Under the pieces are notes generated by a model that did no database searches, was not told where the DNA came from, and saw only the letters and a list, made by a program, of their open reading frames with translations. Both the position numbers and the translations under genes were made by a program. From a virus (taxonomy: Duplodnaviria; Heunggongvirae; Uroviricota; Caudoviricetes), in the IMG/VR virus record IMGVR_UViG_3300032167_005013: a DNA stretch of 64,000 nucleotides; one strand, written 5' to 3'. Shown here piece after piece: positions 1 to 64,000 of the stretch; the stretch's first letter is position 1; each line of letters starts with the position of its first letter.

Positions 1-3000
1 TAAGCAGCCATCTTATCCATTTCAATATGGTCATATTTCTCCACAGCAAATTTTAATGCTCTGTTGAAAGGAGTGTCATCAACACGTTGCGCCTCATAAT
101 ATGGAGCAAAGTCAAATTCGTTTTTCCATACATAATATTTGTCTCCACCGACACAAACAAAATCATAATTTCCTTGTTCTACTTCAGGGAGTACATCAAC
201 ACGGAGAAGATTACTTAACTGCCATGTATAGAAATAGTCGCCACATTTAATATATTCATATTCACTATCTTTTTCAGTAGGAATAACATCAACTTCATTG
301 TATTCAATACTGTCAATAACATCATCAGCAATTTCTGTCAATGCATAACCATCTTTAGTGATTTGCGATGAAATTGATTCATATGGGACCTCAGTATAGA
401 AATTATAATTAGGATAACTAATCTTAAATGTCCCTGTTTGTTTAGTAAGACTTTGGATAATCAGTTTTCCATCAGCGTCACGATAGTAATTTTCTGTTGG
501 CAGTGCTGCCTGTGAGAACGGCACAGCCATACCTGTCTCATTGTCGATATTCAAATAACGACAAGAAACAAGCCATTCAGCAAATCTCCTCAAAGAGTTT
601 GTGTGGAAATAATCACCACAGTCAGGGAAACGAGACTCGAAAGCACCGTCAAATGAACCGTTTACGAGAATACCAACCTTTTCATCATCGTCACCAACCA
701 TGAATCCCTTGGCAGTCTTAAAGAGTGCAAGCTCATTAACCGAGTTAAGAAGTTCCCAACATTCCATCTTAGGGTTATCAAGAAGTTCTTTACCACGGAG
801 CATATACCATTCCTGTGAACCGTCCTCAAGATATTTCGATGTATAAAGGTCCGAATCAACGTCAGGGGTTGAAGTGTAACCACCCTCTGACCAAGAACAA
901 GCGTATTCTATCTCACCTGTTTTATCATCCTCTTCACCATGTATTATAGGCTTTTCATTACCAATGTAAAAATATTGAACCTCTTGGTCGTCAATTTCAA
1001 TACCGCCGGTAAAACCGAAGACATCTTCAGTTGATTTATCGTTATTGAAATTATATTTCCCTTGGAATTCCGGCGCAGCACCACCCAATCTTTCGTAGAA
1101 AAGAACAATTGGGAAACCATCGATACATGTACGGACATCATATGGATATTCTTCAGCATATTTTTCAGCCTTTGCCTGTGCTTTGGTCTTGTATCCACCA
1201 TTTTTCAACACACCGTTCCAATAACGTGCAGTACCTGTATTATGTGATGACGATGACTCAGCAAAATCGGCTTTAAGGCACCAACACTTAACAGGTATAG
1301 AACCCTCTTTAAATGCGTATTTACCCTTTGCAACAAGCGCTTCAGGATTAAGATTACTTGCATCACGATTTCCTGGGTTACCATCCAAGAAAATGTTTGA
1401 ACCAACATAAAGTTCCGTTCTATCATCCTTTGCTGTATAAAGACGGAAATTCTTCACCGGATAGTTCATTGAAGAAGTACCCTGTGGAGTAATATAAGCA
1501 CATTTCACAAAGAAATTATAACTTGGGTTCTGAATATTGGTATAAAGGACATCGAAGTGTCTTGTTAACTTTTTATTCTTCTTCTCCTGATGAAGGTCTT
1601 CAATTTTTTCATTTTCAAAAATCTGATAGAACGTCATTACAGGAATTGATGATTTAAGTTTGTCAGCATCGAACTGTTCCTTATTAGATTCAAGAACTAT
1701 ATTGTTTCGCTCATAAAGGGCTCTCTTCTCAGCACTGCTGTTCCTATAATAAATGAAGTTATCAAGAATTTCAGTACTTGAAAGTGCTCTGTTGTAGAGT
1801 TTTATCGAATAAATATTAATACCTGCATCCTTATTTCCTCGGAACATGATTTTTGAATCATTGTAGAAATTTGTACCGGCATCATAAGCGTATGCACCGC
1901 AGTATTCACCATTAACATAAATACTCAATATGCGATTACGATATCCTTCCTCATTAAGGTCAGGGGTAATAACAAATGATATGCGGTTACTTTCCTCAGC
2001 CTTATATTTAGTAGACACCATTTTAGCATATCCCGAATTCTCCCCATCCCCTGTTACAATATCACGAGAAATCGCCAATTCAGCACCTGCAGCATAGATA
2101 CTAATACCAGGGGCAAAATTATCACTACCACAAATACGGCAAATCACAGCATCATCGTTATATACATTGGTTGTCTCGAATTCAAACTCAAATGTTGCTC
2201 CCTGCAACTTCATTGTTGCAAGTTTATCCTCATCAAATGGTTTGTAATTAATTGTAATTGCATTACCATTTGCGAGTTTAAGTTTACCATCTGACCATCC
2301 TGATGTATTTGACCAGTCGAACTCACGATTCCATGCATAATACTCCCCATTAAAAATCAAGAAGTCATAATCTTCATTCTCTTCAAGAGGAAGTTCGTCC
2401 ACCTCAAGACAGTTATCAACTTCAATACCTGTTGGTGGAATTATATTCCCATCATTATCCTTAGAAGATACGACAACATATTCGTTTGTCGAGAAATCGG
2501 TGGTAATTACTTCTTCCTGCCCCAATGCATTAAGATAACGGTACTCCCATTTTGCAAGGACGCTTAAGTCATCTGAGTCATTGCTTCGACCAAAAGCATT
2601 AAGATAAAGAACAACGCCTTCATCTGAAGTTGTAAGATTCATATCACTCTTATCAATTTCGATATTTGCTTCCGCCTCAAAGTATTCCTCATCATAATAA
2701 GCACGAAGATAGAGTTTCGTTGGACCTTCCTCTAAAAGATTGAACTCCTGTTTCTTGATTGCAGAGAAACTGTCAAGAACGAGTGGGAGGTCTTCAGTAG
2801 AAATCTCCATCATATCCATTCCCGGATATTCAATATATGTCTTAACATTACAAGTACTTTTACCATTATAATAAGCAGCATAAGTTATTGCAAGGTTTTC
2901 AAATTGTTTTGCCCCATAATAAGTAGGAACCCCACCCTTAGGGAGAATACCTTTAGAGTAATCGAAATCCAACTTTCTTGTTATATAAGGGGTTTCAATT

Positions 3001-3962
3001 TCGGTAGGAGTGTTTTCAACAATAAATTCCCTATAATAAATTGGGGTGTAGAATGCTTCCTTTGATTCGGTATCAACGCACTTCATGTACATCTGAAGAG
3101 TGTGAAGGCCGATATTCATCCAAGCATCGTGTGTTGTGAACACAAAATTCTTGTTTGCATTATTGATAACAGGATTTTCATTACTTTCCTTATATTCACC
3201 TTGAAGATTCCCATCAAAATAATAATAAACAGTGGTTTCACCGACACCCTTAAGGTCATATCCCACAGGGATTGAAAGGACGCCAGTCGAATCGAACGCA
3301 TAACGTTTCGTAATATCAAACCTATCAGTAAAATATATATCCAAAAGGTTGTATGTGATACGGCGCATACTTGAAATACCCGTATTTTCACCGACAACTG
3401 TTATTGTTACAACATTTTCGCCTGCAGATATTCTTCCATCAAGATTATATGTCACTCCATCCGAAATCTGATTATAAGGGTAAATAATTGTCTGTGATGA
3501 TTCAACTCCACTACCGTTCTTGATACGGTAAGTAACTGTAACACCCTCTTGCTGAGGAGCCCCTGAGTTATCCTGTGTCTCAGCCTTAAAACGAATCACA
3601 TTTCCTGTAGACCCGGCCAGTGCGGACTTATAACCGCCTTCGGGTTCAAGGACCTCAATTTTCATCGTGTAATTAAAAGGAGCGTCAAAACGACCCACAA
3701 CACCATCAAGGGTGAGGTCTCCAAATGGGGCATCTTCAGTAATGGTCTCCTGATAAGCAGCAAAAACTTCAGCATCCCTACAAAGAACGTAGAAACCACC
3801 TGAAGTCGTCTTTACCTCACCAATATAACCTACTTTAGAATTAATGCTTTCTTTAATGAAAGATTGTACTCTTTCTCCTGAAAGAGGGAGATTACCCGTA
3901 GAGGCATCACCACCCCAATCGGTCAACATATTTACTTCGCCTTCCCAAAATTTCTTTGCCAT
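1..3962 (-). CDS. Large virion/tail-associated protein, truncated at left edge (>1300 aa), LamG-like domain plus CotH-kinase-like region
   Basis: Not in the ORF track, presumably because it has no stop inside the window. ATG at 3962 gives MAKKFWEGEVNMLTDWGG. Spot translations are open in the same frame: IYSIKLYNRALSSTEILDNFIY (LamG-like, ~1750-1810), TPQGTSSMNYPVKNFRLY (~1440-1490), WCLKADFAESSSSHNTG (~1235-1285), GKYNFNNDKSTEDVFGF (~1010-1065). Not every codon was checked. Confidence 0.8.
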   Translation of the reverse strand, partial: MAKKFWEGEVNMLTDWGGDASTGNLPLSGERVQSFIKESINSKVGYIGEVKTTSGGFYVLCRDAEVFAAYQETITEDAPFGDLTLDGVVGRFDAPFNYTMKIEVLEPEGGYKSALAGSTGNVIRFKAETQDNSGAPQQEGVTVTYRIKNGSGVESSQTIIYPYNQISDGVTYNLDGRISAGENVVTITVVGENTGISSMRRITYNLLDIYFTDRFDITKRYAFDSTGVLSIPVGYDLKGVGETTVYYYFDGNLQGEYKESNENPVINNANKNFVFTTHDAWMNIGLHTLQMYMKCVDTESKEAFYTPIYYREFIVENTPTEIETPYITRKLDFDYSKGILPKGGVPTYYGAKQFENLAITYAAYYNGKSTCNVKTYIEYPGMDMMEISTEDLPLVLDSFSAIKKQEFNLLEEGPTKLYLRAYYDEEYFEAEANIEIDKSDMNLTTSDEGVVLYLNAFGRSNDSDDLSVLAKWEYRYLNALGQEEVITTDFSTNEYVVVSSKDNDGNIIPPTGIEVDNCLEVDELPLEENEDYDFLIFNGEYYAWNREFDWSNTSGWSDGKLKLANGNAITINYKPFDEDKLATMKLQGATFEFEFETTNVYNDDAVICRICGSDNFAPGISIYAAGAELAISRDIVTGDGENSGYAKMVSTKYKAEESNRISFVITPDLNEEGYRNRILSIYVNGEYCGAYAYDAGTNFYNDSKIMFRGNKDAGINIYSIKLYNRALSSTEILDNFIYYRNSSAEKRALYERNNIVLESNKEQFDADKLKSSIPVMTFYQIFENEKIEDLHQEKKNKKLTRHFDVLYTNIQNPSYNFFVKCAYITPQGTSSMNYPVKNFRLYTAKDDRTELYVGSNIFLDGNPGNRDASNLNPEALVAKGKYAFKEGSIPVKCWCLKADFAESSSSHNTGTARYWNGVLKNGGYKTKAQAKAEKYAEEYPYDVRTCIDGFPIVLFYERLGGAAPEFQGKYNFNNDKSTEDVFGFTGGIEIDDQEVQYFYIGNEKPIIHGEEDDKTGEIEYACSWSEGGYTSTPDVDSDLYTSKYLEDGSQEWYMLRGKELLDNPKMECWELLNSVNELALFKTAKGFMVGDDDEKVGILVNGSFDGAFESRFPDCGDYFHTNSLRRFAEWLVSCRYLNIDNETGMAVPFSQAALPTENYYRDADGKLIIQSLTKQTGTFKISYPNYNFYTEVPYESISSQITKDGYALTEIADDVIDSIEYNEVDVIPTEKDSEYEYIKCGDYFYTWQLSNLLRVDVLPEVEQGNYDFVCVGGDKYYVWKNEFDFAPYYEAQRVDDTPFNRALKFAVEKYDHIEMDKMAA

Positions 3963-3986
3963 ATAATAATTGGTATGTTTTTATCT

Positions 3987-4178
3987 TTAATTTTTCCACG
4001 CCTCATCATTGGCCCAACCTTTGGTATTCACCCAAATGCCGCTACCAAAACAAGAACGTATTGCCTGATAGAGGACTACCCCCATATAATAAATTGCCTG
4101 TACGGTCAGCCCTTTACCAATACTTTCTTTTTTAGGAGTTTTAAGCCCCGTTAATTCTATGCCATTTCTATAAATCAT
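3987..4178 (-). CDS. Small conserved tail-module protein (63 aa)
   Basis: MIYRNG...QAIRSCFGSGIW...W.NDEAWKN resembles small proteins recalled from Bacteroidota phage tail modules; 4-nt ATGA overlap with the upstream gene. Confidence 0.7.
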   Translation of the reverse strand: MIYRNGIELTGLKTPKKESIGKGLTVQAIYYMGVVLYQAIRSCFGSGIWVNTKGWANDEAWKN

Positions 4179-4528
4179 GCTTCCTCCTCTTCCAACTCAG
4201 TGGCATCATAAGTATAATAGTATACCTCAGGATTATAATCAACAGGACCATTGGTAATACCATCAGCACCCGTAACATATCCTGAACCTTCAGAAATGAG
4301 AATATCGTACTCATCCTGAGTACATATAACAGGTTTAAGTCTGAGAATTTCCTCAGCAATATTAACACCCGCATTATCCTTTACAACAAGGTCATTTGGG
4401 TAAAGAACTTTATAGTCTGGAGACCCGGGGGTTCCCACATAAGCAACCCAAGGGGTTTCAAGCAAGTTAACATTTGCCTGAAACTCCTCCATTGTTGCAT
4501 AAATTCCTATGTGATTGTTAAAAGCCAT
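4175..4528 (-). CDS. Hypothetical tail-module protein (117 aa)
   Basis: ATG start, co-oriented and coupled with its neighbours; acidic C-terminus. Confidence 0.7.
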   Translation of the reverse strand: MAFNNHIGIYATMEEFQANVNLLETPWVAYVGTPGSPDYKVLYPNDLVVKDNAGVNIAEEILRLKPVICTQDEYDILISEGSGYVTGADGITNGPVDYNPEVYYYTYDATELEEEEA

Positions 4529-4552
4529 TCTTTTAAACGTTTTTCTCTAATA

Positions 4553-6394
4553 TTAAGCACCTGCTTGGAAAACAGCGTCATCAGCAAAACCTATTTCAAG
4601 ACCATTAACTGCATCTGTTACGTCATAAGTTTTCTTAACACCAATTTCTAGTGCTGTGCCCTTAATTGAATTGTAAATTCTGTTTGCAAATTCCGTATAA
4701 AGAGCCTCCTTATATTCATTACTTTCAAGAACAGCAACCTTTTCCTTAAGAATTGCATTCTCTTCAAGCAATTTTGTGAGAATTACATTAACATTGGACT
4801 GCGAACTATCTGCCCCAACATAAACAATGTCGGCTGCCCTGTTCGAAGCATAAATTGAGCCTGAAGTTGCAACTCGTCTAAGAAGAGTTTGTCCCGAAAC
4901 ATTCTCCGGAGTAATATCAGTCACCTCATTTGCTATGATTGTTTGTGAAACTATCTGTTTTACCGAACCAGGAGTTTCAAGACTCCCATTAAGCACTTCA
5001 ACCTTCGCATCAACAGCATCAATTGCATTTACAAGCCCAACATTAGCAACATCAATTGCAGATTGTATGCCCGATACCTTTATACCGTCAGGTGATACTG
5101 TAAGAAAATTCTCTGAAGTTGCATCCCTCTTGATTGAAAAAACGTTGTCAACAAGTTGAAGACCGTCACCCGCCTTGTAAACATCAATAAGGTCTTTCAC
5201 ATTAAGGTCAATTACCTCCCCCGTATTGAAAGTAAAACGAATATAACTAACACCATCAATATCAATGAGTTCAACCCCATTAAGAATACCATCTTTAATG
5301 AAATCCGCAACATCAATTCTTGAAATTACAAGACCATTCTTACCGATGAGTTGAATTTCATCATTGGCGGCCCCGTCTGTTGATTTCACCCACATCAATG
5401 AAAGCTGAGCATAAAGACCGTTTTCATCATTTGTCAGAACTTTATCTTCCGAACTAATTGGTTGTCTAATTTCGTTTGCGTCAACACTAAGTTTACCTGT
5501 TAATGCATCAATAACAATAGTCTTTTGGTCAACATTTACAGAAAGGTCAGTTCCAACACCATCGGTAGCGACAACACCAATGGTTTTATTTGTTGACATT
5601 ACCTTATTAGTTGTAATACTTGCTTTGGCTGAGTCAATATTTGCAATCGCGATTGAAAGCCTATCACTAATTTCATGCTCAGCGCCCATCGCTCTTGATG
5701 ATTCTGCAGCAATTTCACCACTTAACGCATCTTCACGACTTGTCGCTCTCCCAACTTCAGCATTTATTGCAGTTCTTATTTCGGTATGGTCATTTGTGTT
5801 GCTTGCAATTGTTTCAGAAAGACGTTGGTCAACTCCTTCAGCGTATGTTCTATTAACATTAATCTTAGACTGAAGGTCACTTTCAGCACTTTTTGCACGG
5901 TCGGATTCCTCATGGAGTAATCCCTTGATTTCATCTTCAACCCCCGTTGCTCTTGATATTTCTGTGGCGATTGCTTCATCTATTCTCTTGACTTCCGAAT
6001 CAAATTTCTCCTCAATTCTTATTGCATTTTTCTTAATCTCATCAATATTATTGTTAATTTCAGCAATAGCAAGATTAAGTTTCTCGTCCTCTTTTTTTAA
6101 AGTATCTACATTGCCAAAAAGAGTTTCAATGTCATTAATCGCCTTTGTATAGTCAATCAGATAATAAGGCATATTATTAAGAATATCCTTACCATCACCA
6201 CCACGTCCAATACCAATCAATGGCGTCGACTCTTCCGCTGTTTCACCATAAAAGACAACAACAGGCTCAGCAGGAAGGGAAGTTTGAGAATTTGTATTCT
6301 TACTGAAGAGATTTTCTATGAAAAGCACCGCCTTTTCCCTTGTATAAGGGAAAGAAGCAGGCATATAATAGTTAAATTGTAATCTATTCTTCAT
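4553..6394 (-). CDS. Coiled-coil tail fibre/shaft protein (613 aa)
   Basis: Heptad-rich, with repeated E..RA..(A/V)E..L segments (EISRATGVE, ESDRAKSAE, EVGRATSRE, ESSRAMGAE). Confidence 0.6.
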   Translation of the reverse strand: MKNRLQFNYYMPASFPYTREKAVLFIENLFSKNTNSQTSLPAEPVVVFYGETAEESTPLIGIGRGGDGKDILNNMPYYLIDYTKAINDIETLFGNVDTLKKEDEKLNLAIAEINNNIDEIKKNAIRIEEKFDSEVKRIDEAIATEISRATGVEDEIKGLLHEESDRAKSAESDLQSKINVNRTYAEGVDQRLSETIASNTNDHTEIRTAINAEVGRATSREDALSGEIAAESSRAMGAEHEISDRLSIAIANIDSAKASITTNKVMSTNKTIGVVATDGVGTDLSVNVDQKTIVIDALTGKLSVDANEIRQPISSEDKVLTNDENGLYAQLSLMWVKSTDGAANDEIQLIGKNGLVISRIDVADFIKDGILNGVELIDIDGVSYIRFTFNTGEVIDLNVKDLIDVYKAGDGLQLVDNVFSIKRDATSENFLTVSPDGIKVSGIQSAIDVANVGLVNAIDAVDAKVEVLNGSLETPGSVKQIVSQTIIANEVTDITPENVSGQTLLRRVATSGSIYASNRAADIVYVGADSSQSNVNVILTKLLEENAILKEKVAVLESNEYKEALYTEFANRIYNSIKGTALEIGVKKTYDVTDAVNGLEIGFADDAVFQAGA

Positions 6395-6411
6395 GATATA
6401 TTAATTTCTTC

Positions 6412-8400
6412 TTACTCAGTTATAATGTTTCCCCCGAAACTGTAGTCCCCATCAAAATAAAGTCCTTCCTCATCAAACTTTATCATTCCACCTAATGGAA
6501 GTTTCACCGAAATTTTAGCCCCTTCAACGGCACCATTTTCATCGGTAAAACCCGGTACTATCACAAGTGTATCATCAGCAGGGGTAACCTTATTTTCACT
6601 TATCTGCCTCTGAAGGTCAGCATCTGCCTCATATCTCTGTTTCTCCTCAGAATCAATCCTGTCATCAAGGGCCATGTCCCCATCAATACGAGCCTCAGTT
6701 TCTTTCAATAAGCCTTCTTCATTAGCAACGAGCTTCCCATCAAGAACAGCATCTGCTGCAATTCTCTCACTTTTTTCAAGTTCAATTTTCTCATCAAGAA
6801 CTTTTATTTCAGATTCGTTGTTCTTTATGTTCTCCTCAACATCAGCAATGCAAGTTTCAACAACATCCATTCTATCATCTAAGGCATCAATTCTACCTGA
6901 GACCTCTTTGATTACAGCATCAAGTTTTGCGAGTTCTTCACCGAACTCACCCTTTACCATCTCTGCAGTATCTACAAATTCGCCATCAACGAGACGCCAC
7001 TCATGCATTCTGATATCATCATGTTCAATGACTACAATCGACTCACCTTCATGAAGTTCGTGTTTTACCCATTTTGTGCCATCCCAATCATTTACATAGT
7101 ATCTGATATCGGAATAGTTTTCCAAATGAGGTTCCCATTCTTTTGAAACGACACCCCCGAACTCCTTATTATTGAAACCAATGTTTTCTTTTGTCCAAAT
7201 AAGGGTAGTATCGTATTTTTCACGGTCACCATCCTTAACATCAATATAAATTGTTGGTACCGTATTACCATCAATTACCTCAGTATCATAAAGATTAGTA
7301 CCATTATAATTTTTAACAAGTCTAAGGCTAAGGTAACAATCGCGACCCCATGTATTCTGCTCTACAGCACATTCATCGTTTGAAAAAACCTTAACGAACA
7401 TATCCTTTTTGGTATCTTCTTCTGAAGATGTCCAAAAAGCAGCCCATTTTCCAAAACCACCTATTGTACTTATACCTCTTCTTTCACCGAAACCGAGAGG
7501 ATAAATACCGAAACCAAATCTATCGTCAGAATAAAGTTCCTTAACATAAGCCCCATTTTCATTAGGTATATACTGTCCATCCACATAATCATAACGTTCA
7601 CCTTCAACAAAATCTTCATCCTCACGAATCTTTCTGTAGATAGGTTCCCAAAGTTCATTAGATTTAAGATACTTACCAGCATTTACACCAAGATATTCAT
7701 TGGCGGGATTTCTCTTATCATCATGCGTCTTATCCTGAGGACAATCCTCTACTATATTAAGAAGTTGGTCCCAATCCGCCTTTGTAGGTACTCGCCATTC
7801 ACTCCCTATTTCTTCAAGGCGTTTCTGTATAGCCTCAATGCCATCAAGAGGGTAAAGAAGCCCGAAAGAACTAATTTTTTCCTTCGTTACATAACGGTCC
7901 CCCTTTGTATTTCCCTTAATAGGAATAGTTTTCCCTTCAATTGTATCAAGAATATCAATCACAGGTTGATATGTTCCGGTCTTTGCTATTGAAGAAACCT
8001 GTATTGGACGATATCTCGTACCGTCACCTGTAATTGTAGGATTCCCATAAACATGGAAATTTTTCTCAGAAAGAAAACCTTCAACCTCATTTACAACAAC
8101 AGGTTCACCATCATCGCCTTTCACCATAGTAACTTTCAACACCCCATTAACCTTATCATACTCAAATTGATAGAGATTTGGGTTATATATGTTAACCGGG
8201 AGTTTTTCACCATTGTGGCGTATAATCGTAAGTTCGGTTTTATCTTTTGATACTTCAAAATCAGCAATATCATATCCCCTAAGGAAATTGAAGTTGCCAT
8301 CGATTTCACCTCCGCTCAAACCACAATTTTTCGTAACATCACCATCATAATGGTTTCGTGGGTCAAGCTTATAGTATATAACACCGTTTTGTGTAGCCAT
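6412..8400 (-). CDS. Putative receptor-binding/tail fibre protein with Fib_succ_major-like (C-type lectin fold) domain and coiled coil (662 aa)
   Basis: GLLY...WRVPTKADWDQL...AGKYLKS...FGFGIYPLG...AAFWTSSE...LSLRLVK (~7310-7870) follows the Fib_succ_major pattern; C-terminal E..ERIAAD/EARIDGD coiled-coil repeats. Confidence 0.7.
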   Translation of the reverse strand: MATQNGVIYYKLDPRNHYDGDVTKNCGLSGGEIDGNFNFLRGYDIADFEVSKDKTELTIIRHNGEKLPVNIYNPNLYQFEYDKVNGVLKVTMVKGDDGEPVVVNEVEGFLSEKNFHVYGNPTITGDGTRYRPIQVSSIAKTGTYQPVIDILDTIEGKTIPIKGNTKGDRYVTKEKISSFGLLYPLDGIEAIQKRLEEIGSEWRVPTKADWDQLLNIVEDCPQDKTHDDKRNPANEYLGVNAGKYLKSNELWEPIYRKIREDEDFVEGERYDYVDGQYIPNENGAYVKELYSDDRFGFGIYPLGFGERRGISTIGGFGKWAAFWTSSEEDTKKDMFVKVFSNDECAVEQNTWGRDCYLSLRLVKNYNGTNLYDTEVIDGNTVPTIYIDVKDGDREKYDTTLIWTKENIGFNNKEFGGVVSKEWEPHLENYSDIRYYVNDWDGTKWVKHELHEGESIVVIEHDDIRMHEWRLVDGEFVDTAEMVKGEFGEELAKLDAVIKEVSGRIDALDDRMDVVETCIADVEENIKNNESEIKVLDEKIELEKSERIAADAVLDGKLVANEEGLLKETEARIDGDMALDDRIDSEEKQRYEADADLQRQISENKVTPADDTLVIVPGFTDENGAVEGAKISVKLPLGGMIKFDEEGLYFDGDYSFGGNIITE

Positions 8401-8444
8401 ACTGTATTATTATTAATTGAATATTATTCGTCGCCTTATTTGTT

Positions 8445-8452
8445 TATAAATA
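8445..8452 (-). promoter_or_regulatory. TATTTATA candidate late promoter
   Basis: Sense-oriented, 44 nt upstream of ATG 8400. Confidence 0.6.
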
Positions 8453-8458
8453 GTAAAC

Positions 8459-10186
8459 TCAAGCCAAAACCGAGTTGCGAATATCAGGATAATTGCGGAA
8501 ACAATTATAAAATCTAAAACTTTTTATATCACCAATGAAACTACCACCAAAATCTTTCATTAAAGGGAAATAATCATCGGATACGATAATGTCTTTCAAC
8601 CATATTCCATCAACAAGCCCCTGAGTACCCCCACCAATAGAAATATTATAAGGAACCGCCTCCTGTTTTTCAGGAATTTCATCAAGACCTCTAAATCTAA
8701 ATTCAGGGAGTTCTTTACTTACAAGAACAAGATTACCGTTTACATAAAAATATAGTTTCATTTTTCTGTCACCCACTCCCGTACCACATTCAACACCATC
8801 AGAACCTAATATCGAAACTCTAATATTAATAGTTACCCATTCATCCACCTTAACAAGACCCGTAACACTCCTTTCACTCAGAACGCTGTAACCACTCTCA
8901 GAATCACAATCATTTATTGCGTAACGATAACTTATCGCGCCATCCTCATCAATCTTAACAGCAAAAGCATTTTCTTTCAAGTCCTTAAGAACATCATATT
9001 GGTCCTTATTTCCAACTTCATACTCATTGAAATTATCCGTTGTATAACCTGTTTTTGTTCTGTTGAACAATAAGAATTTATTTTCAGTTTCAGGTTTTGG
9101 GACATCAACGAACTTAACTTTTTCAATTGTACTATCCCATGTATCTGTTGTATAACCTGTTTTCGTCCTATTGAACAACAAAAATTTATTATCAGTTATA
9201 AGTGTATCTTTTTCTTGTTGGGATAATGAATATCCATCTTTTGTCTTCAAACCTTTAAGTGTATCATCATTAATATCAACATCCGTTTCAAAATATTCCC
9301 CATCAAGAGCAAGCCCATTATCAGGACATCCTTTATCGAAATAATCTCCACTGAAGTAATCATCCTCACCACATACATTGGTATTGTATTCCATTTCTTC
9401 ACCAAAATAATCGGAATCAAAAGGGGTATCCTTTATTATATCCACAGATTTGTTTGCACAAAGATATTCCCCACCACACATATTTTCATATGTTGGTCCG
9501 CCTTCAGCAAAATAATCATCCCCCGAATTACTTACAAATTCCTTCTCATCAACACCATAGTAAACCGAAAACTTATTTTCGGCTCTTGTACCCATATAAA
9601 AGAAAATTCCTTTATTATTTGGATATCTGTAGACTAACGTGTCATCCCCCACCTCATAATCCCTTCTCCGTAACGTAATCTCAAAATTCCAATCACTTTC
9701 AATTACATTAGGCAAGATTTGGTAATCAGACCCCTCAATTTTATAAAAACCTTGAAAAAATCCGCCTTTAAGTGAAACAAAATCATCATTGGCCTCATAA
9801 GGATATGAATATCTTAATGTATTCCCTGTTATTGGATACATAGTTATTGCTCCACCTGATGCAGTAAAACTGCTTCCTGTGAAAACATCGAGGAACTCTT
9901 TGTTAGTAATCCTATCTTTTTCAAATTTTATCAGACCGTTGTCAACACCAGTATAACCGATATTATTTAATAGAACGTCAGATGTGGTTGCCTCACCCCA
10001 CATATATGACGATTTCCAAGACCCATCTTTTCCAATGTTCTTAGCATCCAACCCCATAACAATACAAGACGAGAAATCGTAAGCCGAATAACACTCACCT
10101 TTATAAAGCATGAAATCATAATATTCATCGTTTCTCAGTTTAAGCCCAAGGCCCCTGACATTATTCTTTTTTATATTACCAAACAT
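8459..10186 (-). CDS. Virion structural protein with C-terminal LamG-like domain (575 aa)
   Basis: KMKLYFYVNG...NISIGGG...SFIGDIKSFRFYN motif; contains an internal 17-aa duplication. Confidence 0.6.
   Translation of the reverse strand: MFGNIKKNNVRGLGLKLRNDEYYDFMLYKGECYSAYDFSSCIVMGLDAKNIGKDGSWKSSYMWGEATTSDVLLNNIGYTGVDNGLIKFEKDRITNKEFLDVFTGSSFTASGGAITMYPITGNTLRYSYPYEANDDFVSLKGGFFQGFYKIEGSDYQILPNVIESDWNFEITLRRRDYEVGDDTLVYRYPNNKGIFFYMGTRAENKFSVYYGVDEKEFVSNSGDDYFAEGGPTYENMCGGEYLCANKSVDIIKDTPFDSDYFGEEMEYNTNVCGEDDYFSGDYFDKGCPDNGLALDGEYFETDVDINDDTLKGLKTKDGYSLSQQEKDTLITDNKFLLFNRTKTGYTTDTWDSTIEKVKFVDVPKPETENKFLLFNRTKTGYTTDNFNEYEVGNKDQYDVLKDLKENAFAVKIDEDGAISYRYAINDCDSESGYSVLSERSVTGLVKVDEWVTINIRVSILGSDGVECGTGVGDRKMKLYFYVNGNLVLVSKELPEFRFRGLDEIPEKQEAVPYNISIGGGTQGLVDGIWLKDIIVSDDYFPLMKDFGGSFIGDIKSFRFYNCFRNYPDIRNSVLA
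9035..9193. repeat. Intragenic 51-bp direct repeat (9035-9085 and 9143-9193) encoding (D/E)NKFLLFNRTKTGYTTD
   Basis: Copies are 108 nt apart; 7 mismatches, all at third codon positions. Confidence 0.9.
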
Positions 10187-10201
10187 TGAAAAATAGTTTT
10201 C

Positions 10202-10209
10202 TATAAATA
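10202..10209 (-). promoter_or_regulatory. TATTTATA candidate late promoter
   Basis: 15 nt upstream of ATG 10186. Confidence 0.65.
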
Positions 10210-10227
10210 TCCTTTTATTTTAAAGGT

Positions 10228-11208
10228 TTAGGCTCTTGTCGAGTCTCTTTGTATTTTAACTTTCGACCAACCTGTATATTCAATAAGTTCTTTTTCAAGT
10301 TCTCTCCTCCTATCGGAAATTTTATCAAAAGAGCCTAAGAAAAAAATCTGACGCATTTTTTTACACCACGTCTGAAGAAGGTCATAGAAACGCATCGCAT
10401 CAGAAGTATTCTTACAGATGACAATACCCATATTTCCGTCATCATATTTGATTATAATCTTGTTTTTATATATGAGAATGCGTTCAATATCATAATCTCT
10501 AACGAGCCCACCAACAATCATATTATCAAATATCCATTTAAAAGTTTTCCTGTCCGTTTTCGGGCAATGACCATATACCCAAAAAGTTTCTTCAACAAAA
10601 CGTTCGCATTTGTCATAAACAACCCATTTGGGGTGATTTGTTATATGTTCAACGAGTTTCCCATATTCATTTCTGAGTTTGGTATTCTGTAAATCCCCGT
10701 TCCTATTTTTCTTAAGAAGAAGATATTCATCGCGACTATCTTTTAAGGAGCCAGCATTAATAACTTTTCTTCTAAAAATAACTTCATCATTTGATTTTTC
10801 AAGAGCATGAAAACACTCGTAAGCGTCTTCAATACTTATGAATTGCCCTATATATTCGTTTTGGCTCCCATTCAAAACCCCAACTATCTTATAATCACAA
10901 TAAACTTTACGACGTTCCTTCTTCTTTTTGGGAATATATCGTCTTTTCTTCTTAGGACCTCGTTTTTTAGGGCGCCCTCTTCTCCTTACATGCGATTTTC
11001 TCCGTTTCTCCCTCTCTCTTTCCTTCTCTTTTTCGGCCTCTTCCGGATGTTCCTCAAGCCATTTTTCATGTTCTAAACGCTCAGCATCCCTCTTTTCCTT
11101 ATTACGTTTACGGGCCTCAATTCCCGCCTCATGCCAACGGCGAATACACTCCTCCCTCGAAAGTGTATTATTAGTTATTTCTTTGCTATTTTCTTTGATT
11201 TCAGACAT
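10228..11208 (-). CDS. Hypothetical protein with basic N-terminal tract and AT-hook-like RGRP motif
   Basis: RRRGRPKKRGPKKKRR in the N-terminal third; ATG at 11208 preferred over GTG at 11211. Confidence 0.7.
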   Translation of the reverse strand: MSEIKENSKEITNNTLSREECIRRWHEAGIEARKRNKEKRDAERLEHEKWLEEHPEEAEKEKEREREKRRKSHVRRRGRPKKRGPKKKRRYIPKKKKERRKVYCDYKIVGVLNGSQNEYIGQFISIEDAYECFHALEKSNDEVIFRRKVINAGSLKDSRDEYLLLKKNRNGDLQNTKLRNEYGKLVEHITNHPKWVVYDKCERFVEETFWVYGHCPKTDRKTFKWIFDNMIVGGLVRDYDIERILIYKNKIIIKYDDGNMGIVICKNTSDAMRFYDLLQTWCKKMRQIFFLGSFDKISDRRRELEKELIEYTGWSKVKIQRDSTRA

Positions 11209-11247
11209 CACTAAAACGTTTAAATATCAATAAATTATCAAACACAC

Positions 11248-11255
11248 TATAAATA
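11248..11255 (-). promoter_or_regulatory. TATTTATA candidate late promoter
   Basis: 39 nt upstream of ATG 11208. Confidence 0.55.
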
Positions 11256-11275
11256 TCATTTTTTCGTCAAAAAAA

Positions 11276-11307
11276 TTTGTTTTTTTCCCTATTAAAACCT
11301 ATCTTTG
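11276..11307 (+). promoter_or_regulatory. Bacteroidota primary-sigma promoter (-33 TTTG / -7 TAnnTTTG)
   Basis: TTTG at 11276-11279, 20-nt spacer, TATCTTTG at 11300-11307, upstream of ATG 11331. Confidence 0.8.
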
Positions 11308-11330
11308 CAACATTAAATGAAATAAAAATT

Positions 11331-11813
11331 ATGGGAAAGAAAAATTTAACAGTAGCAAGCCCCGAATATGAGGAATTGGTAAAAGAAGTTGTTAAAGAAC
11401 GTACCGACCTAAGTGGTTACGTTGAATTCAAGGTTTTTAATATTAAGAAATCGAAGAAAGAAGTTACAAAGGTTCAGAAAGCAAATGAAATTGTTGAACT
11501 TGCCCTTGACATGGAAGATGTTGTTGTCATTTCAATATATGAAGCAGCCTTTGACCTCGTGGATGACCAAACAAAGCGTCTTTGGATAGAAAACGCTCTC
11601 GCTCCAGTACACTATGATATGGAAAAAGATAAAGTTGTAATTGGTGGGGAACCAACAATTACAGTCTCTCTCGGAATGTACCATAAGTATAAGGATATCA
11701 TCATACAGAAACTTGAACTTGCTGCATTAACTCTTCAACAGATAGAAGATGAAGAAAAGAAACGCAAGGCTGAGGAAAAGGCACTTAAGAAAGCAAAGAA
11801 GAAAAATTCTTAA
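11331..11813 (+). CDS. Putative phage metallopeptidase-family-like protein, apparently lacking HExxH
   Basis: VVISIYEAAFDLVDDQTKRLWIENALAPVHYD resembles the putative phage metallopeptidase pattern, with NALAP where HEL.H is expected. ATG 11331 preferred because the track start (TTG 11277) lies inside the promoter. Confidence 0.5.
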   Translation: MGKKNLTVASPEYEELVKEVVKERTDLSGYVEFKVFNIKKSKKEVTKVQKANEIVELALDMEDVVVISIYEAAFDLVDDQTKRLWIENALAPVHYDMEKDKVVIGGEPTITVSLGMYHKYKDIIIQKLELAALTLQQIEDEEKKRKAEEKALKKAKKKNS

Positions 11814-11817
11814 AATA

Positions 11818-11845
11818 AAAAAGCATCGCCATGGCGATGCTTTTT
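11818..11845. terminator. Bidirectional intrinsic terminator
   Basis: Perfect 28-bp palindrome AAAAAGCATCGCCATGGCGATGCTTTTT between convergent genes. Confidence 0.9.
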
Positions 11846-11854
11846 CTTATTAAC

Positions 11855-13297
11855 TTAGTTATTTTCACTTGGGTCAGTTGAAAACTCATTATACTTTTCA
11901 ACTTCCTCAATAATTGGTACTTCTTCTCCTATTTCTTCTGCTATTTCTTCTGGAGTTGCTTGATAAAAACCTTCTTTTACATATGATTTATTTGAGGCAA
12001 TCAAGTTTTTAGCTTTAATATTATCCATCACCACTGCATCCCCTTCAATGTGAGTATTACCATTAACATATAAATCCATTTCTCTCTCAACACCAAAAGT
12101 GACACCCTTAAGCGTAACTCCAATATTAGGGAGCGAATAAAGTCTTGTCACCTCCGGCATTTCACGAAGCCCCCCACCATCTACACTAAGATATCCGTCT
12201 TGTTCAAGATATCCTAAAAGATGAAATACTTTATCATTTACAGGTTCACCATACCATCCATCAATATCCCCATCTTCCGTGGCACCTTCCTCATAATCAT
12301 AATCATTTCTATCGCCTGAAACATCACCCAGTGGTACAATCTCTATTTTACTTCCACCACCAACGATAGTGGTTGGCCCATCATTATTATCATTATTATT
12401 ACTATTATCGATTTTTTCATTAAGGTCATCAACGTAAGATTTAAGCCGCTCAAACTCATTTAGTAAAGTATTATACAGACCTTCTATATTACCAATACGC
12501 TGAAGAATTGTCTCTAAATCAAGTTTCGATATCTCGTCTGCCAAATCATCCACGCGCTTACTTAAAGCCTCTAAGTCTGTTTTCTTAGCATATTCTGATA
12601 AATCATTAGTATTTTCATCCCCCTTTTCTCCCTGAGGTCCCTGAGCCCCATCTTTACCATTCCTGATTACAAACATATATTCAGGAGCATTTTTTATTAC
12701 TCCTGAATTAGGGTCTTCCATCGCAGGATTATCTTCCATATATATACCATACACGTCAATATACCCCGGCATACCGGCTCGTACAGTTTCACTTGCAGCC
12801 TGATATGTCACACTATTAATATCAACCCCATTATTATTATCATCTTTGATAGAACCAAGATAACGAGTTCCTTTAATACCAACACCCCTTAAATCAGCAC
12901 AATTTTCAGAATCCACATTAAAATACACGTCAGCACTAAGTATATCGGCATTCCCCAAACCCTTCCAATCAGAAATTGTAGTAATTTCATTTTCCCCAAT
13001 TTGAGTAAGAGCACCATTTGTTGCGCCGGATATTTTAGCCAGCATAGCATCAAATGCGTCCTGATATGCTGCAAGCCCCCCTTCAGAATTTTTGCCAAAT
13101 TTATCCTCAGCCGCAGTTCCCACAGCACGTAAAAAGTAATCGGTTAAAGGGGTGTTCGACAAGAAACCATATTCCAAACTATACTTCGCTTCAGGGTTAT
13201 TTTCTGTTTTAGGCCCCGTACATGCTTCTAACTTGTATGGTGGAAGAATATATGCATATTTATTGGAGTCGAGTCTCCAAGCGTAAGTTACTGCCAT
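11855..13297 (-). CDS. Tail fibre-like protein with short collagen-like repeat and coiled coil (480 aa)
   Basis: GKDGAQGPQGEKGD Gly-X-Y run followed by a heptad segment. Confidence 0.55.
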   Translation of the reverse strand: MAVTYAWRLDSNKYAYILPPYKLEACTGPKTENNPEAKYSLEYGFLSNTPLTDYFLRAVGTAAEDKFGKNSEGGLAAYQDAFDAMLAKISGATNGALTQIGENEITTISDWKGLGNADILSADVYFNVDSENCADLRGVGIKGTRYLGSIKDDNNNGVDINSVTYQAASETVRAGMPGYIDVYGIYMEDNPAMEDPNSGVIKNAPEYMFVIRNGKDGAQGPQGEKGDENTNDLSEYAKKTDLEALSKRVDDLADEISKLDLETILQRIGNIEGLYNTLLNEFERLKSYVDDLNEKIDNSNNNDNNDGPTTIVGGGSKIEIVPLGDVSGDRNDYDYEEGATEDGDIDGWYGEPVNDKVFHLLGYLEQDGYLSVDGGGLREMPEVTRLYSLPNIGVTLKGVTFGVEREMDLYVNGNTHIEGDAVVMDNIKAKNLIASNKSYVKEGFYQATPEEIAEEIGEEVPIIEEVEKYNEFSTDPSENN

Positions 13298-13315
13298 TGT
13301 ATTATATATTTTATC

Positions 13316-16300
13316 TTATTCGTTATTTAATATTGCTGATTGTAAATAAGTTCTATGATAACAGAATACATCCCATCCCGTCATCGGTACCTTATACTTA
13401 AATATCGTCGTTGAAGGGATTATTTGCTTAACATAATGCATTGCTGAGTCATCTATAAACTCATACATGCTGTTCGGCGCCTGTAAATCAGGGATAAATT
13501 CAATATATAACGCTTTTGTGTTTATAATTGAATTAGCCGCCGCTTCATCATCTACTGAACCACCCTCCATATTATATGGAGTCATTATTGGGTATTGCCT
13601 GCTATTGAAAAGGCCTGTCGAACCATCCCCTTCGTCCCTGCGGTCTTCATAGAAACGAGGTGAGTCTCCGATTCCAACACTCGGTACCTCATGACCCAAT
13701 TCATCATATTTATTACCCCCCACATGAGAGAGAAGTTGGAGGTTGTGAGTCATTGACAAATCAGTAAAATACCAACATTTAATATTGTCGATTTCTTTCT
13801 TCATATTAAAACCAATTGTCTGACCACTAAGATTTTCCATACCTTCCCAATTAAAGGAATCTGTCCACGGGAGTACTCTATCATCGACATAATCGAATTC
13901 TTCGTTATCCCTTGCAGGTTTGAACATATCTTCAAAGAATACTTTATATTCTTCTCCGTCATCATATTCACCCTTACCTGAGTGAGGCGCATTTCCAAGA
14001 TTGTTTTCAACAATACTTTCAAGGTAGAAAACCTTTTGAGCATCCCTTGTCTTACCTTCTTTCAATTCTTCCTCACTGATATTCTTCCAACCACATTTTC
14101 TCGTTGGATATTTTCTCCATTTAAGGTTAGGATATCCGGGCTCGTTAGTTGGGTCATCCACAAGTTCCCCTTCTTCATTAAAATATTCCCCATCATTTTC
14201 AATGGTCATATTACCATTTTCATCCCTGATAACACCCAAAACCTCATCATATGCCGTATCCTTAAGGATGAAATAATGAGACATTGTTGGTTGGGGTTCC
14301 TCTCCTATAAGTCCCCAATCATACTTATCTTGTTCAGTAATGTCATATACATAATAGACATCATTAGTCTTAGGGTATTCACCCACGATATTCAGAAGGT
14401 CAGAAATCTTATCTTGAAACCTGAGATATTTAACACCTTCATCATAAACTTTCAATTCCTCTGTGGTTTCAATGTAGACATCACCATATTCAGGAACTGT
14501 GGTTGTCTTTATCTCCGTAAGCCCCCACCCACCTTTGGATTCAAAATAAATGTCTGTATCATAATCTTTATTGCGGTCAAACCAAGGTATTAGATAATTG
14601 GCTTCTTTACTTTCATACCCAACTGTTATGCCTTCCACAATTTTACCATCATGGTAAGCAATACCCGTTTTAATTGGTTCTTGCGTCATTGTCACAACCT
14701 CACGAACAGGTAACCCCTGAAAATCATCAGCATTATCGGAATCAAACGATACTTTTGTTGAGTTTACGCCTCTTACCAAATCTGCAGCCCCCTCTTTATA
14801 TAAAAGGCTATCTTCATCAGCAACATAAACATACTCAGTTATGTCATATACATTCCTTAAAATATCCTTTCTCTCATCCTCAGTCATATCAGCCCAATGT
14901 ACAGTTTTCACCACCCCATTTCTGAAAATATCATGGAACGAATGTTCCACAAAATTAAGAGAGTGATATCCAAAAAGAGCAAGAACCATTTCAATTGACC
15001 TTTTAGTTCCCTTTGCCGAAAGAATTGCACCTGAATTTAAAAGAAGGCGTCTATAAAATTCATAATTGGCATCCTGAACTGTATATCCTGTCGTATGACT
15101 CGGATAAAGCGCCGAAGTTTCATATTTGCTTAATTTGGTAGGGACAGGAATACGAACATCCCATCCATAGTTAGTAAGGCTATCAGACAGGAACATGTCA
15201 GGGTTGTTGTTCGCCTCATCATAGGTGGTAGCATTCGCATAGGAAACACCATCTATATATCTCTTCAATTCATCAAATTCCCTACCGACAACATGCATAA
15301 AAGCCTTTATTCTCTGTGAATTAGGAGAATCATATTCTTCAGACACGCCATCTTTGTTGACTTTTGTTAATGTCCAATCATATGCAACAATCGCCTCATG
15401 GGTCATTGACCGCCATATATTATTTGTGTAGTATTCATCATAAAATTTGGCAATGTTCAACAACGATTCCAAATATTCTTTATAACGTACACTTGAAATA
15501 TCTATATTCCAATCACCATTACCAGTTTTCGGCCACGCATAAGCCTTACGATAACTCACATTTCCCCTGTTGGTCTCCATAGGCGTATCTAATAGTATTG
15601 AATACCCTGTCTTCCTATTAAGAATTGCTGCCTGAAAATCGTCAAGGTCGTTAAAAAACTTATTTATCACCTTATTCTTAGGACGAATCGAAACATTTTG
15701 ATATGTGCCATCATGGAAAAGGCGTTTCTCCCCATTAATATTGTAATAATAAAGAATTACATGGTTATTTCCATCGAAAGGGGCGCCAAGGTCTATGATT
15801 GACAATAATGTACCATTCATAGTGCAATCATTTCCACCCATGAGGTTTCGAGTCCATGTAAGCGGTCCCATCTGTGAACCATTATGGATTACATAATCCT
15901 CATAAGAACTACTGAAAATTCGTAAAGGTTCATCAATTTTCTCATCAGGAAAAACAATCGCATCCATGTTTATATTAAATGGATTGTCCACATTGTATAA
16001 TCGTCTTCCATCAAAATCCACATGAGTATCCATAAGATAAATCTCACCGGGGAAATGATTGATTATCCCACGCACTGATGATTCCACCAATTTTTCAGCA
16101 GAGCCATAATAAGCAAAATCAAGAAGTGATGTATAATTTGGCTTTAAGAGTGTTCTTGAAAAGTTTGTAGTTGCGAGGGTTTCATCCTCACCCATACATT
16201 TAAGTGACCAATATGTACTAACGGTATCACATGACTCATTTTTAAGCCACGAACCATACTGATGTTTCTTTTTGAGATTGATTCCATCATCAATAACCAT

Positions 16301-16465
16301 TTTGAAACCGTTAAGCCCATATGCAGGAAGACTTCCCGGTGCATATGTGTTCAAGTCGGAAATGGTCATCCAATCCCTTTCATAGATATTTCCAATATTT
16401 GTTGACTGATGCAATTGTTTTATTGTATAATTGCTTCGAGTCTTCATGAAACGGTTTCTTGCCAT
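13316..16465 (-). CDS. Baseplate wedge-like structural protein (1049 aa)
   Basis: LSAKGTKRSIEMVLALFG resembles the KGT motif of P2 gpI/T4 gp7-type wedge proteins; lies in the baseplate cluster. Confidence 0.5.
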   Translation of the reverse strand: MARNRFMKTRSNYTIKQLHQSTNIGNIYERDWMTISDLNTYAPGSLPAYGLNGFKMVIDDGINLKKKHQYGSWLKNESCDTVSTYWSLKCMGEDETLATTNFSRTLLKPNYTSLLDFAYYGSAEKLVESSVRGIINHFPGEIYLMDTHVDFDGRRLYNVDNPFNINMDAIVFPDEKIDEPLRIFSSSYEDYVIHNGSQMGPLTWTRNLMGGNDCTMNGTLLSIIDLGAPFDGNNHVILYYYNINGEKRLFHDGTYQNVSIRPKNKVINKFFNDLDDFQAAILNRKTGYSILLDTPMETNRGNVSYRKAYAWPKTGNGDWNIDISSVRYKEYLESLLNIAKFYDEYYTNNIWRSMTHEAIVAYDWTLTKVNKDGVSEEYDSPNSQRIKAFMHVVGREFDELKRYIDGVSYANATTYDEANNNPDMFLSDSLTNYGWDVRIPVPTKLSKYETSALYPSHTTGYTVQDANYEFYRRLLLNSGAILSAKGTKRSIEMVLALFGYHSLNFVEHSFHDIFRNGVVKTVHWADMTEDERKDILRNVYDITEYVYVADEDSLLYKEGAADLVRGVNSTKVSFDSDNADDFQGLPVREVVTMTQEPIKTGIAYHDGKIVEGITVGYESKEANYLIPWFDRNKDYDTDIYFESKGGWGLTEIKTTTVPEYGDVYIETTEELKVYDEGVKYLRFQDKISDLLNIVGEYPKTNDVYYVYDITEQDKYDWGLIGEEPQPTMSHYFILKDTAYDEVLGVIRDENGNMTIENDGEYFNEEGELVDDPTNEPGYPNLKWRKYPTRKCGWKNISEEELKEGKTRDAQKVFYLESIVENNLGNAPHSGKGEYDDGEEYKVFFEDMFKPARDNEEFDYVDDRVLPWTDSFNWEGMENLSGQTIGFNMKKEIDNIKCWYFTDLSMTHNLQLLSHVGGNKYDELGHEVPSVGIGDSPRFYEDRRDEGDGSTGLFNSRQYPIMTPYNMEGGSVDDEAAANSIINTKALYIEFIPDLQAPNSMYEFIDDSAMHYVKQIIPSTTIFKYKVPMTGWDVFCYHRTYLQSAILNNE

Positions 16466-17337
16466 TACTCTTCGGCTTCAATTATGTTATTATAATTCTG
16501 TGAGGTATCCACACTGTTTTTATTAAGTTTAATATCATAAAGAGGTTTACCAAGCCTTGTTTTAACAGTATAAGTCTCATACTGTTTGTAGATTTCATGG
16601 TCATTGTTATAAACAGTAAACGTACCATTGTCAAGATTACGCACTTGGTCGCCTTCCAACATATATGAAAGAGTCTCAGCATCATGGTCAACCATTTCTA
16701 TTTCAAACATAACAGGATTAAACTTAGTGTTGGAAATACGTACAACCTGTCCCGCTTCGCCAATACTTGGCATGAGGTTAGCAGTAAAACCATTTGCTGT
16801 TGAAGGGGTTACTGTACAAAAAATCAATTTACCATTGCTCGAACCCGCATTTCCTGAATTGGTATATAGAGCAAATTTAGTTTGCCCTGCAGTAGGCACA
16901 ACATAGCATTTATTACTCGACGTTATTATACGTGTGAATTCTTCTTCAACATCTCCATACTGTATTCTATAACCTACCAAAGCATTATCAACATTAAGGC
17001 TTGAATCAAGTTTATCAGCCTCAAAAATAACACCACGAATATCAGAATAATTCTGAAGACTTGAAACTGCATAAATTGGGATTTCTATTTCCTTTGGCTT
17101 AATATAAATGGTATATATTCCCTTACTACCGAAAATAGATAACGGAAGTTTCATGTTATAAAGGCCATCAATATTTACCATGCCATCAGTTGTTGCCTTA
17201 ATAAGATTAGATGTATCCAATTTCTTGAAAGTAGTTGTACTATCATAACTCCTATCAGGTTTATAACTATAGAAAATCTCAACATCCTTATTGATGTTGA
17301 TATTTGCAGGTTTTACTGTTCCATATATTCCACTCAT
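16465..17337 (-). CDS. Virion structural protein (290 aa)
   Basis: Long ORF, TAATG-coupled to the next gene. Confidence 0.65.
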   Translation of the reverse strand: MSGIYGTVKPANININKDVEIFYSYKPDRSYDSTTTFKKLDTSNLIKATTDGMVNIDGLYNMKLPLSIFGSKGIYTIYIKPKEIEIPIYAVSSLQNYSDIRGVIFEADKLDSSLNVDNALVGYRIQYGDVEEEFTRIITSSNKCYVVPTAGQTKFALYTNSGNAGSSNGKLIFCTVTPSTANGFTANLMPSIGEAGQVVRISNTKFNPVMFEIEMVDHDAETLSYMLEGDQVRNLDNGTFTVYNNDHEIYKQYETYTVKTRLGKPLYDIKLNKNSVDTSQNYNNIIEAEE

Positions 17338-17342
17338 ATCTC

Positions 17343-18983
17343 CTAAAGTCCAAAAATATTATTCGAATAATTTTCAATATCACTCATTGTATTAACTTCC
17401 CCCATTTTATAATGAAGTTCAAAAGCCGATATGAATCCCCTATCAATAACCACATCATCAACATTTTCTATCAACGTTTCAGACCTACCAAAATTATAGT
17501 CTTCCATTATAATGATGTTGTTTGATATATCCTCCGTATTTCCCGTATAAGGTATAATCTTATCCTCATTATCAGAGTTTTTACTAGTATTAGTATAAAA
17601 ACTAATCGTAGCAATACCATCATCAGGGATATCATAAATTTTAACTTCTTTACTACCACTTATTAAGGTTTTATCATTGAAAGCATTGACCTCGACACCA
17701 TTTTTAAGCATTATATATCGTCTTTCAGGGTCATTGCTGTAATCATACATGCGAAAAGGTATTTCCTCTACATATACAACACCCTCTATCATCTCACCAC
17801 GTTCAAAACCATCTTCATCAAAACTCCAAATCTTTGTTGTATCATCATAATGAAGCCTGCCACCAATTACATATTTGATAATATCTGTAGTTTCACCTGT
17901 CTGAATATCAAAAATCATATCCCCATATATCACCACCTCATCATCAATTATTTCAGTGGAAGTGTTTTTTGGATAACCAATCATATAAGGATTTGTCATT
18001 GTCAAACTCTCTCCATCCTCATTTTCAAGTAATACAACAGGTAATTCTTCATCAAAAGTAATTCCATCAACCGTTCTTTCGCAATAACTTACCTTACTAT
18101 GGCGAAGATACTTAAGTTTACTTGGTTCAGTGATTGTGTGTTTTATAATGTATCTATCTTTCTCCTCCTTATCCGAGATAACATCAGTCACTGTATAAAT
18201 ACCAATATTATGAAAATCAGCGTTTAGTGATAACGACAAAACCATTTCAGGAGAAACAGGTTCACCATTAGTAAGATAAAGGGATTTCTTCCAATAGTCA
18301 ATTTCTTCAGAAATTCCAAGTTTTTTCCCGCCAAGATAAGTTAAAAATGAATCGCCCCCATACATTTCATAATCATTAACAGCACAACAATCCTCTCCTC
18401 TTTTCATCTCCCTCAACATCTCGATATATGCAGGGACCTCAGTATAATACATCATCTCAGGAACATAATTATCCCCAAGATATTTAGAATCAACGATGAA
18501 TATACCAAAAGCCTTTAAAATAAACTCAAGCATCATCACCCCACCGTTTTCTTCAAACGTCGAATCCCCATAAAGGCCATAAAGATTATCATCATAATCC
18601 CCTCCGGCCGGATAAACAGGAATCTTATGTTTTTCACTCCAATCAGGGATATAAGGAATTTTCAACTCTTCACCATTTTTTGTTATTTTCTGATAATAAA
18701 CAGCATTATTCATTACCCTCCTTAGAACCCTATATTTCTTAACAATATCATTAAATGATATCCTTGCAGCCTTGTCATCTTCAGTATATCCAAAATAAAC
18801 TTTCAGATTTTCAAAACCCGAGCAACGGCAAACATCTATGTCATAAGGGTATTCACCCCAATTCCCATGGTCGGGGAATACAGGCATCCCCATCTCGTTG
18901 TATTCAATTCCAACAAACGGGATAAAACTATGCTGCCTACTCTTAAAATTTTCGGTAGATATTTGTCTTTCAATTACCTCCAT
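17343..18983 (-). CDS. Virion structural protein (546 aa)
   Basis: Long ORF in the co-oriented structural cluster. Confidence 0.65.
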   Translation of the reverse strand: MEVIERQISTENFKSRQHSFIPFVGIEYNEMGMPVFPDHGNWGEYPYDIDVCRCSGFENLKVYFGYTEDDKAARISFNDIVKKYRVLRRVMNNAVYYQKITKNGEELKIPYIPDWSEKHKIPVYPAGGDYDDNLYGLYGDSTFEENGGVMMLEFILKAFGIFIVDSKYLGDNYVPEMMYYTEVPAYIEMLREMKRGEDCCAVNDYEMYGGDSFLTYLGGKKLGISEEIDYWKKSLYLTNGEPVSPEMVLSLSLNADFHNIGIYTVTDVISDKEEKDRYIIKHTITEPSKLKYLRHSKVSYCERTVDGITFDEELPVVLLENEDGESLTMTNPYMIGYPKNTSTEIIDDEVVIYGDMIFDIQTGETTDIIKYVIGGRLHYDDTTKIWSFDEDGFERGEMIEGVVYVEEIPFRMYDYSNDPERRYIMLKNGVEVNAFNDKTLISGSKEVKIYDIPDDGIATISFYTNTSKNSDNEDKIIPYTGNTEDISNNIIIMEDYNFGRSETLIENVDDVVIDRGFISAFELHYKMGEVNTMSDIENYSNNIFGL

Positions 18984-20608
18984 TAGGATATTCCTTTTAT
19001 TCTTGGTTCAAATAAATTCAAAACTATCTTACCATCATTGTCATCAGCAAATGGGAAATGATAAACGTATTGTTTCAATCTCTTATCAAACCATATTTCA
19101 AGAGGGATGAGAATTGCATTCTGATAACCCTCAAAATCAAAATCTGTCAACATATTACCATTCCCATCATCAACAACCGGTGTAAAATTCATTGGGAATC
19201 CTGCATCTGTTGCTAAAATAATCTTCCCTTTCTCATCACGTGGAAGCATCATAGGTACTGTTTTTCCATAACCTGCATGATTAAATTCCACTTTCATATA
19301 AATAGTTCGAGGAATACTTTCCCCTTCAATTTCAGACGGGAAAAGATAAAGATAAAAACCCTCACTTGATTTCTCTGACAAATATTTTCCCTTTACTGAG
19401 AATCTTGCACTAAGTCTCAAATCGTCTTCTGTTCTACCTGAGTCAAATATTGGTAAACCTTTCAATGAAATGGCATTATAAGTACGATAAAGTTCACCTG
19501 CATCAAGAAAAATTGTCGAATACCCCAACAATTCTTTTTTCAACATTTCTTTCGATGAATAAAACATAAGACGTATAAATGATTTTTTCACTTTCATCTT
19601 ACTAAACCTAATATCATCGGCTGTAAAACCAAGAACATCAAGTTCATCAGCATATGTGTCATCGAAACCATTCGTTGTATATCTAAGAACATCATCAGTT
19701 TCAGTTTCAGTATCCCCTCCCTTTCTAATTTCAAGTCCATTCCAAAGTTGTTCATCTGTCGTTCTCCACCCCTCACGAATAACTCTATTAGTAGCATCGC
19801 TATCAAATCTATTTCTGAAATGAAGATTAAACTCAATTTCGTTTACCGGTTTATATCTTTCACCTATAATAGATGTCGCATTCGAATATCGAATAACAGG
19901 TATAAATTGTTGTTTTTCATTATCCACAATCTCAGGCACAATAGTGCTTTTTACTGCTTCAAAATACCCATTTAAAATTGCTTGTTCATCATTAAGGCGA
20001 TATGATGGTTCATGTGTTAAAGGGAGGGACAACTCCATGCCCAAAACATTCTCCTGAAAAACAATATCAGTATTAAAGCCATCTTCATTAATGAACCAAT
20101 CATTCTTAATGTCAACAAATCCACGGCCCACAAACCCAATTGGTCTTGAACACATTATCGTTCGGGACGCCGCATCTTCTTCATTTGTGGGGTCCCTGTT
20201 TTCATCATAAGAAATGTATACTCCGCCATTAAAAACCTCTCCCAAATATCTCAAAGACAAATTTTTAACATCTTTAACAACCGTATGTAAATTATCTTCA
20301 AGAAGTTCAATCAACGCATTTTCATTTGCAGCGCCAAAATTCTCAACTTGCAATGTTAAATACTCAGGAATATACACAACAAAACTCTTTTCATCCCTTA
20401 CAACATAATTATATGTTTTTTCAATGGGACGAAAGCCTTTATCATAATAAAGGCAAAGTGCCCCCTCATCAGGCAAATTATGTTTTCCCACACATGTAAC
20501 AACAATAGGTAACAACCCATCTTCACCAACAGGCAAAATATCAGCAGTCAAATACTCTATTGGTCTTCTTTGTGCTTTTATATTTCTATTAATTACTAAA
20601 GTTCGCAT
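18983..20608 (-). CDS. Virion structural protein (541 aa)
   Basis: Long ORF; overlaps both neighbours (1 nt and 13 nt). Confidence 0.65.
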   Translation of the reverse strand: MRTLVINRNIKAQRRPIEYLTADILPVGEDGLLPIVVTCVGKHNLPDEGALCLYYDKGFRPIEKTYNYVVRDEKSFVVYIPEYLTLQVENFGAANENALIELLEDNLHTVVKDVKNLSLRYLGEVFNGGVYISYDENRDPTNEEDAASRTIMCSRPIGFVGRGFVDIKNDWFINEDGFNTDIVFQENVLGMELSLPLTHEPSYRLNDEQAILNGYFEAVKSTIVPEIVDNEKQQFIPVIRYSNATSIIGERYKPVNEIEFNLHFRNRFDSDATNRVIREGWRTTDEQLWNGLEIRKGGDTETETDDVLRYTTNGFDDTYADELDVLGFTADDIRFSKMKVKKSFIRLMFYSSKEMLKKELLGYSTIFLDAGELYRTYNAISLKGLPIFDSGRTEDDLRLSARFSVKGKYLSEKSSEGFYLYLFPSEIEGESIPRTIYMKVEFNHAGYGKTVPMMLPRDEKGKIILATDAGFPMNFTPVVDDGNGNMLTDFDFEGYQNAILIPLEIWFDKRLKQYVYHFPFADDNDGKIVLNLFEPRIKGIS

Positions 20609-23364
20609 GATGAATTATCTTCTACCATCTTATAATCAACATCAGGTAAATCTTTCTTAAGTCCCGAAACAACAAAATTAGCATAATCCTGAACTCTGTC
20701 ATAAGTGTATTGAACGCCAAAACGTCCATCAGGGTCCTGTCTACGTACATAAAATCCAATGTTATTATTCATGTATATTGCACCATTGGAAAAAACACGG
20801 TTATAAATGTCTGAATTTTGTGTCAATTCACTATCAGGTATAATCTCCCTCCACACTCTTTTTCCCGTTCCATCCGCAAGATAATTCGCATATTCAGGAA
20901 CAGACTTATTTCGAATATATACCCTCCAAGGTTTTAAATTTTTCAATGTTTTACATGAAAATACAATTTTTCTACCCTCCGATTTTGGTGATACAACACA
21001 TTCTTTATACTCTTTGTTTGGATAAAGAAGAACAATAACATCATCAGTAGTCAGATGGTATTCTGTGGCAGCGCTTATTTCATAATAGAGTCCATCCTCC
21101 GAACGTCTAATTTTGTCTCCATTAGAAAACGGAACAACAGGTATCTGAAGGTCAAAGTCTTTAGACAATAATGGTGAAAATTCACGCAATTTAACTCTAT
21201 GATGAGCTTTATAAAAATATCCCTCAGGGACAAAGCCATCACAATACACATTATTTTTTTCATTATATCGAAGACCTTGCATTTGTGTGACACTAAACTC
21301 AGCCAATGTATTTTCAGTCGCAGATTTACCCAAACTATCAGTAAAATCATTATCATCATATTCAAGTTCATCATAAACCATTTTATATAATGACACAGGA
21401 AACATCTTATTTGATGGTGTATTATTTAACATTTCCCTTTGTGCAGTATTGAAACGATGATGAACAGTTTCCAAAATAACCTCTTCAAGTGTAAATGGAG
21501 AAAACTCCACAAAATCACCACAAAAAATATTATCATATCCATCACCCGCAACAATATTCCTTTCAAGCGCCATTGGTTGTGAATAAGGTATACCCATAGA
21601 TTCATGACCCGGGAATTCATAATTAGTTTCCATTATCCCATACAACATTCTTGCGTTATAATTCTTTAAAAGGTCATAATCCATGTGTTCGTTTTCCCCA
21701 ATTTCAAAATCAAAGCCTGAAGTAACCTCTCCAAAACAATGAGAAAACTCAACATAACTTGGACTTGTCATTCCGGACATATACCATTCAATATAACCCT
21801 GATTTCGTTTTATAAAAGTAAGAAATACCTCAGTAATTTCACGCCCCATATGGTCTTTCAACCCCGAAATATCAACATCATCAGAATAAATAATTTGAGC
21901 AACAGGGTCCCCATATATCGTCTTAGCAAAACCTGCTTTATTTATTGTCGACCTCAATGAACTTATACTCTTGAAATCCCTGATATAATACTCACATTGT
22001 TTTCCATTTATTGTCTTAGCAACAAAAATATTTGATGGTATTCTTATACATTCAATGGTATTACCAATAACATAATTCGTTTCTTCACCCCATCCATCTG
22101 CAAGGTCATCATATGATATCGCAAAATAATATTTTTTCATTTCACCATTAACATCACCAAGTGACATGACCCTACACGAAAAACTCTCCTTACCATCCGC
22201 ATAAAGCACAACCATATCACCTTCCTTAAGACCGTGTTTCGCTTTAGTTCTAAAATGTATTGAACGAGTTTCTCTTGTAATAAGATAATCATAAGTTTGT
22301 CCCTTCTTTTCCTGAAGAAAATTTGTCGAACTACCTTTCATTTTCAACGATTCTGTCGTATGCCATATGACCCTTAAGCCCTTATCTTTCTCAAAGAAAT
22401 CATAAGGTTTACCATTATCATCAACATAGCGTTTCCTGTAAGGATAAGTTATCCTCCAATCCCAATTATACTCTTCACGGTTATTATACTTCTTGTTTAT
22501 CTTAGGAAGAAGAGAGAAAAGGGTTCTATCAGGGTACATGTCAACGAATTCACAGGCACCTCTATTATTTAAAACCTTATTAATCGTTATATCAACCGAT
22601 TCCCCATCTTTATAAATCGTACAATTAGGTTCATTAGCATAAGCCTTATTATAAAACCCCAACCAACCATTTTCTTCCTTAAGTTTAGCCATAAATGCGT
22701 TTTGAAATGACATGATATTGGAGTGATTATACAAATGGCTCGGTCTATCTTTTGTCTGTGCGGTTGGACTCCCTCCCCCAGGTATTTCTCTCTTATGTGT
22801 TGCTATCTCACCATCGCCATATACCAAATAATCTTCAATGGTATTAAATACATTTTCATTTGATATTATTTTCCCATCAATTTTACTTTCGCCTCGTCTA
22901 ATAGCAAAATAACCTTTTCCTCTAAACTGATGATTATTGAAGATATCCAATCCACAATAATAAGTAAAATTACCAAGGTCTGGATGGGAATATTCGGTAT
23001 CTCGTATTGCTTCATAACGAGTTATACCCTGCCCAATGGGGTACTTTCTTATACCCCTATCCCAATCTCCTGATTTGGCCAACCCACTGTCACCAAGTAT
23101 GAAAGATTTTGTGGAACCCTCTTCAGACACAATTTCAGTAAACATATTGAAAAGGATATTAGTCATGTAAGGGCTTACGGTGAAAAATAATTTATATTTT
23201 CTCGTCGAATTTCGTTCGTTCAAATATATTTCATATTGATTAATTGTTCCCGAAACATTACCCCCTGTAAACAAAGACTGCTTTGTTGATAATTTGATTG
23301 GTACAGAATTCTCAACATTAATATTGTTTTGCCCGTTGGCACTATTTAATAAAATCTTTTGCAT
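20596..23364 (-). CDS. Virion structural protein (922 aa)
   Basis: Long ORF in the structural cluster; no domain recognised. Confidence 0.65.
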   Translation of the reverse strand: MQKILLNSANGQNNINVENSVPIKLSTKQSLFTGGNVSGTINQYEIYLNERNSTRKYKLFFTVSPYMTNILFNMFTEIVSEEGSTKSFILGDSGLAKSGDWDRGIRKYPIGQGITRYEAIRDTEYSHPDLGNFTYYCGLDIFNNHQFRGKGYFAIRRGESKIDGKIISNENVFNTIEDYLVYGDGEIATHKREIPGGGSPTAQTKDRPSHLYNHSNIMSFQNAFMAKLKEENGWLGFYNKAYANEPNCTIYKDGESVDITINKVLNNRGACEFVDMYPDRTLFSLLPKINKKYNNREEYNWDWRITYPYRKRYVDDNGKPYDFFEKDKGLRVIWHTTESLKMKGSSTNFLQEKKGQTYDYLITRETRSIHFRTKAKHGLKEGDMVVLYADGKESFSCRVMSLGDVNGEMKKYYFAISYDDLADGWGEETNYVIGNTIECIRIPSNIFVAKTINGKQCEYYIRDFKSISSLRSTINKAGFAKTIYGDPVAQIIYSDDVDISGLKDHMGREITEVFLTFIKRNQGYIEWYMSGMTSPSYVEFSHCFGEVTSGFDFEIGENEHMDYDLLKNYNARMLYGIMETNYEFPGHESMGIPYSQPMALERNIVAGDGYDNIFCGDFVEFSPFTLEEVILETVHHRFNTAQREMLNNTPSNKMFPVSLYKMVYDELEYDDNDFTDSLGKSATENTLAEFSVTQMQGLRYNEKNNVYCDGFVPEGYFYKAHHRVKLREFSPLLSKDFDLQIPVVPFSNGDKIRRSEDGLYYEISAATEYHLTTDDVIVLLYPNKEYKECVVSPKSEGRKIVFSCKTLKNLKPWRVYIRNKSVPEYANYLADGTGKRVWREIIPDSELTQNSDIYNRVFSNGAIYMNNNIGFYVRRQDPDGRFGVQYTYDRVQDYANFVVSGLKKDLPDVDYKMVEDNSSCEL

Positions 23365-23365
23365 C

Positions 23366-26300
23366 CTAACTCAATTTAAGAATATAATAAACTTTGCCAT
23401 TAATGTTTTTCTTTTCAGACACAAAAACCTGACAAACGGTATGAGACCTTTTCTTTGTCGTAACTTCTCCCGCCCCAAACTCATCTTTCTCTATATTATT
23501 CAAAACTCGGTGCAATGTATTTCCACCAGCTAATAAATGTAAATTGGATATTTGAACCAAGTAGTCTTTATAATCCTCTATTCCTTCCCTATTTATCAAA
23601 CTTTCCCTATCTGTCACTGTAAACGTACGATTAAATATATTTTCAATACACCTAGTTGTAAATTCAGTATTCTTAGGAGCGAACATATGTACAATATTAT
23701 TGTATATATCATTCGAAGAAACCGTCTCAAGAGATGGGTTATCATTGACAATAATCTTAAAATTACCCTCTTGTCTAATACCAACTTTATAACCGTTTGT
23801 TGCATTAGATGCAAGTTCAACATAACTAGATGATAAATTAGTATTTTTATCCCTTTGAACAATTCCAACATATTTAAAGACATTTCGCCAATAAGGAAGT
23901 TTAGCAACATGAACAAGCGTACACTGTCCTTCTTTAATTTCCTTACCTTTGTTAAATGAAACATCCCCATTAAACAATGTAACATAAAGTTTATTTGAAG
24001 AATTGCCACATGTAACTAACATCATATTATTGGTATCATATGCAAGAATAAATGTTTTTAGATTACTTATATTATTAAGAAATTCATTATAAGTCCCCAT
24101 TGAATTTGTGTTAGCAATAAAGATATTATAATCACCTTCCTTAACAATTCGTCCTTCACAATATTTAGTTCCCCATGCAATATCATCTGTTTTTTCATCT
24201 TCTGAATATAATGCATAATACAAAGGATAACTACGGGAATCGCCAGACGTCGTCTCATTCAAAGCATGATAGAGATTGTCTGTACCTAAAACAAGACCTT
24301 CATCTTCAGCGGTCAACGTAACCACAGAACCATGAGAACTAATTACACCCTTATTAAGTTTCTTATCAACATCATACGCCTCACCTAACAACAGCACATT
24401 ACTATCCTTAGGACTCGCAGCCACATTAAGATTATGTGGAGTTGCATCAGTATTAAACTCACGATAATCAACTATAGTGCGATAAAGAAGATATTTCTCA
24501 TTCTCATTCAAGTCTGAAGTAGATGATGAGAAATTATTCCACCACGAACCTTTCTTCTCTAAATTATATAATGTATTATAAGAAACTATTCCTAAGCCAT
24601 AGTTAGGATTACCTATTGTAAATGTGAGAGGACTACCATCACGCACAATAAATGTGTCATATCTAAACTCGCAAGAATATTTTCCATTTTTCACATCTAC
24701 CGACCTTATCCAAATCTCATATTCTCCATACCCCCACAAATAAAGTCTATCACCATCTTTCCAAGTAGCCCATTTATTATCAGGATAATAATTATCTATA
24801 CCATTGTAAACACATTCAAAATTCAATGGATTAGCATCAGAATCATACCCCCCTATTCGTTTAATAACCACACGATAATACTTTATATTACTTGAGTCCC
24901 CCACGATTTTAAAACTACCGTCGATATACCCGCCATTTTCAGCAGTCTTTGGGTTATAATCACTAACAGCGGCACCAAGTTTATATTGCATTTCAGTTTC
25001 AGCAACACTCGTTCTAAAATTTGTAACTGAATTTTTATCATAAGAAACTTTCAAAAGGTCTTTACCAACAACAAGTTCCTGAGAAATTTCATTACCATAT
25101 TCATCCTGTACAAGAACCTCATAAATACCAATCGGCACCCCCTTAATTTTAAAATTATTCGAAGCCTCCTGACCCTGAATAACAGCCATTGGTTGTTTAA
25201 AACTAGTAATTGTTTGATAATCACCCTTTCCCACATTTCCTTTATCATCACAGTCTTTACTTTCTATAATATGATAATCATCCATATAGAGCCTTGTTAA
25301 TGTATAGTTCTTTACACTCTCTCTTTCAAGACCTTTTATGGAAACTTCCACATCAAAATTCATATTATATATATTAGTTCGACCTGTCGACCACATAACA
25401 GAAAGAGACATCTCACCCTTGGGAGTTGTAATTGCCTGAGGAGCACATGGTGCGTAATATTGTCTCTTGAAAGCATCCAATGCAGTTGAACCATTTACAA
25501 GTCCGAAATAAAAATAGAACGAATTCTGATAAACAGGCATCCTATTTCCACCATAAAGGTATTTCTTATTATCACCCATTCTAAAAGTGATATAATCATT
25601 ACTTTCGAACTCACTTTTTCTCACTATCGTATTACCACTCTCGAAAGCAACATCAACCCCCAAATTAGGATGAGATTCCATCAGTTCATTAAAAGTAGAC
25701 TCATTCCAAAGAGATTTGGTTTCCTGTGGAAGATGTTTGGTATAAGTATACCCACTACTACTACTGATTATTTTCTCCAAAGAACCATCAAATGAATCAG
25801 GAAGAAGATATTTGAAATCGTATTCCTTATAACCATATGAATTAACTACAGTTCTAAGCGAATTCTGATTCATGGTTGCAAACGCACTCCTAAATGTCAC
25901 ATCATTTATTTGGTCCTTTGAAATCAAACCATTAGGTGCAACATACAGATAGTTAACAATATCATAAGATAAATCCGCGTCAGCCTTTAATCCGGATTTA
26001 TAGCCCACAGGTATTTCCAAACGTTCTGATAAAGTCGTACCAATTTCACAGGCACGTTTAAGATTCACACATGACTTGATATTTGTCTCAGCATTAGAAC
26101 ATGAAAGACCCAAAAAATGCCCACCCGGTGATAAAAGTTTATCATCAGAATATTCCAATCCATTATTTTCACCATGTTCACCATCATAACCAACACCCTT
26201 ATACGACCAATCAATTCCCGAAAGTTCCGTAACAGGGAAAATATCCTCATAAGCCAAAGTTAGGTCAGATTTTGCTTCCGTATCTCCTACACCATCATCA

Positions 26301-29300
26301 ACCGGCCATTTATAGAAACCGCCTTGATAAAATACATAAGTTATCTTCGAGTCTTCATATTTCTTAGGAGGAAGCATATAACCATCAGGTATAATATATG
26401 TGTTAGTTTCATTAGCATTGGTAGGCACAATAACCCTATCAGCATCACTTACCTTGTTTTTCAAAAATTGATATTCTGCACCATCTCCCCTATTATGATT
26501 GATATCATATCCCAAAATATCTTTAACCTGAGGGACCGTACTATCTTTCAAAATCCTCTCATAAGAACCATAACCCTTGTCTAAAGAGTCTTCAAATGTC
26601 GCAAGATACTTATCAAGTTGTCCATAAGTTGGGGTATAAGGTTTAACACCTTCCGTACGAATATAAGGGGTCACCATGCGCCCATTACTTCCTCCCCAAT
26701 CATCATGGTTCCATCTGTTACCCGGACATTTGGCATTGCAAGACCATTGTTGAATAACGTTAACTGTAGGCGCGGGCCAAACTGTGTTCTCCCCCCAAGC
26801 ATCCTGTTGTTGTGCACTTACTTCCAATTCGCTATAAACATCACTCTCATCATCAACATTCGTCTGAGCCAAATTTGGTGGGAGTTGATAAGTTGTTGCG
26901 AGAAGACTGTCAAATGTTGAAGGAAGCCCATATTCATTACAATCGAAAAGCGTGCCCAACATTACAATATCAGTCGCAAAAAACGGCACTCTATTAGAAC
27001 CTCTGAACTCACATGGTTTAAGATAATACACACTATCGCCCAACGATGTTCTACTCTCGTTAACAACGCCACCCTTAGAACCAAAAACCTCAATCATATC
27101 ACGTCCGTTGGCTTTGTGACATCTTAATTTATTACGATGGCACCCCACTTTAGTTGTGATTTCATTATTGGAATCATAAGCCAATGAACATTGCTGTACA
27201 TATCTTCTTGATACCCGTGATATAGCCGTATTATTCATACAAGCCTTCACCTTCTCAGTTATAATTGTCTGTCCTTTCTTACGTTTTTTCTTATATTTTA
27301 CATTTCTCGCCCAACGAGGGAGATAAACTGTTCCATTAATCCAATCGTTATAGAAATCAAACTTAATAACCTGATATTCCTGTGCAAGATTAATTTCGAC
27401 ACACTGCATAAGATAGTCAGTGTTATTGGTTAAATTAATACCAATCACCGAGTTCGACTTATTATCCAACATATTATTAACTTCCACAGAGGCATTGTCT
27501 TTTGTGGAAATTGTTGTGGGGTCAACCTGTTTAATAACAACGTATTCCTGATTATTAATTTCCACTTTATCGTCTGTTAATCTAAAAACGCCATTCTCTA
27601 CCTTCCCACTAATTGTAAATTTCTTTACGGCCCAATTAGACCCCCCTTCTTCTGTATATTTAATTGTATATTCTTTAGAACCTGAAGTGGTTTCACCTGT
27701 TATTCCAAGTTCTGTTTTCAATTCATTCTCAGTGAAAACATCAGCCACTTCTAATATTGTATCATAATTATTAGGGTCAACAAAAACATACTCATATGAG
27801 ACATCCCCCCCATCATTAAGTGTATCAACCCACCCATAAATCTGTTCCTGAAGGGTTTGGTCATCATCAACTCCTAAGTCAGCAACAATCTCTTTATAGG
27901 TATTACAAACAGACTCATTTTCCCACTGTCGACATGTCTTATTACTCTTCGCCGTCTTAGGTGTAACTTTCATTCCCGGAGCAAAATACCAATATTCAAG
28001 GTCAGGGCAAATTTCATTTGAAATATATGAATAAGGCGTAGTGAAACCAAGATTTCCAATAACACTCATCAAGCCACGTTTCAATGTATTAACCACCTTA
28101 ACAATCCTGACCATCAACTTTATGATATTGCACATAAGCCAAAACATGAAAGGTATCCTTATCCTTATATTGTTATAAGGAATTGGATTATTTACCCCAT
28201 GAACATTCACTTTCTTAATTCCTGTGAATCTATCTGTCAAAATATTTCTTGCCTTTTGAAAACGAGGTATAAATGACTTAATTGTATAGACATTATTCCA
28301 CATAAGGGATTTGAAAGAATGGTCTTTTGTCCTTGAACCGAAATTATAGTCTATTTCATTCTCATTATTTGGATTATGAGGTACAAGCACTTTTCCACGA
28401 TGATAACTTACAGCATCAGGGTTTGTTTCATCAAGAGAAAGTCTGAAACGAACCTCACAACGGGTAGGGATACCCTTTTCAGGGTTATCAGTAGGTACCA
28501 TGTTTCCATATTCATCAGTCATCATATAATCAAGATTCATCGGAATCTGAAAACACCACACACCATTACCGTCAATAAGTTGAGTACCTTTAATCTGCAA
28601 CTCAGAAACTGTGTTGTCAATATTCTTTCTAATGATTTCAATAGTACCGGGACCTGTCACCATCTCACTCATTTCACCCATTCTTTTTGATGGCACACAT
28701 TTCCTACTTATACCTTCGTTAGGCGTATCAGTAACTATTGAACCCATAAAGACACATGTTGGTTCAAACTTAAAAGCAACATCTATATCCTTTCTTGTTA
28801 TTCCAATCTGTGTCCCTTCCTTAGCGTCGCCCCAAAACGGTTTTACATCAACAGTCGTGTCCTGCGAGAAAACCTGTGAAAGTGTTGAAAGTTCAGTATC
28901 AACCTTGAATTGATTAGGATTCTCAAATTGTTCTATCGTATAACCCTTATAAATAAAATCCCTCGGCCTCTGTGAAAGTTTTCCACAGTCTGATATATCA
29001 AGGTCCATATGAAGGGTATAGTTCCCTGTTGGAATACCGAAGAACATGTAATCACCCGCTTCATTTGTACGGGTCGTATATTTGTAATATTCGTCAAAAA
29101 TCTCAAGAACCGACGTATCATCAAGCATCAATCTTTTGTTAGGGAAAGTTCCCACAACGCGATGACAGTCATCTTTCTGTAGGTCAGGAAGAAGATTATA
29201 ACGTCTACCATCTCTATCCTTACCATTTATTATATCATAAGGATAAAGTATTTCTTTTACTATGTCATTAGTATCATTTTTCTCAATGAAAAGCGAAAGT

Positions 29301-29506
29301 TTTGCATTAGGTACACCAAAACCATTGTTGGCAAGAACTCTTCCCACAACAACGCCATAGTCGCCCACATTATATCTGTAGGTTCCTCTTTGGTCTATTT
29401 TCATTGACAGGATTTCCAAAACATCATATTCTTGCGTTAAATTAACAGTAACATATTGGTCCTGCCCCACATTTGTTCTAATTCTCAACGATTTATTGTT
29501 CTCCAT
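23366..29506 (-). CDS. Very large baseplate/tail structural protein (2046 aa) with N-terminal prealbumin/carboxypeptidase-regulatory-like fold
   Basis: GVVVGRVLANNGFGVPNAKLSLFI...TTRTNEAGDYMFFGIPTGNYTLHMD is a typical beta-sandwich motif; adjacent to wedge genes. Confidence 0.6.
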   Translation of the reverse strand: MENNKSLRIRTNVGQDQYVTVNLTQEYDVLEILSMKIDQRGTYRYNVGDYGVVVGRVLANNGFGVPNAKLSLFIEKNDTNDIVKEILYPYDIINGKDRDGRRYNLLPDLQKDDCHRVVGTFPNKRLMLDDTSVLEIFDEYYKYTTRTNEAGDYMFFGIPTGNYTLHMDLDISDCGKLSQRPRDFIYKGYTIEQFENPNQFKVDTELSTLSQVFSQDTTVDVKPFWGDAKEGTQIGITRKDIDVAFKFEPTCVFMGSIVTDTPNEGISRKCVPSKRMGEMSEMVTGPGTIEIIRKNIDNTVSELQIKGTQLIDGNGVWCFQIPMNLDYMMTDEYGNMVPTDNPEKGIPTRCEVRFRLSLDETNPDAVSYHRGKVLVPHNPNNENEIDYNFGSRTKDHSFKSLMWNNVYTIKSFIPRFQKARNILTDRFTGIKKVNVHGVNNPIPYNNIRIRIPFMFWLMCNIIKLMVRIVKVVNTLKRGLMSVIGNLGFTTPYSYISNEICPDLEYWYFAPGMKVTPKTAKSNKTCRQWENESVCNTYKEIVADLGVDDDQTLQEQIYGWVDTLNDGGDVSYEYVFVDPNNYDTILEVADVFTENELKTELGITGETTSGSKEYTIKYTEEGGSNWAVKKFTISGKVENGVFRLTDDKVEINNQEYVVIKQVDPTTISTKDNASVEVNNMLDNKSNSVIGINLTNNTDYLMQCVEINLAQEYQVIKFDFYNDWINGTVYLPRWARNVKYKKKRKKGQTIITEKVKACMNNTAISRVSRRYVQQCSLAYDSNNEITTKVGCHRNKLRCHKANGRDMIEVFGSKGGVVNESRTSLGDSVYYLKPCEFRGSNRVPFFATDIVMLGTLFDCNEYGLPSTFDSLLATTYQLPPNLAQTNVDDESDVYSELEVSAQQQDAWGENTVWPAPTVNVIQQWSCNAKCPGNRWNHDDWGGSNGRMVTPYIRTEGVKPYTPTYGQLDKYLATFEDSLDKGYGSYERILKDSTVPQVKDILGYDINHNRGDGAEYQFLKNKVSDADRVIVPTNANETNTYIIPDGYMLPPKKYEDSKITYVFYQGGFYKWPVDDGVGDTEAKSDLTLAYEDIFPVTELSGIDWSYKGVGYDGEHGENNGLEYSDDKLLSPGGHFLGLSCSNAETNIKSCVNLKRACEIGTTLSERLEIPVGYKSGLKADADLSYDIVNYLYVAPNGLISKDQINDVTFRSAFATMNQNSLRTVVNSYGYKEYDFKYLLPDSFDGSLEKIISSSSGYTYTKHLPQETKSLWNESTFNELMESHPNLGVDVAFESGNTIVRKSEFESNDYITFRMGDNKKYLYGGNRMPVYQNSFYFYFGLVNGSTALDAFKRQYYAPCAPQAITTPKGEMSLSVMWSTGRTNIYNMNFDVEVSIKGLERESVKNYTLTRLYMDDYHIIESKDCDDKGNVGKGDYQTITSFKQPMAVIQGQEASNNFKIKGVPIGIYEVLVQDEYGNEISQELVVGKDLLKVSYDKNSVTNFRTSVAETEMQYKLGAAVSDYNPKTAENGGYIDGSFKIVGDSSNIKYYRVVIKRIGGYDSDANPLNFECVYNGIDNYYPDNKWATWKDGDRLYLWGYGEYEIWIRSVDVKNGKYSCEFRYDTFIVRDGSPLTFTIGNPNYGLGIVSYNTLYNLEKKGSWWNNFSSSTSDLNENEKYLLYRTIVDYREFNTDATPHNLNVAASPKDSNVLLLGEAYDVDKKLNKGVISSHGSVVTLTAEDEGLVLGTDNLYHALNETTSGDSRSYPLYYALYSEDEKTDDIAWGTKYCEGRIVKEGDYNIFIANTNSMGTYNEFLNNISNLKTFILAYDTNNMMLVTCGNSSNKLYVTLFNGDVSFNKGKEIKEGQCTLVHVAKLPYWRNVFKYVGIVQRDKNTNLSSSYVELASNATNGYKVGIRQEGNFKIIVNDNPSLETVSSNDIYNNIVHMFAPKNTEFTTRCIENIFNRTFTVTDRESLINREGIEDYKDYLVQISNLHLLAGGNTLHRVLNNIEKDEFGAGEVTTKKRSHTVCQVFVSEKKNINGKVYYILKLS

Positions 29507-29513
29507 ATTATAC

Positions 29514-29756
29514 CTATATTCGAACTTTTATTGCCTTAAAGAGTGAGATGGTTTCTTTTTTTAAAAAAGCCTTTACAAAAACAAGATAAAATAATACAAT
29601 GGGGAAGAAAAGAATAATTATAATCCACATGAAGACAGCCTGAAAAGCCATCTTCACTTTCTCCTTTGTAGGAATATTCTCTTTTGTCTCAGGTTCATAA
29701 CCATAATATTTTTTGGTCGCCCTGACATAATCGGTTGCCTTACAATTACACCCCAT
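29514..29756 (-). CDS. Small single-pass membrane protein (80 aa)
   Basis: Hydrophobic stretch AFQAVFMWIIIILFFPIVLFYLVFV, N-terminal CxC, basic C-terminus. Confidence 0.65.
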   Translation of the reverse strand: MGCNCKATDYVRATKKYYGYEPETKENIPTKEKVKMAFQAVFMWIIIILFFPIVLFYLVFVKAFLKKETISLFKAIKVRI

Positions 29757-29757
29757 G

Positions 29758-31761
29758 TTATTTAAGTTTAACTCGTATCCTAATGTCCTGCTCAGGATAT
29801 TTTATTTCTATCATAGTATCATTTTCACTATAAAGAATATGGTCTGATACTGATAGGTCAATCTGACTTCTATTCATCGCCACTTCACCCGCCGTTGCCC
29901 CATAACATTCAGTCTTAGACATGATTTGCTGTGTCGTCTGTGTTGGCGAATAATTAGGGCCATACTCATTATAAACCCTGAGGTCTATCAAGTTTTTAAC
30001 ACCATCAATCAACGAAATTTCCTTCTCAAGGTCACCAAGGAAAATATCGTCACCCATCTGATGAGTATCAATATTCATATATTCCTTAACCTTATTAATG
30101 ATATTGGTAACTACATCCGCACTATTATAACTCTTGCTTATATAGCAATCTATTTCAAATGAAACATTAATAATACGCCCCGCCTTCATCTCCACGTAAT
30201 CGTTAATCATTCTATATTCAGAAAGATAAGACTCAAGGTTCTTAGCAAACGCAGCCGGTATTGATGGCGTAAGTTTACCATTCATATCAAGACCGAGGAG
30301 ATAAATCATTATCTTATTATTTTCTTCAGTAACACCAACACGATAAGGGGTACCAAATGCTGATGGAAGTTCCATGATACGACTACGGTAATCATTTAAC
30401 GTGACACATCTATCCTGCGCCCCCTTATTATATTTAATATAGTTTCTAAGTTCCTCACCCGAAAGCATATCCCTACCTGATACTGCAGGAGTCGTATTTG
30501 TTACAGTAAATGAGTTTCTTATCTTAGCAACAGTATCGCTCTGCAACGTCTCATACTTACAATCACTAAAACCAACATTAAGATATTGAATCTTATTAAT
30601 TGACCCCTTAGGTAGGTTACTATTAGCACCCGCACCCATCTTATAAAGGATATACATGGTCGTATTCGGTTTAGGAGTAATACCAAGTCCATCATTATTA
30701 ATCATCCTCGTTATAAGATACTTGCTAAAAGAAGCAGCATCACCAAGTGTATAATCATCTTCAATATATTTGTGCCCTGCACCAAAAATAACTTTCAAAT
30801 ATCCTTTATCAGTATATTCAGTTATAAACTTCTGACGAAGCGGTTTCCATTCACCTTTTGAAATACATGCCGTTGGTACAGTAACTCCATTTTCACTAAC
30901 ATAACCATATGTTGTTGTTACAGGAAGATACTTATCATCCAAAACCTTTCCCCAACGGTAAGGCTGAACAAGTGCATCAACTTCAAAGAAACGATATATA
31001 TCCTTTTTACTCTGTGTATATTCAGCAGGCATATATTCTGTCTCCATCATAAATTCATCAAAAGAGGGTTCCAATTGGTAGTTAACGCCTTCCTTAAAAA
31101 TAACAGACTCAACAGACATTACGTCATCAAATGGGAGGAGTATTTCCATGAATGGTTTCACGTCAGACTTAGTTATCTCTTTCTTGTATATAGCCGTCGT
31201 ACCCGCAGTAATGACAAAATGTTTTGAAACCCTAAACCCAGTGATATCGTCATTTGAGTTCTTAACAACCTCTATTGTTCTATTAGGCACACCATTTTCA
31301 TCAAAAGCCTGACTGAAGTCAACATCATGGTCGAGTTCAAATATTACAGTACCATTAGTAAACTTACTTCCCCTTTTCACAACAGGAGCAAGGGCCCAAT
31401 TTGGAGTACGTCTTGTTGAAACCGCATTCTGTACCTCACTATTAACAGGTAAGATACAAGTTAATTTCAATTCAGTAACAGAACCTTTAGGCCCCGGTAT
31501 CTTAACACCATTATTTCTTGCAAGATTATAAAGAGATGAAGTCTGCTGCGCAGTATTGACGTTAGTTTCTTGAAACGCTCTGTCTATATGATAACTAAGA
31601 CTATCAGAAACGCCTGCAACTACATCCATAAGCCAAGAACCTACCGATGCATCATTAAGACTTTCTGAAATTTCAGGGTAATATTGTTTAGTAAAATCGA
31701 CCAATGCCTCACGAAAATCCGTGAAATCTTTATTAACGTAAGATATTTTTCTATCTGCCAT
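29758..31761 (-). CDS. Baseplate wedge subunit (T4 gp6 / baseplate J-like)
   Basis: KDFTDFREAL...SLYNLARNNG...GRDMLSGEELR...QDRCVTLNDY matches the gp6-like pattern; follows a gp25-like gene. Confidence 0.85.
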   Translation of the reverse strand: MADRKISYVNKDFTDFREALVDFTKQYYPEISESLNDASVGSWLMDVVAGVSDSLSYHIDRAFQETNVNTAQQTSSLYNLARNNGVKIPGPKGSVTELKLTCILPVNSEVQNAVSTRRTPNWALAPVVKRGSKFTNGTVIFELDHDVDFSQAFDENGVPNRTIEVVKNSNDDITGFRVSKHFVITAGTTAIYKKEITKSDVKPFMEILLPFDDVMSVESVIFKEGVNYQLEPSFDEFMMETEYMPAEYTQSKKDIYRFFEVDALVQPYRWGKVLDDKYLPVTTTYGYVSENGVTVPTACISKGEWKPLRQKFITEYTDKGYLKVIFGAGHKYIEDDYTLGDAASFSKYLITRMINNDGLGITPKPNTTMYILYKMGAGANSNLPKGSINKIQYLNVGFSDCKYETLQSDTVAKIRNSFTVTNTTPAVSGRDMLSGEELRNYIKYNKGAQDRCVTLNDYRSRIMELPSAFGTPYRVGVTEENNKIMIYLLGLDMNGKLTPSIPAAFAKNLESYLSEYRMINDYVEMKAGRIINVSFEIDCYISKSYNSADVVTNIINKVKEYMNIDTHQMGDDIFLGDLEKEISLIDGVKNLIDLRVYNEYGPNYSPTQTTQQIMSKTECYGATAGEVAMNRSQIDLSVSDHILYSENDTMIEIKYPEQDIRIRVKLK

Positions 31762-31768
31762 AATCAAA

Positions 31769-32161
31769 TTAAATAACTCTTATCTGTATATTATCAGGTT
31801 CCTCAGTTTCCCCTTTCATTATGCTGTAGCTTATATCTGCATAAACCCTATTTTCATTCTCCTCATCCATATAAAGAGATATGTCCTTAAATATTATCCT
31901 TGGAAGGTACTTAGATACCTGTGATTTTATTTCACTCTTAATAGCACTCCATGCTTCATCATCGTTTGGTTCAAAAATATACTTAATCAAATTAGTACCA
32001 AAGTCGGGGTTCCTATAACGCTGTCCCTTAGGCGTAAATATAATATGAAGCAATTCGCTCCTCATTTTATCTACATAAGTTTCATTAAGGTCAACGAAAT
32101 AATTATTTTCAGACTCATTCTGAAAAGGGTATTTTATACCAAAATATTGTTGTTTTGCCAT
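31769..32161 (-). CDS. Baseplate wedge/sheath initiator (gp25-like)
   Basis: IIFTPKGQRYRNPDFGTNLIKYIFEP is the GPW/gp25 signature. Confidence 0.9.
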   Translation of the reverse strand: MAKQQYFGIKYPFQNESENNYFVDLNETYVDKMRSELLHIIFTPKGQRYRNPDFGTNLIKYIFEPNDDEAWSAIKSEIKSQVSKYLPRIIFKDISLYMDEENENRVYADISYSIMKGETEEPDNIQIRVI

Positions 32162-32179
32162 ATCATTAAAAACTACGTC

Positions 32180-32187
32180 TATAAATA
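32180..32187 (-). promoter_or_regulatory. TATTTATA candidate late promoter heading the baseplate operon
   Basis: 18 nt upstream of the gp25-like ATG 32161. Confidence 0.7.
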
Positions 32188-32249
32188 GGTTAAAACTTAT
32201 TTTCGTAGGTTATAATAAATTAACAATAAAACAAAAAACAGTAAATAAA

Positions 32250-32273
32250 AAACCACCGCTTAAGCGGTGGTTT
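32250..32273 (-). terminator. Intrinsic terminator after the helicase
   Basis: Perfect palindrome AAACCACCGCTTAAGCGGTGGTTT, followed by a T-run on the minus strand. Confidence 0.85.
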
Positions 32274-32276
32274 ACA

Positions 32277-33761
32277 TTAAAATACATCTGATTTAAATTC
32301 TTCAGCATCATTTTTCTGACGTATCTGTTTTGCCAAATCCATTAATTCCCGATGATGCCGAGCCTCAACCTCATCAGCCCTTTCAAAATAAGTCATAGCA
32401 GTGTCAAAAGTCTCAACTTCGTCACAAGAAATTGTTGCAGTACCATTATCATACCTGATTCCCTCAAAAATCGCGCCCGATTTTCCATTACGATTCTTCA
32501 GAACAGCAAGAGTGGCCTTATTTTTATCAACATCGTCAAGTGAACGTGCAATTGAAATCACAACCTGACAAATCTGTGTCTTGGTAAATGAACCACCAAC
32601 TTGGTCCATAGTAACAACATCAGTACTTGTCACACTACCTCTATTACCCTGAGTTGGAATCCAAATGGCAATATTTAAATTTTTTGCCATATTCTCTATA
32701 CGCCTCATTGTAATCGCATCCCTTGTATAATCCTTTTCCTGATTATACGCAGTCCTCTCAGGAACAAGACATTCAAAGTAGTCAATAATCACAAGGTCAG
32801 GGGAAAAACCTCTATTACGGAGTTTCTTAATATACTTTTCAATGTCAGATGCACTTTTAGTACCTGTATTGAAACGCTTGATTCTAAGATTCTTTGTAAG
32901 AAGTTCTCTATCCTTATAATTAAGGAGTTGTTCTTTAATTTGTTGTCCAACCTCTTTATCCTTAATAATCATTCGGGCTTCAACCTGCGTAAGTTTTGAA
33001 AAATGTTTTCTTGTAATATCAACATCATCATCCTCAAAATAAATCTGCAGAACCTTGAATCCCTCATAATCATTTTGTGGAAGGCGGCATGTTGCAGCAT
33101 TAGATGCTACGCACGTTGAAAACGTTGTTTTACCAAAACCCGCAGAACCAATAAGAAGCCCAACTTTTCCCTTGTTAAGCCCCCCTCCTGCAAGGAGTTC
33201 ATCCAACTTAGATACGCCTGTTGGAATTGCCACCACACTATCAGGGGAAACGGCTTCATCAAGTAGGTCAAAAATTGACTTACCATCGTCATCTTCTTCC
33301 CCTATTGCAGCCGCATCATCAAAGAGTTTCTGACACTCGTCATATCGCTCAATATCACCCTCACGTGCAATATCAAGAATTGTTTTCGATACTCTAATCA
33401 GGTTTTGTTGACGGAAAAACTTAACAGCCAATTCTTTAACCGTTTCAATACCTTCGGTGGACTTTTCCTTAAGATGAGATACAAAAGATTCATTCTGTTC
33501 AACATCAATCTGGGTTGATGCCTTACTGTTGAGTAACATTTTAATTGTCTCATAAGTGGGGCAAGCATCCCACTCCTTAAAATAATCTTTCAATGTTCCC
33601 ACAAAAGTCCTCATAAGAGGCTCTGAAAATACATTCTGATTTACAATGGGGTAGAGTTCCTTGAAGAAACCTGGTTCCTCCACAAACGCTTTAATAAGTT
33701 TATATTGGAAATCAACTCCAAGGAACCCCAAATTGTCTTTATTAATTGTTTTATTACCCAT
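32277..33761 (-). CDS. dnaB: Replicative DNA helicase (DnaB/gp41 family)
   Basis: Walker A GSAGFGKTT, Walker B VIIDY, IWIPTQGNR and KNRNG motifs. Confidence 0.9.
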   Translation of the reverse strand: MGNKTINKDNLGFLGVDFQYKLIKAFVEEPGFFKELYPIVNQNVFSEPLMRTFVGTLKDYFKEWDACPTYETIKMLLNSKASTQIDVEQNESFVSHLKEKSTEGIETVKELAVKFFRQQNLIRVSKTILDIAREGDIERYDECQKLFDDAAAIGEEDDDGKSIFDLLDEAVSPDSVVAIPTGVSKLDELLAGGGLNKGKVGLLIGSAGFGKTTFSTCVASNAATCRLPQNDYEGFKVLQIYFEDDDVDITRKHFSKLTQVEARMIIKDKEVGQQIKEQLLNYKDRELLTKNLRIKRFNTGTKSASDIEKYIKKLRNRGFSPDLVIIDYFECLVPERTAYNQEKDYTRDAITMRRIENMAKNLNIAIWIPTQGNRGSVTSTDVVTMDQVGGSFTKTQICQVVISIARSLDDVDKNKATLAVLKNRNGKSGAIFEGIRYDNGTATISCDEVETFDTAMTYFERADEVEARHHRELMDLAKQIRQKNDAEEFKSDVF

Positions 33762-33775
33762 ATTTTGTTTTTGTT

Positions 33776-34501
33776 TTATGCCTTAACAGTAGTGTACCAT
33801 GAGTTCTCATTGCTACAGGTACTCTGAATCTCCTTGATAATCCTGTAAACATAGTCAGGACGACCACCGAAAATCTTGTAAGACATAAACGCATCAAAAC
33901 CAAGTGTAAAGGCATCAACCTTATCATAACGACCTCTCTTATTTGTGAGGTCAATTGAATTTCTCACATAACGAGGATAAACCCCTGTCCATACTGTTGA
34001 ACACACCTCCTGCCCATTATCAAGGAACGACAACTTATATTCAACATAATCCTCAGAAGTAAGAGGGTTTGTAAACTCACCATCATCAAACTTAAAAGTG
34101 AGAGGCATTACCGAACCACCAACAACATTACCTTCGGCATCAATCTCATGCTTCCATGCAAAATCGTGGTCCTCTACGTTCTTTACAACAATACCGTTAC
34201 CTCCACGCATTCTCTTCTGATTATAAGGGTCAGCAAAAAAACGGTACATCTCATCCTCATCATTAAAAATCTGAGGGCACATCATCTCCATGTAAATGGC
34301 AGACTTATCCTTAAGGTCCTTGTCAATCATATCCGCAAGAAATCTCATTGTATCAAGAATATCCTCAGACTTGAGACTTGTTGGATTAAAATTGAAAATC
34401 TTGAAATACCTCTGACAAATAATATTGTCACCTACAGTCAACTTGAACTCGAAGCGTTCTTTATAGTCTTTCGCTTCAACAGACTTCTTTACTTCAACCA
34501 T
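33776..34501 (-). CDS. Hypothetical protein co-transcribed with the helicase (241 aa)
   Basis: ATG start with its own host-type promoter; no domain recognised. Confidence 0.75.
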   Translation of the reverse strand: MVEVKKSVEAKDYKERFEFKLTVGDNIICQRYFKIFNFNPTSLKSEDILDTMRFLADMIDKDLKDKSAIYMEMMCPQIFNDEDEMYRFFADPYNQKRMRGGNGIVVKNVEDHDFAWKHEIDAEGNVVGGSVMPLTFKFDDGEFTNPLTSEDYVEYKLSFLDNGQEVCSTVWTGVYPRYVRNSIDLTNKRGRYDKVDAFTLGFDAFMSYKIFGGRPDYVYRIIKEIQSTCSNENSWYTTVKA

Positions 34502-34555
34502 TTTGAAATACTATTAATTGTTAAACATACTAAAAATTCCATTGATTCTTAAATG

Positions 34556-34586
34556 CAAAGATAAAAATATTATTTGATAATACAAA
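34556..34586 (-). promoter_or_regulatory. Bacteroidota primary-sigma promoter
   Basis: Minus strand: TTTG (34583-34586), 19-nt spacer, TATCTTTG (34556-34563). Confidence 0.8.
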
Positions 34587-34587
34587 A

Positions 34588-35775
34588 CTATTTTTTACCA
34601 TATTCTTTTGCAAATTTCATCTTTTCTCTATTAGCCAATGAATTAAACTCAATGAAAAAACTTGAAAATTTATTTGAATCGAGTAATTCAAGAATATCAT
34701 CTTCACGAACATAATTTGCTACATTTCCAAATGAGCGTCCTTCAGGGTCAATCGTAGCATACCTCATTGCATTTATTTCCTCCAAAGCACTTTCAGTAAG
34801 AAGAGGCTTGCGAAGATTTATCAGTTTTTCATTAATCTCATAAAAATCGCCTTCATAATTTCTTCTTGAAATGCCGTTAACAACATTTTCCAAAAATTTC
34901 AAAGGCTTTTTCTTATTTTTAACACGTTCTTCATTCAACTCCTTTGCCCTTTCTTTAACCTCATTAACCGTAACAGGTCTATCTTTCATTTCAGGCATAA
35001 TCTCAAATAATTTATTTTCCGATAGACCATCAATGTTACCAATATTATCAGAAGTGTCGCCACAAAAAATCTTTTTGATAAGCACATTTTCACTTGGGTA
35101 GCCGTTTATTGTCCTGAAATTATCATATGTGACAAACGAATTGGTTCGGGGATTAAAAATACACACATCAGGTGCAATCAATTGTGTCAAGTCCATATCT
35201 CCGGATACAATCACAATTTTTTCATTAGGTTTCTTATTCAGAACATAGTATGCCATAATATCATCACCTTCAGTGTCCCTATCACATATACACCTTATGA
35301 AGAGTTCTTCAAAATATCTCATCAACATCTGACGTTGACGGGCAAAATCCTCTTTCTTCTTTATCTCTTCAGGACTTTTATCCTTCTTTGGCTTCTTCTT
35401 TGAAAAGATAGCGGACCTCATCTTACGGAGGCTCTCATTATATGCTTTAGCATAATCCGATTCACCCTCCATATATGCATCATAGTTCTTGTCTCTATTA
35501 GCCTTATATTCATTATATAACCTATAACGCATTATACCGCTATTATCATCATCGAAGACAACATATACATAATCAAAATCTTTTTTCTTAAGGAGGTTCT
35601 TCATCTTCACCAAAAACGTGAAAAATGCACCATATTCCTCGCCACGAGTGTTAACTTTATTCGCAACCTCACATATCTTAAGAACATTAGTCCCATCCAC
35701 CAATAAAGTATAAATCGGTTTCTCAGCCAATTCAGGGTGAGAAACAATAATATTCTGTCTTACAGGTTGTGCCAT
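34588..35775 (-). CDS. 5'-3' exonuclease / flap endonuclease (T4 RNase H / PolI N-terminal family)
   Basis: LLVDG.N, VVFDD, YKANR, EGDDIMA, VSGDMDLTQL, GDTSDNI motifs; ATG 35775 (MAQPV) preferred. Confidence 0.9.
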   Translation of the reverse strand: MAQPVRQNIIVSHPELAEKPIYTLLVDGTNVLKICEVANKVNTRGEEYGAFFTFLVKMKNLLKKKDFDYVYVVFDDDNSGIMRYRLYNEYKANRDKNYDAYMEGESDYAKAYNESLRKMRSAIFSKKKPKKDKSPEEIKKKEDFARQRQMLMRYFEELFIRCICDRDTEGDDIMAYYVLNKKPNEKIVIVSGDMDLTQLIAPDVCIFNPRTNSFVTYDNFRTINGYPSENVLIKKIFCGDTSDNIGNIDGLSENKLFEIMPEMKDRPVTVNEVKERAKELNEERVKNKKKPLKFLENVVNGISRRNYEGDFYEINEKLINLRKPLLTESALEEINAMRYATIDPEGRSFGNVANYVREDDILELLDSNKFSSFFIEFNSLANREKMKFAKEYGKK

Positions 35776-35779
35776 TATT

Positions 35780-35896
35780 TTACTCCCCCTCATTATCTAA
35801 ACCAGAAAAAAATTCCTCAAAATCCTCTCCATCCCAAAAAAAGAAATCGTCATCAATTTCATCATCAAACCATGTTTCATCAAAATCCCTTTCCAT
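35780..35896 (-). CDS. 38-aa acidic/aromatic microprotein
   Basis: Hand translation MERDFDETWFDDEIDDDFFFWDGEDFEEFFSGLDNEGE; ATG start, TAA stop 4 nt before the exonuclease start; below the track length cutoff. Confidence 0.6.
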   Translation of the reverse strand: MERDFDETWFDDEIDDDFFFWDGEDFEEFFSGLDNEGE

Positions 35897-35922
35897 TATA
35901 GTTTTCCTCTACCATTTTTATC

Positions 35923-36110
35923 AACCTATCATATAATAACTAAAAACTCCTATTTTTCTATATTATATGATAGGTTATAACTTATCACATGTGTTATTTT
36001 ATAACAGTTTTTTATATATAACTTATCGTATATAATGATTAATATAACTGTAAATATATTACCATTTAAATACAAAAATAAGGGATAAATGGTAATATAT
36101 TACCATTTAT
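35923..36110. repeat. AT-rich intergenic cluster of inverted and direct repeats
   Basis: 16-bp IR 35923-35938/35961-35976; 11-bp DR 35976-35986/36017-36027; 16-bp IR 36053-36068/36086-36101; perfect 26-bp palindrome 36085-36110. Confidence 0.85.
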
Positions 36111-38059
36111 TACTTCAAATATTTTTCAGTAAAACCATCAATATCCATAATTTCAATACCCATCTTCTCAGCCTTTTTCATCTTGCTTGAATTTGAAGAT
36201 AAGTCTTTAACAATCAAACAGGTCGTGGCCTTTGTAACGCCATCACCAATAATACCACCAAGTTCCTCAATCTTCGAAAACATTTCTTGGTTTCTAAAAC
36301 CTGTCACACAAACAACCATCCCATTAAGAGGGCCTTCAGATACCGGGGTTGTGACATATGAAAATTTAAAATCCTCTACGAGTTCATTCCAAAATATAAG
36401 TTTCTCATATCCATCAATGAATTTCTGAGCAGTAATTTCCTTAACACCCTCAATAGTAAGAAGATAATCCATTGCACAACCATCCATTCCACGAGCATCA
36501 ATTATCTTCTGAAGAGTCTTTTCACCAAGGTCGGAAAACCATCCTGTGGCATGAAGAAACCTTGCAAACGGAAGTTCAGTCTTAATCCTATTCAGTTCAG
36601 ATAAGAACTTATTGACGCTAACATCAGCCCATCCATCAAGGCCAATAAGGTCATCATATTGAAGGCCAAAGACCTCAAAATAGTTTTCTACTAAACCACA
36701 TTCAAATAATTGGGTAAATGTCTTTTCACCAAAACCATCAATGCCCGCAATTTCAAAAAATTTCACTAAAGAAGACAGTCTTCTTCCTTTACAGTAATCA
36801 TTCACGCAAGCCATTTCACACCAATCACCATCAGGCCCATAAACAGGTTGTAACTCATGTCCGCATATAGGACATTCATCCAATGAATTAACCTCATAAT
36901 TATCAACCATCAGCATAGTAACACAAGACTTTCTCTCCTGAAGAGCAACCGCATATGCGTCTTCATACTCCTTGACCGTCTTATATTCTTCTCTGAAAGG
37001 AATCATCTTACCACCAACCCCAATTACCTTAGGAATTACTTCTCCTGAACGAATAACAGTCACCATTTCCCCAGGATAAAGCATCCAATCATGGATATAT
37101 CGCATATTAATCCCACTTACCCGCTGTATATCTGCACCCGCAAGATTAATAGACTCCTTAAGAATAAGAACCGGAGTTACAACACCCTCCCTATTAACAC
37201 TACGTTCAATTCGGTCAATTACCCCATAACCAACCTCAGAAAAACTTGGATGCTTATAAGCGACTGAATAACTTGGATTACCATTAGCCTCGACACTATG
37301 TCGATGCACATCCTCATTAACATCTATCACAAGGCCGTCAATTGGATATAGTTGTTTCCACTGTATAAACATATTCAACAACTTTTCCTCAGTAAGATGA
37401 TGTGGATTTGTTACCTTCTCATAGTTCTGATTCATCAATGCCATCAACTGCTCCTCCTTACTCGTCGTGGAACCTTGAATCTCATATGGCATCACTCTTA
37501 AAAGGGCGTACTCATTCTTCCTACCATTATCAAAATCTCCGTTAATCAAACCCGTTGCGGAATTCCTTTGGGACTTGGCACCCTCATTAATCTCCTTAAA
37601 CTTTTTCCAATCGGCATTGTCAATTATAATCTCCCCACGGACAACCATTTTTTCCGAAATGCTTGGTTTAAGATAAATTGCCGATACATGTTCAGTACAA
37701 TCCTGCCCTGTTGTTCCATCTCCCCTCGTCCACGATTTATCAGTACTCATTCCAACAGAAAGGCCATCATATTTAGGGGTAATGATAAACGTCGCATAAG
37801 GAAATTTCTTCATCCAAGCAATAAGGTCATCATAATTCTTAATCTTATCTAAAGACATCATTGGATAAGGTAATTTCATCTCCCTACTTTTAGGTTTTTC
37901 ATCATTCACACCTTTCTTGAACCATTCATCATCAGGATTCATATCTCTAAGTTCCTGTTCAAGAGCATCATATTCAACATCGCTCATAATTGGAGTCCCT
38001 TCTCTATAAGCATCATTTGCTACCTTCAGTTCCTCCCTAATATTATTAATATTTCTCAT
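36110..38059 (-). CDS. ligA: NAD-dependent DNA ligase
   Basis: Domain Ia (DAYR...MSDVEYD), motif I KYDG, IDGLVI, OB fold, C4 zinc finger, HhH, C-terminal BRCT. Confidence 0.95.
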   Translation of the reverse strand: MRNINNIREELKVANDAYREGTPIMSDVEYDALEQELRDMNPDDEWFKKGVNDEKPKSREMKLPYPMMSLDKIKNYDDLIAWMKKFPYATFIITPKYDGLSVGMSTDKSWTRGDGTTGQDCTEHVSAIYLKPSISEKMVVRGEIIIDNADWKKFKEINEGAKSQRNSATGLINGDFDNGRKNEYALLRVMPYEIQGSTTSKEEQLMALMNQNYEKVTNPHHLTEEKLLNMFIQWKQLYPIDGLVIDVNEDVHRHSVEANGNPSYSVAYKHPSFSEVGYGVIDRIERSVNREGVVTPVLILKESINLAGADIQRVSGINMRYIHDWMLYPGEMVTVIRSGEVIPKVIGVGGKMIPFREEYKTVKEYEDAYAVALQERKSCVTMLMVDNYEVNSLDECPICGHELQPVYGPDGDWCEMACVNDYCKGRRLSSLVKFFEIAGIDGFGEKTFTQLFECGLVENYFEVFGLQYDDLIGLDGWADVSVNKFLSELNRIKTELPFARFLHATGWFSDLGEKTLQKIIDARGMDGCAMDYLLTIEGVKEITAQKFIDGYEKLIFWNELVEDFKFSYVTTPVSEGPLNGMVVCVTGFRNQEMFSKIEELGGIIGDGVTKATTCLIVKDLSSNSSKMKKAEKMGIEIMDIDGFTEKYLK

Positions 38060-38078
38060 AATTAAAAATTTTCTTTTG

Positions 38079-38110
38079 CAAATATAGGTTTTATTTTTAA
38101 TAAAAACAAA
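38079..38110 (-). promoter_or_regulatory. Bacteroidota primary-sigma promoter for the ligase
   Basis: Minus strand: TTTG (38107-38110), 20-nt spacer, TATATTTG (38079-38086). Confidence 0.75.
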
Positions 38111-38135
38111 AGAAGGGACAAATATCCCTTCTTTT
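38108..38135 (-). terminator. Intrinsic terminator after recA
   Basis: AAAAGAAGGGA-caaata-TCCCTTCTTTT hairpin. Confidence 0.8.
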
Positions 38136-38139
38136 TAAG

Positions 38140-39270
38140 TTATTCAAAAGACTCTTCTTCAGTAAATTCAATTTCATCTACTGTTGCATTTTTAAGTTTA
38201 CCACTCGTATCACCCGATTTTAATTGAGCCAAAATATCAGGGAGAACCTTTTTCTTATATTCTTCAATTTCACTTTCAGCAATAATACCATGACTTGTAC
38301 AAATTATTTCTCCCTCATATGTCACGTTATACGGAGTCGGCAAATGGTTCTTCTTTATTGAAATTGGCGCTTCGGTTCCGAACACATACTTTTCACCTTT
38401 CAAAGTTGCCTGTAGTTTCTTAACACCTGACATAACAATTTTTCCACAGAAAATGAGCAAACGAAGAGCATACTCAAAACTTACGCCACCCTTGAGCTTA
38501 ACCGAAGGTTTACCCATTGTCGCCATTGATGAGTCCCAAATCTTATTCACAATAAAGAATGAATTAGTATATGGATAATTCTGACTTCTTGATGATGGAA
38601 TTCTCGTATTTACAATTGTATTGAACGCAACTGATATTGAGTTAGCATCAAACATATTATTACCTGCTTTAGAAGTATATGATTTCCAACTACCAACACT
38701 ACCTACTGAATCCCATATAAAAAGAAGTTCAACAGGAAGTTCACCTGACTCCTGTTTATCAAGCAAGTCATTAATAATATATGCAATATCCTCAACTACT
38801 GCAACTTTTCTTTTAGTTGATTTTCTCGTCATAGTTGAATAATCCATATCCCCACAATATTCACAGATGGCCTCATTGTTAAAAAGGATGAAATTACCGT
38901 CATAATCAATAATTTTCTCTTCACCTGTTTCCTCATCAACACCCATAATAGGAGTTGCTTCCATACCACAATTTATTGCATATTGAAAATCAAAATTACT
39001 TTCAGTCTCAAACAATACAGGGAGGACACCTTGACGTTGCGCAGACGCAATCAAGCAATTTTTCAATGTTGACTTACCTGTAGAATTCCAACCACAGCAT
39101 CCAGAAAAATAACCTTTAGGTATTCCCGGAAGGGATAGTGCATCAACATATCCTTTAGGCATTATAAACCACTCCATTGGTTTATCCGCTGTAGTAGGTA
39201 ATTTTAGATTCTTTTTAAAATCTTTAATATCAAATGCTTTAACATTTTTTTTCTTTAACGGCTGTGCCAT
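38140..39270 (-). CDS. recA: RecA/UvsX-like recombinase
   Basis: Walker A GWNSTGKST, Walker B FIWDSVG, acidic C-tail; -7 element TATATTTG at 39302-39309. Confidence 0.85.
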   Translation of the reverse strand: MAQPLKKKNVKAFDIKDFKKNLKLPTTADKPMEWFIMPKGYVDALSLPGIPKGYFSGCCGWNSTGKSTLKNCLIASAQRQGVLPVLFETESNFDFQYAINCGMEATPIMGVDEETGEEKIIDYDGNFILFNNEAICEYCGDMDYSTMTRKSTKRKVAVVEDIAYIINDLLDKQESGELPVELLFIWDSVGSVGSWKSYTSKAGNNMFDANSISVAFNTIVNTRIPSSRSQNYPYTNSFFIVNKIWDSSMATMGKPSVKLKGGVSFEYALRLLIFCGKIVMSGVKKLQATLKGEKYVFGTEAPISIKKNHLPTPYNVTYEGEIICTSHGIIAESEIEEYKKKVLPDILAQLKSGDTSGKLKNATVDEIEFTEEESFE

Positions 39271-39316
39271 ATTATATAAATTTTATTTTATTATTCTTTC
39301 GCAAATATAACGAAAA

Positions 39317-39940
39317 TTATTGATTTTTCCTAATATACAACGGATTTTCTACCTTCTCATAGTAACATTTCCGACACATTGAAACATAACGGTCATCACC
39401 ACCAACTTCAATCTGTTCACCATCAACAACAACATTTCCGTCCTTGTCAACACGAGCATTGAAAATTGTCTTCCCATCACATTCGCAACTTGATTTAATT
39501 TCAATCAACGAATCCGCCACTTCAAAAAGGCGTTTACTCCCTTCAAAAAGATTTGTCTGAAAATCGGTACGAAGCCCGTAACACATGACACTAATATCGA
39601 ACTTATCAACAACTGCAGCCAATTGGTCAACCTGTTCCTTTGAAAGGAATTGTGATTCATCAACAAGAATCCATTTAAGTTGTGGCTTGTACATGGCATT
39701 ATTAATGTTAACCATTGTCGATATCAGTTTATAGATATTTGTTGTTTTCTTGATAGTAACACACTCCCTATCACCTAACGCACGTGAATGTATAACATCT
39801 GTACCATCACGGTCATCAATCTCACTTTTCAATATTATAAACGGAATTTTCTTTTCTTGGAAATTATGAGCCTGTGCCAACAATTGCAGACTCTTTCCTG
39901 AATTCATAGTTCCATACGAAAAATAGAGTTTCTTACTCAT
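39317..39940 (-). CDS. tdk: Thymidine kinase
   Basis: GTMNSGKS, ILVDESQF, YGLRTDF, C-terminal CEC...CRKC zinc site. Confidence 0.95.
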   Translation of the reverse strand: MSKKLYFSYGTMNSGKSLQLLAQAHNFQEKKIPFIILKSEIDDRDGTDVIHSRALGDRECVTIKKTTNIYKLISTMVNINNAMYKPQLKWILVDESQFLSKEQVDQLAAVVDKFDISVMCYGLRTDFQTNLFEGSKRLFEVADSLIEIKSSCECDGKTIFNARVDKDGNVVVDGEQIEVGGDDRYVSMCRKCYYEKVENPLYIRKNQ

Positions 39941-39969
39941 TTAATAATCAATAAATTATATAACAAAAG

Positions 39970-40001
39970 GAGCCCATAGGATACAATTATCCCATAGGCT
40001 C
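39970..40001 (-). terminator. Intrinsic terminator after SSB
   Basis: 14-bp stem with two G-U pairs in the minus-strand RNA, 4-nt loop, followed by CUUUUGUU. Confidence 0.75.
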
Positions 40002-40014
40002 ATTTGTCTTATTT

Positions 40015-41016
40015 TTAGAATGGAAGGTCTTCCTCGTCCTTATCATCCATGAACATGGTATTCACCTCAGCCTCAGCCTTGGCCATCTGTTCTTCAACCT
40101 CAGATTCAACCTTTGCATTAGCAGCGTCACGCTGTGCATCTGCAGTTGTCTTCGGAATCCACTTTCCTGATTCTCTATCAAACCAAGGAATCTCACCTGT
40201 ACTGATAATTGAAAGATATTCATAAGGTTTAACAACAAAAACGTCACTCCACTTCTTTGTGTCGTTAATCCACTCACTCATGAGAGCCTCATCCTTAGAA
40301 ATTGGTGTCTGAGAGAGAGCCTGTGTAACTGTTGTTGTTGTCTTATTATCCTTATCATTATCTGAACCCGAAATTGTAATAATAATGTCACGTCCCTTGA
40401 ATGAATCATAAAGATTTTCCTCTACACCCTCTTCAAGTCCCTCCTTATAAAGGCGCTCCGCAAGCTTCTTAATGAGAGAATATGCATCATCACCTCTACG
40501 TGAGACATTTACTTTCCAAAACTTAGGTCCCTCAGATTCTTTGCCACGTTCAATTACGCGCATAATGATAGTCTCTCTTGCAATGTTTCCAAGAGATAGT
40601 TCTTTAAGTTTCTCCTTTTTGGTTGGGTCTGTTTCAGACACTGATTCATTATAAGCACTCCTCTGTAACTCACAGAAAGGACACTTCTTACCAAACTTCT
40701 CGTGGTCAATATCAGACTTTTCAAGGCAGATGTATGACTTGAAACCTGATTCCGAAACCTCCTTTGGAAGCTTGTTTACTGAATGTGTGTGAACCTTGAT
40801 AAATGGACTGTATCCGGGCTGTCCCGGATTAGGGAGAAGTCTGACTCTTATTTCCTTTGTCTTCTCACCATTCTTAAGACGTGTGTCAAGATAATTCTTA
40901 GGGTCAAATGAATTGAACTTTGTTGTACCCTTATTTTCTCTCTTCGACTTCATTTCCTCCTCAATCTGAGCGAGTTCTGCAAAATTTACGCTAGGAATGT
41001 TAACCAAATTTCCCAT
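40015..41016 (-). CDS. Single-stranded DNA-binding protein (gp32-like)
   Basis: VRLLP, CL...KKCPFC zinc site, GPKFW, GRDIII, acidic tail ending DEEDLPF. Promoter variant TTTG-N19-TATCTTTA at 41062-41092. Confidence 0.85.
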   Translation of the reverse strand: MGNLVNIPSVNFAELAQIEEEMKSKRENKGTTKFNSFDPKNYLDTRLKNGEKTKEIRVRLLPNPGQPGYSPFIKVHTHSVNKLPKEVSESGFKSYICLEKSDIDHEKFGKKCPFCELQRSAYNESVSETDPTKKEKLKELSLGNIARETIIMRVIERGKESEGPKFWKVNVSRRGDDAYSLIKKLAERLYKEGLEEGVEENLYDSFKGRDIIITISGSDNDKDNKTTTTVTQALSQTPISKDEALMSEWINDTKKWSDVFVVKPYEYLSIISTGEIPWFDRESGKWIPKTTADAQRDAANAKVESEVEEQMAKAEAEVNTMFMDDKDEEDLPF

Positions 41017-41116
41017 TTCAATAAAATATTTTTAAAAAATTATTATAATCGTTTCTAAATGTAAAGATAGGTAAAAAAACGTTAAAAACAAAACGTTTTT
41101 AATAAAAATTTTCGGT

Positions 41117-41138
41117 CATCAGGGATATATCCCTGATG
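41117..41138 (-). terminator. Intrinsic terminator after bS21
   Basis: Perfect palindrome CATCAGGGATATATCCCTGATG followed by a T-rich tract on the minus strand. Confidence 0.85.
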
Positions 41139-41160
41139 CCGTAATACGTTAAATTAACAA

Positions 41161-41355
41161 CTAATTTTCGTGGTCAAGTTTATACTTGTTGGCATAAATT
41201 GCCTTCTTCATCTTTGTTCTGTGTTCGACAGAAGGCTTAACATATTCCTTCCTTTCTCTAAGTTGTTTAATTAATTTTGTCTGTTGTTCCTTTCTTTTGA
41301 ATTTTTTGAGGGCTTTCTCTATTGTATCCCCCTCATTAACCTTAACAATAAGCAT
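41161..41355 (-). CDS. rpsU: Phage-encoded 30S ribosomal protein bS21
   Basis: MLIVKV.EG..IEKALKKFKRK...LRERKEYVKPSV matches the S21 signature, Bacteroidota-like. Confidence 0.92.
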   Translation of the reverse strand: MLIVKVNEGDTIEKALKKFKRKEQQTKLIKQLRERKEYVKPSVEHRTKMKKAIYANKYKLDHEN

Positions 41356-41364
41356 TAATATAAT

Positions 41365-41369
41365 CTCCT
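41365..41369 (-). promoter_or_regulatory. Shine-Dalgarno site of the bS21 gene
   Basis: Minus strand AATAGGAG-ATTATATTA-ATG: AGGAG, 9-nt spacer. Confidence 0.7.
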
Positions 41370-41374
41370 ATTCT

Positions 41375-42184
41375 TTAAAAATCAAAAATATTCTTAAGAC
41401 TGTTTAATTCAGCCATATCATCAAAAGATTTAGCGATTTCATTCCAATCCGATATACCATCAACATCGGCTTTTGTTATCTGATATTTAGGATTATCCTC
41501 GCCATTATTGTCATCTTCAACACTATAATTCTCAGGAGCCACATTCTGCCAATAGTTTTCAATTGACTGATTAAATGGGGCTGATTTCTGTTGACGAAGA
41601 CTCATCTTCTCTTCAGCATTTGGGGCGCGACGTTCAATCTCCTGTTTAAGGGATTCAATGCCCTGATTATTTGCTTCAACCTTATCTTGAAATTGAAGTA
41701 TGAGGTTTTTCAGGTCTTTCAGTTCGTCAGAAACCCTTCCAACACCTTTAGCAGTCTCTTTCTGATAACCCGTAAGAGCATCTATGTCAATGACCTCGTC
41801 GCCATCTTCCATATCTTCAATATCCTCATCTTCCTCCGGTTCTTCAGTAGAAACATCTTCACCGCCCTGAGGATTCAGACCTTCAACACCCTGTTCGCCT
41901 TCAGCACCACCCATTTCAGGAGTCTCAGCACCTGTCTGTGGAGCAGGAGCATTTCCCATTGGACTTGTTGATGCAGCATCAGCCATATCCATACCGCCCA
42001 TCGGGTCATTTCCACCCTCAGCACCGCCCATTGCAGGGTCAGCAGGGGCTGCAGGGGCGGCACCGGCCATAGGGTCCTCAGTAGGGTCCGCCTCAGTGAT
42101 TCTTGTTGGAGCAATTGCCTGTGTATACTCCATTATTCGATTAAATCTATCTCTATAATCCGCTTCAGTCAATATCTTAGCCAT
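41375..42184 (-). CDS. Acidic, low-complexity protein with coiled coil (269 aa), possibly scaffold/internal head protein
   Basis: P/A/G/E-rich disordered N-half, heptad C-half. Confidence 0.65.
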   Translation of the reverse strand: MAKILTEADYRDRFNRIMEYTQAIAPTRITEADPTEDPMAGAAPAAPADPAMGGAEGGNDPMGGMDMADAASTSPMGNAPAPQTGAETPEMGGAEGEQGVEGLNPQGGEDVSTEEPEEDEDIEDMEDGDEVIDIDALTGYQKETAKGVGRVSDELKDLKNLILQFQDKVEANNQGIESLKQEIERRAPNAEEKMSLRQQKSAPFNQSIENYWQNVAPENYSVEDDNNGEDNPKYQITKADVDGISDWNEIAKSFDDMAELNSLKNIFDF

Positions 42185-42348
42185 TAGTCATTAAGTATTT
42201 GACGATTATCTTCAGTAAGAACCACTTTTGATGACTCTGTACGTTCAATGAGGCCATGGTTATTCCTAACCCTATTGATTCGGTTAGGGTCAATACCACT
42301 AAGAGCATTTACAAGTTCCTCAGCCTGTTTCAATTTATTCTCGTCCAT
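42184..42348 (-). CDS. Small hypothetical protein (54 aa, MDENK...LTEDNRQILND)
   Basis: ATG 42348 preferred over the track start; TAATG-coupled to the downstream gene. Confidence 0.6.
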   Translation of the reverse strand: MDENKLKQAEELVNALSGIDPNRINRVRNNHGLIERTESSKVVLTEDNRQILND

Positions 42349-42577
42349 CTTCTTCAACTTTTTCTTCTTTATCTTTGTCCACCTTTTCACTCTTTTTAGG
42401 TTTACGTTTAACCTCAACGGGAGTTTCAATAACAGTGGGTTCAATTTTTTCTACATTTATGTCATTTGTTATCACAACAGGTTCAATAACAGTAGGCTCA
42501 GCACTTCGTTTTACCATTATTCTACTGTCAAACCTATCTTGACGAACATTTCTTGCTTTTTTCGAAACATAAAGCAT
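42335..42577 (-). CDS. Small charged hypothetical protein (80 aa)
   Basis: ATG start 18 nt downstream of a TATTTATA motif; repeated (I/A)EPTVIE. Confidence 0.55.
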   Translation of the reverse strand: MLYVSKKARNVRQDRFDSRIMVKRSAEPTVIEPVVITNDINVEKIEPTVIETPVEVKRKPKKSEKVDKDKEEKVEEDGRE

Positions 42578-42595
42578 AACTGCACAATATTTTCA

Positions 42596-42603
42596 TATAA
42601 ATA
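42596..42603 (-). promoter_or_regulatory. TATTTATA candidate late promoter heading the bS21 operon
   Basis: 18 nt upstream of ATG 42577. Confidence 0.65.
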
Positions 42604-42624
42604 TCAGTTAAAACAAGAAAATAA

Positions 42625-43224
42625 TCAAGTATTTGCGTAACAAAACATTGCTGCAATTATAATATTGTTGTCTTCAAAGAAAATTTTCTCTTCTTCAGTT
42701 AAAAAACTGTTTTCTGTTGTAACATTTGTAAATCTTTTTTTAATCAAACTATATATTTTCTTCTTTTTCACCCCAACATATTCACAATCATCCAAAGAAA
42801 TACCCAAAACCCTTTCACCATATGCGATATATAATGTCTTTTCTGTGAAATAAAAAGATTTTGGAGTATCATCTTGTAAAAAACGCAAAAAACCACGAAA
42901 TTTCTTCCTCGAACATGTCAAAACATTGAAAAATGTGTATTTTATTGTCTTTTTAAGACGTTTTAAAACCTCTTTTTTGAAATTTTCAATATCACGTTCA
43001 TTGTCTGAACGTTTCTCAGTTGTTGCAAATGTCCAAAATATATTATCACTCGTAATTCTCTCAATGTAATCCAATTTTTCAGTAAGCATAACCTCAGCGT
43101 TAGATACACCAATCACTAATGTAGGCAGAGATTTATCAACACCATCCAACGTATCAGATAAGTTAATAAACCTGTTGAACCTATATCTCTCTAATTTTGA
43201 AATTATGTTTCCTATATAACGCAT
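42625..43224 (-). CDS. Hypothetical protein (199 aa)
   Basis: ATG start; own host-type promoter, TTTG (43279-43282)-N19-TATTTTTG (43252-43259). Confidence 0.7.
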   Translation of the reverse strand: MRYIGNIISKLERYRFNRFINLSDTLDGVDKSLPTLVIGVSNAEVMLTEKLDYIERITSDNIFWTFATTEKRSDNERDIENFKKEVLKRLKKTIKYTFFNVLTCSRKKFRGFLRFLQDDTPKSFYFTEKTLYIAYGERVLGISLDDCEYVGVKKKKIYSLIKKRFTNVTTENSFLTEEEKIFFEDNNIIIAAMFCYANT

Positions 43225-43285
43225 AAAAGACTATTTTCACAAAATTTTCTGCAAAAATAGTCTCTTTTTACTAAAACACAAAAAG

Positions 43286-46200
43286 TTATTTCAAAAAACT
43301 TGTGAAAAATTTCCCAAAACCCCATTTTTCTTCATTAGTTGTCTCATCAGCAGATACCGTTTCGCTATATACCTTAGGGGACATCTTCATGAAAAAGTCA
43401 TCAATTCCATCAGCATGTAATTTAGCGAAAAATGCAGCCCCACCTTTCGAACCTAAAAATCTAACACCATTGGTATTCGTATGGAATACATTCTCAGTAA
43501 GGACTGTAGGAGCAAGAGAGTATGTTGTTGGTCTAATGCCCTTATACGATTCACTGAAAACCTTAGGTTCGGAGTAAACACGAACGTTACCAATCTCATT
43601 ATGTTGCTTGAACGATAACTCCCCGAAATTCTTAGCAGCAGCGGAACCAATACATTGGGCCAAGACAGTACTTACATCAACATGCGGCGCTTCCTTATAT
43701 GCGCTTAAATAACTTATATACTCTCGCGACTGTCGATAAACAGACCAATAATTAGCATCATTCATCGTCTCACCATTACCCGCAGCATTACTATGTATTG
43801 AAATCAATATGCAATTACCATTCTTTTCACGATATATATTGTTCACTATTGGCAAAAAATTGGTAATAGAATCCGCGTCAACGCCTTTTGATGAAACAAT
43901 TCTTACATCAGGATAACCTCGCGATTCAAGTTCCTTTTTAAGTGCATCAGCAATCTTTCGATTTCCCCAATACTCCCTATATCGGCCCGTACCTTCCCCA
44001 TTGATACCAAGTCCATCGACAAACGCTCGCGAACCATCTGTTTTCTTGGCTCTCATTGTACCATCAACATCCAAATCCGGGGTAAACTCTTCCGTCCCAC
44101 CCCAAACATCAGCCGCATCTATCTTTGGCGACTGTTTTCCTGACGTTTTCATATCATGCCCCGCATCAATCATAATTGTGGTATCATACTTATTGTATGG
44201 TATTGACGTAGCCACAGGTACTGAGTTATCACTAATTGTTGAATATACCTCAATCTCACCATGGTCACCTATTTGCGAATCAACATTTGTTGATTTCAAT
44301 GACGTAATATTAGCATCCTTCTTGGAATCAAGTTCAAAACGATTCTTGTTTATCCTAACACCTTCAAAAGAAGTCGTCATCCCATTCTTGGTGATATTAT
44401 GTTCGACATGTATTATGAAATAACCGCCTTTAAATAACGGTATGTTATTCAATTGGAAGTATGTCATTGGCATAATCTGCACATTACCCATCATTTCAAC
44501 TTTACATGTATACGACTTAGTTGCATATACATCAAAAATATCATGAGCCTCAAAACCAAGAGCATTAGCACCTGAATTACCCTGTTGTGATATAAGAAGT
44601 TCAGACATCAACGAATGGGCAGTTGCTTTAGGATTATCCATACCAACAGAAATATCCTTAAAAAATCTTTGTGTTGACAAACCATAAGTTACACCAAAGA
44701 CGGGGACGTCATTCCTATTATCATCATCGTCATATTTCCTAACAAAGTCATTCGTCTGCATAAGGAAATCGACACCGTCATCATCATACCCATTATAAGC
44801 CGCGGTATTGTTCAAGTGTTCCGAAGGTTTATGAGAATATACACCAATATAAGTCGTCACCATTGCACTATCATCTACCGCCATATACGGATATGGAGTG
44901 AATACTTCTTTCATCTTTTCAAGACTACTAAGATATTCATATGTATTGACAGGCAAGGCACATAAAGTGATATTACTAAACTTACAAATCTCATATATGA
45001 ATGAATATACGGACATTTCAGAAGAACCATCCATAATTTTTCTAATGAGTTTGCTCAATTCTTCAGGATTTACCACATAACTCTTTTTAATATCACTGTA
45101 ATGGCTATCATAAAACACAAAATTATTTATATCAACCTTATAATTTTGCGCAGAGCCACTATTACCAGCAGACCTTATTGCACCAAATTTCCATCGGTCA
45201 TAAAGTTCTTTCAACGTCATATACGTGGCCAATTTCTTATCACGAGAACCATAAGTCTCTCCATTTCGCAATACAGTACTCTCAGTATTCTCTATTTCCC
45301 CACAAAGCGATTTTATCTTGTCTATGAAATATTTTACGGCATTTTCACCTTTTTGTTGATTTTCACTGTCTCCAATAACAGACATTCCCAATATACAGTC
45401 GCTACACACTTTTTCCTTTTTACCCTTTTTTTTACCCTTTTTTTTACCCTCAGTATTGAAAACCGAATTCTTTTTTCCATGAAGATTAAAAATAACAACA
45501 TCTTCTTGGAAGATTTGCTTCAAAATATCTTTAGCAGCATCAGGTAAAATATATAAGTTATATTTATTTTTTTCACTTACCCTATTTTTTTCCGTACATA
45601 AATCAACTATTTGCTTTAACTTACCATATAATTCATTGGCAAATTTTTCATAAAGTGAATCCTCACTTCTAAAATATTTTTCCAACGAACCATAAGTAAC
45701 ATCTTTATTATATTCACCAACATACCCAAAATAAACAAAAAGAAGTTTCGGCATCTTAAATATACCATGATATTGAATATCTGTCATTCCTGAAGCATTT
45801 ATATCCCCTTGTGGGTATATGTTACCGGAATTTATCATTCCCAATTGCGTGAAAAATTGTCTAAACAATTCTTTTCGTTCTATATTACCATTACGACCTG
45901 CCCTTACTACTTTTACATTCGTAATAAAATCAATATCCGCTTCTTCAAAACCAGCATCATTAGGGTAGTATTCTTTTAAAACCATTCTTGTATATGGAGC
46001 AAAAGATTGTACTAAATTAAAATTAATGTCCTCTAAAAAAGAATCGATTTTTCTAATATTTGAACCATCATTTCCGTAACGCCATACCTCACTATCACTA
46101 TAGTCCCATGGGTCCCATTTTGTATATTCCCATTCATTATCTTTGTTTTTGGTTTTTAATATAAAACCAGTATTATTTCTGTCTCTTTTTACATCATCAT

Positions 46201-48421
46201 CGAAATACCCATATTTCCTTTGAAATATCTGAGGAAAAACATTCGAATAGCCATCAAGATTTCCATTCTTGGAATTAATCCAACCCATGACATTATCCAT
46301 TCTCATGTCATAACCGTTAATCTCAAGCTGACTACATTCATCACTCCACACATTTTTTTCACCGGCTGTTAAAATTTTTTTTCCACGGCCCGTGTCAATA
46401 GTGTCTTTATCATCATTATGATATACCTTATAATCTATTGAATATGTTTGGGTACCATCATATGATGCAAGATAGTTTTCAAGATATTCCTTAACTTTTT
46501 CTGTTGCATGGTTAGCATCCCAAACGGACGAATCCTTAAGTATTTTTCTCTTGGATGATTGTGAATTACACATAAAGAGATTTAATGCTTCAACCTCGGC
46601 AAATGTTTTCAATGACAGCGCTGTATCCTCCCCCTGATTGAACATATAGCGAAGGGCTAACCTCTTGGCAAATATCTTCAAAGCCTCAGGAATCTTCCCA
46701 CCATCAGCCTCAAGTGGTGCCCCACTATAAAACACATTATCGCTACCGCCCTCATAAAGGTCAGTCAAAAGTGATGGAATACCACCCTGTGGAAAACCAC
46801 TCCATTTTGTAGAACTATCAAAATCCGCAAGAACATCAGCAGCCCCCTTTGCATATGATGTTGCGCCCTTTACAACATACTCAACAAAATCCCTTTCATC
46901 ATAGTTACTAAGTTGAGGGCTGTCAGCATCGCCAATCCAAATATATTTCTTATCAGATGTTAACATTGGAAATGGCGGCACCGTAAGTTCACGATTTCCG
47001 TGTTCCCTACAATCAGTATCATAATGTATTTCAGTAAGTTTACGGTTCATGCGATGACCATCAATGTTAGTCATGCATCGTTCCATATTCTTATAGAACT
47101 TATCAAGATGTGCAAGAACCATTTCAATCACATTACCGATAGTAGGGTCCCATCCCAATTCATTTGTGAAAATATCTATTATTCTGTTATTTATCGCTTT
47201 TGTATTATTTTCTTCTTCAACAGCAATCGCCTTTGAAATCTCCCTAACCTTCTTCTTATCACTATCATAATTCCATACCAACTTTACTTCAGACTGTATA
47301 TTTACACTTTCAAAATTTTTGGTGTTTATATCAAGTTCCGAAATACGATGAACCACTGCAAACTCATTTTGATTATATAAAGTATAAGCATTTTGAATGT
47401 TTTCTTTGTACAAACAAAGTTGTTTATACGTTGTTTCAACGTTATCATCCTTTACGGTGTTACCTTTGGCGTCAACTGTTTTTCTTTTCAACGTATATAT
47501 TTTTTCAAATTTATCTAACACGCTTTCAGCAATTGTGCATTCATAAACTTCCGAAGTCACCATGTCGTTATGAAGTTTTTCAATTGCCCCATCAAGTTCA
47601 TTAATGAGTTTCTTACATTCACTAATATTTTTACCAACATTTTTACTAACAGTAAGTCCTTCATTCTGGCTTGAATTTTTAATCGCGTTGGTAATCTTAC
47701 CCATGAAATCCGAAAATGTAGGTATTGTACTCTCCCCCTTTATTTCTTTATTGAAATGAAAACTCCCAAGGTCAGAAGATTCACCTCCATAATTGATATG
47801 AGGGGCAATAAGAAGATATTGCATTGGAATATCATTAAGATACCCAAACATGTAACCTATAAATTTAACAACAAACTCAAAATTACCTGTTGCTGAATTG
47901 AAATTTGAACGAACATCTCTTACCGTTAACTTATATGTTACGGGTTTGCCATAATAACCTTTCACAGTCAACTTAAAAATTGGATATGGAAAAGAAAATA
48001 GAGCATTCAAAAATGAACCCTTCTTGTTCCTATCATCCCTACGCGCCTCCATAGGACTCATAAGAGCATTACCCCTAAGGTCAATAAATTTAATATCCAC
48101 CTCAGGAAAATACCATGTATTATACCGTATATTAATGTATTCAATACCTATTGAATCCATGTTTCCCCCATTGTGAGGGTCAAGCGAAGAAATGTCCGAA
48201 TATGAGGTTGTCATATAATCCCCATCCTTATTTCCAAACAAATCAACATTATCAATAATAGTAGTCCATGACCCTACCGTTGTTCCGGTACTACTTCCAT
48301 CATTACTACCCGACAATGGACGGCCCGGCACATCAACCTCTAACCTCACGCCAATGCAAAGGTCTTCATTGTTAAACGGTAAATCATTAGGCTCCAAATA
48401 GTGTACTGTTGTTACATCCAT
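43286..48421 (-). CDS. Baseplate hub-like protein fused to N-acetylmuramoyl-L-alanine amidase (Amidase_3)
   Basis: C-terminal IMIDAGH...REY...ISIHSNA...VLTEN has all Zn ligands and the catalytic Glu. CKVEMMGNVQIMPMTYFQL...GGYFIIHVEHNI is a hub-protein-like motif. ATG 48421. Confidence 0.75.
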   Translation of the reverse strand: MDVTTVHYLEPNDLPFNNEDLCIGVRLEVDVPGRPLSGSNDGSSTGTTVGSWTTIIDNVDLFGNKDGDYMTTSYSDISSLDPHNGGNMDSIGIEYINIRYNTWYFPEVDIKFIDLRGNALMSPMEARRDDRNKKGSFLNALFSFPYPIFKLTVKGYYGKPVTYKLTVRDVRSNFNSATGNFEFVVKFIGYMFGYLNDIPMQYLLIAPHINYGGESSDLGSFHFNKEIKGESTIPTFSDFMGKITNAIKNSSQNEGLTVSKNVGKNISECKKLINELDGAIEKLHNDMVTSEVYECTIAESVLDKFEKIYTLKRKTVDAKGNTVKDDNVETTYKQLCLYKENIQNAYTLYNQNEFAVVHRISELDINTKNFESVNIQSEVKLVWNYDSDKKKVREISKAIAVEEENNTKAINNRIIDIFTNELGWDPTIGNVIEMVLAHLDKFYKNMERCMTNIDGHRMNRKLTEIHYDTDCREHGNRELTVPPFPMLTSDKKYIWIGDADSPQLSNYDERDFVEYVVKGATSYAKGAADVLADFDSSTKWSGFPQGGIPSLLTDLYEGGSDNVFYSGAPLEADGGKIPEALKIFAKRLALRYMFNQGEDTALSLKTFAEVEALNLFMCNSQSSKRKILKDSSVWDANHATEKVKEYLENYLASYDGTQTYSIDYKVYHNDDKDTIDTGRGKKILTAGEKNVWSDECSQLEINGYDMRMDNVMGWINSKNGNLDGYSNVFPQIFQRKYGYFDDDVKRDRNNTGFILKTKNKDNEWEYTKWDPWDYSDSEVWRYGNDGSNIRKIDSFLEDINFNLVQSFAPYTRMVLKEYYPNDAGFEEADIDFITNVKVVRAGRNGNIERKELFRQFFTQLGMINSGNIYPQGDINASGMTDIQYHGIFKMPKLLFVYFGYVGEYNKDVTYGSLEKYFRSEDSLYEKFANELYGKLKQIVDLCTEKNRVSEKNKYNLYILPDAAKDILKQIFQEDVVIFNLHGKKNSVFNTEGKKKGKKKGKKEKVCSDCILGMSVIGDSENQQKGENAVKYFIDKIKSLCGEIENTESTVLRNGETYGSRDKKLATYMTLKELYDRWKFGAIRSAGNSGSAQNYKVDINNFVFYDSHYSDIKKSYVVNPEELSKLIRKIMDGSSEMSVYSFIYEICKFSNITLCALPVNTYEYLSSLEKMKEVFTPYPYMAVDDSAMVTTYIGVYSHKPSEHLNNTAAYNGYDDDGVDFLMQTNDFVRKYDDDDNRNDVPVFGVTYGLSTQRFFKDISVGMDNPKATAHSLMSELLISQQGNSGANALGFEAHDIFDVYATKSYTCKVEMMGNVQIMPMTYFQLNNIPLFKGGYFIIHVEHNITKNGMTTSFEGVRINKNRFELDSKKDANITSLKSTNVDSQIGDHGEIEVYSTISDNSVPVATSIPYNKYDTTIMIDAGHDMKTSGKQSPKIDAADVWGGTEEFTPDLDVDGTMRAKKTDGSRAFVDGLGINGEGTGRYREYWGNRKIADALKKELESRGYPDVRIVSSKGVDADSITNFLPIVNNIYREKNGNCILISIHSNAAGNGETMNDANYWSVYRQSREYISYLSAYKEAPHVDVSTVLAQCIGSAAAKNFGELSFKQHNEIGNVRVYSEPKVFSESYKGIRPTTYSLAPTVLTENVFHTNTNGVRFLGSKGGAAFFAKLHADGIDDFFMKMSPKVYSETVSADETTNEEKWGFGKFFTSFLK

Positions 48422-48423
48422 TA

Positions 48424-48738
48424 TCAAATATTGTTATATGCTTTATAATTTTCAATGTCGCTATCATATCTTGAAAGAGTGATATTAAGAGGGTACGGAA
48501 TTCTTATTTGCGCCTTATCAGGAATCATATATTCAAGAGAACCATACTGAGGATTAGCCTGCATTATCAGCCATGCATAGTCAGGGTCCTTATAATAATT
48601 GTAAGAAAGGATATCCAAACGTGTCTTACCCTTCTCATACACCTCATAATAATCAGTATCTTTTACGGGAATAGGAATGAACGGAGGAAAAAGCGTATCT
48701 CCGTTCACCCTAAATTTACCATATCTATCGTAAGCCAT
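48424..48738 (-). CDS. Baseplate wedge protein (LysM/tail X/gp53-like)
   Basis: TRLDILSYNYYKDPDYAWLIMQANP...IRIP pattern; ATG 48738. Confidence 0.8.
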   Translation of the reverse strand: MAYDRYGKFRVNGDTLFPPFIPIPVKDTDYYEVYEKGKTRLDILSYNYYKDPDYAWLIMQANPQYGSLEYMIPDKAQIRIPYPLNITLSRYDSDIENYKAYNNI

Positions 48739-48778
48739 GTTTTTTAACAAATATAGCGTTTATTATTCAAAAACTAAA

Positions 48779-51700
48779 TTATTGTTTCTTCAACTCAGGA
48801 TTCCAAGTTCTTGCAGCCCTTACTCCACCATTATCATCATAAACCGATATATCACTCCTATTATCATATATTGATGTATTTGCATAGTAGTTAAACGATA
48901 CTGCATTCTGCAGACGCTTAATCGGAGCAGAAATGTCGGAACCACCAATAATGTCAATATTCATTTGAACTTTGGCCATCATAAACTGAACACCAATCCC
49001 ATCAGGGTTAAGGTCCCACATACTGTCAGGATAAGTGATATTCACACTCTTAACAACAATCTTAGTATTCAAGAAATCACCCAGCCTAAGAATACAGAAC
49101 GGCGCTCTTCCAAATGCAAGATTGGCTGCAGTTGTTTTTGTACCCAAATCGGAAGCGGTTACCGTAGGCCCCTGACGTGTACATTGCTGTAAGAACGTTA
49201 ATCGAGCATTAAAACCCTCAGGAGTAATCGAATGATATGCAGGAGAGAAAAACTTCACCTTATCAATAAGATTCGAATATGCAATATCATCATTTTCTTT
49301 AAGCATTTGGAAGAAAAGACGTTCATCATCATATCGGCGATATCGTGTTTGACCTGTAGAAAAACTCTGGAATCTTTCATCAACCCCTTCACTAACAACG
49401 GCATTATCCGATACATCGCTGTTTATATAATCTTCACCAACAACAATCACAACCTTGGCATTCCTATCTTTCTTTGAAATGATGTCGGAAATATCTTTTG
49501 ACTCATCTTGTGGGGTCTCAACGTTTGTTGTGCCTGATGTTGAATTAACTACATCAGGAGCATAACCATTTTCATCAGCACCAAACACAGGTAGAGATTT
49601 TAAATATTTTTTCAATATCTCACCCCTTTGCTTACTAAGGGCATCATTTTTAGACCTTTGGCCATCAGAAGATGCATCTCCCACAATATTAGCCGATTTC
49701 ACTTTAGTCTTTATATCTTTGGACTGCTGATTAAGAACTAAACCAATATATTTTATTCTTTCACTCACCTCATTAATCTTCTCTTCCAATTCCTCACCTT
49801 TCAAGTTCAAATACCTTTCCAAAATAGCGCGTTCACAAGCAAGTACAAAATCAGTATAGGTACCACCACTAATACCATCTTTTACACCTGCAAAAAACTC
49901 ACCAAAACTACATGTAACACTTCCATCACCAACTTCCCGTTTAACCACCTCATAGGTTGAATTAAGGCCGAACGAACGAAGGTCAGCATAATTTGCGGCC
50001 CATGTCAATTGTTCGTTACTCTTATTAGAATCATAAGGGTATTCATATGCTTTTTTATTCTTATCGTTATCATAATCAAGAAATACACTCATTTCATACG
50101 TTCCATTTGCAATAGACCCCTTAACTTCCTCACTCTCCTGCATATGTGTCTTATTCATTTCTGACGCCACAGAACGTACAATGAAATCTTGTTCATCCTT
50201 ATAAGCAAATTGCTTACTACTTTCGGATGCCTGACAGAATTCATAATAATACTGTACCATACAATAATCAGGGCCCTGTGTTGAAAATTCATTTGGGCTC
50301 ATATATACATGATTCTGATAATATGCCGATATAAATTCTTCATTATCTATTTCAGGAAAACTTTCCATTATCTTCTCTTGCGCTGCCACAGTATCAGATT
50401 CTTGAACGCTATAATAAGCGATAAGGTCATCACCTACAAGTCCAAATAATTCTCCAGATTCTTTAAATTCTTCCTTACTACTATATGTCTTGGATATTTT
50501 ATCCAATTTATCCTTCGCCGCTGCGGTATCACTAAATTCAATGACATTTCCTGAAGAATCTTTAATCATATAAGTGGTATCTACCTTCTCACCTTTCTTG
50601 GTTTCAAGACGACCAGTATATGATGATGATTTCTTGAAATCTTTCTTGGTCTTGAAAAGAGGATATGGCACATCACCCGTTATTTCAACTTCAACCACCC
50701 AATATTTCACACCATCATCAGACTTAGATTTAAAAACTTGATATTCAGGTACTTTTATTGTTAAAATATTTTCATCATCCTTAAAATCAGTTTCATTATC
50801 ATAAGTCTTCAAAGTAGCAAGAATATATTTTGCATAAATTTCATCATACTCACCACTAATAAACTCACTATCTTTATTCTCTCTGTACAAATACAAAGGA
50901 TTTGTTTTGAAATATGGATTTGTTCCCGGCACAAATTTATCTTCAATATCTTTAATTGTCTGAGTCGTTGCTGTTGAATTTATATCATTTCTAAGAGTTT
51001 CATTTAACTCTTTCAATTTTTCCTTAGCCGATATTTTTCTATCTTTCTCTTCACTTAACCCCTTAATTTGTTCTTTTTTCTCATCAATTTTACTCCCAAT
51101 CAAAATATATTGTGTTGTGCCACTCTCATAACTAATATGTTCAGTATATAAATTTTCAAGCTCTTCTTCGGCTAAAATAATTTTTTCATCAAGTCCATTT
51201 ATTTCTTCATCATATCTCACAATTGTTTCAGTATTGGCACTAATAATACCTTCTTTTGTCTCTTTATCCGAAACCAACACATCATATGACGCATATGTTG
51301 AACCACTATTCTTGAAATCATCCAAAGAAATGTTGACTCCTCCTTCCATATACATGTCAAGACCGTCAACCTCAGCATCTTCACGTCCTTTTATAGAAAG
51401 CAATACCCAAGGATTTGGGTTTACAAACTCAGTCTTAGTGAATTCCACACTTATCGGGTTATTACCCATTTCATAGCCCAAGAAATATTCAGTGTCGGAA
51501 TCATCAAATTTTACTCCCAATTTATTATTATTTTGCCCACCAAAAAGTCTTTCCAAAACCTGTTCGGGATTATCCATCTCATCAATACCACTATAATTAT
51601 TAGGGAAGAACGTATAAAAGACTATATCAGTATTAGGAGGTATCGGGGTTGTATCAACAGTGCCACCTAAATATGAACCACTAAGTATCTTTTTTATTAC

Positions 51701-53698
51701 ATCTTCACTTGGATTTATAGTTTCACATCCCGCAAAATAACGGAGGAGTGTCTGTTCATCGTCTACATTTTTTTCACCCTTCTTTTTATCAATCATCCAA
51801 TAATCAAGAACCGCAGGGTGGTCAATAAGAAGAGTGAACGAAAGGCTTCCTGTTCTCTTTGTATTATTGTATGTGTACACAGGTTCCCCTCGGCCTATGA
51901 AATTAGCCTCATTCCATTCAGCCGATGAAGTCTCCTGAAATTCCAAATCATATGGCGGAAACCACATAATACGCCCACCATTCGGGCCACGCTGTTCTTC
52001 CGACAATGTATGCTGATAATCCTTTACAAAATCACCCACATTTTCATTTGAGCCCTTCTCAAATTTATATCCACCTTTTCCACTAATATTGACATCCTTC
52101 CAAGCGAGATTTTCAATTGAAAACATGCATTGTTTAATATCAACATCCAAATCGCCTGTTGGCGTTATATTCACAAAACCATTCTTGTTTAAGGTTGAAT
52201 ATTTAGCAAGGCGCTCCTCACCTTTGAAATTTCTGAAAACATTCCAATTTTTCTGCAATTCATCAACCCCAAGAAATTTCCCTTCATCAGTAAATGGTCT
52301 AATAAGGTCTGCCATCTTAGAATACTGATGATGGTAAGTCCATACACGGCAATACGGATTATCATACCCATTAACATTAGTACCATTACCTGTTTCCCAT
52401 GCAGTCTTAGTAAGAAGATTCCTACCTCTTGACAAACCAAATGTTGAATGGACTGCAGATTGTGAAAGATTTTGTTCTTTATCTTTTGATGTATGGAAAC
52501 GCCCAATAAGTGTATCAATACTTCTATTTTTCAAAAGTTCATTAGTGGTGCTTAAAATGTTTTTTCCACTAATCTCCATTGTTTGAGGCGTAAAATTAAC
52601 GCGCCTATTATTAATTGCAACATTAAATGCGTTTCCATCATTCGAATCACCCTCAGCATGGAATTTATATACAGTGGAAATTTTCTTTATATCAGAATCT
52701 ATTACCGCTGTGGTTCTTGAAGCATCAATTTCATATTGTGTTGAATCCAATGCCTTATGGAATCCATAATACATGTTCTTCGGCCCATAATTAGGATGTT
52801 TACTCCAATCATACCCACTATCAGGAAGAGCATATTCGGGATTAATCGTTGTCAGATAATCAAACATGTTACCACTTTCAATCTCCTTTATGAAATCATC
52901 AGTAACAGGCTCGGCAATTCTACCCGTATCTTCATTAATTCTGAAAAGAGTTGAAAGATTATATACATTGGCGTGATTATTACCATAAAGACGTTCAAGT
53001 TCAGGGGTGATATATTTTGTTCTCCTCAATGAATTGAACTGTGCTGCATAAAGAAGTGTTCGTGCATAAAGTTGATTTGTAAGCATACCCATACGAGTAT
53101 CCTTACCACTATAATTGTTGATATTAGTGGTTATAATACCTTTAGATGCATTTGCCACATTAATATCACGAACAATACCAACCTTATCATGCTCCATAGC
53201 ATACTTTATATCGCTATATTGTAAGATTTCATTGATAGTATCGGCAAACGTCTTTCCTTCGAGATTCGGGAATATGTCATAAGCAACATCCTCAGCAAGG
53301 TCCCTCACACCCAAAAGACCTGCAAGATGCCCCGCATAGGTTTCCCTCTTACCATAAGTCTCACTCAAATAAGACAAATAGTCACCATAACCATCATAAT
53401 TATTAACCATAAATGATGGTTTTACATTGGTAACCACATAATACCCTAATCTTTCAACGTCCCTCCCATAAGAAGTGTTTAATTTTTTCCCATATTCACC
53501 ATCAAGGTTATAGGTATAACTCAGCAATCCCCCGTTCTTTTCATTCTCAGGGCGTTTTTTCTCATTACCATATACGTCATATGCCAAACCTATTGGTGTA
53601 TCAAGGTTTTTGGCATATAAACGATATTTTCCACCATTATTCAATAACTGCTCATTACGCAGTCCGGTATATGTCTTCACTATACTCTGCTTTGCCAT
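48779..53698 (-). CDS. Large tail-tube-initiator/baseplate-like protein with OmpA-like region (1639 aa)
   Basis: WFPPYDLEFQETSSAEWNEANFIGRGEPVYTYNNTKRTGSLSF is tube-initiator-like; IVGDASSDG...NDALSKQRGEILKKYL is OmpA-C-like. Confidence 0.6.
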   Translation of the reverse strand: MAKQSIVKTYTGLRNEQLLNNGGKYRLYAKNLDTPIGLAYDVYGNEKKRPENEKNGGLLSYTYNLDGEYGKKLNTSYGRDVERLGYYVVTNVKPSFMVNNYDGYGDYLSYLSETYGKRETYAGHLAGLLGVRDLAEDVAYDIFPNLEGKTFADTINEILQYSDIKYAMEHDKVGIVRDINVANASKGIITTNINNYSGKDTRMGMLTNQLYARTLLYAAQFNSLRRTKYITPELERLYGNNHANVYNLSTLFRINEDTGRIAEPVTDDFIKEIESGNMFDYLTTINPEYALPDSGYDWSKHPNYGPKNMYYGFHKALDSTQYEIDASRTTAVIDSDIKKISTVYKFHAEGDSNDGNAFNVAINNRRVNFTPQTMEISGKNILSTTNELLKNRSIDTLIGRFHTSKDKEQNLSQSAVHSTFGLSRGRNLLTKTAWETGNGTNVNGYDNPYCRVWTYHHQYSKMADLIRPFTDEGKFLGVDELQKNWNVFRNFKGEERLAKYSTLNKNGFVNITPTGDLDVDIKQCMFSIENLAWKDVNISGKGGYKFEKGSNENVGDFVKDYQHTLSEEQRGPNGGRIMWFPPYDLEFQETSSAEWNEANFIGRGEPVYTYNNTKRTGSLSFTLLIDHPAVLDYWMIDKKKGEKNVDDEQTLLRYFAGCETINPSEDVIKKILSGSYLGGTVDTTPIPPNTDIVFYTFFPNNYSGIDEMDNPEQVLERLFGGQNNNKLGVKFDDSDTEYFLGYEMGNNPISVEFTKTEFVNPNPWVLLSIKGREDAEVDGLDMYMEGGVNISLDDFKNSGSTYASYDVLVSDKETKEGIISANTETIVRYDEEINGLDEKIILAEEELENLYTEHISYESGTTQYILIGSKIDEKKEQIKGLSEEKDRKISAKEKLKELNETLRNDINSTATTQTIKDIEDKFVPGTNPYFKTNPLYLYRENKDSEFISGEYDEIYAKYILATLKTYDNETDFKDDENILTIKVPEYQVFKSKSDDGVKYWVVEVEITGDVPYPLFKTKKDFKKSSSYTGRLETKKGEKVDTTYMIKDSSGNVIEFSDTAAAKDKLDKISKTYSSKEEFKESGELFGLVGDDLIAYYSVQESDTVAAQEKIMESFPEIDNEEFISAYYQNHVYMSPNEFSTQGPDYCMVQYYYEFCQASESSKQFAYKDEQDFIVRSVASEMNKTHMQESEEVKGSIANGTYEMSVFLDYDNDKNKKAYEYPYDSNKSNEQLTWAANYADLRSFGLNSTYEVVKREVGDGSVTCSFGEFFAGVKDGISGGTYTDFVLACERAILERYLNLKGEELEEKINEVSERIKYIGLVLNQQSKDIKTKVKSANIVGDASSDGQRSKNDALSKQRGEILKKYLKSLPVFGADENGYAPDVVNSTSGTTNVETPQDESKDISDIISKKDRNAKVVIVVGEDYINSDVSDNAVVSEGVDERFQSFSTGQTRYRRYDDERLFFQMLKENDDIAYSNLIDKVKFFSPAYHSITPEGFNARLTFLQQCTRQGPTVTASDLGTKTTAANLAFGRAPFCILRLGDFLNTKIVVKSVNITYPDSMWDLNPDGIGVQFMMAKVQMNIDIIGGSDISAPIKRLQNAVSFNYYANTSIYDNRSDISVYDDNGGVRAARTWNPELKKQ

Positions 53699-53718
53699 GT
53701 GAAAAAATATATTGTTAT

Positions 53719-56595
53719 TTATACATTAGGATATCTCTGAGAATATGCACGTTTATCGAAACCACCATTCTCATTAATATTAATCTGCCTTGTTATCATA
53801 TCAGTCAACTTATTAATGAACGTAGGATTGTTCATCATCTCTTTCGTAATATCAAAAGTCTGACCCTGTCCTCCATCAAGTTTAATTGTACCGCTGATAT
53901 TAATGTTTATCGGTTCAATTTTAACAGGCTGAGAATTCTGTACAAAATTTTGTTGCACTTCACCTTCTCTAACTTTCACTCGCCCACCCATAGGCTCAAG
54001 CGAACGTATGTTGCTGTCATTCAACGAGCCATCATTTATTCGAGTCAAAGTACTTAATGACCTTGAAGTAGCCTCTTTATTTATAATAAATTCCCCACCT
54101 TCTGCACTACTTATCGGTATTCCACCATTAGCATGTGAAGGTCCATTAAGATAACCACCCCTTTCATATTTCTTAGCCTTTAACATATCTTCATTTCCAA
54201 GGGCTATCATTTTCTGACGTAGGCTATCATTAAGTTCACCCTCTCCTATCTCACCGTCAGACAACGCCCCCGCAATCTTCTTCATCTCCCTAACAGAAAA
54301 AGAACCTTTCAGAGTTGAATATTTTGCTCTTCCTGTATCGTTTTCTATTCCTGCACGAATCTCATTATCCTTTCGAATTCTTCGAGCCTGATTACCTTTG
54401 CCAAGTGCCTCACCTGCAGCTTCGCCAACAGCAGAACCAATCATAGGTCCAACTGTAGCACCAAGAATAGGTCCAACCACAGGTATTAATGACAAAAGAC
54501 TTGAAGCAGCAACAGCACCAACTGTAGCACCTATTGTCCCACCAACAGCCTTACCACGATTCATAAAATCATCACCGGTAGATTTATAACCACGAGAAGC
54601 ACTTACGGCAGCCGTTACTCCTGCAATAACAGGAACACCAACATTAGCAATCTTAGAAGAAACGCCTGTAAACTTGTTCAAATTATTGGTAGATTTGCTT
54701 AACGTTTTTGTCATTGTAGAATCAGGTTTATTAATTCTTCCCCAACGTTCAATGAGTTTGGTTTGTTCCATGGTGGACATTTCACTTCGTCTTATCCATT
54801 TACCAATATCCCTCATTGTTTTATCCTGTTTACCAAACATACCCATTATTGGATTCATACCCATGCCACCACCAAACGTGTTCAATAAACGCCCACTTGT
54901 ATCACTATTCAATAATGCCAATAACGGTAAATAATTCATTGTTGACGCTCTATTAATGACAAACTCACCATGTTGTGCTGAGTTGAGAATCATTTCTCTA
55001 TTACCTTCACCATTACTAATATAGCCACCTTCGGCATGCGTCATAATCATGCCACCATGAGCATGACCCATTCTCTTCGCTATGATTCTTGTGGCTGCGC
55101 CACCAATTTTACCCATAGCACCATTCAATACAGGACTAACCCATTTGCTTGCAAGTTCTATCATTATGAGTTTATTAATTGCCTTAGCATTCTGACCAAT
55201 AGCATCATAAACACCCTTCACTGAAGCAGCCTGTCTTTCAAACTTCTGTGCTTTCGTTGTCGCAATCTGTTTTTCAGCACCCTGTTGTACATCAAAATAC
55301 CCACGAAGCATCTGAGCGATATCACGTATGTTCTCAGAATCAGTCTTGCTATAATCAGCCAATGCCTTAAGGTCATTACCATCAAGGCTTGCAAGCGATT
55401 TAAACTCACCATCAGCGCCCCTTGCACCGGCAATACCATTCTCAAATGTTGCAGTATTTAACAACAGTTCTTTATATTCATCAGGAATATTTGAAAGGCC
55501 ACGCATCTGATAGGATATCTCATTCCTACGAGCCTGATTTGTGGTTTGTTCAATCAACTTACCATAATCAACGCCCATTGCGGAGGCAGCCTCACGAAGA
55601 CGAAGTTTATCAAAAGTGGCAATCTCTATCTCCCCTGTAGACCTATTAAAGCTTCCCAATGAATTTGTAAGATTAATAAGGCGGTCTTGAAGGCCTTCCA
55701 TATCATTAAGACTATCATGAAGAAGCCCCATAGGGTCTGCAAATTGTGCAAATGGCCCACCAAGAACCTGAAGTTGCGCAGATACATTAACCGATTTGTC
55801 CACACTACCAAGATTATCGGCCAATGTAGCAACCATATCCATATCAACACGCATCTTAGCGGCCTTTTCTGCCATTGCAGTAAGCCCATCAACACCTTTC
55901 TTGAAAGTATATTTTTGAGCCAACATAATATGGTCAGCAACATTCTTGGCATATTTTTCCAATGAAAGTCCTTGTTTCGTAGACCTGCTGAACATCTGCG
56001 TCAACATTTCACCTGCATCATTTGCTGACATTCCGAAATTTTCAAGAGATGCGGAGAAACGGACCGCCATATCATCGCCAACAACAGCAGACATCGCGGC
56101 AACGCTTTCAAGTTGCTGATTAGTAAGACGAATACTTCTATCCACTGCAGTTGCATAAGAACTCTGCAGTTTGATTAATTCTTCTAACGATTTGTTGTAA
56201 TTTGCACTAAGTCGAGAAGCATTACCAAATTTAATCATCTCATCCCTGAGACGAGCAACTTGGTCAGCGGCAAGACCTATCTGTTTACCATAACCAAAGG
56301 CCGCTTGGTCCGCTTTTCCCCACTCCTGTCCAAGTTCATCACCAAGACCTTTTAGAGTATCAATAATTTTTTTCTGAAATCCTGCTAACGGGACATTAGC
56401 AAACACCTCACCCATAAGACCTCCAAGGTCAGCATCAATAATACCTTTCCTCAGAGCCCCACCCAACGCACCTGGCACTGCGCGAGTAATACCACGCACA
56501 ACCCATTCACCTGCATCACCAAGTGCATCAGGAATAGCGCCGGGTGTTCCCGCCGCCCTCCTTCCATTATATCCTCTATCAATATTATCACTCAT
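53719..56595 (-). CDS. Tape measure protein (958 aa)
   Basis: Ala/Gly/Gln-rich helical composition, two GG...GEF(V/I)IN motifs, directly after the chaperone genes. Confidence 0.85.
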   Translation of the reverse strand: MSDNIDRGYNGRRAAGTPGAIPDALGDAGEWVVRGITRAVPGALGGALRKGIIDADLGGLMGEVFANVPLAGFQKKIIDTLKGLGDELGQEWGKADQAAFGYGKQIGLAADQVARLRDEMIKFGNASRLSANYNKSLEELIKLQSSYATAVDRSIRLTNQQLESVAAMSAVVGDDMAVRFSASLENFGMSANDAGEMLTQMFSRSTKQGLSLEKYAKNVADHIMLAQKYTFKKGVDGLTAMAEKAAKMRVDMDMVATLADNLGSVDKSVNVSAQLQVLGGPFAQFADPMGLLHDSLNDMEGLQDRLINLTNSLGSFNRSTGEIEIATFDKLRLREAASAMGVDYGKLIEQTTNQARRNEISYQMRGLSNIPDEYKELLLNTATFENGIAGARGADGEFKSLASLDGNDLKALADYSKTDSENIRDIAQMLRGYFDVQQGAEKQIATTKAQKFERQAASVKGVYDAIGQNAKAINKLIMIELASKWVSPVLNGAMGKIGGAATRIIAKRMGHAHGGMIMTHAEGGYISNGEGNREMILNSAQHGEFVINRASTMNYLPLLALLNSDTSGRLLNTFGGGMGMNPIMGMFGKQDKTMRDIGKWIRRSEMSTMEQTKLIERWGRINKPDSTMTKTLSKSTNNLNKFTGVSSKIANVGVPVIAGVTAAVSASRGYKSTGDDFMNRGKAVGGTIGATVGAVAASSLLSLIPVVGPILGATVGPMIGSAVGEAAGEALGKGNQARRIRKDNEIRAGIENDTGRAKYSTLKGSFSVREMKKIAGALSDGEIGEGELNDSLRQKMIALGNEDMLKAKKYERGGYLNGPSHANGGIPISSAEGGEFIINKEATSRSLSTLTRINDGSLNDSNIRSLEPMGGRVKVREGEVQQNFVQNSQPVKIEPININISGTIKLDGGQGQTFDITKEMMNNPTFINKLTDMITRQININENGGFDKRAYSQRYPNV

Positions 56596-56615
56596 TGCTG
56601 ATAAACTTTATTGTC

Positions 56616-56623
56616 TATAAATA
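56616..56623 (-). promoter_or_regulatory. TATTTATA candidate late promoter for tape measure
   Basis: 20 nt upstream of ATG 56595, just after a terminator. Confidence 0.7.
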
Positions 56624-56633
56624 TCTTATACCA

Positions 56634-56665
56634 AAAAACCACCTGAAGAAAAACAGGTGGTTTTT
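56634..56665. terminator. Intrinsic terminator
   Basis: AAAAACCACCTG-N8-CAGGTGGTTTTT hairpin. Confidence 0.85.
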
Positions 56666-56678
56666 AACATATTTATCA

Positions 56679-56981
56679 TTAATGCCAATCTTTTACATCC
56701 GATAACATCTGAAGTTTATCATTTTCGCCTTCAAGCCCCGTAGATTCAATCTCAGGAGCCTTTGAATTATCCTGATTATTATGCATCATAATATAAAACC
56801 TCCTATCCGCAATCGGCATCGTCATAAGGATATCCATAGGGATTCCAACATATTTAAAACACCCCCAAATTTCCTCCTTAAAACTTTTTTCATATTCCTC
56901 AGGCAATGTTGAGAAAAATAAATTGGTCAAGCGGTAGAAACACAGTCTGTGAGCCACCCCCAAGACTCTGAGGCTTCTCAA
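56679..56981 (-). CDS. Tail assembly chaperone 'T'-like segment (probable frameshift extension, or TTG-initiated from 56906)
   Basis: LPEEYEKSFKEEIW...DILMTMPIADRRFYI resembles chaperone GT C-termini; overlaps the end of the upstream chaperone in the +1 frame. Confidence 0.65.
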   Translation of the reverse strand: MRSLRVLGVAHRLCFYRLTNLFFSTLPEEYEKSFKEEIWGCFKYVGIPMDILMTMPIADRRFYIMMHNNQDNSKAPEIESTGLEGENDKLQMLSDVKDWH

Positions 56982-58143
56982 CCTCTATATTAAAATCAAG
57001 TCCCGGCTCATTCTCGTTAATATACTTTCTTAATGCAAGAGAATCACGGACATTCATATTCAAAACATACTCTGAAATATATTGACGGTTAGTATTACCA
57101 TTGACAGCCATCACTTGCGCTTCAAGCCTGTTGGTAATGGAATTTGTATAATAGACTCCATCATCTTCAATTCCTTCCTGCCAATCCTCGATGCTTCTAC
57201 AAGCCTCATACAATTTACTTTTCTGAGCCTTATTCAGCATCTCATCAATATCAAGGAACTTTCTTAATTCCTGACTTATCGTCTCAAGACGTGTTTTCAC
57301 TGATGCAGGACTTTCAGCCGTATCAATACCCTTAAGAGTCTCAACCTCTCTATGATTAAGGAACTTAAACTTCACCTCATCACCACTTGCAGGTAATTTA
57401 TAAGTAAACCATCCATTCTCATCAGACTCAAGATTAAACTCCTTGAAATTAATTGTTGACAAATCTACTATTGACTCAAATTCAATGCCTGTGGCTTTAT
57501 CTGTTGCAGTAATAGGAAACTCATTACCATAACCTGTAGCACGAAGCCATAAAATGATAGCATCACGGTCCCCGTCAAGCAATTCCGAAGGCTCTATACC
57601 TGCATCAAGAATTTTTTCATTAAGAAGATAGTCAATAAGAAGATTATCCCTATAAAGGTTTGGTGATACAAACATATTCTCGTCATTTGCTGTAAGATAA
57701 GAAACCTGAAGCCTGTCAGTCTTATGCTTATAAGGAAGACCCTTAGATGGAAGAGGAATCACATCGAAAGCGGTTGACGCACCGAAATCCCTTTTCTTTG
57801 GGATATATGTTGTCTTAGTTCTTTTCATCTCCGTTTCTCTTTTATTAACTTTCTTCACATCTGTTGTTGTTTCATTTGTCGTTACCTTAGCAGAACGTCT
57901 CTTCCCCTTTTTCTTTATAAGGTCATCGGGATTACCCCCTTCTTTAATATATTGCTGAAGAGTGTCATCAAGCATCGCTCTCAATGGCTGAAGACGCTCT
58001 TCAAGTTGCTGTGGGGTATACAGTTTTGTTCCATCGTTCTTCAACCTGTCTTTAAGAGCCCTCTCAGTATTTCTCAACGTAGTTTCATTCATTTCATACT
58101 GAGACTTAATAATATCAAGTGCACTTTGATTTATATTTTCCAT
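56899..58143 (-). CDS. Tail assembly chaperone / gp26-like hub assembly protein
   Basis: IPLPSKG...VSYLTANDENM...LLDGDRDAIILWLRATGYG...MNVRDSLALRKYI; sits directly upstream of the tape measure gene; ATG 58143. Confidence 0.8.
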   Translation of the reverse strand: MENINQSALDIIKSQYEMNETTLRNTERALKDRLKNDGTKLYTPQQLEERLQPLRAMLDDTLQQYIKEGGNPDDLIKKKGKRRSAKVTTNETTTDVKKVNKRETEMKRTKTTYIPKKRDFGASTAFDVIPLPSKGLPYKHKTDRLQVSYLTANDENMFVSPNLYRDNLLIDYLLNEKILDAGIEPSELLDGDRDAIILWLRATGYGNEFPITATDKATGIEFESIVDLSTINFKEFNLESDENGWFTYKLPASGDEVKFKFLNHREVETLKGIDTAESPASVKTRLETISQELRKFLDIDEMLNKAQKSKLYEACRSIEDWQEGIEDDGVYYTNSITNRLEAQVMAVNGNTNRQYISEYVLNMNVRDSLALRKYINENEPGLDFNIEVEKPQSLGGGSQTVFLPLDQFIFLNIA

Positions 58144-58157
58144 TAATATCAAATATT

Positions 58158-58769
58158 TTATTTTATTTTTTCAACTAACAAAGTAAGACGATAGGGCTTT
58201 TCAAAATTTATCACCCTACATTTAACTAAAACTCCCTGAACATCACCCAACTGTACCTTTAAATCTTTGGTGGGTAACATTTTCAACCTTTGCCCCTCAG
58301 GAATTTCATGATGCACGTTAATCTGCATGCTGTCACGCACCCAAAAACGAATTTCTGATTCAACATCAGGTTCAAGATTCTTTATCGGAAGGTCAACAAT
58401 CATAACAAACATCAGTTGTTCCATGCGACACTTAACCAATTCCATAGGCTGCATAAGGTTTTTACGCTGATTAAGAATTGGACATCCTATCTCATAGAAT
58501 TCAAATTTTGTATTGTCAGCCATCTTTTCCTTATATTCAAGAACACCATATTTCTTATTAAGATAACTGACATTTCCTCCGGACATGTAATAATCAACGT
58601 TTCTTGAATTCTGTACGTTAAACTCATTACCAAGATTGCGTTTCCACTCCTCAGCCGTCAAACCATCTCCTCTTTTCTTGTCACCCCAAATATACCCCAA
58701 TTCATCATGCTTATCAGAATATAACGCAGCATGAATCGGAATATACGGAATATATATCTTACTCTCCAT
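58158..58769 (-). CDS. Hypothetical protein (203 aa)
   Basis: ATG start, co-oriented. Confidence 0.7.
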   Translation of the reverse strand: MESKIYIPYIPIHAALYSDKHDELGYIWGDKKRGDGLTAEEWKRNLGNEFNVQNSRNVDYYMSGGNVSYLNKKYGVLEYKEKMADNTKFEFYEIGCPILNQRKNLMQPMELVKCRMEQLMFVMIVDLPIKNLEPDVESEIRFWVRDSMQINVHHEIPEGQRLKMLPTKDLKVQLGDVQGVLVKCRVINFEKPYRLTLLVEKIK

Positions 58770-58771
58770 TT

Positions 58772-59260
58772 CTAATGTCTTTTTTTCTTTTCTTCTTCAA
58801 TTTGAACTTTCTTAGCACTCGTACCTATCTTTTCCTTCAAGATTCTCATTACCATACTCGGATTTTCATGTATATCTTTTTCCCATATCCTTAAAATTGG
58901 TATCCCGTGTTCCAAAGCCCAACGATTTTTATGTTCATCCACCCTTTTATTATGTTTTTGTGTTGGAGTAAGTTCTTTACCCTCAACAACCCTCGGGTCT
59001 GAATGCCAATATCCCCCATCAACTTCGATGATTAATCGACACTCCGGAAGATAAAAATCAAAATACCTACCAATACTTTCAGCCTTGAACTGATAAACAT
59101 ACTTTACACCAAGTTTATCAAGAAATTCCTTCGCAAACTTCTCCTCCAACTTGGAAGTACCGTATTCCTTATGCTTTCTTTTCTGAGGTTTGGAAGGTTT
59201 AACCTTAATTTTCTTAATCTTATTGGTTTTTTTAATATCTTTCTTTACGGGTTGTGCCAT
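58772..59260 (-). CDS. DUF559/Vsr-like PD-(D/E)xK endonuclease
   Basis: SKLEEKF...FDFY...IIEVDGGYWH...D...N.WA...G..ILRIWE. Confidence 0.85.
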   Translation of the reverse strand: MAQPVKKDIKKTNKIKKIKVKPSKPQKRKHKEYGTSKLEEKFAKEFLDKLGVKYVYQFKAESIGRYFDFYLPECRLIIEVDGGYWHSDPRVVEGKELTPTQKHNKRVDEHKNRWALEHGIPILRIWEKDIHENPSMVMRILKEKIGTSAKKVQIEEEKKKRH

Positions 59261-59310
59261 TATATATCGTTTTACAATATATACCAGATATTAGATTTTT
59301 AAACAAAAAA

Positions 59311-59892
59311 TTATTCAAGATTATTAATTTCCTCCTGAAATTTCTTTGTAAGAGCATCCATTTCCCTCATATAACGCGCCTTGATGTCATCAAGCGATGG
59401 CTTCTGCGGCTGAGCAACAACTCTTTCTTCCATGAAAACATTTTTACCGTCATTAACTATAGGACACCCCCCGCCCATCTCACGAACATACTCCATCTCC
59501 TCTTTCTTCTTTTCCTCCATTAAAACATCTCCAAATGCATTTGGGAAACTATATCTACTACCACTTCTATCCCTTTCATGTCCCACCATATATTCAAGAC
59601 GAGTCTTATCACCCCTACCTGACGGAGAACGAAGATACTGTATCACATTTATCAACTCATCTTCAGTCAACATTGCATCCTTATAAGAAGTTCCTTGTTT
59701 TCTATCTTCTTCAATAAGGTCTGCCATCCTATTAGATTGCTTATAATCATCCAAATTAATCTCACGGATTACATTTCTTAAACCCTCACGGTCAAATCTA
59801 TCAATTGCCTGTGCCATATTACTCCACCTTGCTTTTATATTTTTTATTATTTTTCTTTCTTCTTTTAATTCAAGACCATCAAAAACATCCAT
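59311..59892 (-). CDS. Hypothetical protein (193 aa)
   Basis: ATG start, charged helical sequence. Confidence 0.65.
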   Translation of the reverse strand: MDVFDGLELKEERKIIKNIKARWSNMAQAIDRFDREGLRNVIREINLDDYKQSNRMADLIEEDRKQGTSYKDAMLTEDELINVIQYLRSPSGRGDKTRLEYMVGHERDRSGSRYSFPNAFGDVLMEEKKKEEMEYVREMGGGCPIVNDGKNVFMEERVVAQPQKPSLDDIKARYMREMDALTKKFQEEINNLE

Positions 59893-59967
59893 ATGATGAT
59901 TTTATCAGAAAAATAACTATTTTCTTAAACATTGTCAATAATTTACGTAAAAAAACATTGAACGAAC

Positions 59968-59975
59968 TATTTATA
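59968..59975 (+). promoter_or_regulatory. TATTTATA candidate late promoter
   Basis: Plus orientation, matching its plus-strand gene at 59995. Confidence 0.65.
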
Positions 59976-59994
59976 TTCAAAATAACCATTGAAT

Positions 59995-60339
59995 ATGGCA
60001 AAAAGAAATTTGAAACAAGACATTAACGAAATTAATAAAATGTCAAAAAACATACCAACCCTTATGGAAACAATTCATTTCTCGCCAGAAAGAGAAATGG
60101 AAATGTGTGAGGGGGATGAAGAATATCCTGAAAGTGAACTTCCTGTTGAAGATTCAATGCCAATGGAAAAACCAATGGCTATGCCAGGAAAAGATATCGT
60201 TGACCAAATCAGAAAAATGGCATTGAAAGCAATGGCTGAACTTGCTGATAACACTGAGGATAGTTATTATCTTGTACTTAAGAAAATTTGGCAAATGGCC
60301 GATAAAAATCCTGAGGAAGGAAAAATGAACAAAGAATAA
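59995..60339 (+). CDS. Small acidic hypothetical protein, probably late/virion
   Basis: ATG 59995, 19 nt after TATTTATA; terminator follows. Confidence 0.7.
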   Translation: MAKRNLKQDINEINKMSKNIPTLMETIHFSPEREMEMCEGDEEYPESELPVEDSMPMEKPMAMPGKDIVDQIRKMALKAMAELADNTEDSYYLVLKKIWQMADKNPEEGKMNKE

Positions 60340-60362
60340 ACAACCATTTTTAAGAAAATTAA

Positions 60363-60388
60363 AATGGGTAGGAGCACTCCTACCCATT
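60363..60388. terminator. Bidirectional terminator overlapping the endonuclease stop
   Basis: AATGGGTAGGAG-CA-CTCCTACCCATT between convergent genes. Confidence 0.8.
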
Positions 60389-62059
60389 ATTTTTCCATAT
60401 ATATCTATACAACCCACAATCCCATATTTTTACATAATCAAGTTCCTTAGCCATCTCACTTTCTGTCATAGTTAATGGAAAACCATATTTCCTATTAAGA
60501 TTTTGTTTTCTGAAATTGAATTTATGTATCCGTTCAACAGATTTATGTGTATTGATGTAACGATAATCAGGCTTTAATACACCATCTAAGTTAAATCCCA
60601 ATTTTGTATATAGATTATCTCCTTCATTTATTGTCCATCTCCTATCAGCAAATGATTTGACCTCATCGGGATTATATTTTTCAACAAAATATTTAAACAT
60701 CTTTCCCCCAACACCACAACAAACATAATTATAGTCAGACGCAAACCTCGTCAACTCCCATTTATTAGAATTTTTATTTTCCCGTTTAAATGTCATTACA
60801 GCAACTATATTATTCTCATAATAAGCACATAGACATACTGTAGACTTGCTATATCCTTGAATATGATATTTGCTTAAAAATTCTTCGGCAACAGTACAAT
60901 TTGTCTCAGTAACCAAGCATTTCCTACCAAATATTTTATGTTTATTATTAGTTTTACCCAAAATATGTCTTATTTTTCCTAAAACCACATCTTTATGACG
61001 TAAATATTCATCTTCAAAAATTTGAACTAATTTTATACCTTTATCAATACATTTAATAGTTTTTGATAAATGATATGCGCTATCCTTACCAAATTCCTCA
61101 CTGTGCCATCTCAAACCATTGTATTCAAAACCAATATTTAAACTCGGAATTAAAATATCAATTTCTCTTCCTTCTAAAATAACTCTATCTTTTTTCACCA
61201 CATTTTCACTCCCTACCATATTACATATAAAATCATATATTTCCCTTTCTGCATTTGATTCCAACATAGCACAAGATGGACAACCATGCCCAGCTAAATG
61301 GTCATACGCAAATTGAGTAAAGTTACCATGCTTGGGACAAATAATATCTATTTTCGAATGTAATGTTTCAAACTTCTTTATGCTCGAATAATCATATTTT
61401 TCCCCATGGATTTTTTTTACCCGTTTAATATATTCATCATACTTAACTGTGAGTTTTTCTGCCATACTCACCTTACCACATTTAGGACATCCTTGCCCAT
61501 ATAAATGTTTAGCCGGTGTTTGCCAAAATTCCCCATGCTCAGGGCATATAATACAAACCTTTGTATTACTGTTTATGTATTCTACCTTCGAATAGTCAAA
61601 CTTATTTCTATGAATACTCTTTGCTTTTTCAATAAAAATAAATTTATCCATACCCCTCCCCGCACATTTGGGACAACCTTGTCCAGTTAAATGAACAGAG
61701 GGCATTTGCCAAAAATCACCATGTTTTGAACAAACAATACAGACTTTAGTCCTAGCATTAATATAATTCACTTTCGAATAATCATATTCATCACCATGAA
61801 TCTCACGTGCTTTTTCAATAAACTCTTCTACCGAACTTCTCGTATTAAGAGTCCTATTTTCAAGAGCACATTTGGGGCAACAATTCCCCCTTACATGAGC
61901 TTGTGGTGTTTGCCAAAATTCCCCATGCTCAGGGCATATAATACAAACCTTTGTATTACTGTTTATGTATTCAACTTTTGAATAATCATATTTATTACTA
62001 TGCCGTTTTATTGCTTTTTCAATAAATTTTTTTTGTTTTTCCATATTTTTGTTTTCCAT
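60380..62059 (-). CDS. Zinc-ribbon-repeat homing-endonuclease-like protein with PD-(D/E)xK nuclease and C-terminal GNAT/Mom-like domain
   Basis: Four KYDYSKV.Y...C..HG.F.Q....H..G.GCP.C repeats; EIDI...GFEYNG..WH nuclease core; C-terminal WELTRFA...SFADRR...LY..LGF. Host-type -7 TATATTTG at 62068-62075. Confidence 0.8.
   Translation of the reverse strand: MENKNMEKQKKFIEKAIKRHSNKYDYSKVEYINSNTKVCIICPEHGEFWQTPQAHVRGNCCPKCALENRTLNTRSSVEEFIEKAREIHGDEYDYSKVNYINARTKVCIVCSKHGDFWQMPSVHLTGQGCPKCAGRGMDKFIFIEKAKSIHRNKFDYSKVEYINSNTKVCIICPEHGEFWQTPAKHLYGQGCPKCGKVSMAEKLTVKYDEYIKRVKKIHGEKYDYSSIKKFETLHSKIDIICPKHGNFTQFAYDHLAGHGCPSCAMLESNAEREIYDFICNMVGSENVVKKDRVILEGREIDILIPSLNIGFEYNGLRWHSEEFGKDSAYHLSKTIKCIDKGIKLVQIFEDEYLRHKDVVLGKIRHILGKTNNKHKIFGRKCLVTETNCTVAEEFLSKYHIQGYSKSTVCLCAYYENNIVAVMTFKRENKNSNKWELTRFASDYNYVCCGVGGKMFKYFVEKYNPDEVKSFADRRWTINEGDNLYTKLGFNLDGVLKPDYRYINTHKSVERIHKFNFRKQNLNRKYGFPLTMTESEMAKELDYVKIWDCGLYRYIWKNNG
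61515..61972. repeat. Perfect 68-bp direct repeat (61515-61582 and 61905-61972) between Zn-repeat units 1 and 3
   Basis: Identical nucleotide sequence, 390 bp apart. Confidence 0.95.
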
Positions 62060-62123
62060 ATGATAGGCAAATATATTAACTTATTTTTTATAAAACAATT
62101 TTTTAAAAAAACTTTATTAGTAC

Positions 62124-62131
62124 TATTTATA
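62124..62131 (+). promoter_or_regulatory. TATTTATA candidate late promoter for tail tube
   Basis: Plus orientation, 37 nt upstream of ATG 62169. Confidence 0.7.
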
Positions 62132-62168
62132 TTTGAATACTATAATAAATAGCCAAGAATTACTTAAA

Positions 62169-62657
62169 ATGTCTGATATGCTTTTAAAAATGCCGCTTCA
62201 ATACGAGCCGCTGAGAAAAAATAGATGGATTATGAGATTCCCTGCTGACCTTGGAATTCAGGAATGGTACCTTGCATCAGCTTCTCGTCCCGGAGTTTCA
62301 CAAACCGCAAAACCAATACAGTTCCTTAATACTGAAACATATGTTGCAGGACGTTACGTTTGGGATTCAGTAAATGTAACTCTTAATGACCCAATAGGCC
62401 CTTCTGCTTCACAGGCAATCATGGAATGGGAACGTTTGATTTCAGAGTCAGCAACAGGACGTCAAGGTTATGCTGCAGGATATAAGAGAGATGTTGAACT
62501 TGCAATGCTTGACCCAACAGGAGTTGTTGTACAACTTTGGGTACTTAAGAATGCATGGCCCGAGAATGTAAAATTCGGAGACCTTAACTATTCTGATGAC
62601 GGTATTGCTCAGATTACAATGAGTCTCAAAATAGACTACGCTTTACTTGCGTATTAA
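62169..62657 (+). CDS. Tail tube protein (T4 gp19-like)
   Basis: EPLRKNRW...TL.DPIGPS..QAIMEW...YKRDV.L.MLDPTG...W.L..AWP...FGDL.Y; ATG 62169 preferred. Confidence 0.9.
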   Translation: MSDMLLKMPLQYEPLRKNRWIMRFPADLGIQEWYLASASRPGVSQTAKPIQFLNTETYVAGRYVWDSVNVTLNDPIGPSASQAIMEWERLISESATGRQGYAAGYKRDVELAMLDPTGVVVQLWVLKNAWPENVKFGDLNYSDDGIAQITMSLKIDYALLAY

Positions 62658-62684
62658 TTTATTGATAATAAATATTTTAAATAT

Positions 62685-62714
62685 AAAGGATGGTAAAAAT
62701 ACCATCCTTTTTTT
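62685..62714 (+). terminator. Intrinsic terminator after the tail tube gene
   Basis: AAAGGATGGTA-AAAA-TACCATCCTTT followed by a T-run. Confidence 0.9.
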
Positions 62715-62786
62715 GTTTTTATGAATAAAAAATACTATATTTACAAAACTTATTAAAACTTACCAAAAGTTTTCAAAATATGATAA

Positions 62787-62794
62787 TATTTATA
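62787..62794 (+). promoter_or_regulatory. TATTTATA candidate late promoter for the HTH/endonuclease cassette
   Basis: 10 nt upstream of ATG 62805. Confidence 0.55.
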
Positions 62795-62804
62795 ATAAAA
62801 AGAT

Positions 62805-62975
62805 ATGGAAAAATTGCTTAAATTATCTGAAGTTGCTGAAATACTAAACGTCAGTAAAAATACTTTAAGAAATTGGGATAATAATGGAAAATTAATTTCT
62901 GTTAGAACTTGTGGGAATCAAAGACGTTATAAAGAAAGTGATGTACAAAATTTAATAAATGGTAAAAAACTTTAA
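62805..62975 (+). CDS. Stand-alone MerR/excisionase-type HTH protein (56 aa), similar to the IS607 TnpA N-terminus
   Basis: Hand translation MEKLLKLSEVAEILNVSKNTLRNWDNNGKLISVRTCGNQRRYKESDVQNLINGKKL. Confidence 0.8.
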   Translation: MEKLLKLSEVAEILNVSKNTLRNWDNNGKLISVRTCGNQRRYKESDVQNLINGKKL

Positions 62976-62977
62976 AA

Positions 62978-64000
62978 ATGATAAGTACAAAAAGAAAAAC
63001 AACTGCAGAATTCATTGAAGAAGCAAGAAAAGTTCACGGTAACAAATATGATTATTCAAAAGTTGAATATAAGAATAATAAAACAAAAGTGTGCATCATT
63101 TGTCCTGAGCATGGTGAATTTTGGCAAGCGCCACTAAACCACATAAGACAAAAACAGGGCTGTCCAACCTGTGGCTTGCATAATTTTGTTGATACTGATA
63201 TTTTCATAAATAAAGTCCGTTCTATTCACGGGGACAAATATGATTATTCAAAAACAATTTATGTTGATTATGAAACTAAAGTAACCATTACATGCCCAAT
63301 ACATGGAGACTTCACACAGAAGCCTTCGTCATTAATAAAAGGGTATGGTTGCCCTAAATGTAAAAGAGAAGAAAACTCTAAACAATACTACGAATGGAGA
63401 ACATGCCCTATCTGTGGAAAACAATTTTATATTCGTAAAAAATATGAAAAAATAACATGTTCAGAAGAATGTTATAAAAAGTACATTCAAATACATAAAA
63501 CAGAGATTAACCAAAAAAGAAGTCTTTCCCTAAAATCTTCTTTTAGTAAAATGACTATCGAACAAAAACAAGAAATACAAAAAAATAGAGAAAAAACTTT
63601 TTTGGAAAAATATGGTACCACAAAACCAAACCAATCCAAGGAATATAGAGAAAAAATGTCAAAACTACTTAAATCCGTCGATTGGTCTCAACGCAGTGAA
63701 AAAATTAAAAACGAACAACTTATACCAAAATACACTAAAATTTGTGAAGATGATAACCTTACATTATTAGAATTTCGCAATAGGTTTGACTGTACTGTAA
63801 AATGTAATAAGTGTGGAACCGTATTCACTACATATTGTTTAGGGAATTTAACTGAACAAACAACACATAATATTTGCCGAGTATGTCATCCTATCGACAA
63901 TGTTATTTATGAAAGTATCATTTCTACACAAATAGAGGAAATTCTCAAAGAGCAAAATATATTTTATCATAAAAACACACGAAGTGTTATAAAACCTCTG
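62978..64000 (+). CDS. Second zinc-ribbon-repeat endonuclease-like protein, truncated at right edge
   Basis: Open for 341 codons: two KYDYSK...CP.HG...GCP.C repeats, CPICG...TCSEEC, EKYG..PNQS, CNKCG...CRVC; ends where a nuclease core would begin. Confidence 0.8.
   Translation, partial: MISTKRKTTAEFIEEARKVHGNKYDYSKVEYKNNKTKVCIICPEHGEFWQAPLNHIRQKQGCPTCGLHNFVDTDIFINKVRSIHGDKYDYSKTIYVDYETKVTITCPIHGDFTQKPSSLIKGYGCPKCKREENSKQYYEWRTCPICGKQFYIRKKYEKITCSEECYKKYIQIHKTEINQKRSLSLKSSFSKMTIEQKQEIQKNREKTFLEKYGTTKPNQSKEYREKMSKLLKSVDWSQRSEKIKNEQLIPKYTKICEDDNLTLLEFRNRFDCTVKCNKCGTVFTTYCLGNLTEQTTHNICRVCHPIDNVIYESIISTQIEEILKEQNIFYHKNTRSVIKPL

Follow-up and report, generated by a model that had tools for sequence, protein, structure and literature searches.

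Ribosomes specialised for a defined regulatory task are uncommon, and the bS21/anti-Shine-Dalgarno (ASD) loop of the Bacteroidia is among the clearest bacterial cases. In Flavobacterium johnsoniae, the 3' tail of the 16S rRNA is held by bS21 (Tyr54, Ile55), bS18 and bS6; Tyr54 of bS21 stacks on A1534 and Ile55 makes a van der Waals contact to the rRNA tail (PMC7797042). In vitro, F. johnsoniae ribosomes do not recognise Shine-Dalgarno sequences (SDs), against which such genomes also show selection (PMC7797042, PMC9976891). Ribosomes without bS21, without its C-terminus or with the Y54A substitution translate SD-led reporters better and SD-less ones somewhat less well, the gain on SD-led reporters amounting to 1.4- to 4-fold for bS21-lacking or Y54A ribosomes, and bS21 can leave mature ribosomes (PMC9976891). 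The bS21 gene, rpsU, is autoregulated via a 9-13-bp SD (PMC9976891, PMC13000453); the authors judged the extended SD necessary and speculated that this host autoregulation is a counter-defence against phage bS21 (PMC9976891).

Phage-encoded bS21 is the commonest viral ribosomal protein. It has been described from marine phages (Mizuno 2019, as cited in PMC9723584), Tyr54 in phage bS21 has already been published, and Chen et al. proposed phage bS21 as a means of turning ribosomes towards phage mRNA (PMC9723584). In the text of Chen 2022, neither an SD nor a ribosome-binding site is brought up for the phage bS21 gene (PMC9723584), and in the literature that we searched an SD on phage rpsU is not mentioned and a bS21-feedback wiring not described. 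The background on Flavobacterium bS21 and rpsU given in an earlier, sequence-only reading of the locus discussed here is in accord with the literature (PMC7797042, PMC9976891), and its claim of an undescribed regulatory wiring agrees with our search, which returned no paper describing a phage rpsU SD.

The phage bS21 gene and its transcription unit

The window, i.e. the whole stretch of 64,000 nt analysed here, is part of a viral record of 163,880 bp with 35% G+C and an estimated completeness of 46%. A protein search found the identical bS21 protein also on contigs of up to about 350 kb, and the same DNA is present in animal faeces and gut sequencing runs of several studies. We called 160 genes in the 163,880-bp record by simple codon scoring, with each start placed at the first ATG; the calls are crude and, owing to this choice of start, blind to SDs. 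The Bacteroidota -7 box TAnnTTTG lies ahead of 29 of the 160 starts in the forward sense vs 4 of 160 in the reverse sense. The phage, which has T4-like replication and baseplate genes, is about 350 kb in size, stems from animal-gut metagenomes and probably has a Bacteroidales bacterium as its host. Reading the host from a bS21 tree failed: the phage genes formed their own long-branched group within an unresolved comb, with the Tyr54 phage bS21 genes separate from the cellular ones and no donor resolved. No homologs of bS18 or bS6 were found in the 46% of the genome covered.

The bS21 assignment of the sequence-only reading was borne out by Pfam, in which the 64-aa protein matches Ribosomal_S21 (PF01165) at E 5.9e-14 with 52 bits against a cut-off of 27, its residues 4-56 covering profile positions 2-54 of 55. 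Over residues 1-59/60 it aligns without gaps (E 1e-11 to 1e-13) to the bS21 chains of Bacteroidota ribosomes with known structure, 7jil_z (F. johnsoniae) and 9i5v_9, and its KAIY falls on KAAY of 7jil_z, Tyr54 on Tyr54. Hence, the Tyr that had been read at position 54 (KAIY), confirmed both by counting and by this alignment, is equivalent to Tyr54 of F. johnsoniae. Tyr54 is invariant among 23 clade orthologs of 66-92% identity retrieved by protein search. Residue 55 is Ala in the window protein, Ala or Val in most relatives and Leu in one, while in cellular Bacteroidales bS21 it is mostly Val or Ile; the C-terminal tail of the phage protein is likewise unlike that of cellular Bacteroidales bS21. 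Judged by sequence, the gene product is a Bacteroidia-type bS21, a candidate for incorporation into host 30S subunits and for occlusion of the ASD there. Scanning metagenomes added no members to the clade; the matches were to bS21 of cells and of other phages.

The differing residue 55 (Ala/Val) and C-terminal tail, taken together with the contacts known from F. johnsoniae (PMC7797042), would suit a positive feed-forward, in which ribosomes carrying phage bS21 hold the 16S tail more loosely and read SD-led phage messages, including rpsU, in line with the redirection proposed by Chen et al. (PMC9723584). However, Tyr54 does not vary in the clade, there are hardly any further phage genes whose SD could be favoured, and the one other intergenic SD tested, that of a 509-aa gene (see below), is not conserved. 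We consider such a feed-forward improbable.

The bS21 gene is the last cistron of a unit composed of the following elements, listed in the order of transcription together with the promoter of the next gene:

42596..42603, minus strand: TATTTATA, a phage-type promoter word lying 26 nt upstream of the 80-aa gene; the unit probably starts here (kept in nine lineages)
42335..42577, minus strand: first cistron, 80 aa, no known family, syntenic in all relatives (ORF)
42184..42348, minus strand: second cistron, 54 aa, overlapping the first and fused to it in some relatives (ORF; 54-aa genes in relatives)
41375..42184, minus strand: third cistron, 269 aa (ORF)
41365..41369, minus strand: SD core AGGAG (sequence, duplex energy, conservation in nine lineages)
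41161..41355, minus strand: rpsU (bS21), 64 aa, Tyr54, last cistron of the unit (ORF, Pfam PF01165, alignment)
41117..41138, minus strand: perfect 10+10 hairpin, followed by a T run at about 41108-41104; the transcript probably ends here (sequence)
41062..41092, minus strand: Bacteroidota-type promoter of the next gene, coding for a gp32-like SSB: TTTG, 19 nt, TATCTTTA (sequence)

The unit consists of the promoter word, the 80-aa, 54-aa and 269-aa genes, bS21 and the hairpin, and is followed by the host-type gp32 promoter. None of the three cistrons upstream of bS21 has a match in Pfam, PHROGs or Atlas. The 269-aa protein, whose gene is always the direct upstream neighbour of bS21 in the clade, has an acidic low-complexity stretch rich in Pro/Ala/Gly/Met and a helical C-terminal half that ends in an invariant NIFDF/NIFGF.

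The promoter word, already noticed at the start of the unit (42596) by the sequence-only reading, is real: TATTTATA is kept at the same distance in all nine lineages compared below and is oriented to starts, with 22 of 34 copies within 80 nt before a same-strand start vs 6 of 34 for the reverse complement. The form (C/A)TATTTATA lies in the coding sense 18-67 nt ahead of 24 genes (e.g. at window positions 32187, 56623, 10209 and 8452), and the relaxed word TATTTAT[A/C] gives 24 oriented copies before genes in the record. Among the genes preceded by the word are those for a baseplate wedge subunit and for a tape-measure-like protein of 958 aa; it also occurs before a 41%-identical homolog of the 509-aa gene on a 289-kb contig (L226). 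This word is probably the promoter that a phage sigma factor recognises, phage-specific and probably late, a timing that we infer. Since it is common to baseplate and tail genes, it fits late expression of the bS21 unit. In a separate observation, CTATTTATA precedes other genes.

The terminator previously placed at 41117 stands as a conserved hairpin with a T run, present at this place in all lineages and built from differing sequences with compensatory changes in 4 of 8 pairs. A simple terminator scan of the window did not call the hairpin at 41138-41117, because its T run begins 8 nt past the stem. Beyond it, relatives carry TATATTTG where the window has the promoter of the gp32-like SSB, gp32 being a Pfam match.

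The upstream neighbours of bS21 are a 1713-aa amidase-bearing protein and four proteins without known family, the downstream ones gp32, thymidine kinase (TK), a RecA-like (PF00154) recombinase and a ligase; the capsid-module genes (terminase, portal, protease, major capsid protein) do not lie beside the window bS21. Between the RecA-like recombinase and the ligase, one relative has an inserted TnpB (OrfB_IS605/Cas12f-like; L031 9596-10759), and several relatives, though not the window, have DUF723/DUF4379 proteins of about 540 aa or split (L126 9342-10970, L128 9472-11100, L130 9219-10635, L040 3948-5489). The DUF723/DUF4379 occupants of the gap look like a mobile insertion. In a distant relative, an IS607-type resolvase and TnpB pair adjoins the homolog of the 509-aa gene (L226 697-2475).

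A further candidate element lies within the unit. At 41383-41390 (minus strand), 14 nt upstream of the SD and within the last, NIFDF codons of the 269-aa gene, the sequence TATTTTTG matches the Bacteroidota -7 box. It is kept in most lineages, and in L130 a similar ATTTTTG reappears past the stop. The element might serve as an internal promoter of host type for a short SD-led bS21 message; it has no -33 TTTG at the right distance, and coding constraint accounts for most of its conservation.

The Shine-Dalgarno site in the genome and in the clade

As described in the sequence-only reading, AGGAG precedes the bS21 ATG by 9 nt: it occupies 41369-41365 (minus strand) and is followed by the 9-nt spacer ATTATATTA and the ATG at 41355, motif and spacer lying inside the 19-nt gap between the stop of the upstream 269-aa gene and the bS21 start. 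To score SDs, we calculated the duplex of positions -22 to -3 with CACCUCCUUU (10-nt ASD probe). The bS21 leader reaches -7.3 kcal/mol and ranks 11th of 160. Genome-wide, 17.5% of the 160 starts score -3.5 kcal/mol or better vs 28% of random positions, while 12 genes (7.5%) score -7 kcal/mol or better vs 4.9% of random positions. The phage genome is SD-depleted, like Bacteroidia genomes (PMC9976891). The A/T-rich leaders that had been noticed elsewhere are in keeping with this, SD-like pairing being rarer at starts than at random positions. Among the exceptions that description had allowed, the site at 35896 is weak (-5.8), and 35793, the start adjoining in the gene call, scores -2.7. In the relatives checked, the ADP-ribosylglycohydrolase-family gene occupying the matching end of the block is without an SD.

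How unusual is the site within its own genome? AGGAG at SD distance is found at 6 of 160 starts vs 2 of 160 mock windows, and with about five other genes of the record bearing AGGAG-type cores, rpsU is not unique. Most of the hits stronger than bS21 fall within the purine-rich coding end of the preceding gene, and among the high-scoring starts of the record the motif lies in a true intergenic gap only at bS21 and at one 509-aa gene, whose protein has no known family (G000 C1 151405-152934, equal to L132 5406-6935). Upstream of it stand CTATTTAT and TAGGAGA, the one SD in the record besides that of bS21 to be clearly intergenic. Homologs of 57% and 41% identity do not have this SD, and the idea of a phage 'SD regulon' was dropped for this reason. 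Folding of the bS21 leaders is no stronger than that of shuffled sequences (z 0.1 to 1.5), so that the SD is not hidden by structure, and a search of the leaders for a conserved hairpin masking the SD found none.

Since a lone AGGAG could be due to chance (about 5%), conservation was used as the test. From contig look-ups of bS21 orthologs we obtained syntenic loci and compared nine diverged lineages, among which third-codon identity is 0.40-0.68 (differences of 32-60%). They share the gene order amidase-bearing large protein, 199 aa, about 75 aa, 54 aa, about 270 aa, bS21, gp32-like SSB, thymidine kinase, RecA-like (PF00154) recombinase and ligase. In all nine, AGGAG lies 7-10 nt ahead of the bS21 ATG, seven lineages having ATAGGAGA, one GAGGAGA and one TAGGAGGAT, in which the SD overlaps the stop codon of the upstream gene. 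The spacer, the flanks and the distance to the upstream stop are all variable, bS21 starting 13-31 nt after that stop. Variants AGGAGG and GAGGAG occur around the invariant core GGAG, and SD strength spans 5-6 bp and -7.3 to -10.2 kcal/mol (10-nt ASD probe). In a comparison of seven orthologous starts, AGGAG was the sole G/C-containing 4- or 5-mer kept in all nine lineages within positions -25 to -1. At the other starts of these loci, 3 of 83 reach -7 kcal/mol, all of them inside coding sequence and none conserved, and no SD is kept at the other internal cistrons of the unit or the neighbouring genes in any of the nine lineages. One further relative, a 2.1-kb contig starting 27 nt upstream of the gene (L125), has an intact bS21 gene without SD. 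Conservation in nine of nine lineages despite their divergence, together with this exception, speaks for purifying selection within the clade with loss being possible. By this comparison, the phage bS21 SD is genuine, at working distance and selectively maintained, yet losable; conservation before orthologous rpsU genes, which the sequence-only reading had made a test of its proposal, is thus found throughout the syntenic set (L125 apart).

We also considered that the conserved word might not act as an SD at all, but as an RNA processing site or as the site of a message-binding protein. T4 RegB cuts GGAG, and here GGAG is the invariant core in a phage with T4-like replication and baseplate genes. 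On the other hand, the distance of 7-10 nt to the ATG is kept while that to the upstream stop varies, and the AGGAGG and GAGGAG variants extend the complementarity to the ASD, both of which speak against such a site. A search for a RegB-like nuclease gave no match, with the controls equally silent. We hold this explanation to be very improbable.

Does the SD then simply enhance translation? A plain enhancer, or coupling to the upstream cistron, would be read by ribosomes that are not fully SD-blind and would involve no sensing of occupancy. The strength and spacing of the SD are ordinary, the gene lies 13-31 nt after the upstream stop, AGGAG cores also occur at a few further genes of the record, and rpsR, rpsB, rpsE and other ribosomal genes of the Bacteroidia have SDs of similarly moderate strength (PMC9976891), all of which would be accommodated by plain enhancement. 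It is less easily reconciled with the SD-blindness of F. johnsoniae ribosomes in vitro and the depletion of SDs both there (PMC7797042, PMC9976891) and here, nor does it fit with the lack of an SD at the other internal cistrons and neighbours in every lineage. We regard plain enhancement as rather unlikely.

Cellular and other phage bS21 genes

We took the 80 cellular bS21 genes closest to the phage protein, mainly from Bacteroidales genomes. Among these 80, the rpsU leaders are bimodal, with either no SD or one of about -16 kcal/mol, and none lies within the phage range. An extended, AAAGGAGGTGAT-like SD is present in 18 of the 80 (17 at -15.5 to -16.3 and one shorter at -11.8), namely in 17 Bacteroidales-labelled genes (Cryptobacteroides, ruminant and other gut MAGs) and in a Flavobacteriales MAG (L116). 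The 17 Bacteroidales rpsU genes (L046, L048, L051-L053, L055, L057, L061, L062, L064-L067, L096, L102-L104) carry AAAGGAGGTG, often followed by AT, about 25 nt before position 601, that of L103 being shorter, and their extended SD comes just after a TAnnTTTG box. The remaining cellular rpsU genes, of Prevotella, Bacteroides, Muribaculaceae and Phocaeicola, have no SD, and bS21 loci from metagenomes show the same split. In published surveys, no Bacteroidales meet the rpsU criterion and SDs stand before rpsR instead (PMC9976891, PMC13000457), with which our 18 of 80 relatives with an extended rpsU SD contrast.

As some Bacteroidales lineages have AAAGGAGGTGAT before rpsU, the phage SD could be a now functionless relic of gene capture from such a cell, or a product of chance, a score of -7 kcal/mol being reached at about 5% of random positions; the intact SD-less gene of L125 would agree with this. 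A relic or chance match would hardly persist, however, as AGGAG in nine of nine lineages at third-codon identities of 0.40-0.68 and amid indels and substitutions in the flanks, with no other G/C-containing upstream word kept in the block. We disfavour this explanation as highly improbable.

Is the SD a common feature of phage bS21 genes? A first viral scan returned mostly Arg54-type bS21 of other hosts; as these belong to other host types, they are uninformative on Bacteroidota. For the Tyr54-type, the following was found:

L223 24928-25128 (about 542.9 kb of LR756501, 735 kb): Tyr54 bS21 with AAAGGAGG 4 nt before the ATG
L154/L228: Tyr54-type phage lineage with the SD AAAGGAG
LR745206: Tyr54-type with a weak SD (-4.7)
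LR756502 and LR756504: Tyr54-type without SD before bS21
About eight IMG/VR lineages: Tyr54-type with no match or a weak one only

LR756501.1 is an unrelated huge phage, and over 50 kb with 88 called genes its strongest SD is that of bS21; LR756502, LR756504 and LR745206 are its sister genomes. The majority of the other Tyr54-type phage lineages are without SD, and the expectation that an rpsU SD might mark bS21 phages in general was not upheld. As a side observation, LR756501 has a run of about ten small paralogous genes (L223 34100-38200 and 41900-42500, minus strand) that end in a purine-rich word (GGAGAGGAG, GGAGG) before the next ATG and so mimic SDs.

Ribosome occupancy as a candidate signal and comparison with known systems

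The conserved SD suggests that the phage bS21 may be made in response to the number of bS21-lacking host ribosomes. An SD that is under selection in an SD-blind system would most simply be read by ribosomes with a free ASD, and the known population of this kind is the one that lacks bS21. We therefore tentatively prefer feedback via bS21-free ribosomes as the function of the SD, to which our analysis lends somewhat less than an even chance. In the Bacteroidia, the 16S 3' tail would lie in the pocket of bS21, bS18 and bS6, making fully loaded ribosomes SD-blind and leaving bS21-less ones able to read SDs. Synthesis of phage bS21 would then rise with the amount of bS21-free 30S subunits, which may be newly made or may have lost their loosely bound bS21 after host rpsU expression has stopped, and would fall once ribosomes are replete. 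Through such demand-coupled negative feedback, the ribosomes would stay able to translate the phage messages that have no SD. In its wiring it would resemble the host rpsU autoregulation, but as the SD is much shorter, it is probably weaker or differently tuned.

Feedback is our best reading on account of the bS21 identity with Tyr54, the SD-poor genome, the oriented TAnnTTTG boxes, the AGGAG in nine of nine lineages, the unstructured leader, the SDs of LR756501 and a third lineage, and the biochemistry of bS21-lacking and Y54A ribosomes (PMC9976891). The main objections are the SD of 5-6 bp, the SD-less majority of phage bS21 genes, L125, the AGGAG cores elsewhere in the record and Ala/Val at residue 55. 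The more specific claim that bS21-free ribosomes preferentially translate phage rpsU, whereby the phage would measure and top up occupancy late, in at least three lineages and with short SDs, appears possible but doubtful. Of the interpretation put forward by the sequence-only reading, the bS21 type, the SD-poor genome, the clade-conserved SD and the late-type unit were retained, while the absence of the SD from most other phage lineages with Tyr54 bS21 and its short length weaken it. Its notion of a hijack of the host switch may not apply literally, because Bacteroidales are reported to be without an rpsU SD (PMC13000457).

If feedback holds, a virus would have connected a ribosomal protein of its own to the ribosome-heterogeneity circuit of its host. 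That the phage copy bears a conserved SD, though its genome and host group otherwise shun SDs, joins the field of specialised ribosomes with that of phage bS21, and turns the vague statement that phage bS21 redirects ribosomes into a concrete test feasible in F. johnsoniae. Being lineage-specific and much weaker than the host switch, the wiring would not be the general reason for phage bS21.

How does the locus compare with known systems? With the late-expressed bS21 of freshwater Bacteroidetes phages (Chen 2022, PMC9723584) it shares the aromatic residue 54, a probable placement with late or structural genes and the same proposed role, i.e. entry into host ribosomes. Unlike those phages, the present clade comprises roughly 350-kb animal-gut phage, and the window bS21 borders a probably late unit and replication genes, whereas that of Chen 2022 lies inside the capsid module. 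LR756501 likewise combines a Tyr54 bS21 with an SD (AAAGGAGG) and an SD-poor genome, but its protein is 48% identical, its SD stronger and its spacer shorter (4 nt). Bacteroidales rpsR and a few other ribosomal genes have SDs of about -7 to -14 kcal/mol in the same host order (PMC9976891, PMC13000457); the product of rpsR is a different protein, bS18, which like bS21 forms part of the ASD pocket.

The closest likeness is to the rpsU autoregulation of F. johnsoniae and other Bacteroidia (Jha 2021, PMC7797042; McNutt 2023, PMC9976891; Naeem 2026, PMC13000453), with which the phage locus has in common the bS21 family, Tyr54, an SD before rpsU that is conserved among orthologs and an SD-avoiding genome. 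It differs in that the gene is carried by a phage and not by the chromosome, in its SD of 5-6 bp vs 9-13 bp, and in a helix of -7.3 to -10.2 kcal/mol, short of the extended helix (stronger than about -13 kcal/mol) of the Bacteroidia. Moreover, the phage rpsU is an internal operon cistron, whereas the cellular relatives have a host-type promoter box just upstream of rpsU, and the probable host order of the phage is reported to be without an rpsU SD (PMC13000457). As far as sequence comparison can tell, the feature is a phage-borne, short-SD and lineage-specific variant of this known regulatory theme.
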